Source: Candidatus Tayloriibacteriota bacterium
GTDB lineage: Bacteria > Patescibacteriota > Minisyncoccia > Phycocordibacterales > PALSA-1337
Assembly: GCA_037129895.1 (NCBI GenBank)
Contig: JBAXUB010000003.1
Span: 2,699 to 66,698, forward strand
Length of the DNA stretch: 64,000 bases
Direction: 5' to 3'
A program made the translations under genes and the position numbers. The notes beneath the pieces were generated by a model. It was not told where the DNA came from. It was given only the letters and a program-made list of their open reading frames with translations, and made no database searches. Positions 1 through 64,000 of this stretch are shown in pieces. How positions within the stretch are numbered: position 1 is the stretch's first letter; each line of letters starts with the position of its first letter.

Positions 1-2003
1 TCCGACCAAACTACGATGGTACAAAAAAGGAACCTACCGTAATGCCAACCGCCGTTCCTAACTTGCTTTTGAATGGAACTCTAGGTATCGCTGTTGGTAT
101 GGCTACCAATATCGCTCCACACAATCTCCGTGAGGTGGTTGACGCGACTGTGCACCTACTCGGAAACAAAGACGCTTCAACTGAGGATCTATTCCATTTC
201 ATCAAAGGTCCAGATTTCCCAACAGGCGCTATCATGTATGGTGAGAAAGATATACATCATGCCTATGCTACAGGACGTGGAGGTGTCACGGTTCGCGGTG
301 AGGCCGAGATAGTCGAGGACAAGAAGGGTCAATTCCAGATCATCATAACTTCTATACCATATCGCGTGAACAAGGCTGAGCTCATCATGAAGATAGCTGA
401 CCTCGTTCGTGAGAAGGTTATAGAGGGTGTGAAGGGGCTTCGCGATGAGTCAGACAAGGATATGCGTATCGCTATAGATTTGAAGCAAGGTTCATATCCT
501 GAGAAAGTCCTCAATTTACTCTATAAGCACACACAACTAGAAGATGCATTCCATTTCAATACAGTTGCTCTAGTTCATGGTGTTCCACAAACTCTTTCAT
601 TGAAGTCGATCCTACAAGAATTCGTTACACATAGAATAGATGTTGTACGTCGTCGTACACAATTCGATCTCACGAGAGCTGAAGATCGTGAACATATATT
701 GCTAGGTTTGAAGAAAGCACTGGATCATATAGATGAGATCATCACACTCATTCGTGGTTCCAAGGATGCAGTAGAAGCGCACGCTTCACTCATGAAGAAA
801 TTCAAGTTCAGTGAGAAACAAGCAACAGCGATATTGGAGATGAAACTACAGAGACTAGCTGGACTAGAGCGCAAGAAAGTTCTCGATGAATTACATGAAG
901 TTCAGGCTCTCATCGAAGAATTGAAGTCTATTTTGGGAAGTGAAAAGAAGGTTAGAAGTATCATCAAAACTGAGCTTATCGATGTAAGGACGAGATATGG
1001 TGATGATCGAAGGACCAAGATCGTGAAGCATGGCGTAAAGGATTTCAATCCAGAAGATTTGATAGCAGATGAAGAGTCGGTTATCGTTCTAACCAAAGGT
1101 GGTTATATAAAGAGAACTGATCCAGATGAATATCGCAAGCAGAAGCGTGGTGGTGTTGGGGTAGTTGATCTGGATACCAAGGAAGAGGATTTCATCTCTC
1201 ATTTGGTCTTTGCTTGGACTCATAACGATCTACTTTTCTTTACAGATAAAGGTAAGGCGTACCAGATCAAGATGTATGATATTCCAGAAGGTAAGAGGGC
1301 CACGAAAGGCAAATCAGTGATGAATTTTCTATCTCTTTCAGATGGTGAACGTGTGACTTCTATATTGCCGATGCCAAAAAACAAGAAAGATGCTGAAGGT
1401 CTCTCTCTTATCATGGTTACGAAAAATGGTACTGGCAAGAAGACTTCCGCTCAACATTTCAAAGATGTACGTCGTTCTGGGCTTATCGCTATAACACTCG
1501 AAGGCGGTGATGAACTCATCTCAGCTTCTTTTGTGACAAAGGGTGATGAGGTTGTTATGGCTACAAAGGAGGGTCAGTCGATACATTTCAAGGAAGGTGA
1601 CGTACGCGAAATGGGCCGAAATGCTGCAGGTGTTCGTGTCATCAAGATAGACAAGACTGATAGTGTGATCTCTGCTGACGTCGTCTCAAAAGACGCCAAG
1701 AATCCCCAATTATTCGTTATGGGAGCAAATGGTTATGGCAAGAAGACGAAACTTGCTGAATACAAGGTTCAGAATCGTGGTGGTTCAGGTATCCTCACTA
1801 TGAATATAACTTCGAAGACTGGCTCACTCATCGCCGCCAAGGTTGTTACTGATGACATCGAAGAGATCGTTGCCATGTCCAAGAAATCTCAGGTTATACG
1901 TGTTGATCTCAAGGAAATCCCATCATTATCTCGCGCTACCCAAGGCGTTCGTGTTATGAAACTTCGAGATGGTGATACTTTGGCTAGTCTCATCTGTTTG
2001 TAA
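1..2003 (+). CDS. gyrA: DNA gyrase subunit A, 3' partial (runs off the window start; internal M at 42 is not the true start)
   Basis: Frame is open from nt 3. It carries the GyrA motif '...NGTLGIAVGMATNIAPHN...' followed by C-terminal beta-pinwheel repeats, and stops at 2003. Confidence 0.9.
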   Translation, partial: RPNYDGTKKEPTVMPTAVPNLLLNGTLGIAVGMATNIAPHNLREVVDATVHLLGNKDASTEDLFHFIKGPDFPTGAIMYGEKDIHHAYATGRGGVTVRGEAEIVEDKKGQFQIIITSIPYRVNKAELIMKIADLVREKVIEGVKGLRDESDKDMRIAIDLKQGSYPEKVLNLLYKHTQLEDAFHFNTVALVHGVPQTLSLKSILQEFVTHRIDVVRRRTQFDLTRAEDREHILLGLKKALDHIDEIITLIRGSKDAVEAHASLMKKFKFSEKQATAILEMKLQRLAGLERKKVLDELHEVQALIEELKSILGSEKKVRSIIKTELIDVRTRYGDDRRTKIVKHGVKDFNPEDLIADEESVIVLTKGGYIKRTDPDEYRKQKRGGVGVVDLDTKEEDFISHLVFAWTHNDLLFFTDKGKAYQIKMYDIPEGKRATKGKSVMNFLSLSDGERVTSILPMPKNKKDAEGLSLIMVTKNGTGKKTSAQHFKDVRRSGLIAITLEGGDELISASFVTKGDEVVMATKEGQSIHFKEGDVREMGRNAAGVRVIKIDKTDSVISADVVSKDAKNPQLFVMGANGYGKKTKLAEYKVQNRGGSGILTMNITSKTGSLIAAKVVTDDIEEIVAMSKKSQVIRVDLKEIPSLSRATQGVRVMKLRDGDTLASLICL

Positions 2004-2018
2004 TTGGTCAGTCAATTT

Positions 2019-2136
2019 ACCCACACCACACGAGAGTTTTTATAACTCGAGGACTGTTCGGTGGTGCGTCAATTCGTGAGATAAATAATAGTTTCCTTCA
2101 TCCGCAGAGTTATAAAAACTCTCGTGTGGTGTGGGT
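2019..2136. repeat. Inverted repeat with 30-bp perfect arms (acccacaccacacgagagtttttataactc / revcomp) and a ~58-nt loop
   Basis: I compared the left arm 2019-2048 with the right arm 2107-2136 directly; they are exact reverse complements. Confidence 0.6.
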
Positions 2137-2149
2137 TTTAACAGGTATC

Positions 2150-2236
2150 CATTCACGGGGTAATTTGCTCCGTCGTCTGCGGGCGCTCCCGCTGGCTACC
2201 AGTCCTCGACGCACTACGCAAATTACCCCGTGAATG
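2150..2236. repeat. Inverted repeat with 19-bp perfect arms (cattcacggggtaatttgc / revcomp) and a GC-rich ~49-nt loop
   Basis: Left arm 2150-2168 and right arm 2218-2236 are exact reverse complements. The loop contains a further small hairpin. Confidence 0.6.
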
Positions 2237-2303
2237 TTATACATGTGTAACTGTCCACACATGGCACCTTTATACTTCATAACGAATAGACTATAATTAG
2301 CCT

Positions 2304-2819
2304 ATGTTTTCCGACCCAGCAACAAATTTGAATAAAGTAGGCTTAACAGACGGTATGAAAATAGTAGATATAGGCGCCGGTTCTGGTTTCTATAGTATTG
2401 AGGCGGCCAAGAGAGTTGGGGCCACTGGTAGGGTATATGCCGTAGATGTGCAGAAGGACCTATTGGAGAGACTCCGTTCGGTCGGTGCATCTCAAGGTCT
2501 TAGAAATATAGAAGTAATATGGGGAAATGCTGAGAAGATAGGTGGAACGAAACTCCGTGAAGGACTAGCTGACAGAGTCATTGTATCCAATGTATTGTTT
2601 CAAATAGAAAAACCGGATGATTTTGCTTTGGAGATAAAGAGGATCATCAAGCCGGGCGGCAAGGTTTTGTTGGTTGATTGGAGTGAAGTGAGTGCACTCG
2701 GTCCTTCTACAGTTGTATCTTCGAGTCAGGCACAGGCATTATTTGAGAAGTCAGGTTTCAAGTTAGAACAGCAATTCGGTGCAGGGGATCATCATTATGG
2801 CTTGGTTTTTGTAAAGTAG
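2304..2819 (+). CDS. Class I SAM-dependent methyltransferase
   Basis: Motif I 'VDIGAGSGFYSIEAA', acidic motif II 'VYAVDV' and motif 'IVSNVLF' are present, in a UbiE/COQ5-like arrangement. Confidence 0.7.
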   Translation: MFSDPATNLNKVGLTDGMKIVDIGAGSGFYSIEAAKRVGATGRVYAVDVQKDLLERLRSVGASQGLRNIEVIWGNAEKIGGTKLREGLADRVIVSNVLFQIEKPDDFALEIKRIIKPGGKVLLVDWSEVSALGPSTVVSSSQAQALFEKSGFKLEQQFGAGDHHYGLVFVK

Positions 2820-2867
2820 GCTGGCGTACACCTTCCGTATTTCATTCCTAGAATATATAATTCAATT

Positions 2868-4157
2868 ATGTCAAAATTCCAACTAATAATCTTGTCAGTG
2901 TTCGTAGTTTGTATCATTGCTGGTGTTATCGCCTTTGCAACATTCAAGGGTAATGGTACAAGTACTGATCTACCGAGCGTTACTATTTGGGGCACGTTTC
3001 CAGCGGATATTTTTAATAAGTATGTAGTAGAAATTAACAGCACATCATCCGTTACAATGACGGTGAATTATGTAGAGAAGAAACCAGAGCAATTCTCTAC
3101 CGATTTTATAGCAGCTTTGGCGAGAGGTACTGGACCTGATGCGATCCTCATACCACTAGATATGCTGTTGCCTCATTTGGATAAGCTGACCATGATACCG
3201 TATACAGCTCTGTCACAGAGGGCATATATGGATACATATGTTCAAGAATCCAACATATATCTTACAGACAGTGGCATTATGGGCCTACCATTCGTTATAG
3301 ATCCGCTCATCATGTATTGGAATAGGGGGATGTTCAACTCGGCTGGTGTAGCAACTTATCCAAAATATTGGGATGAATTTAACACGATAATACCGAAATT
3401 GACCGTGAGAGAGAGCGATGGGAATGTTCGTAAGTCGGCTGTTGCAATGGGTGATTTTACGAATATGACGAATGCTCGCGAGCTTGTTGGTTCTATGCTA
3501 TTACAACTCAACAATCCTTTTACTGCGTATGATAGTACTGGTATAAAGACAACGATCACGAATTCCTCGGGTTCAGCACCACAATCAGTATTCAAATTCT
3601 TCACACAGTTCGTCGATCCATCTAGTCCCAATTATTCATGGAATAGAGGGATGCCCAATGACAAAACAGCTTTCTTGTCAGGTATAGGGGCTACATATTT
3701 TGGCTTTGCCTCTGAACTCAAGGATATCCGTACAAAGAATCCAAATCTCAATTTTGATGCAGCATCGTTACCACAAGTTCGAACAGGTGGTGTCAAAGCA
3801 ACATTCGGAAAGATGTATGCATTTTCATTCATGAAAAGTTCGAGTAATGTGAACACTGCTTTCCAAGTCGCTTCAACTATGACAGCACCATCATTTTTAC
3901 CTATCTTGGGGAGTATGCTGTATCTACCTTCAGTACGTAGAGATATCATCGCACGTGGTTCTACAGATCCATATATCGATGTTTTCAATAAGGCAGCACT
4001 CGTCTCCAATGGATGGCTGGATATAGAACCTATAAAGTCACGCGCTATTCTCTCAGGAATGGTTCAGAACATTACGAGCGGTAAGGTTTCGGTGAGCGAA
4101 GGTATCCAAGACATTGAGGACTTGTATAATGTTCAGTTAAGGGCTGCCACACAATAA
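2868..4157 (+). CDS. Membrane-anchored extracellular solute-binding protein (SBP family 1/MalE-like), orphan
   Basis: It has an N-terminal TM helix. 'ARGTGPDAILIPLDMLLPHLDKL' resembles the MalE 'GDGPDIIFWAHDRFGG' region. No permease or ATPase gene is adjacent. Confidence 0.4.
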   Translation: MSKFQLIILSVFVVCIIAGVIAFATFKGNGTSTDLPSVTIWGTFPADIFNKYVVEINSTSSVTMTVNYVEKKPEQFSTDFIAALARGTGPDAILIPLDMLLPHLDKLTMIPYTALSQRAYMDTYVQESNIYLTDSGIMGLPFVIDPLIMYWNRGMFNSAGVATYPKYWDEFNTIIPKLTVRESDGNVRKSAVAMGDFTNMTNARELVGSMLLQLNNPFTAYDSTGIKTTITNSSGSAPQSVFKFFTQFVDPSSPNYSWNRGMPNDKTAFLSGIGATYFGFASELKDIRTKNPNLNFDAASLPQVRTGGVKATFGKMYAFSFMKSSSNVNTAFQVASTMTAPSFLPILGSMLYLPSVRRDIIARGSTDPYIDVFNKAALVSNGWLDIEPIKSRAILSGMVQNITSGKVSVSEGIQDIEDLYNVQLRAATQ

Positions 4158-4162
4158 ATATT

Positions 4163-4606
4163 ATGAAAAATAAGATATATACGATCATATTGGCCGCCAT
4201 AGTTCTAAGCTCGTTCGCACAGTTTTCAATACTGACCGTTAGTGCAGCAAATGAGTCTGTTGATATAACAAAATCGAGTTTTCAGTTATCTATCTGTGAT
4301 GGACCGAGGCCACCAGGTGGAGGTACTAGTGGCACGGTGTATTGTGATTTTACTGGACTTATCTTGACGGTACAGCGGTTCATCAATGTCGGTATAGCCA
4401 TCGGTGTATTCGTAGCACTCGGTAGTTTCTGTTATATCGGCTATCTATATATGACTGGAACACCGGGCAATATCACCAAGGCAAAATCCATTTTCCCAAA
4501 AATCTTTTTTGGGTTTATAATAATGCTCACGGCATGGTTCATCGTTTATCAGATGCTCTCATGGCTAGGTGCCAGTTCGACCTATACTACTTTATTGGGG
4601 AAATAA
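4163..4606 (+). CDS. Small signal-peptide/2-TM protein, paralog 1 (VirB2/TrbC-pilin-like topology)
   Basis: A signal peptide is followed by two hydrophobic helices. It ends with the shared C-terminal motif 'IIMLTAWFIV', which reads '..LS.WGLVNIL' in the other paralogs. Confidence 0.4.
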   Translation: MKNKIYTIILAAIVLSSFAQFSILTVSAANESVDITKSSFQLSICDGPRPPGGGTSGTVYCDFTGLILTVQRFINVGIAIGVFVALGSFCYIGYLYMTGTPGNITKAKSIFPKIFFGFIIMLTAWFIVYQMLSWLGASSTYTTLLGK

Positions 4607-4616
4607 TATAAATATA

Positions 4617-5087
4617 ATGAAATTATCAAACATAATTGGGTATAAGATTGGAACTAGCGTTATGATCGTTCTCATGTTAGTTGTGGTACTCAGTGTACCA
4701 GTGACTTTAGTCATGGCGCAGATCAATATTGGTGGGAATGCTATTACTGCCCCCGTCAGTGGGAATGGTAAAGCAGGAACTCTCGATAATCCATTAAAAG
4801 GAGTGAGTTCACTCGGCGATCTAGTAAAAACTGGTCTACAAGTCTTTACATACATAGCGGTTCTCATAGGTGTTGTCATGATAGTGATAGTTGGTCTCAA
4901 ATATATCCTCGCACGTGGTAAACCAGAGGAGATGAAGAAAGCCAGCCAATGGCTACTGTATATCGTGATAGGGCTAGCGATCGTTATTGGTTCTAGGATC
5001 GCCGTATCTATCGTTATCAACACACTGGAGTCCTCTGGTGCGGTTGATCCGAAAGTTATACAAAGTGCAAAGAATGCCAATCAATAA
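4617..5087 (+). CDS. Small signal-peptide/2-TM protein, paralog 2
   Basis: Start chosen at ATG 4617 (MKLSNIIG) to avoid overlapping the previous gene. It has a hydrophobic N-terminus and the helix-loop-helix body 'VFTYIAVLIGVVMIVIVGLKYIL...LYIVIGLAIVIG'. Confidence 0.4.
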   Translation: MKLSNIIGYKIGTSVMIVLMLVVVLSVPVTLVMAQINIGGNAITAPVSGNGKAGTLDNPLKGVSSLGDLVKTGLQVFTYIAVLIGVVMIVIVGLKYILARGKPEEMKKASQWLLYIVIGLAIVIGSRIAVSIVINTLESSGAVDPKVIQSAKNANQ

Positions 5088-5107
5088 TTTATTAATTATT
5101 CAATAAT

Positions 5108-5605
5108 ATGACAAAAAAACATTTAAAATATACACTTTCAATATTGATCGCCACTACGCCACTGTTAGCTTTTGCTGCGACGGGCGGTACTTTGAAGACT
5201 TTGATATCATCGATCATCAATTACCTCAATTGGGCACTAGTCCTCATGATGGCTCTGGCTATCGTGTATTTCACTTGGAATGTGATCAAGTATTATGTTA
5301 GGACCAATGAAGATAGGAAAGAGGGAAATACTTATGTTATGTATAGTATCATCGGTTTTTTCGTAATATTGTCTTTCTGGGGATTGGTAAATATTCTGCA
5401 AAATAGCTTCGGTTTGAGTAATCAAGGGAATACTCCAGGTAGTTGGGCTTCATTCTCCAATATTTTCCCTGGAGGAGGGTCGTCAGCTTCTGGTGGGGTA
5501 AGTGATCCAGCCTCGCAGACTCTATTTGATTACCAGGCTGGTGGCAGTTCGATTACTTGTCCGAGTGGAACGGATTACAATGCGACGACTGAGACTTGTA
5601 TGTAG
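5108..5605 (+). CDS. Small signal-peptide/2-TM protein, paralog 3
   Basis: Signal peptide 'LLAFAATGG' and the conserved motif 'FFVILSFWGLVNILQNSFG' are present, with a Gly/Ser-rich tail. Confidence 0.4.
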   Translation: MTKKHLKYTLSILIATTPLLAFAATGGTLKTLISSIINYLNWALVLMMALAIVYFTWNVIKYYVRTNEDRKEGNTYVMYSIIGFFVILSFWGLVNILQNSFGLSNQGNTPGSWASFSNIFPGGGSSASGGVSDPASQTLFDYQAGGSSITCPSGTDYNATTETCM

Positions 5606-5716
5606 TATAACCTATCAATATCCACAGGGGGGTGCATTTAATAGTCTGTAAAGTAGTGTATAATTATAACCAACTAATATATTCGTATTAGCATTTATTA
5701 ACAAATTAACAATAAT

Positions 5717-6076
5717 ATGAAAAAAATCATCGCAGTAGCATTGGCATTAACACCTGTTGTAGCATTTGCTCAATTGACACAGATCACCGACGTCAATAGT
5801 TTGTCTAGTAGACTCGTGAGTTTGGGTAATACATTTACATATTTGTTGATAGCTCTAGCAGTTATCTTCATTATCTGGAACGTGGTTATGTCCTTGATCA
5901 AAGGTAATGATCCTGCAGCTCGTGGTGCAGCAGCATCCTCTATATTGTATGGTATAGTCGGTCTATTCGTAATACTATCTATCTGGGGCCTAGTGAATAT
6001 CCTAGTCAATACATTCGGTACGAGACCACCTGCTGCAACAGTCCCTCAGGCACAGAATGCTCCAATAGTTTACTAA
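5717..6076 (+). CDS. Small signal-peptide/2-TM protein, paralog 4 (best VirB2-like topology)
   Basis: Layout is signal 'VVAFAQ', helix 1, loop 'KGNDPAARGAAAS', then helix 2 'LFVILSIWGLVNILVNTFG'. Confidence 0.45.
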   Translation: MKKIIAVALALTPVVAFAQLTQITDVNSLSSRLVSLGNTFTYLLIALAVIFIIWNVVMSLIKGNDPAARGAAASSILYGIVGLFVILSIWGLVNILVNTFGTRPPAATVPQAQNAPIVY

Positions 6077-6091
6077 TAGTTAAACAATTCG

Positions 6092-6376
6092 ATGTCATCC
6101 GTAACTCAGCTCATGGCCGCACTGGACGCTGCTACATTCGGCAAAGCAGTTGACCCGATTATATCAAATATATTGAATCCGATAATGGCGCTAATATTTG
6201 CTGTTGCTCTCGTCGTGTTCGTTTACGGAGTTTTGACATATGTTTGGGGTTCGCAAGATGGTGATGCAAGGACCCTAGCGAAGAATAGTATGGTTGGAGG
6301 AATCATCGGTATGTTCATCATGTTGTCAGCGTGGGGCATAGTCAATCTGATAGCAAATACTGTTAAATCTCTGTAA
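6092..6376 (+). CDS. Small 2-TM protein, paralog 5
   Basis: It carries the conserved motif 'MFIMLSAWGIVNLIANTV'. Confidence 0.4.
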   Translation: MSSVTQLMAALDAATFGKAVDPIISNILNPIMALIFAVALVVFVYGVLTYVWGSQDGDARTLAKNSMVGGIIGMFIMLSAWGIVNLIANTVKSL

Positions 6377-6416
6377 GTACTCAGAAAAATCTAGATCGGA
6401 ATTATATATAAAAGGG

Positions 6417-6447
6417 AAAGGCCGGACATGAATCGCTTCATGCCGGC
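6417..6447. terminator. Convergent intrinsic terminator hairpin
   Basis: The hairpin 'ggccggacatgaa tcgc ttcatgccggcc' is followed by 'gtttctt'. It sits between the end of the paralog array (+) and the end of the 6464-7009 gene (-). Confidence 0.5.
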
Positions 6448-6463
6448 CGTTTCTTGCAAAGAA

Positions 6464-7009
6464 CTATGACGAGGGTACATCCCTCGTTTCTGATATCGCC
6501 CAGGCAACAGGTGCCTGAGACAACTTTTGGTTTGGTTCGATACTCACCTCGATCGTATTGAACCCGACTGTGTTCTCGAGGTGAGACTTTTCCCGCCAAT
6601 TGCGCGGGTAAAGTTTGAAAATACGACTATCGTCGTGATCAAACCTCACCAACCAATGGACATCGTCGACAAGTATGTTCATGTCGACCCTTCTCCCAAA
6701 GACGCTCACGCCCTGCCATTTTCCTGGCACGGCAATGATGACGCCTGATTCGTGAGCTGTGGTGTAGCTCTGCTTCACCATTTCGCTCATCTTCGGGTTA
6801 AGTCCGTCACCCGATCCGGAAGATCCGGAGGGGGATGACCTCGACACGAATATGATGAGGATGATGAGTGGTGCCAGCAATAGTGCCCACTTCTGTGTTT
6901 TACTCATTTTCTGTTTGGGCGGGATCACCATTGCTGGTGTTACCGCTTTTGTCGTCGCTGCTGCGGGTGCAGCAGGTGTTGTTGTCGTCGCTGCTGTTGG
7001 TTTCGCCAT
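6464..7009 (-). CDS. Hypothetical membrane-anchored protein (first gene of the GC-rich island)
   Basis: It has an Ala/Thr/Pro-rich N-terminus and a TM helix 'WALLLAPLIILIIFV'. GC is ~52% against ~38% in the flanks. Confidence 0.45.
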   Translation of the reverse strand: MAKPTAATTTTPAAPAAATTKAVTPAMVIPPKQKMSKTQKWALLLAPLIILIIFVSRSSPSGSSGSGDGLNPKMSEMVKQSYTTAHESGVIIAVPGKWQGVSVFGRRVDMNILVDDVHWLVRFDHDDSRIFKLYPRNWREKSHLENTVGFNTIEVSIEPNQKLSQAPVAWAISETRDVPSS

Positions 7010-7033
7010 ATTAATCCTTCTATTTTTTTTGTT

Positions 7034-8062
7034 CTATTTTTTGCCTGCCATGACTATTCCCGCGCCGTCCCCAAGGCCCAATGCTGTTAGACCTTCCTGG
7101 GGAATGCCCCGGTATTCGTTCTCTTTTACTTCAATTGTTCGAGTCGTCTTTGGATCGACAGCTGCTGCTGCGGTCCTCGACGCCTCGTTTACGCCCATAT
7201 CAGGGTTCGCTTCCCTGAGTGCTCTGATCCCTTCGTTGATCATACCGATCGTCGACTTGGACGAGTAGATCGTCCTTGACTCTGGTGTGAGGTCAAAGTT
7301 TTCCAACGTTGGATTTTTGATCTCGCACCCGATCTGGTCTTCGAAAGCGGAGATATTTTCTTCGCCATCAAAAAGTGTTGAAACCCATTTGACTACTGAG
7401 CTCTTGTAATAGAGCAGAGTCTCAACCGAGTTCAATCCTGCCAGATCTGATAGTCGAGCAGCGACTAGCGCCAATATCCAGGCCCGAATCTCCGCGTTTT
7501 GATAACGCAGTGATTTGCTGAGCGCATCCGTGTCGCTCTTACGATTGTAGAGTATCAGGATGTTCGCAAACATCACGTATCCATCACGAGTGGTGAATGT
7601 CACCTGATTCTCGCTACCAAATCGGGTCGTTATGATTTCGTGCTTTTGGAAGTTGATTGGCTCTTCCTGAAGCCTAGAACTCCACATTGTGAAGTGGAAT
7701 CCTTGGAGGTAAACCAGGATCTTTCCCGGTCTGAAATAGTCCAGGTAGACCTTGGCTTCCCGAGCGTTCACTGTCGTCCACATCGCTGGGGTGTAGATGA
7801 TCACGAACGCTGCCACTCCGATCAGCGGAATTCCGATCGTCATCATCGACGATTTGTCGATGAATGATAGACCAATCGACAAGGCAACGAAAAGTATCAT
7901 TGCTGTCAATAGGTTGAGTATCAGCGATTCATAATCAAAGTTATTGATCACCGCTACCGCCAACGCTTTATCCGTGTTCACCCTGGCTCCCGGTTTCGGT
8001 GGGAGGGAGGTAATTTTCGGTCTCCGCAACGCGGGCGGAGCTTCTTTAATTTTCTTACTCAT
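7034..8062 (-). CDS. SPFH/band-7 (stomatin/HflK-like) membrane protein
   Basis: N-terminal TM helices are followed by the segment '...HEIITTRFGSENQVTFTTRDGYVMFANILILYNRKSDTDAL...', which is the SPFH pattern. Confidence 0.4.
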   Translation of the reverse strand: MSKKIKEAPPALRRPKITSLPPKPGARVNTDKALAVAVINNFDYESLILNLLTAMILFVALSIGLSFIDKSSMMTIGIPLIGVAAFVIIYTPAMWTTVNAREAKVYLDYFRPGKILVYLQGFHFTMWSSRLQEEPINFQKHEIITTRFGSENQVTFTTRDGYVMFANILILYNRKSDTDALSKSLRYQNAEIRAWILALVAARLSDLAGLNSVETLLYYKSSVVKWVSTLFDGEENISAFEDQIGCEIKNPTLENFDLTPESRTIYSSKSTIGMINEGIRALREANPDMGVNEASRTAAAAVDPKTTRTIEVKENEYRGIPQEGLTALGLGDGAGIVMAGKK

Positions 8063-8200
8063 AATTTCATTTCTTTCTGTCTTTGATCTTCAGCCATAAT
8101 TGTGGCCTCGGATCGGTTTGTCTATTATTCAGCTGTCAAACAGTATCTTTTGGACACTGGCAAGAGTCATCCGACCCTCGCAAACAGGCTTTTAAATCTG
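8063..8200. repeat. Promoter/5'UTR repeat, copy 1 (about 85% identical to 9435-9576)
   Basis: Direct comparison shows it contains TTGACA on the minus strand and the palindrome 'agccataattgtggcc'. It ends at the start codon of the 7034-8062 gene. Confidence 0.6.
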
Positions 8201-8317
8201 GTTCAATTGTAGCATAAAAAAAGGGCAAAGTCAAGGCAAATTGAGTATCGAAATAGGGCTATATAGCAAGTCATATTATTGGCTATTTTTGGTCATAAAT
8301 ATAAAGAAAACCCCTCA

Positions 8318-8352
8318 TAGACATTGCTGTCAGTGAGGGGTTTTTTGAAGGA
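8318..8352. terminator. Intrinsic terminator (bidirectional)
   Basis: 'cccctcatagacattgctgtcagtgagggg' plus a T-run lies downstream of the 8364-9434(-) gene. Confidence 0.5.
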
Positions 8353-8363
8353 ACTGTTCGGTG

Positions 8364-9434
8364 CTACCTGCACCGGCCACCACCACCGTGGTGGTATGTG
8401 GCAAACGGTAGTGGGGGACCGCCACGATATCCGCCGCCGTACGATGGGGCACAATAGCTGCCACTATAGTAGCTACCACCCCCGTATCCGACACTAATGA
8501 TCGGCCTGTACGTTTGATACACGTACGGCTGCTGGTAAACAACCGTCGGCGCTGTTCGATAGTAGTATGAGGACTGCTCAACCGGAGCAGGTTCCCGATA
8601 CTCCTGCACCTGTTTCTCAACAGGTTGCGCCGGCGGTGACCACGTTGAAGTGGTCTTCGTCGCACAAGTCGGCTGCCTCACTGTTACGGCCTGTGTGCTG
8701 ACAAGGGTGTTGCCCTTGTACACAGGCCCGTAGTTTACGGTTATGGAGCAGTTCGTGCTGCTCACAATGTTGAAGCAGTTCGACATGGCCATGGTATTGG
8801 CCACTGAAGAGCTCATCCCACTCTGACTCTGAGCGAGGCCAGCTCTGGCGCGAGCGATTTCGCCCTCGTAATCGCTGAGCTTTTTGCTCTCAGCGTTCAA
8901 GTCGAGCTGCTCTTTATGGGCAGCGTCGTACCCTTTTGTCAACTTCCTGTATTCTGCAGCTGTCGCTGCGGCTGTTGACGGCGCGTCCACGGTGGCCTTC
9001 TGGTCGCGGTGTGTCCACCACCACCAGAGACCGATGAGGCTGAGAATCGCCACGATTAACGTGGTAATCTTAAGCCACTTCCACTTGTCGCCCGAAGCGG
9101 GCGGCGTGGTGGTGACGTTTACTGTCGTCGATCCACCTGTACCACCGGAAGCTGCAGCTGCTGCAGCGGCGGCCGCGGCTGCTGCTTTAGCGGCGCTCCC
9201 TGCGCGCGGCTTCCGAGCCTTCTTGGGTGCGGCTGGCTGCGGCGGCGGAGTGACTGGTGGCGGCGTCCCCGTTGTTGGGGGAGTTGCCGTCTTCTTCGCC
9301 TTGGCAGTTTTAGGGGCGGCAGGTGCCGTACCCGAAGTTGCTGCTGACGCTGTTGTTGCTGCAGGTGCTGTATTTACAGAACCTGGATTTGCGGGCGGTT
9401 GCCCAACCGGCGTTTTTGTCGTTGCCATATTCAT
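8364..9434 (-). CDS. Low-complexity Pro/Ala/Thr-rich membrane protein with Gly/Tyr-rich C-terminus
   Basis: It contains the TM helix 'ITTLIVAILSLIGLWWWW' and a coiled-coil segment. GC is ~62%. The plus-strand ORF 8884-9471 is its antisense shadow. Confidence 0.5.
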   Translation of the reverse strand: MNMATTKTPVGQPPANPGSVNTAPAATTASAATSGTAPAAPKTAKAKKTATPPTTGTPPPVTPPPQPAAPKKARKPRAGSAAKAAAAAAAAAAAASGGTGGSTTVNVTTTPPASGDKWKWLKITTLIVAILSLIGLWWWWTHRDQKATVDAPSTAAATAAEYRKLTKGYDAAHKEQLDLNAESKKLSDYEGEIARARAGLAQSQSGMSSSVANTMAMSNCFNIVSSTNCSITVNYGPVYKGNTLVSTQAVTVRQPTCATKTTSTWSPPAQPVEKQVQEYREPAPVEQSSYYYRTAPTVVYQQPYVYQTYRPIISVGYGGGSYYSGSYCAPSYGGGYRGGPPLPFATYHHGGGGRCR

Positions 9435-9576
9435 ATTTCTTTTTCTTTCCGTCTTTGATCCTCGGCCATAATTATGGCCTCGGATCGGTTTCTATATTCA
9501 GCTGTCAAACAGTATCTTTTGGACACTGGCAAGAGTCATCCGACCCTTGCAAACAAGCTTCAAATTTCTGGTGGTA
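9435..9576. repeat. Promoter/5'UTR repeat, copy 2
   Basis: It contains TTGACA on the minus strand and the perfect 16-bp palindrome 'ggccataattatggcc' at 9464-9479. It ends at the start codon of the 8364-9434 gene. Confidence 0.6.
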
Positions 9577-9647
9577 TTATATCACAAAGGAGTAATTTGT
9601 CAAGGTAAACGTATTTCGGCAATGATCGGGTGAACATGAGTCAAATA

Positions 9648-9673
9648 GCGTTATACCATATATGGTATAACGC
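9648..9673. repeat. 26-bp perfect palindrome gcgttataccata|tatggtataacgc
   Basis: Read directly. It lies ~40 bp from the first tRNA-Leu 3'-end repeat. Confidence 0.6.
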
Positions 9674-9713
9674 CTATAAGCTATGTTGTGCGCCCCAGGA
9701 TAACATATTTGCG

Positions 9714-9731
9714 GTGCCGGGGAGAGGACTC
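9714..9731. repeat. Direct repeat of the tRNA-Leu 3' end (18 bp, gtgccggggagaggactc), copy distal to the tRNA
   Basis: It is identical to 10024-10041, which is the 3' terminal 17 nt of tRNA-Leu plus 1 nt. Confidence 0.6.
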
Positions 9732-9855
9732 TTTCCCTACGGGAACGGTACAGTCTTCGTATTTCTCCTCGTCTACGACTCGTAGAAATATACTCAGACT
9801 TTTCGAGTCTTTGGACGCGAACCAGTCAACTGGTTCGCTGGTGGTATGCATATCA

Positions 9856-9873
9856 GTGCCGGGGAGAGGACTC
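9856..9873. repeat. Direct repeat of the tRNA-Leu 3' end (18 bp), middle copy
   Basis: It is identical to 9714-9731 and 10024-10041. Confidence 0.6.
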
Positions 9874-10024
9874 CCCCGCGACTCTCGGCTGACCAGTCAG
9901 CCTCGGTCTGGGCACCGGCTCGCGGCTCGGTGCGCTCACCTCGCACGCTCCGCCGTTCTCGTCCTACCCCATGTCACAATGATGCTCCATTCGGACTGCA
10001 TTTAGCAGTCCTCGTGGATCATTG

Positions 10025-10106
10025 TGCCGGGGAGAGGACTCGAACCTCCATGAATTGCTTCGCGTGGTCCTAAGCCACGTGCGTCTACCAATTTCGCCAC
10101 CCCGGC
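10025..10106 (-). tRNA. tRNA-Leu (anticodon TAG), type II with long variable arm
   Basis: I folded it by hand. Acceptor GCCGGGG pairs with CCCCGGC, anticodon arm is CGTGG-CTTAGGA-CCACG, and T arm is GGAGG-TTCGAGT-CCTCT. Length is 82 nt. Confidence 0.8.
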
Positions 10107-10271
10107 GTAGATATAACATAGCATGTTTATGTGGGATTGACAAAATGGTATAAACAATGTTATAGTACACACGGCTAAGTTCTCTTACAATGTGATTTGA
10201 ACCAAGTGCCAAAAGTAAACAACCGGGCCTTTATGCCCACGGCTGAATAAGCCAAAAAAGAAAGGATAGTT

Positions 10272-11702
10272 ATGTTAAGTGAAAAATTCGTGCTGACGGT
10301 AAGTCGGCTAGTCATGCCGATCGGATTCGCTGTCGAAAATTTGGTCGCACGTATGCTACTCATGTGGTATGCGTTTGATAGGTTCGTCGGGGTAGATAAG
10401 GCCCCTATCATGTTCTCTCAGGGGGAAGTGATCGGAGTGGATGCTACGTTCGACGCAGATGGTGAGGTGCCTATCGGGTGCGGACAAGGAAGGTTCGGGA
10501 CCGAGCATCCGGCCATCTCGGTGGCCAAAGAGCTCGGAATCCAGGACAACGCGGAGTTGTTACCGCTACTAGGATTTCTGAAAAATGGGACAGGTAGTGA
10601 GTTGCGACTGCAAGTGCTGTTCAAGTCCGTTCGTCGAAAGGTGAACGGTGACCCGAAGACATGCATTCAGGTTATGAGCATCTTCATTGATGCCATAATC
10701 ATGAATGCCCGGTACAATCCGGTCGCATGTCAGAAGGAACTGTCGCTGGAAGAGGTCTTTCAAGGTCTCATCAAGCGCAAGAAGTTCACTGACAAACGAG
10801 CCTGCGCTCATCTGCAAAAGCAGATCGAACTCAGTCTTGCGAACAGTAAAGATGTGACTGAGTTAAATCACGTCCTTATGGCACTGTTCCGTCGTCGTGA
10901 CAAGACTGTGACGACAGCGGATGTGCCTCTCTACAAGGAGGCTGACATCCTCGAGTGGATGGAGTTCGTCCTCACAGCCTATTACCAGCAGCAGATCGAC
11001 TTTGGCAAGGCGCTGGAGGAGGTTCGAGATTTGGAACCTGTCATGGTTCCTACACTGATCGGTAAGAGCAGATTCAAGATGAAGCTCATCACCGTATCGA
11101 GTGAAAATGATCAGGTGGCAAAAGCTGCCAGATCGCTCGGTGCGGACATAGTCTTGCACAGAGAGCCAATGTCTCTACGTCGTCACATAAGTTTTGGTCC
11201 TGTCCGTGGGTTATCTAGCCAGAACCTGGCGAAAATGATCGAGTGGATGGAGGTGCCGAAAAAAATGAAAAGTCGAGTAAAGTGGGCTGATCTGGGAAGC
11301 TTCGACAAGAGTCGCGGGATCACATGGTGGCACGTGGACCGCAACGGAAATCTGCATAATGGTACCAAGTACCGTCCGCAGCCGGAATCGATGATCGCAG
11401 ATTCTTCGATCGTTGATGCGATCCAGCACGCCTTCCATTTCGAGGAACTGAAGTTCTGGTGCAATCATCCGGATCGCAAGATCAGGATCTCGGCCAGAAC
11501 GGAAGGGAAGAAACAGCTCGCCCTTCCTCAGCCCAACGGAAACAATGGGAACGGGAATGGACATCACGAGGTAGCCGGGATCAATGCGGTGGCAACTGCA
11601 TTCGACAAAGCCTTGGAATCCAAGGCAGTCAGGGACGTTGTCAAAGACGTCAAGCCCAAGCGCAGGGTTAGTAAAGGGGACAAGGTTGTCAGCAGGGCAT
11701 AG
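10272..11702 (+). CDS. Hypothetical protein (GC-rich island; no recognisable domain)
   Basis: A 476-aa ORF at ~52% GC. I see no tyrosine-recombinase R..HxxR..Y signature. Confidence 0.45.
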   Translation: MLSEKFVLTVSRLVMPIGFAVENLVARMLLMWYAFDRFVGVDKAPIMFSQGEVIGVDATFDADGEVPIGCGQGRFGTEHPAISVAKELGIQDNAELLPLLGFLKNGTGSELRLQVLFKSVRRKVNGDPKTCIQVMSIFIDAIIMNARYNPVACQKELSLEEVFQGLIKRKKFTDKRACAHLQKQIELSLANSKDVTELNHVLMALFRRRDKTVTTADVPLYKEADILEWMEFVLTAYYQQQIDFGKALEEVRDLEPVMVPTLIGKSRFKMKLITVSSENDQVAKAARSLGADIVLHREPMSLRRHISFGPVRGLSSQNLAKMIEWMEVPKKMKSRVKWADLGSFDKSRGITWWHVDRNGNLHNGTKYRPQPESMIADSSIVDAIQHAFHFEELKFWCNHPDRKIRISARTEGKKQLALPQPNGNNGNGNGHHEVAGINAVATAFDKALESKAVRDVVKDVKPKRRVSKGDKVVSRA

Positions 11703-11780
11703 TACAAATCAAGAACAGGGGGTTCCAGACAACTGGGCCCCCTTTCCTTTTATCTCAACATCCAATAGTTGAATCTGGTA

Positions 11781-11809
11781 TTGTCTAAATCACAAAAACC
11801 TGTTATATT
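11781..11809 (+). promoter_or_regulatory. Sigma70-like promoter for tRNA-Lys
   Basis: TTGTCT is followed by 17 nt and then TATATT, ending 9 nt before the tRNA 5' end. Confidence 0.45.
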
Positions 11810-11818
11810 TTCTCGTAC

Positions 11819-11891
11819 GCGCCCATAGCTCAGCTGGTAGAGCAGATCCCTCTTAAGGATAAGGTCGTAGGTTCGATCCCTACTGGGCGCA
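11819..11891 (+). tRNA. tRNA-Lys (anticodon CTT)
   Basis: Acceptor GCGCCCA pairs with TGGGCGC, D arm is GCTC..GAGC, anticodon loop is CTCTTAA, and T arm is GTAGG-TTCGATC-CCTAC. Length is 73 nt. Confidence 0.8.
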
Positions 11892-12020
11892 CAGAAATGA
11901 AAGTATTATATTAGTAGCAGGTGCATTTATGCACCTGCGTGTGGGGAGCGACTGTCGGAACAATACCGAGCCTAGTCAGGCGAGGTTGTCATTTCATCGG
12001 TCACGTGCAATAATTACTTT

Positions 12021-12308
12021 ATGTCAATAGCAGAAATACAGGAGAAAATTAGTCCAGTTCTCAAGTCATACGGTGTTACTTATGCTGGTATTTTTGGTTC
12101 AGTTTCGCGAGGCGAGGATCTTCCAGGTAGTGATATTGATATACTGATCAAGCTCGGCAAACCAATGGGCATGTTTTCTTATATGAGCCTGATTGAGGCT
12201 ATTCAGGACATATTGGGACGCAAAGTAGATATAGTTACAGAACAGAGTTTAAGTAAGTTTGTTAGACCTTATGTCATGCCTGAGTTAAAGACTATTTATG
12301 AAGGATGA
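12021..12308 (+). CDS. MNT-type nucleotidyltransferase antitoxin (MntA-like)
   Basis: It carries the minimal NTase motif 'GIFGSVSRGEDLPGSDIDILI'. It overlaps the downstream HEPN gene by 11 nt. Confidence 0.7.
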   Translation: MSIAEIQEKISPVLKSYGVTYAGIFGSVSRGEDLPGSDIDILIKLGKPMGMFSYMSLIEAIQDILGRKVDIVTEQSLSKFVRPYVMPELKTIYEG

Positions 12309-12621
12309 GAAAGTCTACATAGAACAGATGTTGGATTCGGTAGCAAAGATCGAAGATTTTACTAGTGGTATGAACAAGGAAGGTTTTATGAATGATTCCA
12401 AAACTCAGAGTGCCGTCATTATGCAGTTGGCAGTGATCGGCGAAATAGTAAAGAAGGTCTCTCCGAAGACGAAAGAAACTAGTGACATACCATGGAAAGA
12501 GATTGCAGGTTTCAGAGATCGAGCTATTCATCATTATTTTGGTATGGACCTGAATGTGATCTGGGATACTGTAGTTTTGGATATTCCAATTCTGAAGGCA
12601 GAACTCAAAAAGATACCATAA
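12298..12621 (+). CDS. HEPN/DUF86 toxin (HepT-like)
   Basis: The Rx4-6H motif 'RDRAIHH' is present and it is paired with the upstream MNT gene. Confidence 0.7.
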   Translation: MKDEKVYIEQMLDSVAKIEDFTSGMNKEGFMNDSKTQSAVIMQLAVIGEIVKKVSPKTKETSDIPWKEIAGFRDRAIHHYFGMDLNVIWDTVVLDIPILKAELKKIP

Positions 12622-12640
12622 AGCGTTGTTTCATATTTAG

Positions 12641-12649
12641 TGTTATAAT
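12641..12649 (+). promoter_or_regulatory. Extended -10 element (TGTTATAAT) upstream of the pilin gene
   Basis: It matches TGnTATAAT and sits 7 nt before the ATG at 12656. The same TGGTATAAT-type element recurs at 37332, 42890, 47174 and 57101. Confidence 0.4.
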
Positions 12650-12655
12650 TTGCAC

Positions 12656-13207
12656 ATGAATAAAAGTATCAAATTATTTAGACCTCGGTCTATCCGCGGT
12701 TTTACTCTGATCGAGATGCTCGTGGTTATAGCTATCATAGGCATATTGACGGGGATCATCGTCACTAACCTTTCTGGAGCAAAAGGAAAAGCCAGAGATG
12801 CAAAGAGAGTTTCGGATCTGAGTCATATTCAGTTAGCATTGCAGTTATATTTCGATAGGTGTGGTAGGTATCCAGAACCTGATGGTGGAGGAGTTGGTCA
12901 AGGGGGTAATGGTCAATGTAATAGAACAAAGTCGGGTCCAAATTCGGAATATACAATGTCTGATTTCATCCCGTCTATTCCAACACCGACGAGTGAGGCG
13001 GGGCAGACGGTTTATGGGTATGACTATGATTCAATTAAACCATATACCTACGTACTATATGCTGCCCTCGAATCTCCGAGTGCGGCTGTAAATGATGGTT
13101 TGAAGGCTGTGAGTGGTAGCCCGTCCTATTCTATCGGTACAAAAACTCTTACCTGTGGCGACAACACCACTGCCGGTTCCGTCCTCTATTGTCTCGGACC
13201 AAACTAA
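12656..13207 (+). CDS. Type IV pilin (major pilin candidate)
   Basis: Prepilin leader plus 'G|FTLIEMLVVIAIIGIL', the class III signal-peptide motif. The tracker's 12650 start is a TTG. Confidence 0.8.
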   Translation: MNKSIKLFRPRSIRGFTLIEMLVVIAIIGILTGIIVTNLSGAKGKARDAKRVSDLSHIQLALQLYFDRCGRYPEPDGGGVGQGGNGQCNRTKSGPNSEYTMSDFIPSIPTPTSEAGQTVYGYDYDSIKPYTYVLYAALESPSAAVNDGLKAVSGSPSYSIGTKTLTCGDNTTAGSVLYCLGPN

Positions 13208-13211
13208 GAAC

Positions 13212-14015
13212 ATGGATACACTTTCACTCGTTCTATCATTCATATTCGGCACGGTTATCGGAAGTTTCTTGAACGTAGTATCTCTGCGTTTCAATACAGG
13301 AACAGGTATAGGGGGTAGATCCAAATGCATGTCATGTGGAACGACTCTCACATGGAGGGAACTCGTACCACTTTTCAGTTACACAGTGCAGCTCGGCAAG
13401 TGCAAGAAGTGCAAGAGCAAGATCTCTTGGCAGTATCCACTAGTCGAATTCGTAGGTGGAGCATTATTCGTTCTCATATTCATCACATTTCCTCCACTTT
13501 CATTACTTTCAGGGATCACGACATTCTTGTATGTGATCGCTAGTTGTCTCCTGTTGGTAATGTCTGCATATGATATAAAACACAAGATAATACCAGATCA
13601 GTTCGTGTATACATTCATCTTGATTTCACTCATCAACCTATGTGTTGGTGGCACGTCACTACTGCATGTTCCTAGTATTTCAGCTTTTGCTGCTGGACCA
13701 CTGCTCGCTCTACCATTCGCACTGCTCTGGTTGGTATCGAAAGGTACATGGATGGGACTGGGTGATGCGAAATTGGTCCTCGGAATAGGATGGTTCACTG
13801 GGATCAGTCTAGGGATCAATGCTCTCATACTAGCTTTCTGGATCGCAGCAGGCGTCTCTGTTATATGGCTATTTTCTACATACAAGAAATTCAAATCAAA
13901 GACCGAGATACCTTTTGGACCATATCTCATATTGGGTATGTATTTGGTTATCGTATTCCATATTCAAGTTATCGATATTCAGCTCATAAAGGAATTATTG
14001 ATCGCGTATTTATAA
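13212..14015 (+). CDS. pilD: Prepilin peptidase (A24 family)
   Basis: It has the N-terminal zinc motif CxxC...CxxC (CMSCG...CKKCKSK), catalytic 'YDIKHKIIPD' and 'GLGDAKL'. Start ATG 13212 was chosen to avoid overlapping the pilin gene. Confidence 0.85.
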   Translation: MDTLSLVLSFIFGTVIGSFLNVVSLRFNTGTGIGGRSKCMSCGTTLTWRELVPLFSYTVQLGKCKKCKSKISWQYPLVEFVGGALFVLIFITFPPLSLLSGITTFLYVIASCLLLVMSAYDIKHKIIPDQFVYTFILISLINLCVGGTSLLHVPSISAFAAGPLLALPFALLWLVSKGTWMGLGDAKLVLGIGWFTGISLGINALILAFWIAAGVSVIWLFSTYKKFKSKTEIPFGPYLILGMYLVIVFHIQVIDIQLIKELLIAYL

Positions 14016-14034
14016 ATCATGATATAATGATCGT

Positions 14035-14631
14035 ATGATCCGCCTTCGAAAACATAATAAAGGCTTCACTCTCGTCGAACTTCTGGTCTGTATTGTGATC
14101 TTCGTCATCATGACCGCACTACTCGTGGTCAAATACGGCAATTTCAATCAGAATATCCTAGTCACCAACTTGGCGTATGACACTGCTCTCGCCATTCGCA
14201 CTGCACAGAATTACGGATTGAGTGTGAAAGCAGCTCAGACGACAACTGATTGTAGTAATGATTCATCATCGGCGTTTCAATGCGCGTATGGTGTGGAGTT
14301 TAATGCACCTAGTGGTAATTCATTTATTTTGTTTGCGCACGTGCCAATTACTACCGAGACTGGCATGTATGTTGAAGGAACTGATTCAAAAATGACAACA
14401 TATAATATGAAAAGTGGAGCCGTGATCACCAGGTATTGTTTCAATGAAAATGATTGTTCGAGTCTTGAAATAGGTAAATTGGATATCCTATTCAAACGTC
14501 CAGATCCGACGGCTCTCATATATTATGAAGGTAATCTCAAGTCATATGTGAAAATCATGATCCTGGGCACTGATGGAACGAAACGGAACATAAGCATTCG
14601 TAGCAACGGTCAAATATCTGTAGATATATAA
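14035..14631 (+). CDS. Minor (pseudo)pilin
   Basis: 'KGFTLVELLVCIVIFVIM' is a prepilin N-terminal methylation motif. Confidence 0.7.
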   Translation: MIRLRKHNKGFTLVELLVCIVIFVIMTALLVVKYGNFNQNILVTNLAYDTALAIRTAQNYGLSVKAAQTTTDCSNDSSSAFQCAYGVEFNAPSGNSFILFAHVPITTETGMYVEGTDSKMTTYNMKSGAVITRYCFNENDCSSLEIGKLDILFKRPDPTALIYYEGNLKSYVKIMILGTDGTKRNISIRSNGQISVDI

Positions 14632-14632
14632 T

Positions 14633-15298
14633 ATGAAAAAGGAATTTTCAATTTTTACAAACAAATATTCAAAAGGTTTTACTCTAGTTGAGATGATCGT
14701 ATCTCTTGCCATATTTTCCATAGTGGCTGTCGTCGCACTAGGTGCACTCATGAAGATCATCGGTGCCAATAAGAAGGCACAGACTCTGCAGTCTGCTATG
14801 ACGAATATCAACTTTGCTCTCGAATCTATGTCGCGTGAGATGAGAGTGGCGTCTAAGTTTGCGTGTTTTAATAGTGAAAATGCTGGTATTCAACCTAGCG
14901 ATACATTCTCAGCTGGTAACTGTACCAGTGGGCTTTTGAGTGAGAGTAATGTTCCTAATCCAGTAACTATCGCATTCAAGTCTTCGCATATAGGTGACGG
15001 CAACAATGGTGTGAAATGTAACCTTATTTATGCCTACAGCCTATCATATGACATTAACAAAAAAAGATGGAATATGAAGAAGGCAACACAGGGTAATTGT
15101 AATAGTGCAATTAATTCAAATAGTTACACATCCATCATAGACGATAAGGTGATCATCACAGATTGGTATGTCAAAATGACCAATGAAAAATATCCTCGTA
15201 TGCTTATCCGACTATCAGGTTATGTAGGAGATCAAGAGATCAATAAAACATTTTTCGATGTACAAACAGCCGTAGCATCTAGGCTAATGACGATCTGA
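14633..15298 (+). CDS. Minor (pseudo)pilin
   Basis: It carries the prepilin motif 'KGFTLVEMIVSLAIFSIVAVV'. Confidence 0.7.
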   Translation: MKKEFSIFTNKYSKGFTLVEMIVSLAIFSIVAVVALGALMKIIGANKKAQTLQSAMTNINFALESMSREMRVASKFACFNSENAGIQPSDTFSAGNCTSGLLSESNVPNPVTIAFKSSHIGDGNNGVKCNLIYAYSLSYDINKKRWNMKKATQGNCNSAINSNSYTSIIDDKVIITDWYVKMTNEKYPRMLIRLSGYVGDQEINKTFFDVQTAVASRLMTI

Positions 15299-15305
15299 TA
15301 TCAAA

Positions 15306-15908
15306 ATGAAATATTTATTTAATAAAAATAGGCATAATGAATCGAGTCCATTCAGAAATGGAGGTTTTACGATCATAGAAACTCTCGTGGCTATAACTGT
15401 ACTCATGATCGCCATCGCAGGACCTCTCGTCGTAGCTAGTAAGGGCTTGAATACTGCTCTATATGCTAGAGATCAGGTCATAGCTTCTAGCCTCGCTCAG
15501 GAAAGCATGGAGTTGATAAAGAATATGAAGAATAACAATCTTCAACTGCAGCAGACAGATGGTACGAGAGAGTGGTTGAATGGAATAATTAGTCCGGGTG
15601 TTGGAAATTCATGTACTGATGTACTTAGCTACTGTGATGCTAGTGTTATCGATGGTGTGAATAGTGTTAATGTCGGCGGTACTCTCGGCTATCCTATCTA
15701 TTTTAATAAATCAACAGGATATGGAACTAACGATACTGATGCAGTAAAAACAATTTTCTATAGGTATTACTATCTGACAACGGGTAGTGGTAGTTCATGT
15801 TCATCATCAGATAGTAACTGCACGATACACGTGGTTGTGTCATGGAATGAAGGTCCCGTGCCGTATGATATGGAACTGAGTAGTGAGATCGTTAGTAACT
15901 TGCCATAA
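15306..15908 (+). CDS. Minor (pseudo)pilin
   Basis: It carries the prepilin motif 'GGFTIIETLVAITVLMIAIAG'. Confidence 0.7.
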   Translation: MKYLFNKNRHNESSPFRNGGFTIIETLVAITVLMIAIAGPLVVASKGLNTALYARDQVIASSLAQESMELIKNMKNNNLQLQQTDGTREWLNGIISPGVGNSCTDVLSYCDASVIDGVNSVNVGGTLGYPIYFNKSTGYGTNDTDAVKTIFYRYYYLTTGSGSSCSSSDSNCTIHVVVSWNEGPVPYDMELSSEIVSNLP

Positions 15909-15913
15909 CAATC

Positions 15914-16465
15914 ATGAAATCATCCAGTATATATCAAGTGAATAGGAATGGCGGTTACACTCTGCTTTTCGCCATGCTCACTGCTGCTCTAGTTCTCGGT
16001 GTGGCTGTTTTCATAATATCTATAAGTAGGGGACAGTATCTGTTGTCTTCAACCGCCCGCGAATCAATGTTCGCTGTGTATGCGGCCGATAGCGGACTAG
16101 AATGTGGATCATTAGCAGCAGTTTCTACTTTACTCTCTACTACGAGCGCTGCATATGATAGCGCAGGGACTATTAGTTGTGGTGGAAGTGAGCCGCAAAT
16201 ATCTGCATACGGTCAATTGGCTGAATATGCTGGACTAAAAAATGATACCGCCTACAAAGCTGGAGTATCCATAATATTTGGAACTGGGGTCAATACCCGT
16301 TGTGCGCAAGTTGCTTTTATAAAGGGTATGACTGAAGATGGTCTATATCCGGTAACTATCATTGAATCACGAGGATATAACAGAGACTGTCCTGCTGCTA
16401 ATACTCCAATAGACCCACTAACTGTCGAGAGAGCACTCGTTCTAACACATGTCGGACAGGAATAA
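15914..16465 (+). CDS. Minor pilin (PilX-like)
   Basis: 'GGYTLLFAMLTAALVLGVAVFII' is a degenerate prepilin N-terminus. It has similarity to 28094-28525. Confidence 0.55.
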   Translation: MKSSSIYQVNRNGGYTLLFAMLTAALVLGVAVFIISISRGQYLLSSTARESMFAVYAADSGLECGSLAAVSTLLSTTSAAYDSAGTISCGGSEPQISAYGQLAEYAGLKNDTAYKAGVSIIFGTGVNTRCAQVAFIKGMTEDGLYPVTIIESRGYNRDCPAANTPIDPLTVERALVLTHVGQE

Positions 16466-16471
16466 TTGTGA

Positions 16472-18798
<2,327 letters not shown>

Positions 18799-18829
18799 AT
18801 ATGTGGAAATGCTCCGCCAGAATATAACC

Positions 18830-20281
18830 ATGAAAATCGAACTCAAAGGAATGACAATAGAGAAGGCACATGCACATCTCATGAAAGGTGACTTTACTTC
18901 TGTTGAGCTAACCGAGGCGTATCTAGATGTTATAAAAAATAGAGACACTGAAGTTCATGCATATCTGGAAGTATTCAATGACGCTGTTGGATCAGCCAGG
19001 GAAGCTGACAAAAGGATAGCGAATGGAGATAAAGGAATGCTTGTCGGTATACCAGTGGCTGTGAAGGACAATATTCTGATAAAAGGTAAAATCGCGAGCG
19101 CCGCATCCAAGATGCTGGAGAACTATCATGCGACGTATGATGCGACAGTTATAGAAAAATTGAGGAGAGAAGGAGTCGTATTTATCGGCAGGACGAACAT
19201 GGATGAATTCGCTATGGGAGGGTCAACTGAAAACTCTGCTTACGGAGCTACCAAGAATCCTCATGATGTGACCCGCATCGCTGGTGGATCATCTGGTGGA
19301 TCAGCAGCAGCAGTCGCTATGGATGGTGCAGTCTTCTCGTTGGGTTCTGATACTGGTGGTTCTATCAGACAGCCAGCAAGTTTCTGTGGAGTAGTTGGTT
19401 TGAAGCCAACTTATGGAAGTGTTTCTAGGTATGGAGTTATGGCGATGGGATCATCCCTAGATCAGATCGGGCCTATCACAAAAACGGTTGCAGATAGCGA
19501 GATCGTCTTCAATGCTATAAGAGGCAGAGATGTGAAAGATGGTACAACGATCAGTGAAGATACTTATGAAAAAATTGCCAATAATGGCAAGAAGAAACCG
19601 ATAATAGGGATTCCTAGACATTTCTTGAGTGGAGATGGTATAGACAAAGGAGTCATGAAGGCTTTCGATCAGGCGGTCCAGATATTGAAGAATGATGGCT
19701 ATGAAATAAAGGAAATAAAATTACCGAATATTTCATATTCACTCATGGTTTATTACATCATCATGCCTGCAGAAGTTTCTGCGAATATGGCGAGATTCGA
19801 TGGTATGAGATTTGGTCTCTATAAGGAAGGTGCAAACGGTATACAGGACTATTTTGAATCACGTCGTGCCGGACTCGGTCGTGAAGTCATCCGTCGTATC
19901 TTGCTCGGAACATACGTTTTGTCATCTGGATATTATGATGCGTATTACAATAGAGCGAACGCTGTTCGTAATATGATCACTGAGGATTTCTTAGAAGCGT
20001 TCAAGTCGGTTGATGCGATCATCACACCGACGGCACCATCTCCAGCTTTCAAGATCGGTGAAAAAACTAGTGATCCTATAGCGATGTACCTCGAGGATAT
20101 ATTTACTGTCACAGCTAACCTGACTGGATTGCCAGCAATCTCTGTTCCTATCAAGCCACAGGGCGCTGTAGAATATTCTGGTACCAATATGCCTATTGGT
20201 TTACAGATAACAGCGAGACATGGGTGTGAGTCGACATTATTTGAAATTGGTAAGGATGTGGAGTTAACAAAACCGGCGTAA
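18830..20281 (+). CDS. gatA: Asp/Glu-tRNA amidotransferase subunit A (amidase)
   Basis: It carries the amidase signature 'GGSSGGSAAAVA...GSDTGGSIRQPA'. Start was set at the in-frame ATG 18830, just after the gatC stop. Confidence 0.9.
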   Translation: MKIELKGMTIEKAHAHLMKGDFTSVELTEAYLDVIKNRDTEVHAYLEVFNDAVGSAREADKRIANGDKGMLVGIPVAVKDNILIKGKIASAASKMLENYHATYDATVIEKLRREGVVFIGRTNMDEFAMGGSTENSAYGATKNPHDVTRIAGGSSGGSAAAVAMDGAVFSLGSDTGGSIRQPASFCGVVGLKPTYGSVSRYGVMAMGSSLDQIGPITKTVADSEIVFNAIRGRDVKDGTTISEDTYEKIANNGKKKPIIGIPRHFLSGDGIDKGVMKAFDQAVQILKNDGYEIKEIKLPNISYSLMVYYIIMPAEVSANMARFDGMRFGLYKEGANGIQDYFESRRAGLGREVIRRILLGTYVLSSGYYDAYYNRANAVRNMITEDFLEAFKSVDAIITPTAPSPAFKIGEKTSDPIAMYLEDIFTVTANLTGLPAISVPIKPQGAVEYSGTNMPIGLQITARHGCESTLFEIGKDVELTKPA

Positions 20282-20301
20282 TAATTTGCTATAATATACC
20301 T

Positions 20302-20862
20302 ATGGATTTGATTCCAGCATTAGTCAAATTAGTCGAAACCGTTTTTGGATGGTATCCAGTTTTGGCGGCTGTCATCAAACAAGTGATCAGTTTCTTCATC
20401 ACTATATCTTTTCCGATATCTCTGGTATTTTTCATTGGTATAATATATTGCGTTGAAAACCTGAAGAGGATACGCAATCGTGAAGAAGAGATATATGACA
20501 CAAAGACCGAGCCTGCATATGAGGTCGGAGCGAAGGTGGACAAACATTTGACAGGGCGTTGGGAAAGCGTACAGAGACATATGAGCTCGACCAATCAGAA
20601 TGATTGGAAACAGGCCATCATCGAAGCTGATGTGATGCTCGATGATATATTGACCAAGATGGGTTATAGGGGAGAGTCAGTAGGGGAAAAATTGAAGCGA
20701 GTAGCTACTGGAGATTTCGCATCACTAGATGAGGCTTGGGAGGCACACAAGGTGAGAAATAGGATAGCTCATGATGGAGCAACATTCGTATTATCAGAGC
20801 ATGATGCCAAGCAGACAATTCAAAAGTATAGGAAGGTGTTCGAGGAGTTCTATTATATTTAA
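20302..20862 (+). CDS. Hypothetical membrane protein
   Basis: It has an N-terminal TM region and a C-terminal soluble domain. No recognisable family. Confidence 0.4.
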   Translation: MDLIPALVKLVETVFGWYPVLAAVIKQVISFFITISFPISLVFFIGIIYCVENLKRIRNREEEIYDTKTEPAYEVGAKVDKHLTGRWESVQRHMSSTNQNDWKQAIIEADVMLDDILTKMGYRGESVGEKLKRVATGDFASLDEAWEAHKVRNRIAHDGATFVLSEHDAKQTIQKYRKVFEEFYYI

Positions 20863-20866
20863 AAGT

Positions 20867-20885
20867 GTAGAGGTCAGACCTCTGC
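20867..20885. repeat. Palindromic element GTAGAGGTC(A)GACCTCTGC, copy 1
   Basis: Together with the following G-rich tract it is near-identical to 21507-21525. Confidence 0.55.
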
Positions 20886-20934
20886 AGTGGGGTGGTGGTG
20901 AGAGTTGTTGCTTTGGTAGCTTTTTCGTATATAC

Positions 20935-21456
20935 TTGCAATATATGAATGCTCTTTTCACCATGGGGGTGGTTTTGGCCATATTTCTAGGGGCCAGTTAC
21001 TGCTTCCTATATAGATCGTACAAGCGCATCGCTAGGCGATGTCGCAAGAAAGACTGTGGTCGCACAGGAGTGAAGAGGATCTGCAAGATACTCCCAGCTC
21101 GTGATGAGAACGTGGTCTCTTTTCGGAGTCCAGAAGGAAAACCTCGGTGGTTCATCCGTCGGATTATCAAGTTGACATTCACTCAGTGCAAATGTGGCTG
21201 GGTCGAATTGGTCAAGATCGATACTGATCCTATGTCTCTGTGGCACGCTTGGTGGGCCATGAAGTTTCATAAAGATCAGTTCATGTTCACTGAGCCCAAG
21301 CTCATAGAAGCGGCGCAGGCAAAGATGCGGAAGTTGTATCTAGGGGGCAAACACGAAAGTCTAGATCCCCAGACAACAGACACACCAACTTTGTCGCCAA
21401 AATCATTGTTCCGTGACTATTTCGAGGAGATCTCTGAAGTCATCGACAAAATTTAG
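20935..21456 (+). CDS. Hypothetical protein (N-terminal TM, Cys/His-rich; locally higher GC)
   Basis: An ORF with a coding-like local GC shift to ~50%. It is flanked by the two palindromic element copies. Confidence 0.4.
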   Translation: MQYMNALFTMGVVLAIFLGASYCFLYRSYKRIARRCRKKDCGRTGVKRICKILPARDENVVSFRSPEGKPRWFIRRIIKLTFTQCKCGWVELVKIDTDPMSLWHAWWAMKFHKDQFMFTEPKLIEAAQAKMRKLYLGGKHESLDPQTTDTPTLSPKSLFRDYFEEISEVIDKI

Positions 21457-21472
21457 TAAGTTTCGGTTTCAA

Positions 21473-21506
21473 GGCATGTATACCTCCCGTATGCATGCCC
21501 TTTTTT
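21473..21506 (+). terminator. Intrinsic terminator
   Basis: Stem ggcatg...catgcc followed by a TTTTTT run. Confidence 0.45.
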
Positions 21507-21525
21507 GTAGAGGTCTGACCTCTAC
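21507..21525. repeat. Palindromic element GTAGAGGTC(T)GACCTCTAC, copy 2
   Basis: Direct comparison with 20867-20885. Confidence 0.55.
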
Positions 21526-21641
21526 ATGAGGGGGGTGTATGTAGTTATTCACCATTTACAAGCCATATTGGCTCCACTTCATAATATAATCATGATATAA
21601 TAGCCGGTAATAGGTGGATCAATATTCACGCGTTTACCTTT

Positions 21642-22016
21642 ATGGAATCAAACAAAAAAAAGATATTAGTACTGGAAGACGAAAAAGCGCTATCTAGGGC
21701 ACTAGAACTCAAACTCACGCATGAGGGATTTGAAGTCAAGACAGGTATAAACGGAGATGATCTACTCAGTGTACTATCGAAAGACAAGTATTCACTCATC
21801 ATCTGTGATCTATTGATGCCCAAGACTGATGGATTCCAGGTACTACAGCTTCTCAAAGACAATAATATGAAGATCCCTGTGATAGTTCTCACAAACCTGA
21901 GCCAGGCAGAAGATGAAAGGAAAGTTAGAGAATTGGGGGCAGTGGAATATTTCGTGAAGTCAGATATACCTATTTCTGAAGTGGTTGAGAAAGTCAAAGT
22001 CAGAATCGCCAAGTGA
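21642..22016 (+). CDS. Single-domain response regulator (REC only), adjacent to pilB
   Basis: The motifs 'ILVLEDE', 'CDLLMPKTDG', 'VIVLT' and 'K' are all present. Confidence 0.8.
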   Translation: MESNKKKILVLEDEKALSRALELKLTHEGFEVKTGINGDDLLSVLSKDKYSLIICDLLMPKTDGFQVLQLLKDNNMKIPVIVLTNLSQAEDERKVRELGAVEYFVKSDIPISEVVEKVKVRIAK

Positions 22017-22113
22017 TCGGCTATAGTTTTTGTGTAGCACATAGAAATTTGCAAAGTAGAGTCAGTACATTTTATAAAACTAAAATAATTTAATAAAAAG
22101 ATTAAATAAATAT

Positions 22114-23763
22114 ATGAAATTTGATCAAGAAGCAATCATCAAAACCCTTTTGGATGGTAATTACATTACCGCAGATGATATAAAGAAGGCTGGAGAGTAT
22201 GCCGAGGAACATCGTGGCTCTCCGATCGAATACTTGATCACAGAAGGCCTGGCTAGCAATGATATCATCGGCCAAGCTATAGCTGAATCTCTCAAAGTTC
22301 CATATTCGAATCTGAAGACCAAAGAACCTTCCAAGGAACAGGTGTTGCTCATACCCGAGGAGATCGCAAAGAAATTTCATGTAGTCGTTTTCGATGAGAA
22401 CAGTCGCGAGACGATCATCGCTTCGGATGATCCAAAGAATGAAGACTTGGCGAAGGAGTTGGCGGTGATTTTCCCAAACAAGAAGATCAAACTCACTTTT
22501 TCACTATCTGATGATATCGACGCGGCATTCGTAGCATACCAACAAGGTTTGAAGACCAAGTTTTCCAAGATCATCGCAGCGAAGGGACGCATAGTTCCAG
22601 AGATCTGGGATCAAATATTCGAGGATGCATTGCTCCTCAAGACTTCCGATATACACTGTGAACCGCAGGAAAAGAAAGTTGTTATAAGATTCAGAATAGA
22701 TGGGATATTGCATGATGCTGGTGAGATACCAAAGGAATTCTATGAGAATGTTGTGAACAGGTTGAAGGTTCAAGCCAAGTTGCGTATCGATGAACATTTC
22801 AGTGCACAAGATGGTGCTATCCGTTATGTTCCCAAGAATTATCCTCATCCAGTCGATCTACGTGTATCTATCGTTCCTGTATTGGATGGTGAGAAGATCG
22901 CTATCCGTGTTCTATCATCATATGTGCGTGATCTCACATTGAGTGATGTTGGATTGTCAAAGGAATTGCAGGATCAGATCGAAAAGAGCTCAAAGAAACC
23001 ATTTGGTATGATACTAGTTACTGGTCCAACAGGTTCAGGTAAGACGACTACGCTCTATTCTATATTGAAAATAGTGAATACGCTGAAGACGAATATCACT
23101 ACGATCGAAGATCCTGTGGAGTACAAGATCGATGGTATCAATCAGATACAAGTGAACAATCAGACTAATCTGACTTTTGCCAAGGGTTTGAGAGCTATCA
23201 CACGTCAAGACCCCAATATCATCTTAGTTGGTGAGATCCGAGATCTGGAAACTGCAGACATCGCTGTGAATGCCTCATTGACTGGTCACCTCCTGTTCTC
23301 TACATTCCATGCTAACAACGCTTCAGCGGCGATTCCGAGATTCATAGATATGGGCATCGAACCATTTCTAGCAGGATCTACGATAGAGATGGTCATCGCA
23401 CAGAGATTGGTTCGTAGAATATGTGATTCATGCAAGGTGAGTCAGACGATGACCAAAGCAAAGATCAATAAGTTCGGCCCTGAGGTTAGTAAATATTTCG
23501 TCGGCGATAACTTTACATTCTATAGAGGCAAAGGCTGTGAGTCATGTTCGCATACAGGTTACAAGGGCCGCATCGGCATATTTGAGTTCATGACGACATC
23601 TCCTGAATTGCAGGACCTCATCGGCAAGAGTCCATCGACAAAGGATGTATTGTCATTGGTCCGGACACAAGGCTTCAAAACAATGTTCGAAGATGGGGTC
23701 GAAAAAATCAAAGCTGGCATCACGACTATAGATGAATTGTTGCGCGTTATCACACCACAATAA
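22114..23763 (+). CDS. pilB: Type IV pilus assembly ATPase (PilB/GspE family)
   Basis: It has an N-terminal GspE_N-like domain, the Walker A 'GPTGSGKTT', a Walker B/His box, and tetracysteine 'CDSC...CESCSH'. Confidence 0.9.
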   Translation: MKFDQEAIIKTLLDGNYITADDIKKAGEYAEEHRGSPIEYLITEGLASNDIIGQAIAESLKVPYSNLKTKEPSKEQVLLIPEEIAKKFHVVVFDENSRETIIASDDPKNEDLAKELAVIFPNKKIKLTFSLSDDIDAAFVAYQQGLKTKFSKIIAAKGRIVPEIWDQIFEDALLLKTSDIHCEPQEKKVVIRFRIDGILHDAGEIPKEFYENVVNRLKVQAKLRIDEHFSAQDGAIRYVPKNYPHPVDLRVSIVPVLDGEKIAIRVLSSYVRDLTLSDVGLSKELQDQIEKSSKKPFGMILVTGPTGSGKTTTLYSILKIVNTLKTNITTIEDPVEYKIDGINQIQVNNQTNLTFAKGLRAITRQDPNIILVGEIRDLETADIAVNASLTGHLLFSTFHANNASAAIPRFIDMGIEPFLAGSTIEMVIAQRLVRRICDSCKVSQTMTKAKINKFGPEVSKYFVGDNFTFYRGKGCESCSHTGYKGRIGIFEFMTTSPELQDLIGKSPSTKDVLSLVRTQGFKTMFEDGVEKIKAGITTIDELLRVITPQ

Positions 23764-23769
23764 AAATAT

Positions 23770-24906
23770 ATGAGACCTATAGACGTACGCAGATCATATG
23801 AAAAGAAGGGTTTTACAAAACCGGTTTTCGAATATCGTCCAGATTGGCCATATATCAGCGTAGGTTTCGGAGATGAACAGGATTATCTGATAGAGAATCT
23901 GAGTCTACTCATATCATCGGGTATGGGGATATCTAGTGCACTAGAAGCGATCAGAGTTTCGATAAAGGGTAGGAGATTGAAGAAGATCACCAAAGCCATA
24001 GAGTCTATGGTGAATGACGGCATGCCTCTCTGGCAAGCATTCGAGGTGACGAAATTATTATCTGATCGAGTTATATCGATCATCAGATCAGGTGAAGAAG
24101 CGGGAAAACTTCCAGAACACCTGAACTTGGTGACTATACAGACACACAAGGAAAAAGTCTTCAATTCTAGACTGAAATCAGCTCTACTATATCCTGGCAT
24201 CGTCCTCATCTTGGCTTTCATCGTCGCTGTCGGTAGTACATGGATCGTCCTGCCAAAACTGGTGTCAGTATTTCAAACAGCCAAGGGAGATCTGCCATTC
24301 GCAACGAAGACGATGTTGTGGTTGGGTACATTTATGTCAGATTATGGTGCTATCGTGGCGCCAGCCGTCATTGCGGCGGTTCTCGTACTAGTTTTCTTTG
24401 TCTTTTTCTTCAAGAAAACCAAGTTCATCGGGGATTATATATTGTTCTCGATTCCAGGAGTGAGGTCACTCATACAAGGCGTCGAATTGGCGAGGTTCGG
24501 GTATATAACCGGGGTATTGTTGCAAGCGGGATTCCAGGTCAATGAAGCATTGGAATCAGTGAAGAAAGGCACAACATACGCACAATATAGGAAGTTCTAT
24601 GAGCATCTCCAGCTCAATATCATAAACGGCGAATCATTCAAGAAATCGGTTTCATCATTCAAGAAGGCTGATAAATATCTACCAATCCCTATTCAGCAAC
24701 TTATTTTCTCTTCTGAACAGTCTGGAAAGTTATCCGAAACTCTGATCAAGATCGGAGTGATATTCGAAGAAAAGACCGAAGCTATGTCGAGAGATCTGAG
24801 TACAGTATTGGAACCAGTCATCTTGATCGTAGTTGGTCTAGTCGTCGGTTTCGTCGTGCTTGCGATCATGGGACCAATATATGGATTATCAAATCAAATA
24901 TTATAA
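23770..24906 (+). CDS. pilC: Type IV pilus platform protein (PilC/GspF family)
   Basis: It has duplicated T2SSF domains and 3 TM segments. Confidence 0.85.
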   Translation: MRPIDVRRSYEKKGFTKPVFEYRPDWPYISVGFGDEQDYLIENLSLLISSGMGISSALEAIRVSIKGRRLKKITKAIESMVNDGMPLWQAFEVTKLLSDRVISIIRSGEEAGKLPEHLNLVTIQTHKEKVFNSRLKSALLYPGIVLILAFIVAVGSTWIVLPKLVSVFQTAKGDLPFATKTMLWLGTFMSDYGAIVAPAVIAAVLVLVFFVFFFKKTKFIGDYILFSIPGVRSLIQGVELARFGYITGVLLQAGFQVNEALESVKKGTTYAQYRKFYEHLQLNIINGESFKKSVSSFKKADKYLPIPIQQLIFSSEQSGKLSETLIKIGVIFEEKTEAMSRDLSTVLEPVILIVVGLVVGFVVLAIMGPIYGLSNQIL

Positions 24907-25330
24907 TAGAGGGTTTTCTTTGGTAGAACTTTTGATAGTGATAGGCATCATTGCACTATTCGCTACAACTTCTACTGGTGTCTATTATAGTCTGAGGTCA
25001 AATACTAGTTTGGAATTGAATACTGGAAGTATAGTAGAGGCCGTCCGACTCGCACAATCTAGCGCCCAATCGGGTAAAGGCGATGCAAAATGGGGGGTCA
25101 AAATATCTGCCAATCAGTTGACGATCTTCGAGGGCAATAGTTATTCTGCTAGGAATGCTTCAGCCGATCAGGTCTATGGTATCTCGGGGGATGTCAGCAT
25201 GAGTGGTGTTAGCGAGATAGTTTTCGAGAAGGTCACGGGTGCAACGACTGGTGCGGGTACGATCACGGTTACCAACGGTTCTGGAGTTAGGAATATTATA
25301 ATAAATGAAAAAGGAACAGTTATATATTGA
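24881..25330 (+). CDS. Pilin-like protein
   Basis: It carries the prepilin motif 'RGFSLVELLIVIGIIALFA'. Confidence 0.6.
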   Translation: MDYQIKYYNRGFSLVELLIVIGIIALFATTSTGVYYSLRSNTSLELNTGSIVEAVRLAQSSAQSGKGDAKWGVKISANQLTIFEGNSYSARNASADQVYGISGDVSMSGVSEIVFEKVTGATTGAGTITVTNGSGVRNIIINEKGTVIY

Positions 25331-27551
25331 TATGTATAATAGAACTGATAAATCAAATACTCACTTGGCTCGCTCTGTTCGTACGAGTCGCTCGGCTGGA
25401 TTTTCTCTAGTCGAAATACTCGTTTCGATCTCTATATTCGTTATATTCGTCATAGCGGCGTCGGGTACCATAACTGATGTATCGAGACAGTCAAAGAATT
25501 CTGCCAACAAGGAAAGAGCAGCAGTCCTCGTAGAAGAGGCATTCGAAGCATCGAGAAATATTCGCGATGCCAATTTCGATAATCTCATCGATGGCTCATA
25601 CGGACTTTCTACATCGAGTAATATGTGGAATTTTTCTGGAACGTCTGATCTCACAGATCTGTTTACTAGAGTGATCAATATTTCGACAATCAGTCCTGAT
25701 CAGAAGAAGATCTCCGTGGCTGTTTCCTGGGCTGATCAGGCTTCAACTTCCAACACCTTTTCCATGAGTACATATCTCACACGTTGGCGTACCATTCTGA
25801 ACAATCAAGCAGGACTCACAGTGAACAAATCGGTAGTGAACCATGGCGGATCTAAGGTCGCTGCTGATTTTGCACCATATATGGCTGGTACTACTACGTT
25901 GACAGTTGGAGTTGCATCTATGCTAGATCCTGGATCTTACACAATCACCGAAAGTGTTGACCCAAATTACATTCAAACATTCAGTGGGGATTGTGATAGT
26001 GGTGGTAATATCACACTTGGCGCTAGTACTACCAATACTTGTCTCATCACCAATGAAGAAAAGCCTTCTAGGCTCACAGTGACCAAGGTGGTGACGAATC
26101 ATGGTCTATCAAAAACTATCTCAGACTTTACTCTGCTCGTAGATGCAAATCCAGTCACTTCTGGTGTAACAAATACTTTCAATTCTGGTATACATACAGT
26201 TTCTGAGGTTGCAGATAGTAGTTACAACACCACATTCAGCGGTGATTGTAATTCTATAGGTTCTGTCACACTAGCACCTAATACCACAAAAGCTTGTACA
26301 TTGACCAATGAAGAAAATCTAGCAAGCATATATATTACGAAAACAGTTATCAATCATGGTGATTCTAAGGTAGCCGCCGATTTTCAACCTTATCAAGTTG
26401 GGAATGCATCGGGTACAACTACGGTTAGTCTGAATGCTACAACAACCAAGAATTCTGGCACGTACTACGTCTCAGAGGTGATCGTTAATAAATATACGAA
26501 AACATATAGTGGGGATTGCAATGCGAGTGGTTTGATCACTCTGACTAGTGGAACAACGAAGTATTGTCACCTAACAAATGAAGAAGTACTTGTGAATGCA
26601 GTCCCTGACGTCACCACTCCTACAGTCTCATCTATTACCAATACCACTGCCACTCTCGGTGCGACTGTCACATCACTCGGCGTTCCAGCATCTATATCTG
26701 CACGCGGAACGTGTTGGGGAACGTCACCATCACCAACGACGAATTGTGTAGCCGAAGGCAATACGACAACTGGCGCATTCACTCAAGCTAGGACAGGACT
26801 CGCTATGGCTACTACGTATTACTATCGAGGTTATGCAACGAATACTACTGGCACGGGGTATTCTGCTGACGGTACATTCACAACGACTGGTTGTTCGACC
26901 GCATCATCTGTAGTTGGTACTCCGACGCTGTATGATTCTGCTTCATCAAACTCGGCCCTGGTCTCGAAGCCTACAGGAGTTACAACTGGTGACATCATGT
27001 TCGCACATATTCTACATAATGCTGCTAATAATAGTGATCGCTTGAATGCTATCCCTACGGGTTGGGTCCAAATCGCTCGCCACAGAAATGGAAATTACAA
27101 TCAGGCATTGTATTATCACGTCGCTGATGCAGCCGAGGGGGCCAATTATACTTTTGGCTTTTCGGGAAATATCAAAGCCGCGATTACTGTATCGGCATAT
27201 AGAGGCTGCTTCAATACAGCCAATCCTATAGCAGCCTCTTCTAGTGTTGAATATGTTGCGAATAATACTACATACCGTGCTGATACGATGACGTTACCAT
27301 CTGCCAATAGTACGATCCTCATGTTCCCAAGCATGTTTACTACTACAGTACGTACGTTCGCAAATCCTCTAACTCAGTCCGGTGGTTGGACAGAGGACTA
27401 CGATCAAGGTAGTACAGCGTCTGACTTCTCGAGAGCTGGGTATCGCAAGTTCATGTCTGCGTCTGGTGCAACGAATGTTATAGATAGTATCGGTCAGTCA
27501 GGGAGCACAGTTAAACACGCCTTTGGTGTAGGACTCACGCCGATCCCATGA
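25305..27551 (+). CDS. Large pilin-like protein with N-terminal prepilin motif and ≥3 internal ~90-aa repeats (possible tip adhesin)
   Basis: N-terminal 'SAGFSLVEILVSISIFVIFVIA' is followed by repeats such as 'VNHGGSKVAADFAPY...', 'NHGLSKTISDFTL...' and 'NHGDSKVAADFQPY...'. The C-terminal region is Thr/Ser-rich. Confidence 0.6.
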   Translation: MKKEQLYIDMYNRTDKSNTHLARSVRTSRSAGFSLVEILVSISIFVIFVIAASGTITDVSRQSKNSANKERAAVLVEEAFEASRNIRDANFDNLIDGSYGLSTSSNMWNFSGTSDLTDLFTRVINISTISPDQKKISVAVSWADQASTSNTFSMSTYLTRWRTILNNQAGLTVNKSVVNHGGSKVAADFAPYMAGTTTLTVGVASMLDPGSYTITESVDPNYIQTFSGDCDSGGNITLGASTTNTCLITNEEKPSRLTVTKVVTNHGLSKTISDFTLLVDANPVTSGVTNTFNSGIHTVSEVADSSYNTTFSGDCNSIGSVTLAPNTTKACTLTNEENLASIYITKTVINHGDSKVAADFQPYQVGNASGTTTVSLNATTTKNSGTYYVSEVIVNKYTKTYSGDCNASGLITLTSGTTKYCHLTNEEVLVNAVPDVTTPTVSSITNTTATLGATVTSLGVPASISARGTCWGTSPSPTTNCVAEGNTTTGAFTQARTGLAMATTYYYRGYATNTTGTGYSADGTFTTTGCSTASSVVGTPTLYDSASSNSALVSKPTGVTTGDIMFAHILHNAANNSDRLNAIPTGWVQIARHRNGNYNQALYYHVADAAEGANYTFGFSGNIKAAITVSAYRGCFNTANPIAASSSVEYVANNTTYRADTMTLPSANSTILMFPSMFTTTVRTFANPLTQSGGWTEDYDQGSTASDFSRAGYRKFMSASGATNVIDSIGQSGSTVKHAFGVGLTPIP

Positions 27552-27558
27552 TGATCCT

Positions 27559-28092
27559 ATGATTTTCCATTCATTAAATATGAAACAAGTAAAACAAATA
27601 TCAGGCTTCAGTTTAGTAGAGACGCTAGTATACATAGCGATATTTTCGGTGCTCATTATTTCGATCACGAATTTCTTTGGTACGATGTCGGCATCTCGTA
27701 TACGCAATCAACTGACCCTAGAGGTCAATGATCAAGGCGCGAAAGTGATGAAGACGATAACTCAAGCGCTGAGGAATGCTAGTCAGGTCAACAGTCCGAC
27801 GATAGGGAATACGGGTGCGAGTCTCAGTCTAGTGACTGTGGCTCCTGTAACATCGCCGACAGTATTTTCTCTGAGTAATGGCACGATATTTGTAACGGAA
27901 GGGGCGGGAGTTGCAACAGCACTAACCAACAACAAGGTTATTGCGAATAGTCTCGTGTTCGCGAACTTATCACATCCATCAACTCCGAACATTGTGAAGA
28001 TCAGCTATACACTGACTAGTTCCACTACTGCCTCAGGTCCAGGTGGACAGTATTCATTTACTTTCAATGGAAGTGGGGCACTCAGGAAATAA
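27559..28092 (+). CDS. Pilin-like protein
   Basis: It carries the prepilin motif 'SGFSLVETLVYIAIFSVLIISI'. Confidence 0.6.
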   Translation: MIFHSLNMKQVKQISGFSLVETLVYIAIFSVLIISITNFFGTMSASRIRNQLTLEVNDQGAKVMKTITQALRNASQVNSPTIGNTGASLSLVTVAPVTSPTVFSLSNGTIFVTEGAGVATALTNNKVIANSLVFANLSHPSTPNIVKISYTLTSSTTASGPGGQYSFTFNGSGALRK

Positions 28093-28093
28093 T

Positions 28094-28525
28094 ATGAAAA
28101 AATATCAATTAAATAAAGATTCAAAGGCAGCTCGACGCTCCGAGAGCATCTCTCAAGGTGGTTTTGCGACTCTATTCATCGTGATCGTTCTAGGGGCTGT
28201 TGTTCTGGCCCTCATATTCAACTTATCAACTAGTAGTGTTTGGTCTATCAAAGGCAGTACCGACACGAAAAATTCGAATGTAGCGAAGTCACTCACAAAC
28301 GCTTGTGCAGAAGTCGCTCTAGAGGCATTGCGTGAGAATCACAGTCTAACAGGTACAGCAAGTCTGGTATTGGATGGAAATACTTGTGAATATACAGTTA
28401 CGAATACTGGTGGTGATACGAGACAGGTTGTAGCGTCGAGTACTTATAGTGGCATCGTACGTAAGTTGACTATAAATACTAGTACTTTCAATCCACTGGT
28501 CATATCTAGCTGGGTTGAGAATTAA
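28094..28525 (+). CDS. Minor pilin (PilX-like)
   Basis: It starts at 'MKKYQLNK...' with a degenerate prepilin N-terminus 'GGFATLFIVIVLGAVVLAL'. It is paralogous to 15914-16465. Confidence 0.5.
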   Translation: MKKYQLNKDSKAARRSESISQGGFATLFIVIVLGAVVLALIFNLSTSSVWSIKGSTDTKNSNVAKSLTNACAEVALEALRENHSLTGTASLVLDGNTCEYTVTNTGGDTRQVVASSTYSGIVRKLTINTSTFNPLVISSWVEN

Positions 28526-28613
28526 ACGAGTATATGAGTTGATAGAGAAAATGCGCATATTTCATTTTATCTGCAACATAGTGTAAAATATAGACGATCT
28601 AGTTCAAAAAAAC

Positions 28614-29612
28614 ATGAAAAAAATCACGATCATTTCAGCATGTGTTATTTTGCTCATTGCTATCGCTGGTGGATTGTTTCTGTTTGGGCAATTCCAAAAT
28701 CAATCTCTAGGAACGATCAAATACGGCTATCAGGACTGGCCAGGTGTATTGCCTTATCTCATTGCATACGAAAAAGGATTCTATAAAAATAGAGGTTTAG
28801 ATGTTGTATTGGTCAAAGAAGACTCATATGTCAAGGAACTTGAGGATCTGATAAGCGGCGCTATAGATTTCAGTGGGGACGTTGCCCTCATCGATGTGGT
28901 AAAAAGAGTCAGTAAAGGGGTAAATCTCTCAGTTGTCTTGGCAACTGATTACTCGAACGGCGCGGATGGATTTGTTGCCAATAGTTCCGTGAAAAGTATC
29001 ACTGGCCTCAAGGGCAAGAATGTGTCGGTCGAGATGGATACGTTGGGCGAATATCTACTATATGAAGCACTGAAAAAGGACAATTTGAAACTGACTGATA
29101 TAAAGGAGGTCAATCTTTCTGCACAGGACGCCGCACAGGCTTTCATAGACAAAAAGGTAGATGCAGCTGTTAGTTATGGACCGAACTTGAGTCGTGCTGT
29201 TACGGATGGTGATGGGGCGATACTGTATTCATCAGCCAATTCGCCTGGACTCATCATCGATGTTCTAGCTTTTCGAAGCGATTTTGTAAAAAACAATCCA
29301 GCCAAAGTCTCGGCTGTAGTCGGTGCCTATGCCGATGCTATGGATTTTATAGAAAAGAATCCCGGTGATGCCTATACTATAGGTGCGAAATATTTTGGGA
29401 TTTCGGTTGAAGCACTCACAGGTCAATTGAAGGGTATAAAATTGATGTCTATAAGTGAAAATATGGATCTCATGTCATTCGGAAGCGGCAAGGATTCTAT
29501 CCATGGTCTTATAAATAATGCGTATGATTTTCTGAAATTAAAAGGTGATATAGTTGGAGACATAGATACGACAGAGATAGTTGATCATAGTTATGTGCGT
29601 GGAATAATGTGA
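28614..29612 (+). CDS. Membrane-anchored periplasmic-binding protein (NMT1/SsuA/TauA-like SBP)
   Basis: It has an N-terminal TM helix and an SBP type-2 fold, e.g. '...GYQDWPGVLPYLIAYEKGFYKNRGLDV...'. It sits directly upstream of the sensor genes. Confidence 0.55.
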   Translation: MKKITIISACVILLIAIAGGLFLFGQFQNQSLGTIKYGYQDWPGVLPYLIAYEKGFYKNRGLDVVLVKEDSYVKELEDLISGAIDFSGDVALIDVVKRVSKGVNLSVVLATDYSNGADGFVANSSVKSITGLKGKNVSVEMDTLGEYLLYEALKKDNLKLTDIKEVNLSAQDAAQAFIDKKVDAAVSYGPNLSRAVTDGDGAILYSSANSPGLIIDVLAFRSDFVKNNPAKVSAVVGAYADAMDFIEKNPGDAYTIGAKYFGISVEALTGQLKGIKLMSISENMDLMSFGSGKDSIHGLINNAYDFLKLKGDIVGDIDTTEIVDHSYVRGIM

Positions 29613-29619
29613 TACCAAT

Positions 29620-30867
29620 ATGTCCATCAAACTCAAATTAAGCTTGGTAATAATTTCTGTCTTAACCATCGTCGGTTCAATGATGTGGGGCATACTATAT
29701 TGGCAGAATAATAGAGTATTGAATGATCATATGGCAGCTGATATCAAGAATGCTGTTAGCTACAATTCTCAGTTGGTCAATGCATATATGGACAGGATCC
29801 AATCGAGTGTCACTAGTTTAGCTAGCGACCCGTCGATAGTCGATGCCTTGGTGAGTAGAGATAAACGTAAACTTGAGCAGGCGAGCCTCAAGTTCACTAC
29901 TATTGTTGAGTCTGAAAATAGTGTTGAGGATATCGCCCTATTCGAAGTCCGTGGATCGGGGTGTATTGTTATCGCAACTAGTAAAGTAGCCCAGTCGATT
30001 GTCGGACAGAATTTCTCTGAACGCGATTATTGTAAAGGCGTCCTGAAAATTAAGGAGACATATGTATCATCTGCGTTCGTCGGGGTTGTCACAAAACATC
30101 CGAATATATCTGTCGTAGTGCCGGTCGAGAATTCTAATGGAGAGATGATCGGGTTTGTGATGGGTGTCGTCAAATTTGACGAGTTACGTGGATATTTGTG
30201 GGATCTTCAGAACGATAGCAAGGTAGAAATAATGGATCGTAATGGAGTGATGTTCCTGGACACGACGAGCAAGATCGAAACCCTAGGTAATCTATCTACT
30301 GTCGAAGATGCAGAGCTCATGGAAATAGAGCAGTCGATATCGAACGGTGTACACGAATGGTATTTTAGAGATGATGATAACTTCATTGGGTACAAGTTCA
30401 ATGGATCGATGACGATCATATATGAACAATCAGCAACTAGTTTGATGGGTCTTTCACATTCCCTGAATTATACGATTCTGGCGTCCTTACTCGTATTGAT
30501 CATCCTGTCATTCTTGGTTATATTTATCTTTTTGGACAGTATTACCAATCGAATTTCGAGGTTGAGTAAAATCTCTAGTGATATTGCCAATGGGCAGTTC
30601 AATATAGAGTTGAATGAAAAAGATATGAAAGCCAAAGATGAGACAGCTATTCTAGCTATGACTTTCGTTGATATGGCAAAGAAACTCAAGGACCTCTATG
30701 ACAATCTGGATAATAAAGTAAAGGAGCGTACTAGTGAATTGGAGAAAACTGGGGCCGATCTCAAGAAAGCTCTAGATGAATCGAGCAGACTCAATAAAGT
30801 CATGGTAGGTAGGGAAATCGAGATGGCCAAATTGAAGAAGGGGCAGGAGCAACAAAAAAATTCATGA
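29620..30867 (+). CDS. Membrane sensor with Cache-like domain and HAMP, no output domain
   Basis: Layout is TM, extracytoplasmic Cache-like domain, TM, HAMP ('ISRLSKISSDIANGQF...'), then coiled coil. It overlaps the next gene by 4 nt. Confidence 0.55.
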   Translation: MSIKLKLSLVIISVLTIVGSMMWGILYWQNNRVLNDHMAADIKNAVSYNSQLVNAYMDRIQSSVTSLASDPSIVDALVSRDKRKLEQASLKFTTIVESENSVEDIALFEVRGSGCIVIATSKVAQSIVGQNFSERDYCKGVLKIKETYVSSAFVGVVTKHPNISVVVPVENSNGEMIGFVMGVVKFDELRGYLWDLQNDSKVEIMDRNGVMFLDTTSKIETLGNLSTVEDAELMEIEQSISNGVHEWYFRDDDNFIGYKFNGSMTIIYEQSATSLMGLSHSLNYTILASLLVLIILSFLVIFIFLDSITNRISRLSKISSDIANGQFNIELNEKDMKAKDETAILAMTFVDMAKKLKDLYDNLDNKVKERTSELEKTGADLKKALDESSRLNKVMVGREIEMAKLKKGQEQQKNS

Positions 30868-33674
30868 GGATAAGACGTAAAATAGCAGTTTCTTTTGTAT
30901 CTGGTTTCATTATTATTTTGTCGTTACTTATGCTGGTTCTGGGGGTTTACACTACGAGTATTATAAGGGCGAATGTATATTCGTATTTGCAGGCATCGAA
31001 TATCAGTAAAGCTGAACATTTGAAGACCTTCATTCAGGATCAACAGAAGACAGCGGTTATTTTGGCGGCATCATCTGTATATAGGGATTTCTTGTTGGAA
31101 CCTATAAATAGTAAACAATATAGTCTGTTGAAAGGCAAGATCGATAAACGTTTGATCAGAACGATAGAGTCTGACCCAGAGATTTATGAATCTATGATCA
31201 TAGATGCTCGTGGTGTGATCGTGGCTTCTTCAATCAAAACGAATGAAAAACTCGATAAATCTGGTGATGAATATTTCACCAAAGCCAAGGAAGGTGTATA
31301 TATCAAGGATATGTATTTTTCAGAGATAGATGGTCGAGTGAATTATACTGTTTCTGCACCGATCATCGCCGATGATGGGAAATTCTTGGGCGTGACGGTT
31401 GTCAGGTATTTACCAGAACATATCTATAAGATCGTAAATAGTAGTAGTGTGATCGGGCAGTCGGAGGAAAATCTACTAGTGAACAAGGATGGCCTATTCA
31501 TCACACCATCTGTTTTTCTGGGTTCTGAAGCTGTTTTGAAACAGAAGGATACTAGCCAGGTCAATGGTAGTTGTTCCGACCGTCGGGGTATCGATTCTGC
31601 TAGTAAGAGCGACATCAATATGCTGAAGGGTAGTCTGGCATCGGGTGTTACTGAGGTGACTGATTATCGTGGTGTACAAGTAGTTGAGACCAATGTGTAT
31701 ATACCTGACACGGGATGGTGTCTCATCACCAAGGTAGATGTCTCTGAAGCTTTGTCTTTCCGCTATAACATGATCTGGTATTATATATTGGCTGCACTAT
31801 TTGCAGAGATCATCTTCATTGCTGTTTCATACTATGTGTCAAGGAAGATAACCAGTCCTATTGAAGCTCTGCATGATGCTGTAGATAAGGTATCCCCATC
31901 CAGTCTAGATTTTAAGCCTGGGATTACTTCGAACGATGAGATAGGTAAACTTTCTGGCGCTTTCGGTGATATGGTCTTGGCTGTGAAGCAGGCCTTGAAT
32001 GATACCAAACAGAAAGTTATTGAACAGACCAGTGAATTGAATGCAAAAACTATTGAGGCTGATCTGCAGAAGACAGCTGTACTGAACATCCTCGAAGATG
32101 TCGAAGTGGAAAAGAAAAAAACGGAGCAATTGGCTAGTGATTTGCTAAAATTCAGACTGGCTGTAGATAATGCTATAGACCAAGTGGTCATAACCGATGT
32201 AGAAGGAATTGTTATATATGGGAATAGTGCAGTAGAGAAAATCACGGGGTATAAACCAGAAGAAGCTCTAGGCAAGAAGGCGGCAGTACTCTGGAAGGTA
32301 CCGATGCCTAATGATTATTACAAGGACATGTGGGATACGATAAAGATTCAAAAGAAACCATTCATAGGCGAGATACGTAATAAAAAGAAAAATGGCGATG
32401 TATACACGGCTATTATCAGTATTTCTCCGGTTCTCGATGATAAGGGTGACATCATCTTCTTTGTGGCCATTGAGCGAGATATTACAGATCGCAAGAAGAA
32501 TGAAGAACAGGTCAAGAAATTGCTAGCGGATACTCAGGAACAAGCAAAGTCATTGGATATAGCCAGATTGAAGGATGACGCGATCTTAGAAGGTATCGGT
32601 GACGGTATAATCACGACCAACGAAGACGGTATCATAACCTTGGTCAATGAGTCGGCATTGGAGATGTTCGGTTACAAGAGTGAGGAGATGATAAACAAAC
32701 AAGTCGTCGAGATAATGAGGATTACTGATGAGACAAGAGAAGAGATATCGATGAAACTCCGTCCTATAACGATTGCTCTCGAAACAGGAAAGAAAACAAG
32801 TGTTCCACTTGGCTCTACGTACTATTATAGTCGAAAAGATGGCACTAGATTCCCGTCAGGTATCACAGTCACACCGTTTAGGTTGGACGGCAAGATCATG
32901 GGTACGATCGAAGTATTCCGAGATATCACTATCGAAAAGGATATAGATAAGGCAAAGACAGAGTTCGTATCACTAGCATCTCATCAGCTTCGAACACCTC
33001 TGTCGGCTATCGGCTGGTATACAGAAATGCTCTTGGATGGTGATGCTGGTAAGATTTCAGTCAAGCAGAAGGATTATTTGAATGAGATATATAATGGCAA
33101 CAAGAGGATGGTCAATCTCGTCACATCCCTATTGAATGTATCGAGGATAGAACTTGGCACATTCTCTGTGGAACCAGAGCTGACTGATATTAGAGAGATA
33201 GTACAAAGCGTAGTTGATGAAATGAAACCTATGATCGTGGCGAAGAAAATGGATGTTAAGCTTGATATTGAAGAGGGTCTCGAAAAGATAATGGTTGATC
33301 AGAAACTCATAAGAATGGTTTATCAAAATCTGACCTCAAATGCGCTCAAATATACTGGAGAAGGAGGTCATATAACTATCGAGGTCAAGGTCAAGGACAA
33401 TGATCTGTTGAGTTCAGTCTCTGATAATGGTTTTGGGATACCAAAGAGTCAACAATCGGGAATATTCCAAAAGCTGTTCAGGGCTGATAATGCCAAGACT
33501 CAAGATGCAGATGGAACAGGATTGGGCTTGTATATAATAAAGTCGATAATAGAGCAATCAAGTAATGGCAAAATGTGGTTCGAATCCATTGAAAACAAGG
33601 GTACGACGTTCTACTTCACTATTCCAAAGAGTGGTGTAACTCCAAAGAAGGGCAGTCGACCATTGGGAAGTTAG
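30864..33674 (+). CDS. Sensor histidine kinase (Cache-HAMP-PAS-PAS-HisKA-HATPase_c)
   Basis: It has the H-box 'SLASHQLRTPLSAI', two PAS blocks, the N box and the G boxes 'DNGFGIP...GTGLGLYIIKSII'. Confidence 0.85.
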   Translation: MRIRRKIAVSFVSGFIIILSLLMLVLGVYTTSIIRANVYSYLQASNISKAEHLKTFIQDQQKTAVILAASSVYRDFLLEPINSKQYSLLKGKIDKRLIRTIESDPEIYESMIIDARGVIVASSIKTNEKLDKSGDEYFTKAKEGVYIKDMYFSEIDGRVNYTVSAPIIADDGKFLGVTVVRYLPEHIYKIVNSSSVIGQSEENLLVNKDGLFITPSVFLGSEAVLKQKDTSQVNGSCSDRRGIDSASKSDINMLKGSLASGVTEVTDYRGVQVVETNVYIPDTGWCLITKVDVSEALSFRYNMIWYYILAALFAEIIFIAVSYYVSRKITSPIEALHDAVDKVSPSSLDFKPGITSNDEIGKLSGAFGDMVLAVKQALNDTKQKVIEQTSELNAKTIEADLQKTAVLNILEDVEVEKKKTEQLASDLLKFRLAVDNAIDQVVITDVEGIVIYGNSAVEKITGYKPEEALGKKAAVLWKVPMPNDYYKDMWDTIKIQKKPFIGEIRNKKKNGDVYTAIISISPVLDDKGDIIFFVAIERDITDRKKNEEQVKKLLADTQEQAKSLDIARLKDDAILEGIGDGIITTNEDGIITLVNESALEMFGYKSEEMINKQVVEIMRITDETREEISMKLRPITIALETGKKTSVPLGSTYYYSRKDGTRFPSGITVTPFRLDGKIMGTIEVFRDITIEKDIDKAKTEFVSLASHQLRTPLSAIGWYTEMLLDGDAGKISVKQKDYLNEIYNGNKRMVNLVTSLLNVSRIELGTFSVEPELTDIREIVQSVVDEMKPMIVAKKMDVKLDIEEGLEKIMVDQKLIRMVYQNLTSNALKYTGEGGHITIEVKVKDNDLLSSVSDNGFGIPKSQQSGIFQKLFRADNAKTQDADGTGLGLYIIKSIIEQSSNGKMWFESIENKGTTFYFTIPKSGVTPKKGSRPLGS

Positions 33675-33714
33675 GTGGTAATATAGACTATGAGGTGTTA
33701 TTATTCTGAAATAT

Positions 33715-34092
33715 ATGGGAAAAAATAAAAAAATATTGATCATCGAAGATGAGGAGACCTTGCGGAAAGCAGTAAAAGATAAGCTTGAGATAGCGTCGTT
33801 CTCGACTGTTACTTGTAGTGATAGTGTTGTGGGATTGGAGACAGCACTCAGAGATCATCCGGATCTAATATTGTTGGATATCGTTATGCCCAAGATGAGC
33901 GGTTTGGATATACTCAAGGAATTACGAAAAGATGTATGGGGTAAGACTGCAGAGGTTATCATGTTTACGAATTTGAGTGATGATCAGAGTATGGACGAAG
34001 CAAAGAGACTAGGAGTGAGGGATTATTGGGTGAAGTCTTCGTTGCGTTTAGATGATATATTAACAATGGTGAAATCAACACTTGGTATATAG
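33715..34092 (+). CDS. Single-domain response regulator (REC only)
   Basis: The motifs 'ILIIEDEE', 'DLILLDIVMPKMSG' and 'VIMFTN' are present. Confidence 0.8.
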   Translation: MGKNKKILIIEDEETLRKAVKDKLEIASFSTVTCSDSVVGLETALRDHPDLILLDIVMPKMSGLDILKELRKDVWGKTAEVIMFTNLSDDQSMDEAKRLGVRDYWVKSSLRLDDILTMVKSTLGI

Positions 34093-34497
34093 GTGTTAAT
34101 AAAATTTATGGATAAAAAAATAATTCTTGTAACTGAAGATGAATCGAGGTTGCGCAATGTCCTCAAGGACAAACTGACCCTCGAGGGTTTCATAGTTTTT
34201 GAGGCAAAAGATGGAGAGGAGGGATTGAAATTGGCACTCAGTGAATATCCAGATCTCATGCTCGTCGATATATTCATGCCGAAGATGGATGGTCTCACGA
34301 TGCTCCGCAAGATCCGTGAAGACAGTCGTGGCAAGAAGATCAAGTTCATCATCCTCACCAATGCTGATGAGACTGACAAGATTGCCGAGGCTATGCAGGT
34401 TGCCGGCGTAGAAGATGACAAGACATTCGATTATTATGTGAAGTCTGATATCAAGATGGAAGATGTGATAGCCAAGGTCAAAGGGAAGTTGGGGTAA
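34093..34497 (+). CDS. Single-domain response regulator (REC only)
   Basis: The motifs 'IILVTEDE', 'DLMLVDIFMPKMDG' and 'FIILTN' are present. The likely true start is 'MDKKIILV' at ATG 34108. Confidence 0.75.
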   Translation: MLIKFMDKKIILVTEDESRLRNVLKDKLTLEGFIVFEAKDGEEGLKLALSEYPDLMLVDIFMPKMDGLTMLRKIREDSRGKKIKFIILTNADETDKIAEAMQVAGVEDDKTFDYYVKSDIKMEDVIAKVKGKLG

Positions 34498-34669
34498 TGA
34501 GTCACAAAAAAAATCGATAAAGGCAGACCTTTAGTGTTAGGAATATATCGTCAGTAGTGTAAGTGGTGGACATATAAACAAATATGTGGGACTATGTGGT
34601 CTGAACTGCTTTTTGACAAAAGCGCCGAGTCCCGACGGTAATTCGGGCTAAAACTAGTTAGGAGAGAAT

Positions 34670-35296
34670 ATGAAGAAACTAATATTAATTGGGGTGGTAT
34701 TTATATTTGTATCAGTGTTGACCGAAACTTTCGCACAGAACCTTATTCAAAATGGAAGTTTCGAATTTCCGGTAGTTGATCTTCAGCTTAGGGTTGATAC
34801 TGGAGCAACATGGCTTTCCGGTTGGGTTGTTGGTGGTACTGGTGATGTCTTTATTCACAATGGTCCGGCGAATGGTATTAACCAAGGTCCTGCTCAAGAT
34901 GGATTAAACTATTTGGATCTTAGTGGAGATGGACCGCCTCATGCATATGTTTACCAGGATCTTTCAACAGTTCCAGGTCTCACATATTCACTAAAGTTTT
35001 ATACTGGATCTTCAGGAGGCGTGTCGCCTATAATCAATATTCAACTTCAAGGAATGGGTATATTATTGAATACAAATCTAGCCCCTCTCGCACCAACCGC
35101 TGGTAAAATCAATTGGTTTGAGGAGACATTCTCCTTTGTATCCGATGCGAATTCAGTTCGACTTAGTTTCGTTGATACTTCAAGTTCAGACGACAACGCA
35201 AGTTATGTGGATAATGTTTCTGTCTCGATAATCCCTGAACCGACAACATTATTACCACTCGGATTAGTCGCCATGATCTTGTGGCGACGACGGTAA
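34670..35296 (+). CDS. Secreted protein with C-terminal PEP-CTERM sorting signal
   Basis: It has the signal peptide 'MKKLILIGVVFIFVSVLTETFAQ'. The C-terminus 'IPEPTTLLPLGLVAMILWRRR*' reads PEP, then a TM segment, then RRR. Confidence 0.55.
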   Translation: MKKLILIGVVFIFVSVLTETFAQNLIQNGSFEFPVVDLQLRVDTGATWLSGWVVGGTGDVFIHNGPANGINQGPAQDGLNYLDLSGDGPPHAYVYQDLSTVPGLTYSLKFYTGSSGGVSPIINIQLQGMGILLNTNLAPLAPTAGKINWFEETFSFVSDANSVRLSFVDTSSSDDNASYVDNVSVSIIPEPTTLLPLGLVAMILWRRR

Positions 35297-35453
35297 TCAT
35301 TGTGTGAGTATTTTACATACAACCAGACGAAAGTTTGGTTGTTTTTGTTTGAATGCTGTCAGAATTAAGACTTGAAATTGAGAAATGTTTATTGATATAC
35401 TATTCCTATAAAATATTTTAAATGGGCCGATTACTAACAGAAATACCCGAGGG

Positions 35454-35951
35454 GTGTTTTTTAATGCAACAAATATGATTCAATTTACACAAGAAGAGTT
35501 TGATGTCGCTAAAACAACTGGTGAGGCGCTGTACAAAACATTTGTAAGTGTATACTGTCCATACTTTAAGGAAAGGGTATCTTTTAATTCAAAAGGTCTA
35601 GAACATCTTAGGCTAAAAAGTCGGAACAAAGCAAGACTCCCTGCTGATCAGTTTATGCGTTTTAAGTTGATTAAGTTAGCACCACTGATTTTAGTTTCAT
35701 CTGGCACACTCCAGGGTATTTGGCAGACAAATAAGTTTGAGCCCAAGAGGATGCATAGCAGGACTGAAAATGTTTTGTCACTAGTCAATTATTATGAATT
35801 TACTGCAGTTATTAAGAGAGATCGAGTAAAGATTATTGTTAAACAAGTTGATAATGGTGAGATGTATTTTTGGAGCTTGATCCCATTCTGGGGTATGAAT
35901 ACGGAATATATGGAGAGGATTTTACATGACGGTGACCTTGAAAATGAATAA
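35454..35951 (+). CDS. Hypothetical protein
   Basis: A 165-aa ORF with no recognisable domain. Confidence 0.35.
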   Translation: MFFNATNMIQFTQEEFDVAKTTGEALYKTFVSVYCPYFKERVSFNSKGLEHLRLKSRNKARLPADQFMRFKLIKLAPLILVSSGTLQGIWQTNKFEPKRMHSRTENVLSLVNYYEFTAVIKRDRVKIIVKQVDNGEMYFWSLIPFWGMNTEYMERILHDGDLENE

Positions 35952-36305
35952 CAAAAAGCACCACGTTTCGGTGGTGCGTTTTGTTGGTGTCTGGTTACGG
36001 TTTAGAAACCGTGAGGGCGCGAACGCCCCAAACACCATTGAAAGTATACGCCAATTGGTATATGTGTCAAGAAGATGTAATAACTTGTTGCGGGGGCCGG
36101 AATCGCACCGACAATTTTCAGGTTATGAGCCTGACGGGTTACTGTTACCCTACCCCGCGATATTTTTCTAAGATTGGTCACCAACCTCACTTATCGGTCT
36201 ATTGTGCCATAAAAGGGGATTGGTTGCAAATGGTATTGTCAATGGGGTTGATTTATCGTCTTTTTTTCGCTATTGTATCTTGGTTGGGCAGGTGGGGTCA
36301 TGTTC

Positions 36306-36331
36306 GTTTGAAAATATATGTCGGCGTAGCT
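36306..36331. repeat. 26-bp direct repeat (gtttgaaaatatatgtcggcgtagct), copy A, followed by a degenerate tRNA-like 5' fragment
   Basis: It is identical to 36380-36405, which spans the upstream region and first 12 nt of tRNA-Met. Confidence 0.55.
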
Positions 36332-36393
36332 GTTGTAGTTTAGCCGGCACCAGGAGTATTGTAAGGTATGATGATATTAGTTTGAAAATATAT

Positions 36394-36467
36394 GTCGGCG
36401 TAGCTCAGGTAGTTAGAGCATAGCATTCATAAAGCTAAGGTCGAAGGTGCAAGTCCTTCCGCCGACA
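36394..36467 (+). tRNA. tRNA-Met (anticodon CAT; elongator or Ile-lysidine type)
   Basis: Acceptor GTCGGCG pairs with CGCCGAC, anticodon loop is TTCATAA, and T arm is GAAGG-TGCAAGT-CCTTC. Length is 74 nt. Confidence 0.75.
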
Positions 36468-36525
36468 CAATTCTGCATTATTAGTCCGTTGTTGTTTTAT
36501 AAAAACATTATAATATCTTTTTGAT

Positions 36526-37206
36526 ATGCCAATATTGAAATATGTAAATAAAGATTTCTTCAAATTATGGACTCCAACTATGGCTTATGTGCTGGGGTTC
36601 TTTGCTGCGGATGGGTATATGACATTGAATAAAAGGGGAGCGTACTTTTGGAATATTCAGATCACTGAGCGGGAGTTACTTCAAATGATCAAAGTGGTGA
36701 TCAATTCTCATCATAAGATAAGTGTGCGAAAAGGAAATGGTAGAGAGAAAGAGTTATATAGGTTGCAAATAGGAAGTAAAGAGATGTTTAACGATTTACA
36801 GAATCTCGGCTTTATTCCCGGAAAGACTTATAGTATGGCAGTGCCTAGTGTGCCAGCTAAGTTCTTTAGGGATTTTGTCAGGGGATATTTTGATGGTGAT
36901 GGAAATGTCTGGGTCGGGTATACTCATCGAAACAGGTGCACTAGACTTCTTACCCTATCTTCCAGCTTTACCTCATGTTCGAGGGCTTTTCTTGATGAAT
37001 TGAGATGTCGATTGAGACTATTTGGCCTAATTTCTGGTTCTGTATATACAGGAAAGGGTAAATTCTTTCGTTTGAAATATAGTGTACGTAGCTCTATGAA
37101 ATTATACGATTTCATGTATAATAGTCCACATCTGATACCAAGCAGGGATTTGTTCCTAGATCGAAAGAAGTCAGTCTTTGAAAGGTATCTGAAAATGCGC
37201 CCGTAG
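36526..37206 (+). CDS. LAGLIDADG homing endonuclease (double-motif, freestanding)
   Basis: It carries two LAGLIDADG motifs, 'LGFFAADGYM' and 'RGYFDGDGNVW'. The 3' end overlaps tRNA-Asp by 10 nt. Confidence 0.8.
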   Translation: MPILKYVNKDFFKLWTPTMAYVLGFFAADGYMTLNKRGAYFWNIQITERELLQMIKVVINSHHKISVRKGNGREKELYRLQIGSKEMFNDLQNLGFIPGKTYSMAVPSVPAKFFRDFVRGYFDGDGNVWVGYTHRNRCTRLLTLSSSFTSCSRAFLDELRCRLRLFGLISGSVYTGKGKFFRLKYSVRSSMKLYDFMYNSPHLIPSRDLFLDRKKSVFERYLKMRP

Positions 37207-37270
37207 TTTAGCTGGCTAAAACAATCCCCTGTCACGGGATAGACCGTGGGTTCGAGTCCCATCGGGCGCG
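37197..37270 (+). tRNA. tRNA-Asp (anticodon GTC)
   Basis: Acceptor GCGCCCG pairs with CGGGCGC, anticodon arm is ATCCC-CTGTCAC-GGGAT, and T arm is GTGGG-TTCGAGT-CCCAT. Confidence 0.85.
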
Positions 37271-37362
37271 CATAGATTTGAGATCAATAGGTAAGCCACA
37301 GAAAGTTCACGGGTCTAGAGGACTTGAGCTGTGGTATAATTTTTGTATAGAATTTGGATTAT
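37271..37362 (+). repeat. ~90-bp direct repeat copy 1 carrying an extended -10 promoter (TGGTATAAT at 37332-37340)
   Basis: It is near-identical to 42820-42917. It sits immediately 3' of tRNA-Asp and ends at the glycosyltransferase ATG. Confidence 0.65.
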
Positions 37363-38556
37363 ATGAATATCTGCTATATTTATCCGGGGTATCCGCCAGA
37401 AAATCACTCAGGTGGCGTGGGTACTTTTATTGAGGAATTAGTTAAAACAATTTCTAAGTATGGGACGCATAAGATTGATATCATCTCTCGAAGTGACAAA
37501 TATTTCGATAGCATTGAAAATCTTTCGACTAATGTCACATTATATCGCTTAGGGGAAACCCCTTTAGCGGAAAACAGTCCTGTCCTGTTGTTTCGTAATG
37601 AAGGTTTTCTCCGCCATTATGAAAGAGTGTTAGAGGTTGTAAAAATGATTAATGGCAAAAATCCGATAGATGTAATTGAAGTTGCAGATTGGGGAGCTGA
37701 AGGATTTTTGGTATTGAAGCAATTTTTGGATATCACACTTGTGCGATGTCATACGCCAGCCTTTGTTTCGGAGAGCTATAATCCGAGTAGTAGATCATAT
37801 CTTTCGGACAACATAAAATCATCTGAAAAGAGTATGCTGTCAATCGCTAAACACATTGTTTGTCCCAGTAGAAGTCTCATAGATGAGATTGATAAGCGGG
37901 TACATATTGGTTGTGTACCAAAAATTGAGTTATATCCCCTTGATCTTGGTGATATTAGGACAAAGCAGGACTACGCAATAACATCGAATGAAATAAGATT
38001 GCTTAGCGTTGGTAGAATTGAAGAGCGAAAAGGACAGGATATCATATACCAGGCGTGTCAGCTTATTTCAGAACAAAACAAATATAATATTAGTCTGGAC
38101 CTTATTGGAGCAGATACATATGTCGGAATCAACATGCTATTTAGTAAGTACTTCATTGAGAAGTTAGTAGAAAAGCCGACGTTCAAATTTAGGTTGCTTG
38201 GTGAAATGTCTAGAAAAAAGGTTTTAGAAATATATCAATATTACGATATCTATATTGGTGCATCGAGATTCGATAATTACCCATATACACTTCTTGAAGC
38301 AATGGGCGCAGGTTTGCCGGTGATAGGGAACAACAATTCTGGGATCAGTGAAATAATGATTAAAAACATAAACGGTTTAACGTTTGCTGGTAACTCGACA
38401 GAGCTTGCGAATTCGATTAATACACTTATTCAAGATCAAAAATTACGTGCGTACATAGGAGAGAACGCGAGAAGTTTTATTGAGACAAAATTGACACCTG
38501 GTGTGGTTTATCGTAATGTAATTAGAACGTATCAAAATATATGCAAAAAAGAATAA
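37363..38556 (+). CDS. Glycosyltransferase family 4 (GT-B)
   Basis: It has the N-terminal 'GGVGTFIEEL' and the C-terminal 'E.FG..LLEAMGAGLPVIG'. Start was taken at ATG 37363; the tracker's 37354 is a TTG. Confidence 0.7.
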   Translation: MNICYIYPGYPPENHSGGVGTFIEELVKTISKYGTHKIDIISRSDKYFDSIENLSTNVTLYRLGETPLAENSPVLLFRNEGFLRHYERVLEVVKMINGKNPIDVIEVADWGAEGFLVLKQFLDITLVRCHTPAFVSESYNPSSRSYLSDNIKSSEKSMLSIAKHIVCPSRSLIDEIDKRVHIGCVPKIELYPLDLGDIRTKQDYAITSNEIRLLSVGRIEERKGQDIIYQACQLISEQNKYNISLDLIGADTYVGINMLFSKYFIEKLVEKPTFKFRLLGEMSRKKVLEIYQYYDIYIGASRFDNYPYTLLEAMGAGLPVIGNNNSGISEIMIKNINGLTFAGNSTELANSINTLIQDQKLRAYIGENARSFIETKLTPGVVYRNVIRTYQNICKKE

Positions 38557-40193
38557 TTTCTCACAATAAAAACCTTGGAAAAAGACTAACTATGCAGTCA
38601 GATTTGCTGTTTTCAATTCACCATTTATTTCACAAAAAAGGTTTTAAAGAGATTAATACTCCAATATTAAGTTTTCCCACAAAGGAATATGGTGACGGTG
38701 AATTTGTTGTCGTGTCCAAGCTCCAGCCTGGAAAGTTCTATTCTCTTCCGCATTCTCCCCAATTGTATAAACAATATTTATTGGCTCGTTTTCCAGAACT
38801 GAAAGCATACTATCAGATAGCGTCAAATTTTCGACCTGAAATTGGTGATAATACACACGCACAAGAATTTCATCAAATAGATTTCGAAATTGCAAATTTA
38901 TCTCTGGACGATGTGCGACGAACTATTGAGCAAATTTGTAGTAAAGCTTTTTCACTTATTGACATTAGGCCGACCTATACCGTTATGAGATTTGAAGACT
39001 CTGTGTGTCTTTATGGCTCCGATTCGCCTGATCTTAGATACAGCGGTGGGGAATTTAGAAACGACGGAAAGGAAGTATATTTCGAAATACCAATTAGAGA
39101 TGTCCTAGATTTGCAGAAGTTGAAATCGCAGTTACGTGCAAGAACAGGTGTTAGTATGAGAATCGGACCAAAGTCATTTGTATTTGCGTCTCAAAAGGGT
39201 AACTTATATATACTAGGAGATTTCCGAAATAGGCTGATCAAAAATTATGTATTACGTCTACATTCTAAATGGTCATTCGTCTGGCTGATCGATTTACCTC
39301 TATTCAAGCGCGATGGCAATGGGCAAATTTCCACCTTTCATCATCCGCAAATGTCACCAATGAGTCATTATGCTTTTTGGAAAGCCGCAAAATCAAAAGA
39401 TATTAACGAAGTACTTTCTTTGAGGGGAAATGGATGTGAGCTCATAGTCAACGGAATGGAGCTTGGAGGAGGTAATGTTCGTAATAACGATTTAAAGATA
39501 CAAAAGGAAATTCTTAACATTTGTGGAGTAAGTGACACATCGCTTAGATCTACGTTTAAACCATTACTTGATATGCTCAGATCGCATCCGAATTACAAAA
39601 GCTCTGGAGCAGCTGTAGGCCTTGATCGTCTTATGATGTTATTAACAAAGAGCGATTCTCTTTCAGATAACCGAGCATTTCCACAAGATAATAATGGCAC
39701 GGAGTATTTCGGTGGCCCCTCAAACGTTTCTATGTCAGATTTACAGGAATTAGGTTTAGATTATGAACACCCGATAATAACCCAGTCACGGCAAACAGCA
39801 ATACGACTCGTTGAGGCAAATAACAATTTTATTCACGATCGAAAACATATACAGAATGTTGAGCAAAATGCAGTCGCGATCGCTATCAATGAAGGAGTTT
39901 TACCAGACGAAATACTCATTTTAAGACTAGCGGCGCATTGGCATGATGTCGGACGAAATGATTGGTTGCCACGTGAAATTGAACCCCACGCAGAAATTTC
40001 TATGAAAGCATTTAGAGAATGGGCGAATACGATGGGGATGCCAAATTCAGTAATTACTCCTGTTGAGTTATTGATAAAGGAACATGATGAACTATCGAAG
40101 ATCGAGCATCCTGATAAATTATTAAAAATCTTGCAAGACGGTGATAGGTTGGATGTTATTAATGTTGAGAGAGTGCAGAGGATATTGGCGTAG
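38541..40193 (+). CDS. Class IIb (AspRS-like) aminoacyl-tRNA-synthetase catalytic domain without anticodon-binding domain, fused to a C-terminal HD phosphohydrolase domain
   Basis: Motif 1 is 'FKEINTPIL'. Motif 2 is 'LPHSPQLYKQYLL...FRPEIGDNTHAQEFHQIDFEIA'. Motif 3 is 'ELGGGNVRNNDLKIQ...AAVGLDRLMMLLT...AFPQ'. The C-terminus carries 'AAHWHDVGR...EHD...DGDRLD'. Confidence 0.6.
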   Translation: MQKRIISHNKNLGKRLTMQSDLLFSIHHLFHKKGFKEINTPILSFPTKEYGDGEFVVVSKLQPGKFYSLPHSPQLYKQYLLARFPELKAYYQIASNFRPEIGDNTHAQEFHQIDFEIANLSLDDVRRTIEQICSKAFSLIDIRPTYTVMRFEDSVCLYGSDSPDLRYSGGEFRNDGKEVYFEIPIRDVLDLQKLKSQLRARTGVSMRIGPKSFVFASQKGNLYILGDFRNRLIKNYVLRLHSKWSFVWLIDLPLFKRDGNGQISTFHHPQMSPMSHYAFWKAAKSKDINEVLSLRGNGCELIVNGMELGGGNVRNNDLKIQKEILNICGVSDTSLRSTFKPLLDMLRSHPNYKSSGAAVGLDRLMMLLTKSDSLSDNRAFPQDNNGTEYFGGPSNVSMSDLQELGLDYEHPIITQSRQTAIRLVEANNNFIHDRKHIQNVEQNAVAIAINEGVLPDEILILRLAAHWHDVGRNDWLPREIEPHAEISMKAFREWANTMGMPNSVITPVELLIKEHDELSKIEHPDKLLKILQDGDRLDVINVERVQRILA

Positions 40194-40199
40194 TATAGT

Positions 40200-41039
40200 A
40201 TGGGCAATCAGATCGGCGAGTACAATTATTATCAGTCTATAGCATTTTGGGTTAAAATGAACAAAACCATGAACAATATTTTACAGACAAAATCAGCGAA
40301 AAAAATGTATTTAGATCGCCAATCGGAATTTAACGATATTATAGAGTTGTTACGCGTGTACAGGATCGACACTAAAAGAACAATAATTGCACTTGGTGGT
40401 GCGGAATCAATCACAGGCATATATAACTCTTTGGATAGGTCGGTACTCGGTTCTGTTGCTTCCGACAAAATCAAAATGCTTTATGTACCTATTGGCGTTT
40501 TCGGAAATGCTGATATTGTCAAAACAGTTGATGAATATGTAACGATTGTAAAGAGGTATTATCAAGGTTTGGGTAGTGAGGTTGATTTTAAGTATGTAAG
40601 CCCTCATGATTCTGAGGATGAGATTATTTCAAAAATTAAGGAGGCAGGCATAGTTTATTTAGCAGGAGGTGATACAAAATATTTAATCGAGAAGCTAAGT
40701 GCACCCAAAATAGAAGAGGCACTTAAAGAATCTTATGAAAAAGGAACAATTCTGATTGGAAACAGTGCTGGTATATTGTGTCTTCTTCAAAATCCAGTTT
40801 CATTTTCCTATGGTGATGAGCCAGAATACATGAAAGGTCTTGGATTACTAAAAAAATATTGCATCCTGGTTCACTATTCACCAGAGAAGGATGCACATAT
40901 AAAAAAAATACAGAAGCAAGTTAAGGATGATCAAATAGTACTGCTACCTGAATCTGGTGCCGCAATATTTATAAATGAGGAGCTCGTAGCTTCTACGGAA
41001 AAAAATAGCGTGTTACCCACTGCTGGTAACACGCGCTAG
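40200..41039 (+). CDS. Peptidase S51 family (dipeptidase E/cyanophycinase-like)
   Basis: 'IVYLAGGDTKYLIEKL' is followed by the nucleophile motif 'GNSAGILCL', then His in 'VHYSPE'. Confidence 0.5.
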   Translation: MGNQIGEYNYYQSIAFWVKMNKTMNNILQTKSAKKMYLDRQSEFNDIIELLRVYRIDTKRTIIALGGAESITGIYNSLDRSVLGSVASDKIKMLYVPIGVFGNADIVKTVDEYVTIVKRYYQGLGSEVDFKYVSPHDSEDEIISKIKEAGIVYLAGGDTKYLIEKLSAPKIEEALKESYEKGTILIGNSAGILCLLQNPVSFSYGDEPEYMKGLGLLKKYCILVHYSPEKDAHIKKIQKQVKDDQIVLLPESGAAIFINEELVASTEKNSVLPTAGNTR

Positions 41040-41061
41040 TTGATTGGCTTGGGACTCGCTA

Positions 41062-42552
41062 TTAGTCAGTGTAGTGTCCGATCGATGAGCTCAATGTATC
41101 AGGATTTACAGTGATCCTACCAAGGACTTGCTGTCTATCATTTTCGGTGGGTTCTTGGAATGATCTATTGCCATGAACCTGGGCCGTAATTTCAGCAAGG
41201 TCGTCCACGAACTTTTGATAAAACTGGCGCGTATACTCACATGCACGCTTATCACAGTTCATCATGTTTCCTGATTGTACCCACGATTCGTAGGCACAGG
41301 CATTCCCACATATCCCTATGGCTTTACAACCTTGACATGTATCGATGTAGACAGGTGAGCGTCGCTGAAGTGAATCTAGGATGTTTGGTTTCATCGAACA
41401 ACAATTAGCTGGTTCGATAGTCATACCACTAGCTAGTGTGTTAAGAGCTAGGAATGATTTACATGGACCGATGTTGCCTCGGGCATCAATGTTAATCGTT
41501 GTACCAGCGGCGGCTCCGCAATCGTGGTATCTGAACCTTCTGGTAACAAATGGATGGACTCTTCTGTACACGAGTTCAAAGAATAGTCCTGTGTTACGAA
41601 ACACACGGAAAGCATCATATGTTGCTTGGACGAAGTCAATAGGCGTGATCAGGAATGGGAAGTCCCCTTGACTCTTTGTTGGAGGCTTCATGTAGTTCAC
41701 TCCGATGCTTACTGGCCGATATTCTTCCAACATGGTTGAGATTTCACGTTTAAGATGGCAGACGTTGTGTTTTCCAATCACCATCGAAAGACCGAGTTCT
41801 ATACCAAAGCTGTTGAGTAGGCGGATGCCCATGTCAACTTGTTTGAATGATCCACGACCAGTGTGGTCTTTGCGCAGTATATCGTGGATGTCCTGTTGGC
41901 CATCAATCGATACTATCACCTTGATGTTATGGTGAGATAGATATTTCGCCCGTTCCGCGTTGATCAATATTCCGTTTGTGCCAAGCGCGATGAAGTATCT
42001 TTCACCAGCGCGTTTGAGCGATTCGACGAGAACGATTATTTGTTTTACACGTTCCCAAGCTATTAAAGGTTCCCCACCTGAAATATGTATGACCTTAGGC
42101 GTCGATGGGACGGAACCATTAAAGAAGAGTTCGATTACGTGTTTAAGATCCTCTGGTGATGCGGCCCGTTTAGTTACTGTAGTGATATTGTGCATAACCT
42201 TACAATAATCACAGCTCAGGTTGCAAACGTCTGTAAGGAGGATGCGTAGAAGCCTGTACCCACTATTACGGGTGCTCGTTTCTGGAGTTATGAAGTCAGT
42301 TAACTGTTCGTTTTCAGATAAAGCTACAAACGAGCCTCTGTTCAATGTCTCCACAAGATGCTTCGCTTCAGTGGGACAATATAATTGTTCCGCAAATGCG
42401 GAGACTTCTTCTTGTGTCCTATCACTAGTTATGAAATTTGCAAGTCTAATCAATCTGTTATCGCCGAATATTTGATTCAGCGAAACCGATTGGGATAAAA
42501 CCTGCAGTCCATTGCTAGCAATCATGGACTTGCTGAATTTTGATAATCTCAT
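41062..42552 (-). CDS. Radical SAM/SPASM-domain peptide maturase with N-terminal RRE (PqqD-like) domain
   Basis: The rSAM motif is CNLSCDYC (Cx3Cx2C). The C-terminal Cys-rich SPASM region reads 'CQGCKAIGICGNACAYE'. The ~110-aa N-terminal extension is PqqD/RRE-like. Confidence 0.75.
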   Translation of the reverse strand: MRLSKFSKSMIASNGLQVLSQSVSLNQIFGDNRLIRLANFITSDRTQEEVSAFAEQLYCPTEAKHLVETLNRGSFVALSENEQLTDFITPETSTRNSGYRLLRILLTDVCNLSCDYCKVMHNITTVTKRAASPEDLKHVIELFFNGSVPSTPKVIHISGGEPLIAWERVKQIIVLVESLKRAGERYFIALGTNGILINAERAKYLSHHNIKVIVSIDGQQDIHDILRKDHTGRGSFKQVDMGIRLLNSFGIELGLSMVIGKHNVCHLKREISTMLEEYRPVSIGVNYMKPPTKSQGDFPFLITPIDFVQATYDAFRVFRNTGLFFELVYRRVHPFVTRRFRYHDCGAAAGTTINIDARGNIGPCKSFLALNTLASGMTIEPANCCSMKPNILDSLQRRSPVYIDTCQGCKAIGICGNACAYESWVQSGNMMNCDKRACEYTRQFYQKFVDDLAEITAQVHGNRSFQEPTENDRQQVLGRITVNPDTLSSSIGHYTD

Positions 42553-42708
42553 TCAGTTTCCTTTTGTTGTAAATGATCAACTATGTTGAGAAATCTTGGG
42601 GATAAATTTGGTACCGTTTAGGTACGTTTCTATGGAAATATATATCACAAAATAGTAGAAATGGCAAGCTGTTAGCAAATCTTATCTTATCTGGAACGTT
42701 TGTGGTTT

Positions 42709-42776
42709 GTTAAACAATAGTGCACAACCTGGTGGGGTAATTGAATGTTGGAATACTTTTTGTCGTTTTACCCATA
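42709..42776 (-). CDS. Candidate 21-aa precursor peptide MGKTTKSIPTFNYPTRLCTIV (unannotated small ORF)
   Basis: I translated it by hand. It has an AGGAA RBS 6 nt upstream, sits ~155 nt upstream of the maturase on the same strand, and has a single Cys near the C-terminus. Confidence 0.2.
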
Positions 42777-42819
42777 TTCTTCCTTATCCCAGTTCCAACA
42801 TCCTCCTACCGCGTCCGCG

Positions 42820-42917
42820 CATAGATTTGAGGTCAATAGTAAGCCACAGAAAGTATGTGGATCTAGAGGACTTGAGCTGTGGTATAATTTTTGTATAGAA
42901 TTTTAATATACGAGTTT
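42820..42917 (+). repeat. ~90-bp direct repeat copy 2 with extended -10 promoter (TGGTATAAT at 42890-42898)
   Basis: It is near-identical to 37271-37362 and ends at ATG 42918. Confidence 0.65.
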
Positions 42918-43685
42918 ATGCCAACAGAACAAATGAATTTCGATCAATTGATATCAAAACTGTCCAATAATCAGAATGTGGACGCGCTACTTCTGTGTGG
43001 TTCAACTGCTACACAAACGCGTACTACTAGTAGTGATTATGATCTTGTTGTTATTGTCAAAGATAAGCCTGAAAAGCTAGTGTCGATGTTTGCAACGATC
43101 GGTAACGTACCAGCTGATATTTTTTTCTTTACAATATTGGAAATAGAAACTATTTTGAAGAACATGAGTGTGAAAGATGGTGCGGAGATGTGGCTATTGA
43201 ATTGGCTCGAAACTGGCAAGATTTCCTTCGATAAGTCTGGGACCTTAACGAAACTGCAAGAAACGAGAAGGAGTGTACAGAAGCCAGACAATGTTTCTTT
43301 GGCTAAGTCCTACGAATACAAGATCAATTATAATCTTCTGGCTAATACACGGTATTTTGAATCTAAAGATGAGCTTTATCATGCGGCACTAGAGATCCGT
43401 CTTTTATATTCCATTGTCGAAGCACTGGTCGGATATTTTACTATGCGTGCCATAAATTGGGAAGGAGAGAAGAGTGCTATCCTATATCTAAGAAAGAACG
43501 ACCCAGCATATCTGAAAGTATTTGAGTCAGTCTGTAGAGAGACATCTCTTTTTAGTAAGTTCGCTTCTTACAAGAAATTAGTTGAGGAGTCATTTTATGG
43601 TAAATACAAGAAGTGGGATAATGATATTGCTGTTAGTATGGATGGTGACTTCGGTGAATTCTGGAGGGGTCTATTGAATATGTAA
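42918..43685 (+). CDS. Nucleotidyltransferase-fold protein (Pol-beta superfamily, ANT/Lnu-like)
   Basis: It carries 'LLCGSTATQ...SDYDLVVIV', which is the GS...D.D motif. Confidence 0.5.
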   Translation: MPTEQMNFDQLISKLSNNQNVDALLLCGSTATQTRTTSSDYDLVVIVKDKPEKLVSMFATIGNVPADIFFFTILEIETILKNMSVKDGAEMWLLNWLETGKISFDKSGTLTKLQETRRSVQKPDNVSLAKSYEYKINYNLLANTRYFESKDELYHAALEIRLLYSIVEALVGYFTMRAINWEGEKSAILYLRKNDPAYLKVFESVCRETSLFSKFASYKKLVEESFYGKYKKWDNDIAVSMDGDFGEFWRGLLNM

Positions 43686-43774
43686 TCCTGTTGACTTCAT
43701 GGTATTTTTTGATAATATAGAGGTACAAGTGGCTTCGGCCTAACCCTCGAAAGGGGGAGAAAAGAGAAAAACCG

Positions 43775-44368
43775 TCAAAATAATTTTTTGACGGTTTTTC
43801 TTAAATTTTGAAATATATCGATCTCTAGGAAACCAATTTTTTCAACCAAGCGCCTTGTATCTATTGCGCGAACCTGAGACAAGATGGCAGAAGCGTGTTT
43901 TCCTTGAATTTCTCCTATAGGCACACGTAAATAATGTTTACGAAGAGAAGTGGTGAGAGGTATAACCATACAGATATTGGCCCCAAATCCACGGATGATC
44001 AAAACTGGTCTTAAGAAGTCCTCTCCATTACCATCTTGCTCCGAGCCTATGTTTATACCTAGTCTGCACCACCAAACTTCCCGTACAGTATAGAGGCGCG
44101 GTTTTTCTATATGTACAAGTTTCTTCTTGAAATTCCAACTGTCAAATTCTTTATTAATAGAAACTGGGTCTTCGAATGAGAACCTGATACCGTATTCTAC
44201 GCCAAATTCACTATTTCGAATATGATTTTCAGCTTCTTTTGCGGCTGTATATAGCAGGTCAAATGTACCAAGGACACTGATTTCTCCATTGGTATCAAAA
44301 TCCATTTCAGAAACATAATATTTTCCTGTAGGCGTTTCTTCTATTTGAATGTAATTATTTGTACTCAT
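43775..44368 (-). CDS. MazF/PemK-family toxin domain with ~100-aa N-terminal extension
   Basis: The C-terminal half reads '...RPVLIIRGF...ICMVIPLTTS...AILSQVRAIDTRRLVEKIGFL', a MazF signature. No separate antitoxin ORF was seen upstream. Confidence 0.55.
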   Translation of the reverse strand: MSTNNYIQIEETPTGKYYVSEMDFDTNGEISVLGTFDLLYTAAKEAENHIRNSEFGVEYGIRFSFEDPVSINKEFDSWNFKKKLVHIEKPRLYTVREVWWCRLGINIGSEQDGNGEDFLRPVLIIRGFGANICMVIPLTTSLRKHYLRVPIGEIQGKHASAILSQVRAIDTRRLVEKIGFLEIDIFQNLRKTVKKLF

Positions 44369-44576
44369 GATTTTGTTTGATTTATGTCTAATAATAGTTA
44401 CTACTAACCTAAACTAAAAAACTGCGACGAGTGAGTGCGTCATAATTATATAATTGTATGTCTTTTTTATCCTGAGAAATACTTACGATCTGAAACAGGA
44501 TCATTGTATCAGGTCAACTAATATTTTACAAAAAACAAAGGGTTTGAGAGTATTTAAACTGTGATAGAATTAACCC

Positions 44577-44987
44577 ATGAACAACTACAACTGGTACTCA
44601 CAACTTATCAAACCCACATGGTCACCACCATCATGGCTTTTTGGGCCGGTATGGACGGTACTGTATGTGATCATCGCAGTTACTTTTGGTACAGTATTTT
44701 ACAAGACATTTACGGGTAAACTATCGTGGATCGTGGCTCTACCTTTTATTCTCAACCTGATCTTCAATTTCGCATTTACACCATTGCAATTTGGTCTCAA
44801 GAACAATCTACTGGCTGCAGTAGACATCCTCCTTATTCTGGGAACACTCATCTGGGCACTCTATGCCGTCTGGCACGCATCAACAGAGCTCCGCTTTATT
44901 GTATACGCCAATATTCCGTATCTGTTATGGGTATCGTTTGCCACGTCTTTGCAATTGACTATCACTGTACTCAATAGACATATATAA
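44577..44987 (+). CDS. TspO/MBR (tryptophan-rich sensory protein) family membrane protein
   Basis: It has 'WYSQLIKPTWSPPSWLFGPVWTVLY' and 5 TM helices. Confidence 0.65.
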   Translation: MNNYNWYSQLIKPTWSPPSWLFGPVWTVLYVIIAVTFGTVFYKTFTGKLSWIVALPFILNLIFNFAFTPLQFGLKNNLLAAVDILLILGTLIWALYAVWHASTELRFIVYANIPYLLWVSFATSLQLTITVLNRHI

Positions 44988-45314
44988 ATGAATAATGAAA
45001 AAATAGAAAATTCACAGGATAGAATCCCAGCCAAAGAAGAAGTACTAAAAATAGTAGGCAGATTTGCAGAAAATTTTACTATTTTGAGTGAGTTGTCTGA
45101 TGAATGGGGTATTTATTCTTTGGAAGCGAAAGCTAGTGGATTAGAAAACAATGAGAGTGTCATCTATGATTATTCAAGGAAGGGTAGGTATGCAGATGGT
45201 CATCAGTCAGGAGCAACGGTTATTTATGCAGTTTCATATAATGGTGATATACCCACTGGCGGAGAGACGGTGGCTGAGATCGATGAAAAAACGGGTGAGT
45301 GGGTATTTAATTAG
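44988..45314 (+). CDS. Hypothetical protein
   Basis: A 108-aa ORF with no recognisable domain. Confidence 0.3.
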   Translation: MNNEKIENSQDRIPAKEEVLKIVGRFAENFTILSELSDEWGIYSLEAKASGLENNESVIYDYSRKGRYADGHQSGATVIYAVSYNGDIPTGGETVAEIDEKTGEWVFN

Positions 45315-45432
45315 TTTTGATGGTTTGTAAAAGTGTCAAAAAAGTTGACGCTTTTTGCAAGTGGCGGGAAGGAGGTGGTATGTGGCGGCTGATAGTTCTT
45401 AAAATCAGTTAAAGAGTAGTATACTTAACAGT

Positions 45433-46062
45433 ATGAAAAGACCAAGTCTACCACAGTCACAGGATTTGCCTATTATCTCAAGGGACCAGCTGCATGACTT
45501 ATATATTACGTGTCGTCAATCAGTTTCTGCAATCGCTATTTTGTTAAAATGTTCTCAGAATAGAATTAACTACTGGCTGGCAAAATATCATATACCAAAA
45601 AGGACTATTTCCGAGGCAATTTATCAGTTAAGAAATCCTAAGGGTGATCCGTTTCTATATAAACCACCGGATAGTTTAGAGACAGCAGTATTGTTTGGAA
45701 TGGGACTCGGGTTATATTGGGGTGAAGGCTCAAAACGTGGGACGGGTGGTGTTAGATTGACTAATACAGATCCGAGATTGCTAAGAAAATTCATTGAGTT
45801 TTTACAAGTATCATTCAACATTGATAGGTTTAAGTTGAGATTTGGCCTCCAAATATTCGATGATCTTTCGAAAGTTAAGACTTTGTCATATTGGACTCGC
45901 GAACTCGGAGTCAGCAGAAAACAGTTTTATAAGATTATTGTTTCAAAGATTCGCGGTAAAGGAACATATAAGATTAAGTCTGCAAATGGTGTGATAATTG
46001 TATATTTCAATAATATCAAACTGAAGAGACAGATCTGTGCCATGATTGATAATATCAGATAA
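45433..46062 (+). CDS. HTH-containing protein with a possible degenerate single LAGLIDADG-like motif
   Basis: It has an N-terminal HTH-like segment and 'FGMGLGLYWGEGSKRGTGGVRL', which is LAGLIDADG-like and resembles the single-motif family. The call is weak. Confidence 0.25.
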   Translation: MKRPSLPQSQDLPIISRDQLHDLYITCRQSVSAIAILLKCSQNRINYWLAKYHIPKRTISEAIYQLRNPKGDPFLYKPPDSLETAVLFGMGLGLYWGEGSKRGTGGVRLTNTDPRLLRKFIEFLQVSFNIDRFKLRFGLQIFDDLSKVKTLSYWTRELGVSRKQFYKIIVSKIRGKGTYKIKSANGVIIVYFNNIKLKRQICAMIDNIR

Positions 46063-46144
46063 ATAGTTTATTCTTACAGAGCTGCAAGGATGCCGATGCA
46101 GGTGTCTTGGTAGTTAAACCAGAAATGGTAATTTTGAAAATATA

Positions 46145-46424
46145 ATATAGTTATGCCGATGTAGCTCAGTTGGTAGAGCACGCCATTGGTAGGTCGTAAG
46201 ACCCTGCCCATATATGAGGTAACTCGTATATGAATCCCGAATTACGGTTAAAGTCCACAGAACATATTATTGCGGATAAGACCGTGGCGCTTCAAGTAGA
46301 TGCGCCCGAACGACTGACAAGGGTTTCCATTGTTCGAATGGAAAAAGATACAGTCTAGTCCTTGCTGTAAAGTGAGGTGTAAACGAATGGCGAGGTCTCC
46401 GGTTCAATCCCGGACGTCGGCTCC
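46145..46424 (+). tRNA. tRNA-Thr (anticodon GGT) interrupted by a 204-nt group I intron in the anticodon loop (exons 46145-46180 and 46385-46421, plus encoded CCA to 46424)
   Basis: The 5' half is GCCGATG-TA-GCTC...GAGC-A-CGCCA-TTGGT. The 3' half is AA-TGGCG-AGGTC-TCCGG-TTCAATC-CCGGA-CGTCGGC-T-CCA. The halves pair only if 46181-46384 is removed. Confidence 0.7.
46181..46384 (+). ncRNA. Group I intron (self-splicing intron candidate) in tRNA-Thr
   Basis: It inserts after U36, the intron ends in G, and it contains a P-element-like 'ttattgcggataag', an R-like 'acgactgacaa' and an S-element-like 'aagatacagtctagtcc'. There is no internal ORF. Confidence 0.6.
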
Positions 46425-46471
46425 AATTCCTCATGTGGATTCTCTATCCACATTGTCGTATACTAGACACC

Positions 46472-47041
46472 ATGATCATTATCGGAATAACAGGCACATT
46501 GGGCGCTGGAAAAGGCGTGGCGGTGTCATATTTGGAGAAAAAAGGGTTTCAACATTTTTCGGCTAGAAGTTTCATCCTCGAAGAGGTGCGTCGCAGGGGA
46601 CTGCCGGAAGTTAGAGATTCCAATGTCACCGTGGCGAATGACTTGCGCAAGAATCATTCTCCGAGTTATATTCTAGAAAGCCTGTACAATATGGCTGCAA
46701 AAAGCGGTCAAAACAGTGTATTGGAGTCAGTCAGAACTCCAGGCGAAGTTGATTTCCTAAAGAAGCAAGAGTCATTCTATCTTCTCTCAGTTGATGCTGA
46801 TCAGAAGGAGAGATATAGGAGAGTTGTGAAGAGGAATACGTCTTTTGACAATGTAACATTCGAAGAATTCCAATTACACGATTCGAGAGAGATGGAAGCC
46901 ACGGATCCTAACAAACAGAATATAGCTGAATGCATGAGGCTCGCTGACTTCAGTCTCGTGAACGATGGAACGATAGAAGAATTTCACGCGAAGTTAGAGG
47001 TGATGTTGAAGGAGATAAATGGGAGGAAAAATTTATTATAG
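46472..47041 (+). CDS. P-loop nucleoside/nucleotide kinase-like protein (adenylate-kinase-like GxxGxGKG)
   Basis: 'IIGITGTLGAGKGVAVSYLEKKGFQHFSA' resembles the NMP-kinase N-terminus. Start was set at ATG 46472, after the tRNA. Confidence 0.4.
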   Translation: MIIIGITGTLGAGKGVAVSYLEKKGFQHFSARSFILEEVRRRGLPEVRDSNVTVANDLRKNHSPSYILESLYNMAAKSGQNSVLESVRTPGEVDFLKKQESFYLLSVDADQKERYRRVVKRNTSFDNVTFEEFQLHDSREMEATDPNKQNIAECMRLADFSLVNDGTIEEFHAKLEVMLKEINGRKNLL

Positions 47042-47045
47042 TTGT

Positions 47046-47121
47046 GCCGATGTAGCTCAGTTGGTAGAGCGCCACTTTCGTAAAGTGGATGTCCCCGGTT
47101 CGATTCCGGGCATCGGCTCCA
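47046..47121 (+). tRNA. tRNA-Thr (anticodon CGT), CCA encoded
   Basis: Same 5' half as tRNA-Thr(GGT), anticodon arm CCACT-TTCGTAA-AGTGG, T arm CCCGG-TTCGATT-CCGGG. Confidence 0.85.
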
Positions 47122-47214
47122 AAACGTCTGATCTTGGTGCGGAGTAGTATTAAGGTAGGTGTTACAAAGAATCTGGTATAATGATATTGTGATGGCACAA
47201 GTTTAATAACCACA

Positions 47215-48141
47215 ATGGGAGACTATATTTCGAGAATTGAATCAATCAAGATATCTTATCCAGACTTAAAGGATGAGAATTTTGTGCCTGCAAAAAGTGG
47301 TACTCATCATGCAGTATTTATATCGAAAAATTTTGTGATCCGTTTCAGAGATGATAATCCGAGTCTACTTCAGCGAGAAGCGAAGCTTCTAGAAACGATT
47401 TCAGATACGCTGGTTCCAAAAGTTCTGTGGAAGAATTTTGAAGAAAAAGTGGGTGTCATCGTGGAAAATCGCTTACATGGAGAGAATATTAGTTTGGTAT
47501 GGAAATCATTATCAGTACAAGAAAGATCTAAATTAGTAAGTGGGTTAGTTGAATTTATTGGGAAACTTAGAAATATTGTGGGGAACAGGGTGTCTTCTGT
47601 TAGTAATGGTAAAGAGTATTCAAATTTTATTGATTTATTGCTTGATGGAGTACAGGAAAAGATTTCAAAGATATCTGAGTTCGATAAGGCTCGTGCCGTT
47701 ATTGCCGAAATTGAGCAGACTATTTCAGGTCAGGATATGATTGGGGATTTGTTTAATGGGTCAAAGATTTCGCTGATTCATGGTGATTTGATCAATCATA
47801 ATTTGTTGTCTGATGGTGGCAAACTCACTGGTGTTTTAGACTGGGAATTGGCTTGTTATGGTGATCAGGATTTTGATTTGTTTAGGCTTTTCTACTATCG
47901 TGAATGTGCCATGGCTTATCACGGTCAGGGTGTTGATGATACTTATGAATCTGAATATATGGATATTCTGATTGAAGAAATATACAAGTCAGGTCTAATA
48001 GGTGACGATAATATTTTTCAAAAAAAATATGCCTTTGTACGAGCAATCTTTTTTGTTAATGCACTATATTGGGATGTTTCATCCAATAAGGCGGAGGAAA
48101 ATCTCGCGAGTACTATAAATTTGTGGTTTAAGGGTAAATAA
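47215..48141 (+). CDS. Aminoglycoside phosphotransferase (APH)/choline-kinase family kinase
   Basis: It carries 'IHGDLINHNLL...VLDWELACYGDQDFDL', the Brenner/HGD motif plus a DxD motif. Confidence 0.6.
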   Translation: MGDYISRIESIKISYPDLKDENFVPAKSGTHHAVFISKNFVIRFRDDNPSLLQREAKLLETISDTLVPKVLWKNFEEKVGVIVENRLHGENISLVWKSLSVQERSKLVSGLVEFIGKLRNIVGNRVSSVSNGKEYSNFIDLLLDGVQEKISKISEFDKARAVIAEIEQTISGQDMIGDLFNGSKISLIHGDLINHNLLSDGGKLTGVLDWELACYGDQDFDLFRLFYYRECAMAYHGQGVDDTYESEYMDILIEEIYKSGLIGDDNIFQKKYAFVRAIFFVNALYWDVSSNKAEENLASTINLWFKGK

Positions 48142-48187
48142 AAAAGGGCCATGAACTAGTCGTGGCCCCGCTGAAAGTTGGGTAAAC

Positions 48188-48280
48188 CTACTTACAGCTA
48201 GTTCGTCTCCCAAAATGTTCCGAACCACCACGTGGTGGGGTTAATTTCGAGATGCGAATCTTTTTTGTTTTGATTTTCAT
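48188..48280 (-). CDS. Candidate 30-aa peptide MKIKTKKIRISKLTPPRGGSEHFGRRTSCK (unannotated small ORF)
   Basis: Translated by hand. It has an AGGAA RBS 6 nt upstream, lies immediately downstream of the rSAM gene on the same strand, and has a single C-terminal Cys. It also contains the 14-bp palindrome ccaccacgtggtgg. Confidence 0.2.
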   Translation of the reverse strand: MKIKTKKIRISKLTPPRGGSEHFGRRTSCK

Positions 48281-48305
48281 AATTTCCTTTGTCTAGAGAT
48301 TACTC

Positions 48306-49742
48306 TTACCCGGTGCTTGTGTCAAGCTCCTGTGACTTTAGGTGCTCGATTATCAATGCGTCTGTTATCTCTCGATAGAATTCGCACTGGCTTGTAAAGA
48401 TCTTGTTGTCTTGGAAAGACCCACTTTTTGAAGAGAATTCTCGAGTAACTTCGCATTGGCCAGCACAGGCGCACTCGATTTGGCATCCTATACAGACCTT
48501 GTCGGTCCCAGGGTATCTCGCTTTCACAAGTCGTGAAAGATTGTTGTTACTCTCAAATAGCTTATCGAAAGTATTTACATGACCAATTCGACTGGTTGTA
48601 TGACTGCAGACTTTAATACTTCCGTCAGTGTTGAATTCAAGCGACTTTCCTTGGACGGCTGCACAGAATGTATGCGTCTCTGTGAGGAGGTTTCCGCTAG
48701 TAAGATTCCTGTAGGCACTGTCCCATGTACCGAAGAAGTTTATGCCAATTGCGTCAGCGTACTTTTTTAGGCACATAAGCTTACTTACTTTTTCCTTTGT
48801 CGGCACATTGTGGAGTCCTATCAGATCGTAATCAAACGCGATAGACGTCATCTGTCGATTGGCTGCCCAGTCGATTATGTCTGTTCCAATAGAATCAAAG
48901 TTGTTCTGCGCCACAGTTATACTAAATCCGTCCAAGGGGTACCCAATATGATCTAGAAGGTCGATATTTTTTACAATTGCGTCAAATGTTCCTCGTCCTT
49001 CGTTTGTTATGCGTATAGCATTGTTGGCGATTTTAGTGCCGTCTAGAGATGTAGCGATGCGAACCTTAAATTTCTTCAGGGTATGTGCTATGTCGGACGT
49101 TAATAACGTAAGGTTTGTATTAATAGTGAATTCAAACGAGATGTCCGAAATAGAGTCACAGTAGTGTAGTATTTTAGCAATAGTTTGCCAGTTGAATAAT
49201 GGTTCTGCATTGCCGAAATGAATCTTGCAGTGATTTCGGTTGTGATCTCGTAGTAGTGCAATAAATCCGTCTATACATATTTTTGCGGTTTCCCATGTCA
49301 TGTTGAGTCCCGGTAATGGTCGCCTATACTCAGTAATTTTTTCTTGCGTCTCCGAATCCTTCTGGAAATGGATACAATGTTTGCAGGCTAGGTTGCACCA
49401 GTCACTAATAGCTAAACCCATTCTATCTACGGTCCGTCCACTAGCCAGTTCAAGTAAGTATTTTGATCGATTTTGAACTAGTATAAGTCGTTCGTCTTGG
49501 CCAGGGATGATGAGGAAAGATAATTGCTTGAAGTTTTCAAGTAGTTCTCTAGGGTCGTCATCGCACTGTTCGACAATAGCAATTAAAGTTTGTGGCTTCA
49601 AAAACAAGTTGAGAAAATTAATTCCTTCTGCATTCAGGATTCTGGGATTTCCGAACAGTTTGTGGTAAACCAGGGTTGAATTGGAAGACGGCTCTTTAAC
49701 ATAGCGTAAGAATGGAGATAGTTGATATTTTGAATCTTGCAT
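48306..49742 (-). CDS. Radical SAM/SPASM-domain peptide maturase with N-terminal RRE (PqqD-like) domain
   Basis: The rSAM motif is CNLACKHC (Cx3Cx2C), and the SPASM region reads 'CIGCQIECACAGQCE'. The N-terminal stretch 'ILNAEGINFLNLF...TLIAIVEQ...DPRELLENFKQLSFLI' is PqqD/RRE-like. Confidence 0.75.
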   Translation of the reverse strand: MQDSKYQLSPFLRYVKEPSSNSTLVYHKLFGNPRILNAEGINFLNLFLKPQTLIAIVEQCDDDPRELLENFKQLSFLIIPGQDERLILVQNRSKYLLELASGRTVDRMGLAISDWCNLACKHCIHFQKDSETQEKITEYRRPLPGLNMTWETAKICIDGFIALLRDHNRNHCKIHFGNAEPLFNWQTIAKILHYCDSISDISFEFTINTNLTLLTSDIAHTLKKFKVRIATSLDGTKIANNAIRITNEGRGTFDAIVKNIDLLDHIGYPLDGFSITVAQNNFDSIGTDIIDWAANRQMTSIAFDYDLIGLHNVPTKEKVSKLMCLKKYADAIGINFFGTWDSAYRNLTSGNLLTETHTFCAAVQGKSLEFNTDGSIKVCSHTTSRIGHVNTFDKLFESNNNLSRLVKARYPGTDKVCIGCQIECACAGQCEVTREFSSKSGSFQDNKIFTSQCEFYREITDALIIEHLKSQELDTSTG

Positions 49743-49924
49743 AAGATTTGTTCATTTGTTTGATTGTCAGAGATCGAATAATAAAGACGTTGTCTATATA
49801 TGTACTCGTTTAGTTCTACTACTAATGCACAAAATGTCAATAGGTACTAAATGTGATCGTAGGGGAGGGATCCTGTTGCCGTAGTTGTGTCTATGTGGTT
49901 ATATTGTTACAATTTTTGCATAAA

Positions 49925-50569
49925 ATGCCATCAAATATGATTTATAGATTAAACAGTGAAGTCAATAATAATCTCCAGGATGTTTGCTCTATAGCGCACA
50001 AAGAGCTTGATGAATTTTTTGGTATCAATTGGGTTAGGAATCTACCTCGTCTAATTATTGTAAATGATAGGAAAACAATCGATGGATTGTTTGGTAAAAA
50101 AACAGAGGCGTGGACAATAGGTTGGTCGGAAAATAACAATATCTATGTTCTCGATAAGAATAAGTTTTCTGAGGAAAGCGATCATAAGGAGTATACTGAT
50201 GATGAATATGCCGTGCTCGTGAAGCATGAAATGAGCCATTCATTTTCGAAAATATTAGCAAAAGGGGAAGTGAAGCCTAAATGGCTTTGGGAGGGTATTG
50301 CTGTATATACTTCAGGTGAGAACAAAGCGCGGATTAGACCTACAGAGTTTAAGCAATTTCTTGACTTTTTCGATGAAGGCGGTAAGGGTGTGTACGTAGA
50401 GGCCGGTTTTGCAATTCAACTTCTTGTCGAAAAATTTGGTAAACAAAAAATATTGGATTTGATAAAGATCTCATCCACATTTACGACGAGGGATGATTTC
50501 AATCTTGCGTTCAATTCGAGCTTTGATTTTGAGCCGACGTATGAGGAATTTAACAGGTTACTTTATTAA
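49925..50569 (+). CDS. Putative zinc metallopeptidase (HExxH)
   Basis: 'VKHEMSHSF' is an HExxH motif, with a downstream Glu in 'WLWEGIAVY'. It is divergent from the rSAM gene. Confidence 0.35.
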   Translation: MPSNMIYRLNSEVNNNLQDVCSIAHKELDEFFGINWVRNLPRLIIVNDRKTIDGLFGKKTEAWTIGWSENNNIYVLDKNKFSEESDHKEYTDDEYAVLVKHEMSHSFSKILAKGEVKPKWLWEGIAVYTSGENKARIRPTEFKQFLDFFDEGGKGVYVEAGFAIQLLVEKFGKQKILDLIKISSTFTTRDDFNLAFNSSFDFEPTYEEFNRLLY

Positions 50570-51029
50570 GTCTTTCAACATGCTTTTCCAGTTCCTTTAG
50601 TGTCCCTATATTATATTTCTTTCTTTCTGCGTCACTAGTTCGTGGGTCGACAGGCAGTAGTCTCCACATACTTTTTGAATTTTTCTTTTTATACTGGGTG
50701 CCAAATTTTTGCTTCCCACTTTTTTTGAGAAGTAATCTGTCCAAACACATGGCATACAAGGATAAAGCTTTCTTATACCCCAGTTTATAACTAATTTTAG
50801 AAAGTCTGACAGCCTTCGTTGAGTCTTGGATACTTGAACCATGATGAAATATCATCGCTGCATGATAGTAGTCATCTGCGGATACAAGCATTTTTTTGGA
50901 AATAAGATCACAAACTAACTTTTTTCTTTCTCTATCACATTTTGATAGCAACGACGCATCATTACATACTATTTTGTCATGACGATCTTTTTGGTCACTA
51001 TTGAATATTTTTTTCAGCGGTTTATTCAT
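50550..51029 (-). CDS. Hypothetical protein
   Basis: A 159-aa ORF with no recognisable domain. Confidence 0.3.
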   Translation of the reverse strand: MNKPLKKIFNSDQKDRHDKIVCNDASLLSKCDRERKKLVCDLISKKMLVSADDYYHAAMIFHHGSSIQDSTKAVRLSKISYKLGYKKALSLYAMCLDRLLLKKSGKQKFGTQYKKKNSKSMWRLLPVDPRTSDAERKKYNIGTLKELEKHVERLNKVTC

Positions 51030-51152
51030 AAGTTGATTCTATCATATAGAGTATTATTACTCGAAAGACGTAATGGTGCTAATTATAGTTATCCACAGCT
51101 ATATGTAGATATTATCATTTATCATATTGATAAATACTGATATTATGAGTAA

Positions 51153-52802
51153 ATGTCTAAATATATATCACACTTTAAGCCGACCGCGTCTGGTCTAGAT
51201 ATACTTATTAGTGGTAGGATTTTGGCGCCGGGGGAGAAGCCATATCATATGGTAGAAAGGGTTGTTGGTGCACTCGTTGGCATAGAGGAGCATTTTGGTA
51301 CAAATGAACAAGAAATGAATATCATAGCTCAAGAACTTGGAAGCATGATTGATGATCGTCATATCGTGTTGAGTACTCCGATAATGACCAATGCAGGGAG
51401 GTATTTAAACAGACCACTGTCCGCCTGTACTGTACCATTGCTTGATTTGGCTCATGATGACATCAATCACATTTGTAAAGTTATAACAAATATGCACGAG
51501 GATGGTATGGGAACGGGTTTTTGTCTTGATCATTTGGATGATCCTGTGGGTATGTTGAGAAAACTCAATGATATAGCTTTACAAAGTTCACGATCGGGTA
51601 AAGAAGACCGTCCTGTAGGAAACATGGCCACTTTGCGTTTTGATAGTGCGCATATTCTGGAATTTATCCGAGTAAAAATCGGAGCAGATCAAAGAGGTGA
51701 GGCATGGAAATTCAACATATCAATTGATTGTGGGTATGATTTTTTTGATAAAATTGAGAAAAATGATTTTATAACAATGTCGGATGGTTCAAGGTGTCAA
51801 GCTCGCTATATATTTGATGAAATTGTAAATGCAGTGCACTTGTGCGCTGAGCCAGGTTTAATTTTTATTGACAGAATGGAAGCTGACAATCCCACTCCGT
51901 GTGTTGGCCATTATCTTACTACTGCACCTTGTGCAGAAGTCGGTTTGACTTCTGGGGAGTCATGCCAATTTGGTTATCTAAATCTTGCGACGTTTATTGA
52001 AGCTGACGGTAAACTTGATGTAGATAAACTGAAGAAAGCCACGCGTCTTATAACTAGGATACTCGATAATGCCCTTGAAATCTCTATTCAAAACTATACT
52101 GAGATGGCTAATCGTATAATTGCGTCTAAGAAAAGGAAAATTGGTATAGGTGTTTGTGGGTTAGCTGATGCATTGATAAAATCGAAGTTGTTATATTCTT
52201 CTCCCGAGGCTCGTGAGTTTGCATTTGATATTATTACTTTGATTAATTTTGAATCTAAGAAAGCTTCTTATGAACTTGCTAAGAATCGTGGTTCCTTCGG
52301 TGCCATGTCGGAAATGATAGGTAATCGTCATATTGAGAATCCATCTTTCATTGACTGCCGTTATGGGTCACTTGAATCTAAGTACGTTGGGATGGAGGAA
52401 TGGTCTCTACTCTCCGAAAAAATTAGATCGAATAAGATGTTACGTAATGCCTCAACAATCGCTTTGCCACCCACTGGTAGGTGTGCGTTGGTATTTGGTG
52501 CATCTGCTGGTATAGAGCCAATCTTTTCAAAGGACTTATATAAAGTTGTGAATCCTGATTTATTGAGTAATTTGTATCAATATATAGAAACAGCTAATCA
52601 AATAAAACCAATAGATCATTTACGCATAACGGCGGCGTTGCAAAGAGGTGTAGATGAATCAATCTCTAAAACGATCAATATGGTTTCGGATATCACAAGA
52701 GAGGAGATAGGGGAATTGTATAAAGCAGCTTGGAATTTTGGTTTAAAGGGAATAACGGTCTATCGAGAGGGTTCTAAAGTGATGCAGCCAAATAAACTCT
52801 AG
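51153..52802 (+). CDS. Ribonucleotide reductase catalytic subunit (short, class II-like)
   Basis: It carries 'STPIMTNAGRYLNRPLSACTV', 'TAPCAEVGL' (thiyl-radical Cys loop) and 'GASAGIEP'. No beta-subunit gene is adjacent. Confidence 0.5.
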   Translation: MSKYISHFKPTASGLDILISGRILAPGEKPYHMVERVVGALVGIEEHFGTNEQEMNIIAQELGSMIDDRHIVLSTPIMTNAGRYLNRPLSACTVPLLDLAHDDINHICKVITNMHEDGMGTGFCLDHLDDPVGMLRKLNDIALQSSRSGKEDRPVGNMATLRFDSAHILEFIRVKIGADQRGEAWKFNISIDCGYDFFDKIEKNDFITMSDGSRCQARYIFDEIVNAVHLCAEPGLIFIDRMEADNPTPCVGHYLTTAPCAEVGLTSGESCQFGYLNLATFIEADGKLDVDKLKKATRLITRILDNALEISIQNYTEMANRIIASKKRKIGIGVCGLADALIKSKLLYSSPEAREFAFDIITLINFESKKASYELAKNRGSFGAMSEMIGNRHIENPSFIDCRYGSLESKYVGMEEWSLLSEKIRSNKMLRNASTIALPPTGRCALVFGASAGIEPIFSKDLYKVVNPDLLSNLYQYIETANQIKPIDHLRITAALQRGVDESISKTINMVSDITREEIGELYKAAWNFGLKGITVYREGSKVMQPNKL

Positions 52803-52813
52803 TAGTATTTCAC

Positions 52814-53404
52814 CTAGAATCTGGATTTTTCTCGCATAAGTATATTTGTAATGCTTTTTTTCACGATCATGTCCTTTTTTATACCGTGCTTATCTAAAAA
52901 TATAATCAAATCATTTTTTGCTTTTTCAATATTGTTGTGGTTGGTCATCATTTCTACTTCTATAGCTGGTTGGAAATTATGGATATCCTCTAGACACACC
53001 TCGACGCCATGATCGTGGAATGAATATCGTTTTTTACGAAGTTCAAAAAATTTCTTAAATCCTATCGAGTTAAGTATTCTCTCAGCCTCAGTAAATGATG
53101 AAATATTTATTTCATGTTCTAACCACGCATTATGATCACCTTCAGATTGGATGACCTTCGTATTCATACTGCTGTTTTCCTTATCAGAATCTTGTTCACA
53201 GCGAAGCCTCAGACTATATGAGCCCACTTTATCCATCTCTATTTCCTTGAAAGATGTTACTGATTTGGCGCAATAATATGCGTCAGTTATTGAGAGTGGT
53301 TTTATGGTCTTTTTAATAGAGTCACGCGCTTCTGCAAGAAATTTATCGAAGATGTCTCGCGAAATTAGTGCTCTGAATTCTACCTCATGTTTATGATCTT
53401 TCAT
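52814..53404 (-). CDS. CYTH-like domain protein
   Basis: It has an N-terminal 'HEVEFRAL' (ExExK/R-type) and matching size. Confidence 0.35.
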   Translation of the reverse strand: MKDHKHEVEFRALISRDIFDKFLAEARDSIKKTIKPLSITDAYYCAKSVTSFKEIEMDKVGSYSLRLRCEQDSDKENSSMNTKVIQSEGDHNAWLEHEINISSFTEAERILNSIGFKKFFELRKKRYSFHDHGVEVCLEDIHNFQPAIEVEMMTNHNNIEKAKNDLIIFLDKHGIKKDMIVKKSITNILMREKSRF

Positions 53405-53468
53405 TATGGGATCATATTAGCATTTTTATGGGCTAAAAAAAAGCGACCCAGATGAGGTCGCTATTGAA

Positions 53469-54035
53469 TTATCGTGAGCGGCTAATTATGGAATTAATGA
53501 TTTCAGCACATATTGACGCACAATCGTCTTGTCCTATTATTCCGGTATTAAGCGCTATAAATGGCAGATTGTACTTTAGAATATTTCTGTAATAGGCCAA
53601 TGAAATAGTTTCCTGCTTATCGATCATATTCCGATCGCGTATTGATAATCCACGTTGATGCATCCTCTGTAATTGTATGTCGATATGCATTGAAAGAAGG
53701 ATTGTCAGGTCTGGCTCTATGATATCTTTAAAATCTGATCGTCGTACAGGTACGCCAATAATTTCATGGTAGATAAAAGTCGTTAGCCAATAGCGATCAA
53801 CAACAACATGTTTACCTTCAGCCAATAGTTTTCGGATATATTTGGATGTTTCGATGACTCCTGTTTTATAGTAGGCGTATTTTTCCGCAGGAGACGCGCT
53901 TTTATCGATAAGTTTGCGAGATTTTTCATAATGATCTGGTGGGGTCTTGCAAGAAACTGCCCCAATTATGTCAGAGAGTAAAGGACAAAGTGTTGATTTA
54001 CCTGTCCCGTCTGCACCTTCTATTACAATGAACAT
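53469..54035 (-). CDS. tmk: Thymidylate kinase
   Basis: It carries 'MFIVIEGADGTGKST' (P-loop), a DRY-like 'VVDRYW' and a lid region. Confidence 0.85.
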   Translation of the reverse strand: MFIVIEGADGTGKSTLCPLLSDIIGAVSCKTPPDHYEKSRKLIDKSASPAEKYAYYKTGVIETSKYIRKLLAEGKHVVVDRYWLTTFIYHEIIGVPVRRSDFKDIIEPDLTILLSMHIDIQLQRMHQRGLSIRDRNMIDKQETISLAYYRNILKYNLPFIALNTGIIGQDDCASICAEIINSIISRSR

Positions 54036-54112
54036 AGTCGTAGTCTTTCTGCTGTTAGACCTGCTGATGAGGCAGCTAGGCTTCCATACTTATAATAAAT
54101 CAAAAAAAGTAA

Positions 54113-54661
54113 TTGTCAATAGCTTGTGTTGACTTTATGCATTTTATGAGATATGTTACATATGAATCGTACATTAAAATTATGAAATTATTGTTTCTTT
54201 ATGATGATCTCGTGGAACTCCAAAGACGTTACAGTGTTCTGAAGAAAAAAAACCGAGAGGCGGGTATTGCATGCGGTGAGGCTTCTGATCAAGGGGAATC
54301 ATTCGCGGGACATGATAATGCTCCGTTCGAAGCCGCTATGCTCGAAATGAATATTTCATCGCGCCAACTTGGGGACATCGAACTAATGCTCAGTAAGGCC
54401 GAAGAGTGTATTCCTAAGCCAAACGATGGTACAGTTCAGTTTGGACGTTTGGTTTTGATTGATGATGTATCTTTGAATGAAAAGACGTGGTATCTCATAG
54501 GGAGTCCTTGGACAACAATAAATGGCGACGGTCTTACTAAGGATGATCCTATGTCAACGTCATACATAAGTCCTATTGCGCGGGCTCTTTCAGGGCATAA
54601 GGTTAATGATAAAGTTTTGTTTCAGAATAAACGTGAGTTGAGAATTCTCGAGATTTGTTAA
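54113..54661 (+). CDS. GreA/GreB-family transcription elongation factor-like protein
   Basis: The C-terminal FKBP-like signature 'YISPIARALSGHKVNDKV' is present, with an N-terminal coiled coil. The likely start is ATG 54182. Confidence 0.5.
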   Translation: MSIACVDFMHFMRYVTYESYIKIMKLLFLYDDLVELQRRYSVLKKKNREAGIACGEASDQGESFAGHDNAPFEAAMLEMNISSRQLGDIELMLSKAEECIPKPNDGTVQFGRLVLIDDVSLNEKTWYLIGSPWTTINGDGLTKDDPMSTSYISPIARALSGHKVNDKVLFQNKRELRILEIC

Positions 54662-54703
54662 TCCATGGGTCGGTGCTACTTAAAGGTGAGTAGCATTTTT
54701 TTA

Positions 54704-56389
54704 TTATACCGCCACCCCAACCACCACCTTCACCCCTTTGTGAAGTCCTTCTGACCCAATAGTTAGCTCACCTTTATGCGCCCTCACAATAGCTCTTGCA
54801 ACAGACAACCCTATACCCATGCCGCGAGGATTGACGGTCATGGCTGCAGCACTTCTGTAATAGTTCTTTTTGAATAACTTCTCTCTGTCTAGGGAAGTTA
54901 AGCCGATGCCGGTATTTTTCACGACGATCTCAAAGTAGCCGTCTCTCGAATCAGTTGTAACTTCTATCGTACCGCCATCAACATTGTATTTGATTGCATT
55001 CTCTAGAATGATGAGTAGAACTTCACGCATCTTGTGTGCATCGATCTGTAAATCTGGCCAGATGTTGGGCTTTCCATTCTCTACGGTCAAATGCATCTTT
55101 TCTATATCGATCCGCAATTCGTCGAGTACATCTTCGGTCAACAGCCCGAGATTACCAGTTCCAATATTCAATATCTGCGAGCCGACTTTGAGTGTCGTAA
55201 TATCTAGGAAATCATCAACGATCTTACTCAATCGTGTTGCTGTCGCGTCTGTGTCCTCTAGGGATCTCGTAAGTTTCGCGCTCAATCGTCCATTGTCTCC
55301 AGAAAGTGTTGCAGCAAGGTCATTCTTGATCCTAGTCACTGGCGCCCGCAGATGGTGCTGAGTGATCATGATGAATTGGTCCTTGGTTTCATTGAGCTTT
55401 TCCAGATCACGTCTTGCATGCTTCTCGAGTTCGTATGCCTTGCGAATCTCTGCGGTCTGCTCAGCGACTTTTTCCGCGAGGGTGGAATTGAGGGTGGTGA
55501 GTTGGGCTGTCTGTTTGATGCCATTAGTAACAGATTTATACAAAAAGTAGCATAGTGTTGTGACCGCTATAAATAGAATAATACGTCCGTATATACCAAA
55601 AATGTAATCTGTAAAAATATTTATTACAGACATCGTTGCCATTGAAATTATCAATACCTTTGCTATTGCTATTTGTACATTCATTTGACGATAACGTGCA
55701 ATTGAATATGCAACAATAAAAATCCAAATTGCACCGAATATTGGTCCTGCCCAGTTCAGTCTATATTCTCCAAGTGAAGGTAGAAAAATATTGGCCATTG
55801 TCGGCGGAATTATGCCAAGTAATAGCGCAATAAACATATTTCTTAAGTTTGACTTTGATTTATCATTTGCAACCCTATAGGAATTAAATAAATGATAAAG
55901 TGATATTGTCCATAACAGGTAGAAAGAGACATCAAATACAAAGTTCCACGGCCCAAACGTCCACGCCCAACGGCCAAGACTAGCTATTTGATAAACACCT
56001 GATATAAATGTGTCGGTAAAATAATATAAATATGCAAAAATGGTAACAGCAATGACTGATAAAGCTACAGATTTTTTTGATGGAATAATATCGTTTGGGT
56101 ATATTATTGAAAAATAGTAGAAACCCAAAGCGATTATTATACCAAGTAGGTATTGGGTTCGCATCAGAAAGTCAGCAGTAATAGGGTCGGCTGTCGATAT
56201 AAGAAAGCCCTGAGATAGAACCCAAAGAGCTGTGACAAATGAAAATAATGCAAACACACGAGAAGATAGGTCTTTACTGCCGATTAGAATAACAATATCT
56301 AGATTAATGATTAAAATTGCAATAGTCCAAATTGTAATTATAATTGGAGTTATTTCCATATGTGGATTATATACCAATTTAGGCAGCAA
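54704..56389 (-). CDS. Sensor histidine kinase with multi-TM N-terminal domain
   Basis: It has ~7 TM helices, the H-box 'ITQHHLRAPVTRI', and HATPase_c G boxes 'NTGIGL...GMGIGLSVARAIV'. Confidence 0.8.
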   Translation of the reverse strand: MLPKLVYNPHMEITPIIITIWTIAILIINLDIVILIGSKDLSSRVFALFSFVTALWVLSQGFLISTADPITADFLMRTQYLLGIIIALGFYYFSIIYPNDIIPSKKSVALSVIAVTIFAYLYYFTDTFISGVYQIASLGRWAWTFGPWNFVFDVSFYLLWTISLYHLFNSYRVANDKSKSNLRNMFIALLLGIIPPTMANIFLPSLGEYRLNWAGPIFGAIWIFIVAYSIARYRQMNVQIAIAKVLIISMATMSVINIFTDYIFGIYGRIILFIAVTTLCYFLYKSVTNGIKQTAQLTTLNSTLAEKVAEQTAEIRKAYELEKHARRDLEKLNETKDQFIMITQHHLRAPVTRIKNDLAATLSGDNGRLSAKLTRSLEDTDATATRLSKIVDDFLDITTLKVGSQILNIGTGNLGLLTEDVLDELRIDIEKMHLTVENGKPNIWPDLQIDAHKMREVLLIILENAIKYNVDGGTIEVTTDSRDGYFEIVVKNTGIGLTSLDREKLFKKNYYRSAAAMTVNPRGMGIGLSVARAIVRAHKGELTIGSEGLHKGVKVVVGVAV

Positions 56390-56418
56390 TACATGTTGAT
56401 GTTTTATGCTATAATCCC

Positions 56419-57051
56419 TTGACTATGACATTCCTACGAATCTCCCAGTTTCTGACATGGCCAATAGCTTTTGTCTACTTTCATTTATTTTACCGTTTAC
56501 GTGTGAATGGTAGAGAAAATTTCAAGAACGTAAGCAGTCCATTCATCATCATTGTTAATCACTTCAGCTTCGTCGATAGTTTCTTGTTTCGTTTGATCCT
56601 CGGATTCGCTACGCCTCACTTACCGTTACGATTTATGGCTGTAGAAAAGTTCAGTTGGAGATGGTTGAATTTTCTATCTGACATAGGTGTTATCCCGTTC
56701 ATATATAGTATATTTGGTGTTTTCGTTGTTGTTCCCGGGTTAGGGCTTCATAAGAATTTGGAGAAGGCCAGAAAGATAATTGGTAAGAAAGGGAATATTG
56801 TTATATATCCTGAAGGTAAAATAGTAAAAGATAATGTAATAGCGCCATTCAAGTCTGGTGCAGCTGTTCTAGCTATAGAGACCAATACGCCGGTTGTGCC
56901 AGTTTCACTTCGACTCGGAAGGAGAAAGTGGGTGAGGAAGGAGCTGGTTGTGAATGTTGGGGAGGCTATGTTGGTGTCAAATGGCTCGAATATCGATGAG
57001 ACTGTAGCATCATTTTATCGATGTATACTTACTCTTTACAATAGGTCATAG
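56419..57051 (+). CDS. plsC: 1-acyl-sn-glycerol-3-phosphate acyltransferase family
   Basis: The HxxxxD motif 'NHFSFVD' and the motif 'YPEGKI' are present. Confidence 0.65.
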   Translation: MTMTFLRISQFLTWPIAFVYFHLFYRLRVNGRENFKNVSSPFIIIVNHFSFVDSFLFRLILGFATPHLPLRFMAVEKFSWRWLNFLSDIGVIPFIYSIFGVFVVVPGLGLHKNLEKARKIIGKKGNIVIYPEGKIVKDNVIAPFKSGAAVLAIETNTPVVPVSLRLGRRKWVRKELVVNVGEAMLVSNGSNIDETVASFYRCILTLYNRS

Positions 57052-57116
57052 ATAGTGAAAAAAGTCGGTGATCGAGCCGCATAGTTTTATACTTTTTGTA
57101 TGGTATAATATGTCGT

Positions 57117-57668
57117 ATGACATTACATAACAAAAAGATACTTGTGGGTGTGACTGGTGGTATTGCAGCATATAGAGCATGCAGTCTAGTTAGTCGTCTC
57201 CTAGGTGAAGGGGCTGAAGTTAGGGTTGTGATGACTGATAGTGCAAAAAAGTTTGTTACGCAACTGACTTTTCAAGCATTAACAAATCATCCTGTTTATG
57301 ATGATTTATGGAATATTAAGGATGAAAATTCGGTTGAGCATATTTCAGTTTCTCATTGGGCTGATTTGATAGTTGTCGCTCCTGTTACGGCAAATACTAT
57401 CGCTAAATTCGCCCATGGTATAGCGGATAATTTATTGACAACTATCGTGCTCGCGAGGTTACCAAATGTAAAAGTTGTTCTAGCTCCAGCCATGAATGTG
57501 AATATGTGGAATAATAGTATGGTTCAGAAAAATGTGGCGCTAATAAAAGACACGAAGGAGTTTATCGTCATTGAACCAAGGTCTGGTGTTTTGGCATGTA
57601 GAGATGAAGGTAAAGGTAAGATAGCTGATGTTGAAGATATTCTTGATATTGTGGTTAAGAGTATATAA
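57117..57668 (+). CDS. coaC: Phosphopantothenoylcysteine decarboxylase (flavoprotein)
   Basis: It carries 'KKILVGVTGGIAAYRACSLVSRL'. Start was set at the in-frame ATG 57117, downstream of the extended -10 at 57101-57109. Confidence 0.75.
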   Translation: MTLHNKKILVGVTGGIAAYRACSLVSRLLGEGAEVRVVMTDSAKKFVTQLTFQALTNHPVYDDLWNIKDENSVEHISVSHWADLIVVAPVTANTIAKFAHGIADNLLTTIVLARLPNVKVVLAPAMNVNMWNNSMVQKNVALIKDTKEFIVIEPRSGVLACRDEGKGKIADVEDILDIVVKSI

Positions 57669-58340
57669 GTGAATATGAAAAAAGATATAAATTTAACTGG
57701 GAAAAAGATTCTTGTTACTGCTGGCTCGACATGGGTCGCAATAGACGATGTTCGAGTAATAACAAATATCTTTAAGGGTAAGATAGGATTGACTATTGCA
57801 ATAGCGGCAGCCGAATTTGGTGCTGCTGTGACTTTGTTGCTTGGCTCGTCGTTAGACATATCGTGTATGAATCTACCTAGCACTCTCAGGGTGGTTAGGT
57901 TTAAATATTTTGAGGAGTTAGACGATTTAATGACTGAGAATTTGAGGTCTGGCAATTATGATGCGGTAATACATTCTGCTGCAGTCTCCGATTTCAAACT
58001 TGCGAAGAAACATGAGGGTAAAATCAAATCTAATACAGGGAATCTTACTTTAGAGTTAGTACCAACAAAAAAAATTGTGGATGGAGTAAAGAAGCTTGCA
58101 CCGGAAGTGTTTTTAGTAAAATTTAAGCTGGAGGTCGGTATTTCTGTGGAGCGCCTAATTGAAGTGGCTAGTGATAGTATGAGACAGTCGAGTGCGGATC
58201 TTGTTGTTGCAAATATTTACAATCCAAATTTTACTGATCATGAGGCTTATATAATCGATATCTCTGGTAAAGTCACTAATGTTCAGGGCAAAGAGGCAAT
58301 AGCACTTAAAATATTAGAAAATATTTATGAAGGATTATAA
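57669..58340 (+). CDS. coaB: Phosphopantothenate-cysteine ligase
   Basis: It carries 'ILVTAGSTWVAIDDVRVITNIFKGKIG'. It is a separate gene from coaC, i.e. a split coaBC. Confidence 0.7.
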   Translation: MNMKKDINLTGKKILVTAGSTWVAIDDVRVITNIFKGKIGLTIAIAAAEFGAAVTLLLGSSLDISCMNLPSTLRVVRFKYFEELDDLMTENLRSGNYDAVIHSAAVSDFKLAKKHEGKIKSNTGNLTLELVPTKKIVDGVKKLAPEVFLVKFKLEVGISVERLIEVASDSMRQSSADLVVANIYNPNFTDHEAYIIDISGKVTNVQGKEAIALKILENIYEGL

Positions 58341-59145
58341 CTTACAACAATTTTTATTGCCGACGTATTACTGTGATTCTGATAATGATTTAGTAAAAGA
58401 TATTGCAAGGAAGTATGTCGATCAAGGTTTAGATGAGGCTGAATTAGCTAGACGACTATTTTATTATGTTAGAGATTCGACCGTATATAGAGTAGGTCAT
58501 TGGACGAGGAAGGCGTCTGAGACATTACTTGAAAAAGGCGGTACATGCACGAATAATGCTAATTTATTGGTAGCTTTGTTGAGAGCTGCAAAAATCCCTG
58601 CCGGTTATGGTGTAATGGATGTCGTGGGTCCAGAATATTTTGGACCTGTTGTGTTGCCACACTTTTCAAGGAATGTGTCACGTCGTTCGAAACATGTATA
58701 TTGTTATGTATATGTAAAAGATAAATGGGTAAAATGTGACCCTTCTGATGATGAGCCTCTTTCTATAAATACACAACACTTGAATCCTCAAAGTAGAGTG
58801 GTTGAATGGAATGGTTTAAGTGATGCGATGCTTAATCTTGACCCCAATCATATATTGAAAGATGATGGGCCATTATCAAGTATTGATAATGTAATCGCAA
58901 AAAAGATGAAACATAGGCGTAGGATACCTGTCTATTTAGGGAATATCTATATTCAATTTTTGCGTGAGGAGGGAAGAAACATATTAAAGTTATCTGAGTT
59001 AAACGATGCATTTAATAGATGGTTATTTCAGAACCATAAAGTATTATATATATTTTATAGGTTGTTCTTCTTTATTGAATCAACTGTAAACCGAATGCGT
59101 GAATATAGCAGATCAACTTTTATTAAAAATAATAAATATGCTTGA
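58327..59145 (+). CDS. Transglutaminase-like cysteine protease domain protein
   Basis: It carries 'GGTCTNNANLLVALLRAAKIPAGY'. Confidence 0.5.
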   Translation: MKDYNLQQFLLPTYYCDSDNDLVKDIARKYVDQGLDEAELARRLFYYVRDSTVYRVGHWTRKASETLLEKGGTCTNNANLLVALLRAAKIPAGYGVMDVVGPEYFGPVVLPHFSRNVSRRSKHVYCYVYVKDKWVKCDPSDDEPLSINTQHLNPQSRVVEWNGLSDAMLNLDPNHILKDDGPLSSIDNVIAKKMKHRRRIPVYLGNIYIQFLREEGRNILKLSELNDAFNRWLFQNHKVLYIFYRLFFFIESTVNRMREYSRSTFIKNNKYA

Positions 59146-60721
59146 TATCTATCAATCGGCAGTAATAATAGCAGCTTTCTTCTTTACTGGTTTTGGCAGT
59201 TTTGCTGTATGGAAAAATCAAAGTGATCCACAGGCAAGACATTTTGCCTTATTAGCACTGGCTTATGCGGTATGGATATTTTCTTGGTTCGGCCTTCTGA
59301 AAATGGAATCCGATATGTACATGGCGCTATTTTTCGCGAGGTTACTCAATTTAGGGGCGACATTCATACCGGTTCTATTTTTACATTGGGTTTATAAGGC
59401 CGTGAGTGTTAAAAAAAAGTATAATATTTTTCTATACTTTTGTTACGCACTAACATTATTTTTCGCATCATTTAGCTTCTCCGATTTATATATATCTGGG
59501 GTCAGAAGTATTTCAGTTTTTCCATATTGGCCAGTTGCCGGACCTTTATATATATATTTTATTGTCATTGGGTATGTAGGATTTATTTTATCGGGTTTGA
59601 TTTTACTAGTATATAATTATTTCCGATCATCAGGTCAGGTTCGTTACAGGATTGCTTGTTTGTTTATTGGGTCAATGTTGAGCTTCGTGGGAGGTGGTGT
59701 AAATTTTCCTATGATGTTGGGCTACGTCATTCCACAGCCTTTTGATTTGGTAGGTGTATTTATGTTAATGACTAGCCCGATAATTTTCAGTTACGCAGTG
59801 CTTCATTATAAGCTATTTGAAATTCGTAATGTGGCAATACAGTTAGTTGCAGGCGCACTAAATATTGTATTCGTAATTAATTTAACTTTAGCTAAGACCT
59901 TCGGTGCAATATTTGTAAATTCAGCACTGTTTGTTTTTACTGTTTGGTTTACCGTAATGCTTTTTAGGACATTGAGTCGCGAAATCTCCCAACGCGAACG
60001 GATTGAACTCCTCGCTTCCGACCTCCAGGCTGCCAATGACAACCAAACAAATCTTATTCACGTCATGAATCACCAGATCAAGGGCAAGCTCACGGATGCC
60101 AAGGCGGCGTTTGCGGAACTACTAACTGATGATTATGGTACAGTCCCTGACGCAGCCAAGGTGATCGTGAGGCAGGGCTTCGAGCAGACACAGTTGGGTG
60201 TGGACTACGTTCAAGGAATATTGAAGAGTCTCTCTGCAGCGAGTGGCTCATTACCATACGACATGAAAGAGGTTGACCTGAAAGCCCTAGTAAAGAAAAT
60301 CAGTGACAAGCTAGCCGAAAAAGCCAAGGAGAAGAAACTCGCCTTTGAAGTCAATCTAGTAGATGGCGACTTCGTGGTTACTGCGGATACGATGCAGCTC
60401 GGCGAAGCTATCGGGAACCTCATCAGCAACTCCATCTCATACACCCCATCCGGCAGCATCCATATTTGGCTCACGAAGAAGGGTACCAATGCTCTCATAG
60501 CTGTCCAAGACACAGGTATAGGTATATCAGATGAGGACAAGACGAAACTATTCAAAAGCGGTGGCCGTGGGAAAGATTCGATCAGAGTCAATGTAAATAG
60601 TACCGGATATGGTCTCTCCTTCGTCAAAGGTGTAGTCGAAGCTCACAAAGGCCGTGTTTGGGCTGAATCTGATGGACCAGGGAAGGGCTCTAGTTTCTAT
60701 ATGGAATTACCGTTGGGGTAG
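59099..60721 (+). CDS. Sensor histidine kinase with multi-TM N-terminal domain
   Basis: It has ~6 TM helices, and HATPase_c motifs 'DTGIGISDEDKTKLF...STGYGLSFVKGVV'. The likely start is ATG 59137. Confidence 0.8.
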   Translation: MNIADQLLLKIINMLDIYQSAVIIAAFFFTGFGSFAVWKNQSDPQARHFALLALAYAVWIFSWFGLLKMESDMYMALFFARLLNLGATFIPVLFLHWVYKAVSVKKKYNIFLYFCYALTLFFASFSFSDLYISGVRSISVFPYWPVAGPLYIYFIVIGYVGFILSGLILLVYNYFRSSGQVRYRIACLFIGSMLSFVGGGVNFPMMLGYVIPQPFDLVGVFMLMTSPIIFSYAVLHYKLFEIRNVAIQLVAGALNIVFVINLTLAKTFGAIFVNSALFVFTVWFTVMLFRTLSREISQRERIELLASDLQAANDNQTNLIHVMNHQIKGKLTDAKAAFAELLTDDYGTVPDAAKVIVRQGFEQTQLGVDYVQGILKSLSAASGSLPYDMKEVDLKALVKKISDKLAEKAKEKKLAFEVNLVDGDFVVTADTMQLGEAIGNLISNSISYTPSGSIHIWLTKKGTNALIAVQDTGIGISDEDKTKLFKSGGRGKDSIRVNVNSTGYGLSFVKGVVEAHKGRVWAESDGPGKGSSFYMELPLG

Positions 60722-60745
60722 GGGCTGATTGCAGTGATGAATTAC

Positions 60746-60961
60746 TTAGAGAGATCGAGTCATCTTATTCAGACGCCTTCTTGAAGTTATCTTGCTAACA
60801 TCGACTTTTTGAAGGTCGATATATTTTCCGTAACTGTTGGTCAGCGACAGCATCAATGAATTGGTGCTTTCTTTGATTACAAATCCAACTGCATGAAGCT
60901 CGACGTTTTCAGTTTTATTGAAGGATTGTCTCCATACGATATATTCAGGTTGATTCTTCAT
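60746..60961 (-). CDS. Hypothetical protein
   Basis: A 71-aa ORF adjacent to 60963-61544. Confidence 0.25.
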   Translation of the reverse strand: MKNQPEYIVWRQSFNKTENVELHAVGFVIKESTNSLMLSLTNSYGKYIDLQKVDVSKITSRRRLNKMTRSL

Positions 60962-60962
60962 G

Positions 60963-61544
60963 TTATTTTTGTTTGATTAGTCTAATCTCAGTGATCATTG
61001 CTTTTGGTATGTAATACTTTTTAGGAGTTTTGTCTGGATGATTTATTGAATCTATAAGATTGAGAGTGATCGGATTATCTATGAGAATGTTCGAACTCGT
61101 TTCTCGGAACAAAACTCCTTCAGTAAGCATTGGAGTCAGTTTGTGTTTCCCAGTATAGTCATCGTCATACTGGAATATGTCATTCCAGTATACAGCAACC
61201 GAGTCACCTTCATGACAGATATCACGAATAATACTTTGAGGTTTTTTATTCATTCCCCGTATAACTCCTATAGGAATCACAATTCCAAAAACAGTGGCCT
61301 TTGGATGTTCAGTCCAAGATTGTTCAAGGTCGATGTACTCGTTGTTTCTCTCTAGTATTCTCCCATAAGATACGATCCTACCTACTGGAGGCTTTGTATT
61401 ATTTCCGTACGAGTAGTGTGCGTCTATGTAGGATATTTTAACTATTTTATTGCTCATGAAGTTAGTGATATTATTAATTTGATTTAGATAGATATAAAAA
61501 ACCACTTGCATCAAGTATTGCAATGTGGCTGTAATAGAACACAA
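60963..61544 (-). CDS. Hypothetical protein
   Basis: A 193-aa ORF with no recognisable domain. Confidence 0.3.
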   Translation of the reverse strand: MCSITATLQYLMQVVFYIYLNQINNITNFMSNKIVKISYIDAHYSYGNNTKPPVGRIVSYGRILERNNEYIDLEQSWTEHPKATVFGIVIPIGVIRGMNKKPQSIIRDICHEGDSVAVYWNDIFQYDDDYTGKHKLTPMLTEGVLFRETSSNILIDNPITLNLIDSINHPDKTPKKYYIPKAMITEIRLIKQK

Positions 61545-61948
61545 GACCGTAAAAGTAGTTGTCTATCTTTTCGTAAAACGAATACCTGAGGATGTGGATT
61601 TGGGAGCCCAACCCGGAGATGATTTGAAAGATGACTTGTCACGGCCACTCCGTGCACCTGAATCGCTGCGTGCCTGATGCCATGCTCGCGACACACCCTT
61701 GGTTGATGATCCAGTTGACTTTGCAGCATCTTTCTTACCGAAACTAAATAAACCCATAAGTATCTTTCTCTTTTCGTTGCTCGATAGACGATTCAATGAA
61801 ATGAAAAGTACCACTTCAAGGTTCTATCTATTAAATAGTCTAGTAGTTTAATCCTGACATGTCAACCATATTCAGGTGATTGCAAAAAGATGGTAGATGA
61901 TCTAGGGTTATCGTACATACGATCATATCCAATGACCAAGGGGAGATA

Positions 61949-62161
61949 TTGATTTTACAAAGGTCAAAAAAGAATGATGTTCTTCCTGAATATTGGGATG
62001 TGCCTGGAGGAACGCTAGAGGATGGTGAAGACCCGGAGGTTGGGGCGATACGAGAGGTAGTCGTAGACTATTTACCTGAGTGTTTGCGTGCCTACAAGGA
62101 GTTAAATAAAGATCCAATAAATCGAGGCTCTCGGACTGAAGGCTGTGCCGGTGTGATATAG
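61949..62161 (+). pseudogene. Truncated Nudix-box fragment (70 aa)
   Basis: It contains 'WDVPGGTLEDGEDPEVGAIREV', which is a Nudix box. It is too short for a full Nudix fold and sits directly upstream of an intact Nudix gene. Confidence 0.35.
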
Positions 62162-62168
62162 TTGTTTT

Positions 62169-62693
62169 ATGAAAAAAGTGACTAGCGTTTATTGCAAGAA
62201 GGATTACAAAGGAACTAGCGAAGTCGAATACATTGTTGAGTATTCTGATACTGATTCTTTTGATGATCTTGACTATGATCTGTGTCGCCAAGTCTACGGC
62301 ATCTGTTTTTGTGAAGACAAGTTGGTTATCGGTTATGGAGGCCAAAAGAAGAATTGGGGATTGATTGGGGGGACGATTGAAAAAGGAGAGACATTCGAAC
62401 AGACTCTCAGAAGAGAGATAAAAGAAGAATCAAATATGGAAGTTCTAGAGTTTATGCCTGTTGGCTATCAAAAAGTTACTGACACTCGGGATGGTAGCTA
62501 TTTTTTTCAACTTCGTTACACTTGCACAACTCGTCCTTATGGTACGTTCGTGTTAGATCCTGCTGGTGGAATTACCAAGATCAAACTGATAGATCCGAAA
62601 GATTACAAAAAGTATTTCGATTGGGGTAGAATTGGGGAGAGGATGATTGAGAGGGCATTGGAGTTGAGGAATATCACATCGTTTCCGTATTAA
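62169..62693 (+). CDS. Nudix hydrolase
   Basis: It carries the Nudix box 'GGTIEKGETFEQTLRREIKEESN'. Confidence 0.7.
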   Translation: MKKVTSVYCKKDYKGTSEVEYIVEYSDTDSFDDLDYDLCRQVYGICFCEDKLVIGYGGQKKNWGLIGGTIEKGETFEQTLRREIKEESNMEVLEFMPVGYQKVTDTRDGSYFFQLRYTCTTRPYGTFVLDPAGGITKIKLIDPKDYKKYFDWGRIGERMIERALELRNITSFPY

Positions 62694-62745
62694 AGCATAG
62701 GCAAGAAATTGGGATTGATATTTGAAGTTTCTTTGGTTAAAGTGT

Positions 62746-64000
62746 GATGGTGAATAAAGCTGCGAGTAAAGCTACTAGCATGATAACCAGACAATATAAA
62801 TTCGTTGAATATTTTTCGGCTGTAAAATATCTCGAAAGCCTTGGCAATATCGGCGCGGGTTATCAAAAAACAGATCTTTCTGCCCATTCACATCCTGAGA
62901 TGTTCCTCGAAAGGATGCAGGATTTTCTTGATTTGTTGGGTAATCCTGAAAAGAGTTTCAAGTATATTCATATAACGGGAACTGCTGGTAAAGGTAGTGT
63001 TGCAACGGCAGTTCATTTTGAGCTTGTAAAAGCTGGAAAGAAGTCTGGTTTGTTTACTTCACCATTTACAGTTAGTACTATCGAAAAGATTCAGGTTGGA
63101 GATAAATATATTGATCCCGTAGTTTTTGCAAAGTTGACTGATTCAATAAAGCCAGTCGTTGATCGTATGTTATTGTCTGGTCGACATGGCGCGCCATCAT
63201 ATTTCGAGATGATGTTGGCGATCGCTCTCATGTATTTTAATAAAGAAAAGTGTGAGTATGTTGTATTGGAAGTAGGACTCGGAGGCAGCTATGACGCCAC
63301 AAATATTATCCGTAAACCGACTATAACGGCGATAACCAATATCAGTCTTGATCATACAAATATATTAGGTTCAACTAGGGAATGTATTGCTAAAGACAAA
63401 GCAGGAATAATAAAGAAAGGAAGTGAGTTTTTCACTACTGAGAATGATCAGAAAATTCTGAAGATCTTCGAGGAGAAGTGTATGGGTACTGGTGCAAAGT
63501 ATCATTCTATCAATGTTCACAGTGTTGATTATGATGTAAGAAATCGATTACTTGTTGGAAGTATTTGTCAGAGTCTCGGAATCGTAAATGTTGCAGAAGA
63601 GGTCGGTCCATTACCAAGTATGCCAGCACGATTTGAAATTGTGGAAAGATCGCCCTTAGTCATAATAGATGGTGCCCATAATCCATCGAAGATATCGAGC
63701 ACTATTGTAAATTTGAGAAAACTGAAATATCGTAGTCTCGATTTGGTTGTCGCCGTTTCTGCGGATAAGGATTGGAAGGAGATGTTAAAATTGATTGCTC
63801 CATTTGCTAGGAGAATATTTGCGACTAGATTCAGTGTTCCAGGGAGAGTCTCTGTGAACCCGAAGGAGCTATTTATAGAAGCGAAGCTAGTTGCATCAAA
63901 AGGATGTAAGGTTGAACTGTTCGCCGATCCAGTAATGGCATTTGATATTGCGAGAAGAACAATGAATAAAAGTGACGTCTTATTGGTGGCGGGATCATTT
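62746..64000 (+). CDS. folC: Folylpolyglutamate synthase/dihydrofolate synthase (Mur ligase family), 5' partial (runs off the window end)
   Basis: It has the P-loop 'HITGTAGKGS' and a Mur-ligase middle domain. The frame is open to nt 64000. Confidence 0.7.

Follow-up and report, generated by a model that had tools for sequence, protein, structure and literature searches.

The locus analyzed here is probably one copy of a compact three-gene cassette, widespread in Patescibacteria, for a ribosomally made, enzyme-modified peptide. It lies in a 64,000-nucleotide stretch of DNA from a Candidatus Tayloriibacteriota bacterium (contig JBAXUB010000003.1), which is referred to as a whole as the window, and its genes encode a radical-SAM peptide maturase, a short precursor-type peptide, and an APH-fold kinase. 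A sequence-only reading of the window had described a maturase, a kinase, an HExxH protein, a 30-aa open reading frame (ORF) with the ribosome-binding site (RBS) AGGAA, and a palindrome, and each of these features was found where it had been placed. The features considered in the following are listed by window position.

42710-42775, minus strand: MGKTTKSIPTFNYPTRLCTIV, the sole matching ORF near the other maturase of the window (maturase 1); not conserved
47215-48141, plus strand: APH-fold kinase, 308 aa (Pfam APH, AlphaFold), tail-to-tail with the peptide gene
48140-48169, minus strand: intrinsic terminator at the end of the maturase-peptide transcript, GGGGCCAcgactagttcaTGGCCC with a T run after it (sequence, RNAfold)
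48188-48280, minus strand: precursor-peptide gene MKIKTKKIRISKLTPPRGGSEHFGRRTSCK, 30 aa plus stop (conserved ORF, codon-level selection)
48225-48238, no strand: 14-bp palindrome CCACCACGTGGTGG within the peptide ORF, in its Pro-Pro-Arg-Gly-Gly codons; incidental
48284-48288, minus strand: RBS AGGAA of the peptide gene, 3 nt before the ATG (sequence)
48306-49742, minus strand: predicted RRE/radical-SAM/SPASM peptide maturase, 478 aa (Pfam, invariant Cys, AlphaFold, Foldseek, HMMER)
49853-50569, plus strand: HExxH protein (HEMSH), 238 aa listed from a GTG start, with a Peptidase_MA_2 match below the cut-off; outside the conserved cassette

A conserved peptide gene follows the maturase gene

The maturase and peptide genes are on one strand, each with its own RBS, and a terminator is found only beyond the peptide gene. 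The peptide ORF of the window begins 25 nt past the maturase stop. A homologous ORF was present in 34 of 35 orthologous loci, each time immediately past the stop codon of the maturase gene, and 30 different nucleotide versions of it were seen. These and the other locus counts are inflated since the loci are related and not independent. In the alignment, the RBS of the orthologues is stronger (AAGGAGGTGA) than that of the window. The consensus of the peptides is MKKIEIKKIKIAKVvPLPSGASFPGKRTGCK; the C-terminal end, G-[KR]-R-T-x-C-K, is invariant, the N-terminus is amphipathic, basic, and leader-like, and the peptide has a net charge of +8. Selection at the codon level is evident from these sequences: (i) pN/pS is 0.32 in the peptide frame and approximately 1.1 in the other frames, (ii) entropy is 1.16 at the third codon position versus 0.66 and 0.48 at the others, and (iii) the invariant residues are written with synonymous codons across the orthologues. 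The peptide is under purifying selection as a protein, and the 30-codon ORF is a real gene of the precursor type, as the sequence-only reading had proposed. The outcome that this reading had named against itself, an untranslated ORF in a region where two genes converge on nothing but a terminator or hairpin, with no conserved small ORF at orthologous loci, retains next to no probability: although the palindrome was listed as a terminator-like site on the plus strand, the AGGAA of the window is a weak RBS, and the exact window peptide is absent from the protein collection, it is already contradicted by the ORF conserved with a strong RBS, by selection confined to the peptide frame, and by a separate terminator downstream of the ORF.

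The T run of this terminator overlaps the stop codon of the kinase, and an equivalent strong hairpin with a T run is found within the final kinase codons of the orthologues. Rfam also gave a hit to sX14 in the terminator region, but at 26 bits, with a gathering score of 80, it was taken for a chance match. The palindrome, to which special weight had been given, was rejected as a functional element because perfect 14-nt palindromes occur in the window at chance level (6 observed, 4.75 ± 2.4 expected), its sequence is not conserved in the aligned orthologues, and its region in the window does not exceed synonymous-codon shuffles in folding stability (z = -0.4).

The number of KKIxI-like repeats in the peptide N-terminus varies between loci (e.g., L090 and L106), and the core is unchanged across lineages whose maturases are just 50 to 57% identical. 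More distant clades, ending in KDASCT or RVTCQRRS, have a similar N-terminus and retain a Cys near the C-terminus; this lone Cys is the one feature common to all clades of the family. The Thr of the C-terminal motif is invariant in every kinase-linked peptide, is replaced by Ala in the nearest kinase-less clade (KDASCT), and is retained in a distant kinase-less clade. Searches of up to an E value of 10 with six variants against NCBIfam and five against Pfam returned no match to a curated family. The genome annotation lacks the gene, and annotations elsewhere that do call it leave it unnamed. Literature searches on radical-SAM RiPPs of Patescibacteria or the candidate phyla radiation (CPR), on the peptide motifs, and on SPASM proteins with phosphotransferases yielded nothing relevant, and the cassette is not mentioned in the papers citing structure 8VPO or in the TvgB mapping paper. 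Taken together, the peptides bear the marks of an undescribed family of enzyme-modified peptides.

Architecture and relatives of the maturase

The enzyme encoded upstream of the peptide has the build of an RRE/radical-SAM/SPASM peptide maturase, in agreement with the sequence-only reading. It belongs to the radical SAM superfamily by its match to PF04055 (35.1 bits; cut-off, 29.5), and its CNLACKHC motif supplies C116, C120, and C123 of a CxxxCxxC signature that is invariant among 28 homologues. The Pfam models for PqqD and SPASM did not reach an E value of 0.01; the RRE and SPASM assignments draw on the alignment, on the invariance of the Cys residues, and on the structure prediction. (i) The seven SPASM cysteines (C360, C379, C417, C420, C426, C430, and C453) show no variation in the 28 homologues and, together with G365, are also retained across 150 superfamily representatives, which places the enzyme in the SPASM subfamily; the region aligns with the SPASM domain of TigE. 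(ii) AlphaFold predicts an RRE with strands at residues 12 to 36 and helices at residues 38 to 47, 53 to 59, and 65 to 73 (pLDDT >90; 87 for the whole model), and the maturase aligns from residue 7 with TigE from residue 8, spanning the crystallographic RRE of TigE (residues 3 to 85). By architecture, the protein is thus classed as an RRE-containing RiPP maturase, for which leader binding is predicted from sequence and model. Two further cysteines, Cys156 and Cys195, are also invariant.

TigE (8VPO) was the best match both in Foldseek (E = 3e-32; TM scores, 0.80/0.85) and in an HMMER search of the PDB with the maturase family profile (E = 6e-61). The residues G338-T339-W340 are invariant in the maturase family, the middle one being variable across a larger group of at least 344 clusters (50% identity, E <= 1e-30). 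On these sequence grounds, we assign the maturase to a TigE-related "GxW" superfamily, in which approximately 120 clusters of the representative library are nearer by score to the maturase family than TigE is. More than 200 homologues of the maturase were found in Patescibacteria.

The maturase resembles TigE/TvgB (PMC10878394) in its RRE, radical-SAM barrel, and seven-Cys SPASM region, in a G-x-W at the same position, and in a short peptide substrate encoded beside the enzyme. It differs in that (i) the identity is only about 21%, (ii) it has GTW where the cyclopropyl synthases have GYW, which sets it apart from them, (iii) its putative substrate is a single 31-mer with an invariant Cys-bearing tail and not a series of TVGG or TIGSVS repeats, and (iv) its cassette includes a kinase.

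The kinase is the fixed partner of the maturase and the peptide

The kinase belongs to the APH family (PF01636; 60.7 bits; cut-off, 23.2). Its catalytic motifs, HGDLIxHNLL and D209-W-E (DWE), are invariant or nearly so in the family, and its AlphaFold model (pLDDT 91) is nearest in fold to APH(4)-Ia and APH(2''). Its relatives fall into a single compact group of 87 clusters, several with members on contigs that also carry the maturase, and the family is confined to the cassette in Patescibacteria. In all 31 loci with enough sequence, the kinase gene is convergent, tail-to-tail; L149 and L151, two loci found by starting from the kinase, have the peptide as well. In approximately 8 to 10 lineages, the maturase has been disrupted independently, by a nonsense mutation, a frameshift, or a deletion; the kinase, in contrast, is intact in 31 of 32 cases, and one locus (L150) contains the kinase alone.

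The sequence-only reading had seen in these genes a toolkit for modification, phosphorylation, and leader cleavage. The first two parts stand insofar as the maturase and the kinase are constant companions (31/31), but the third does not. The HExxH gene is divergent from the maturase gene, 110 bp away, its product scores 19.9 bits with Peptidase_MA_2 (Pfam cut-off, 32.4), and tblastn found a homologue near the maturase in only 1 of 64 related loci (L005), at a distance of 4 kb. It therefore lies outside the system, and the conserved unit encodes no leader-cleaving step. All-against-all clustering of neighbors at 45 of the 64 loci detected no conserved third protein beyond the maturase and the kinase, and thus no conserved transporter, leader peptidase, or lyase, and the genes flanking the cassette vary between loci. 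The HExxH protein, a 159-aa protein, and the other neighbors in the window were consequently rejected as cassette members.

The two maturases of the window had been called paralogous, and the candidate peptides near them, both with a basic N-terminus and a lone C-terminal Cys, had been put forward for testing as one family. The first term is an overstatement, since the enzymes are 21% identical and have different conserved neighbors. The family was rejected as well: neither a counterpart of MGKTTKSIPTFNYPTRLCTIV nor any conserved small ORF was detected in three orthologous maturase 1 loci.

Proposed mechanism and role of the kinase

In the proposed mechanism, the N-terminal leader of the peptide would be bound first, and the radical-SAM/SPASM core would then act on the invariant G-[KR]-R-T-x-C-K, centered on its Cys. 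The kinase would phosphorylate a hydroxyl of the peptide, most plausibly that of the invariant Thr.

As to the purpose of this phosphorylation, we lean slightly, at somewhat under an even chance, toward self-protection or inactivation of the product over a biosynthetic step. The decay of the maturase in approximately 8 to 10 lineages with the kinase intact hints at self-protection; the locus with the kinase alone, the separate transcription of the kinase, and the antibiotic-inactivating kinases that are its nearest folds point the same way. The best fold matches come from antibiotic-inactivating APH kinases, a group with APH(4)-Ia, APH(2''), and the capreomycin and viomycin phosphotransferases of producers; NCBIfam adds a weak hit to capreomycin phosphotransferase (E = 0.014), and survival after loss of the biosynthetic gene is reminiscent of orphan immunity genes. 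The kinase nevertheless differs from such enzymes in being restricted to the patescibacterial cassette and in scoring far below the cut-offs of all named equivalogs for aminoglycoside, macrolide, or capreomycin resistance kinases in NCBIfam (best scores: APH(3'), 26.8 of 205 bits; Cph, 15.1 of 390 bits), to none of which it can be assigned.

It is possible, if doubtful, that the kinase is instead a biosynthetic tailoring enzyme that phosphorylates the Thr of the precursor, either as a final modification or toward elimination to dehydrobutyrine. The APH-like kinases CaoK, LxmK, and TvaC of class V lanthipeptides and thioamitides act in this way on Ser/Thr of RiPP precursors (PMC9486802), and the cassette kinase resembles them by family and in lying beside a precursor with a conserved Thr. 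The strict tail-to-tail linkage is consistent with such a role, as is the invariance of Thr where the kinase is present and its replacement by Ala in the nearest kinase-less clade. However, Thr is also retained in the distant kinase-less clade, so that a constant Thr is no specific pointer to the kinase. In addition, the clusters of CaoK and its relatives pair the kinase with a HopA1-like lyase, whereas neither this lyase nor any third gene is conserved at the 45 loci clustered here, the cluster is centered on a radical-SAM enzyme, and the kinase gene is convergent and transcribed separately; it is also preserved intact at loci whose maturase gene has died or been lost by deletion, and once stands alone.

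A functional connection between kinase and peptide may be lacking altogether, the kinase acting on an unrelated small molecule and being carried along through the terminator in its 3' end. We regard this as unlikely. Its nearest folds are small-molecule kinases, the kinase of L150 is found alone, and the overall charge of the kinase is basic; an acidic surface matching the cationic peptide was unsupported (family mean pI, 8.4), and binding of a +8 peptide is thus not favored. Against this, the genes are co-located in 31 of 31 loci amid otherwise unrelated flanks, and the kinases form one tight group with several members on maturase contigs.

Possible nature of the product

If the kinase does serve self-protection, the product might be a small, strongly cationic, Cys-cross-linked intercellular toxin or signal, its core invariant across Parcubacteria-type lineages, with the APH-fold kinase as its phosphorylation-based immunity enzyme. 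This combined reading is speculative and, taken as a whole, unlikely, but it would account for the persistence of the kinase as an orphan in many genomes after loss of the maturase. That the peptide gives rise to an intracellular cofactor or signal, comparable to PQQ or mycofactocin, and not to a secreted antimicrobial, appears improbable. The constancy of the core across lineages with divergent maturases would fit such a molecule, as would a cassette without transporter, immunity pump, or leader peptidase; yet no dependent redox enzyme is linked to it, the variable flanking genes resemble those of an accessory cassette, and the repeated pseudogenization of the maturase counts against an essential cofactor.

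For the modification itself, our tentative best guess, made by analogy, is a Cys-centered cross-link, namely, a thioether to a neighboring residue. The GYW motif is strictly conserved in the cyclopropyl synthases (TvgB/TigE; RadicalSAM.org cluster 1-1-201:AS65), and its Tyr, a ligand of the first auxiliary cluster, is essential to the activity of TigE (PMC10878394). Since this ligand is replaced by Thr in the maturase, its first auxiliary cluster would be ligated by three Cys, as in the thioether-forming CteB, and this feature, together with the lone Cys common to all peptide clades, suggests a thioether. CteB (SCIFF/ranthipeptides), PapB, and the sactipeptide synthases share with the maturase the RRE/radical-SAM/SPASM build, a Cys in the substrate, and probably the three-Cys cluster, and CteB (5WGG) was its third-best Foldseek match. 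They differ in that their substrates contain several Cys versus one in the cassette peptide. Two observations run counter to the guess: the closest characterized relative, TigE, forms C-C bonds on Ile, and the NCBIfam thioether-maturase models matched far below their cut-offs (PapB, 87 of 340 bits; SCIFF maturase, 66.7 of 425; CcpM, 79 of 500), which places the maturase in none of these families.

TigE-like C-C chemistry, such as cyclopropanation, on the repeated Ile/Val of KKIxIKKIKIxKV, with the N-terminus as the core and the C-terminal motif as a recognition tail, would be in line with TigE being by far the closest characterized relative, with the repetitive substrates of cyclopropyl synthases, in which a Val or Ile is conserved (PMC10878394), and with KI repeat numbers that differ among loci. 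We consider it quite improbable, as the Tyr essential in TigE is an invariant Thr in the maturase family, the N-terminal motif is leader-like and common to all clades, and the strictly invariant residues are C-terminal.

Significance

CPR bacteria have tiny genomes and, to our knowledge, very few recognized natural-product pathways, so that a three-gene cassette with an invariant peptide core, conserved in many of their lineages, is a rare handle on the interactions of these uncultured organisms with hosts or competitors. We know of a reaction in the "GxW" superfamily only for its Tyr-bearing branch, the cyclopropyl synthases; a Thr-bearing branch with a simple 31-residue substrate offers a tractable route to the chemistry of the other branches. 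That an APH-fold kinase is part of the cassette is relevant to whether such kinases can act as immunity enzymes for ribosomal peptides. If the reading of the product as a toxin or signal with an immunity kinase were true, the cassette would represent the first case of kinase-mediated self-protection in a radical-SAM peptide system and rank among the first natural-product systems typical of CPR bacteria.

Organization and conservation of the peptide, maturase, and kinase genes

The features of the window considered here are as follows:

41062-42552, -, maturase 1, the other radical-SAM maturase of the window
47046-47121, +, tRNA-Thr
47215-48141, +, APH-family kinase, 308 aa
48140-48169, terminator GGGGCCA...TGGCCC plus T run, touching the kinase stop codon
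48188-48280, -, 30-aa ORF
48306-49742, -, radical-SAM/SPASM protein (maturase), 478 aa
49853-50569, +, HExxH protein, preceded by a 110-bp divergent spacer

The elements quoted in the sequence-only reading, namely, CNLACKHC, HEMSH, the peptide sequence, AGGAA ahead of the peptide ATG, and the palindrome at 48225-48238, were all found in the sequence. To describe related loci (L-numbers, from other genomes or metagenome contigs), a profile of 28 maturase homologues was run against one-genome-per-species contigs and metagenome contigs. The locus count was limited to those loci (i) with a maturase of at least 50% identity, (ii) with the 3' end of the maturase complete, and (iii) with sufficient downstream sequence (n = 35). 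A homologous ORF of 30 to 37 aa follows the maturase gene directly on the same strand in 34 of these 35 loci, and the remaining locus has a variant peptide with the end GGKRTNCCT. In most loci, the ORF is preceded by a AAGGAGGTGA ribosome-binding site. The peptide consensus is MKKIEIKKIKIAKVvPLPSGASFPGKRTGCK, with an invariant C-terminal G-[KR]-R-T-x-C-K.

Among the 30 distinct nucleotide versions of the ORF, variation is greatest at third codon positions (entropy of 1.16 versus 0.66 and 0.48), pN/pS is 0.32 in the coding frame and ~1.1 in the other two frames, and several synonymous codons are used for each of the invariant Gly, Arg, Thr, Cys, and Lys residues. Together, these features are characteristic of a translated peptide under selection, and, judged by these comparisons, the 30-aa ORF encodes one. 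The proposal that it is a gene is thus borne out by the homologous ORFs and by selection acting in the coding frame; the alternative of a mere hairpin by-product is ruled out by its conservation, in-frame pN/pS, and synonymous codon use. The exact window peptide was not found in a collection of 15 billion proteins, where few relatives have been called as genes, all without a name, and no Pfam or NCBIfam model matched any peptide variant tested.

The kinase had likewise been proposed as a partner of the maturase and peptide, and it is convergent and directly adjacent in all 31 loci of sufficient reach. A kinase-seeded search returned a single tight family (87 clusters, each at least 36% identical), in which the longest contigs of several clusters equal those of maturase matches in length; this suggests that the two share contigs. 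All-against-all clustering of neighbors in 45 loci revealed the maturase and kinase as the only conserved proteins; no transporter, peptidase, or lyase was conserved among these neighbors. The HExxH protein, suggested as a leader-cleaving part of the same toolkit, has a homologue in only 1 of 64 related loci searched, at 4 kb from the maturase, and is therefore excluded from the system. Taken together, the data define a conserved, previously undescribed peptide/radical-SAM/kinase cassette among the radical-SAM-modified ribosomal peptides.

Terminator, hairpins, and palindrome

Two hairpins lie 3' of the peptide ORF in every locus. The first is small, with the x-Cys-Lys codons as its 5' arm and the stop codon in its loop, and shows compensatory changes from C-G to T-A at two positions. 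The second is strong, GC-rich, and followed by a T run (terminator). In most orthologues, the peptide gene and kinase are arranged tail to tail only ~15 nt apart, and the terminator falls within the final eight kinase codons (GVKYLRT-stop). Since a terminator follows the peptide ORF, the peptide gene is, as far as these signals indicate, part of the maturase transcription unit.

In a comparison of 28 to 30 loci, the hairpin comprising the x-Cys-Lys codons and the stop corresponds to window positions 48166-48202. Over the same number of loci, the ORF middle (window 48205-48246) is on average more stable than synonymous-codon shuffles (mean z of -1.4), with z below -1 in 63% of the sequences, the window itself not being among them. 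The compensatory changes and the stable ORF middle may reflect selection on mRNA structure.

The palindrome at 48225-48238 falls in the peptide codons for Pro-Pro-Arg-Gly-Gly and is easily obtained, since Pro codons (CCN) are complementary to Gly codons (GGN). It was rejected as a special element: the window contains 6 perfect 14-nt palindromes, with 4.75 ± 2.4 expected, the sequence is not common to the orthologues in the alignment of loci, and the window segment shows no gain in folding stability over synonymous-codon shuffles (z = -0.4).

The maturase and its superfamily

The assignment of the maturase as a radical-SAM/SPASM enzyme with an N-terminal RRE, a putative leader-binding domain, is supported by its radical-SAM cluster motif, by seven invariant SPASM cysteines, and by a high-confidence structure prediction of N-terminal strands followed by three helices. 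Every score obtained with NCBIfam maturase models was far under the cutoff. The closest solved relative is TigE (PDB 8VPO), with an E value of 6e-61 for the family profile and a Foldseek E value of 3e-32 (TM 0.80/0.85); ChlB, CteB, SuiB, and anSME match far less well. TigE is a methyl-cyclopropylglycine synthase whose N-terminal 85 residues form a crystallographic RRE and in which the Tyr of a GYW motif, strictly conserved in cyclopropyl synthases and needed for activity, ligates the first auxiliary cluster (PMC10878394). In contrast, the cassette family has GTW without exception at the aligned position (G338-T339-W340), and the enzyme thus lacks the motif by which cyclopropyl synthases are defined.

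Searching 1.84 billion representative proteins with the family profile yielded at least 344 clusters at E ≤ 1e-30, which, by sequence, place the maturase in a large, mostly uncharacterized superfamily. Among the best 150 of these 344 clusters, the middle residue of G-x-W is mostly Phe, Thr, or Tyr; Tyr is absent until about rank 45, with the TigE cluster near rank 125. In a comparison of superfamily members P0286 to P0434, Ser, Met, Gln, or Lys also occurs at this position in some members, and an additional invariant Cys pair (C156 and C195) is present only in the closest Patescibacteria clade.

Distant maturases (36 to 45% identical) come from an ANME-1 archaeon (L010) and other metagenome contigs (L115, L118, L119, L121, and L008/L114); no kinase was found in these loci. 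Their candidate peptides share a similar amphipathic basic N terminus (MKVSIKSIKRV... and MSKIAIKKIQV...) and have only one Cys, placed two to five residues before the C terminus. In some loci, the peptide gene is upstream of the maturase and ends in ...ASRVTCQRRS or ...AKRATCQRRG; in others, a small ORF downstream ends in ...KDASCT. Related small ORFs thus accompany distant maturases, including that of ANME-1, and on this evidence the maturase/peptide family extends past Patescibacteria into archaea. The shared N terminus fits a leader recognized by the RRE, and the Cys common to the clades points to this residue as the site of chemistry.

Maturase 1 and the intervening genes

The two candidate peptides of the window had been suggested to form one family. 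This is contradicted by maturase 1, which is only 21% identical to the cassette maturase and has no conserved small ORF beside it (window 38541-42552 compared with L146, L147, and L148). Its orthologues adjoin a class II aminoacyl-tRNA-synthetase-like (PF00152)/HD/Peptidase_S51 protein, which is a single fusion of 819 to 836 aa in two orthologous loci (L146 and L147) but is divided into two parts in the window (38541-40193 and 40200-41039, +). Conservation nearby extends to a GT4 glycosyltransferase (window, L146, L147, and L148 compared). From its gene neighborhood, the maturase 1 locus looks like a different system, possibly an aminoacyl-dependent one.

Between the two maturases are a nucleotidyltransferase that weakly matches MntA-type antitoxins (42891-43685, +), a PemK/MazF-like toxin domain with an N-terminal extension of ~95 aa (43775-44368, -), and a LAGLIDADG-like/HTH ORF (45433-46062, +) directly upstream of an apparent split tRNA (46155-46425, +). 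The 5' half (GCCGATGTAGCTCAGTTGGTAGAGCAC...) and 3' half (...GGTTCAATCCCGGACGTCGGCTCCA) of the latter are ~200 nt apart; ARAGORN made no call at 46155-46425, and the interval matched the group I intron model weakly (RF00028, 19.9 bits, E of 0.05), under the gathering score.

Maturase decay and the role of the kinase

Within a small sample of phylogenetically related loci, the maturase has been inactivated independently by nonsense mutation, frameshift, or deletion in ~8 to 10 lineages:

L004 = L112, TAA at residue 167
L084, TAA at residue 364
L109, TAG at residue 7
L116, TAG at residue 342
L009 = L120, frameshift near residue 150
L111, frameshift near residue 115
L125 = L127, clean deletion from residue 220 to the Cys codon of the peptide
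L151, internal deletion of residues 193-437

The deletion in L125/L127 joins maturase codon 219 to the final two codons of the peptide gene. Wherever the sequence reaches, the peptide gene is intact beside the broken maturase (L004, L009, L084, L111, L112, and L151). Of 32 complete kinase copies, 31 are intact, and in one locus the kinase stands alone beside the EF-Tu/S10 operon. The closest folds to its predicted structure are antibiotic-inactivating kinases. On the indirect evidence of these folds and of kinase retention without the biosynthetic enzyme, we lean slightly toward a role in self-protection; persistence of this kind resembles that of orphan immunity genes. The kinase is basic overall, which does not help this case.

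Proposed mechanism

The sequence data show signals for co-transcription, a peptide under purifying selection, genes in constant partnership, and two enzymes that each retain their catalytic motifs. In the mechanism we propose, the RRE would bind the peptide leader, and the radical-SAM core would act on the C-terminal motif, either on the Cys or close to it. Our best guess for this modification is a thioether, because Thr in place of the Tyr ligand of TigE would leave the first auxiliary cluster ligated by three Cys, the arrangement to which the substrate Cys binds in CteB (PMC10878394). The kinase would phosphorylate a peptide hydroxyl, probably that of the invariant Thr. The APH-like kinases CaoK, LxmK, and TvaC phosphorylate RiPP precursors and are paired with a HopA1-like lyase (PMC9486802), whereas the cassette has no such lyase. 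Radical-SAM-modified ribosomal peptides are already a known kind, among which the cassette is new as a variant.
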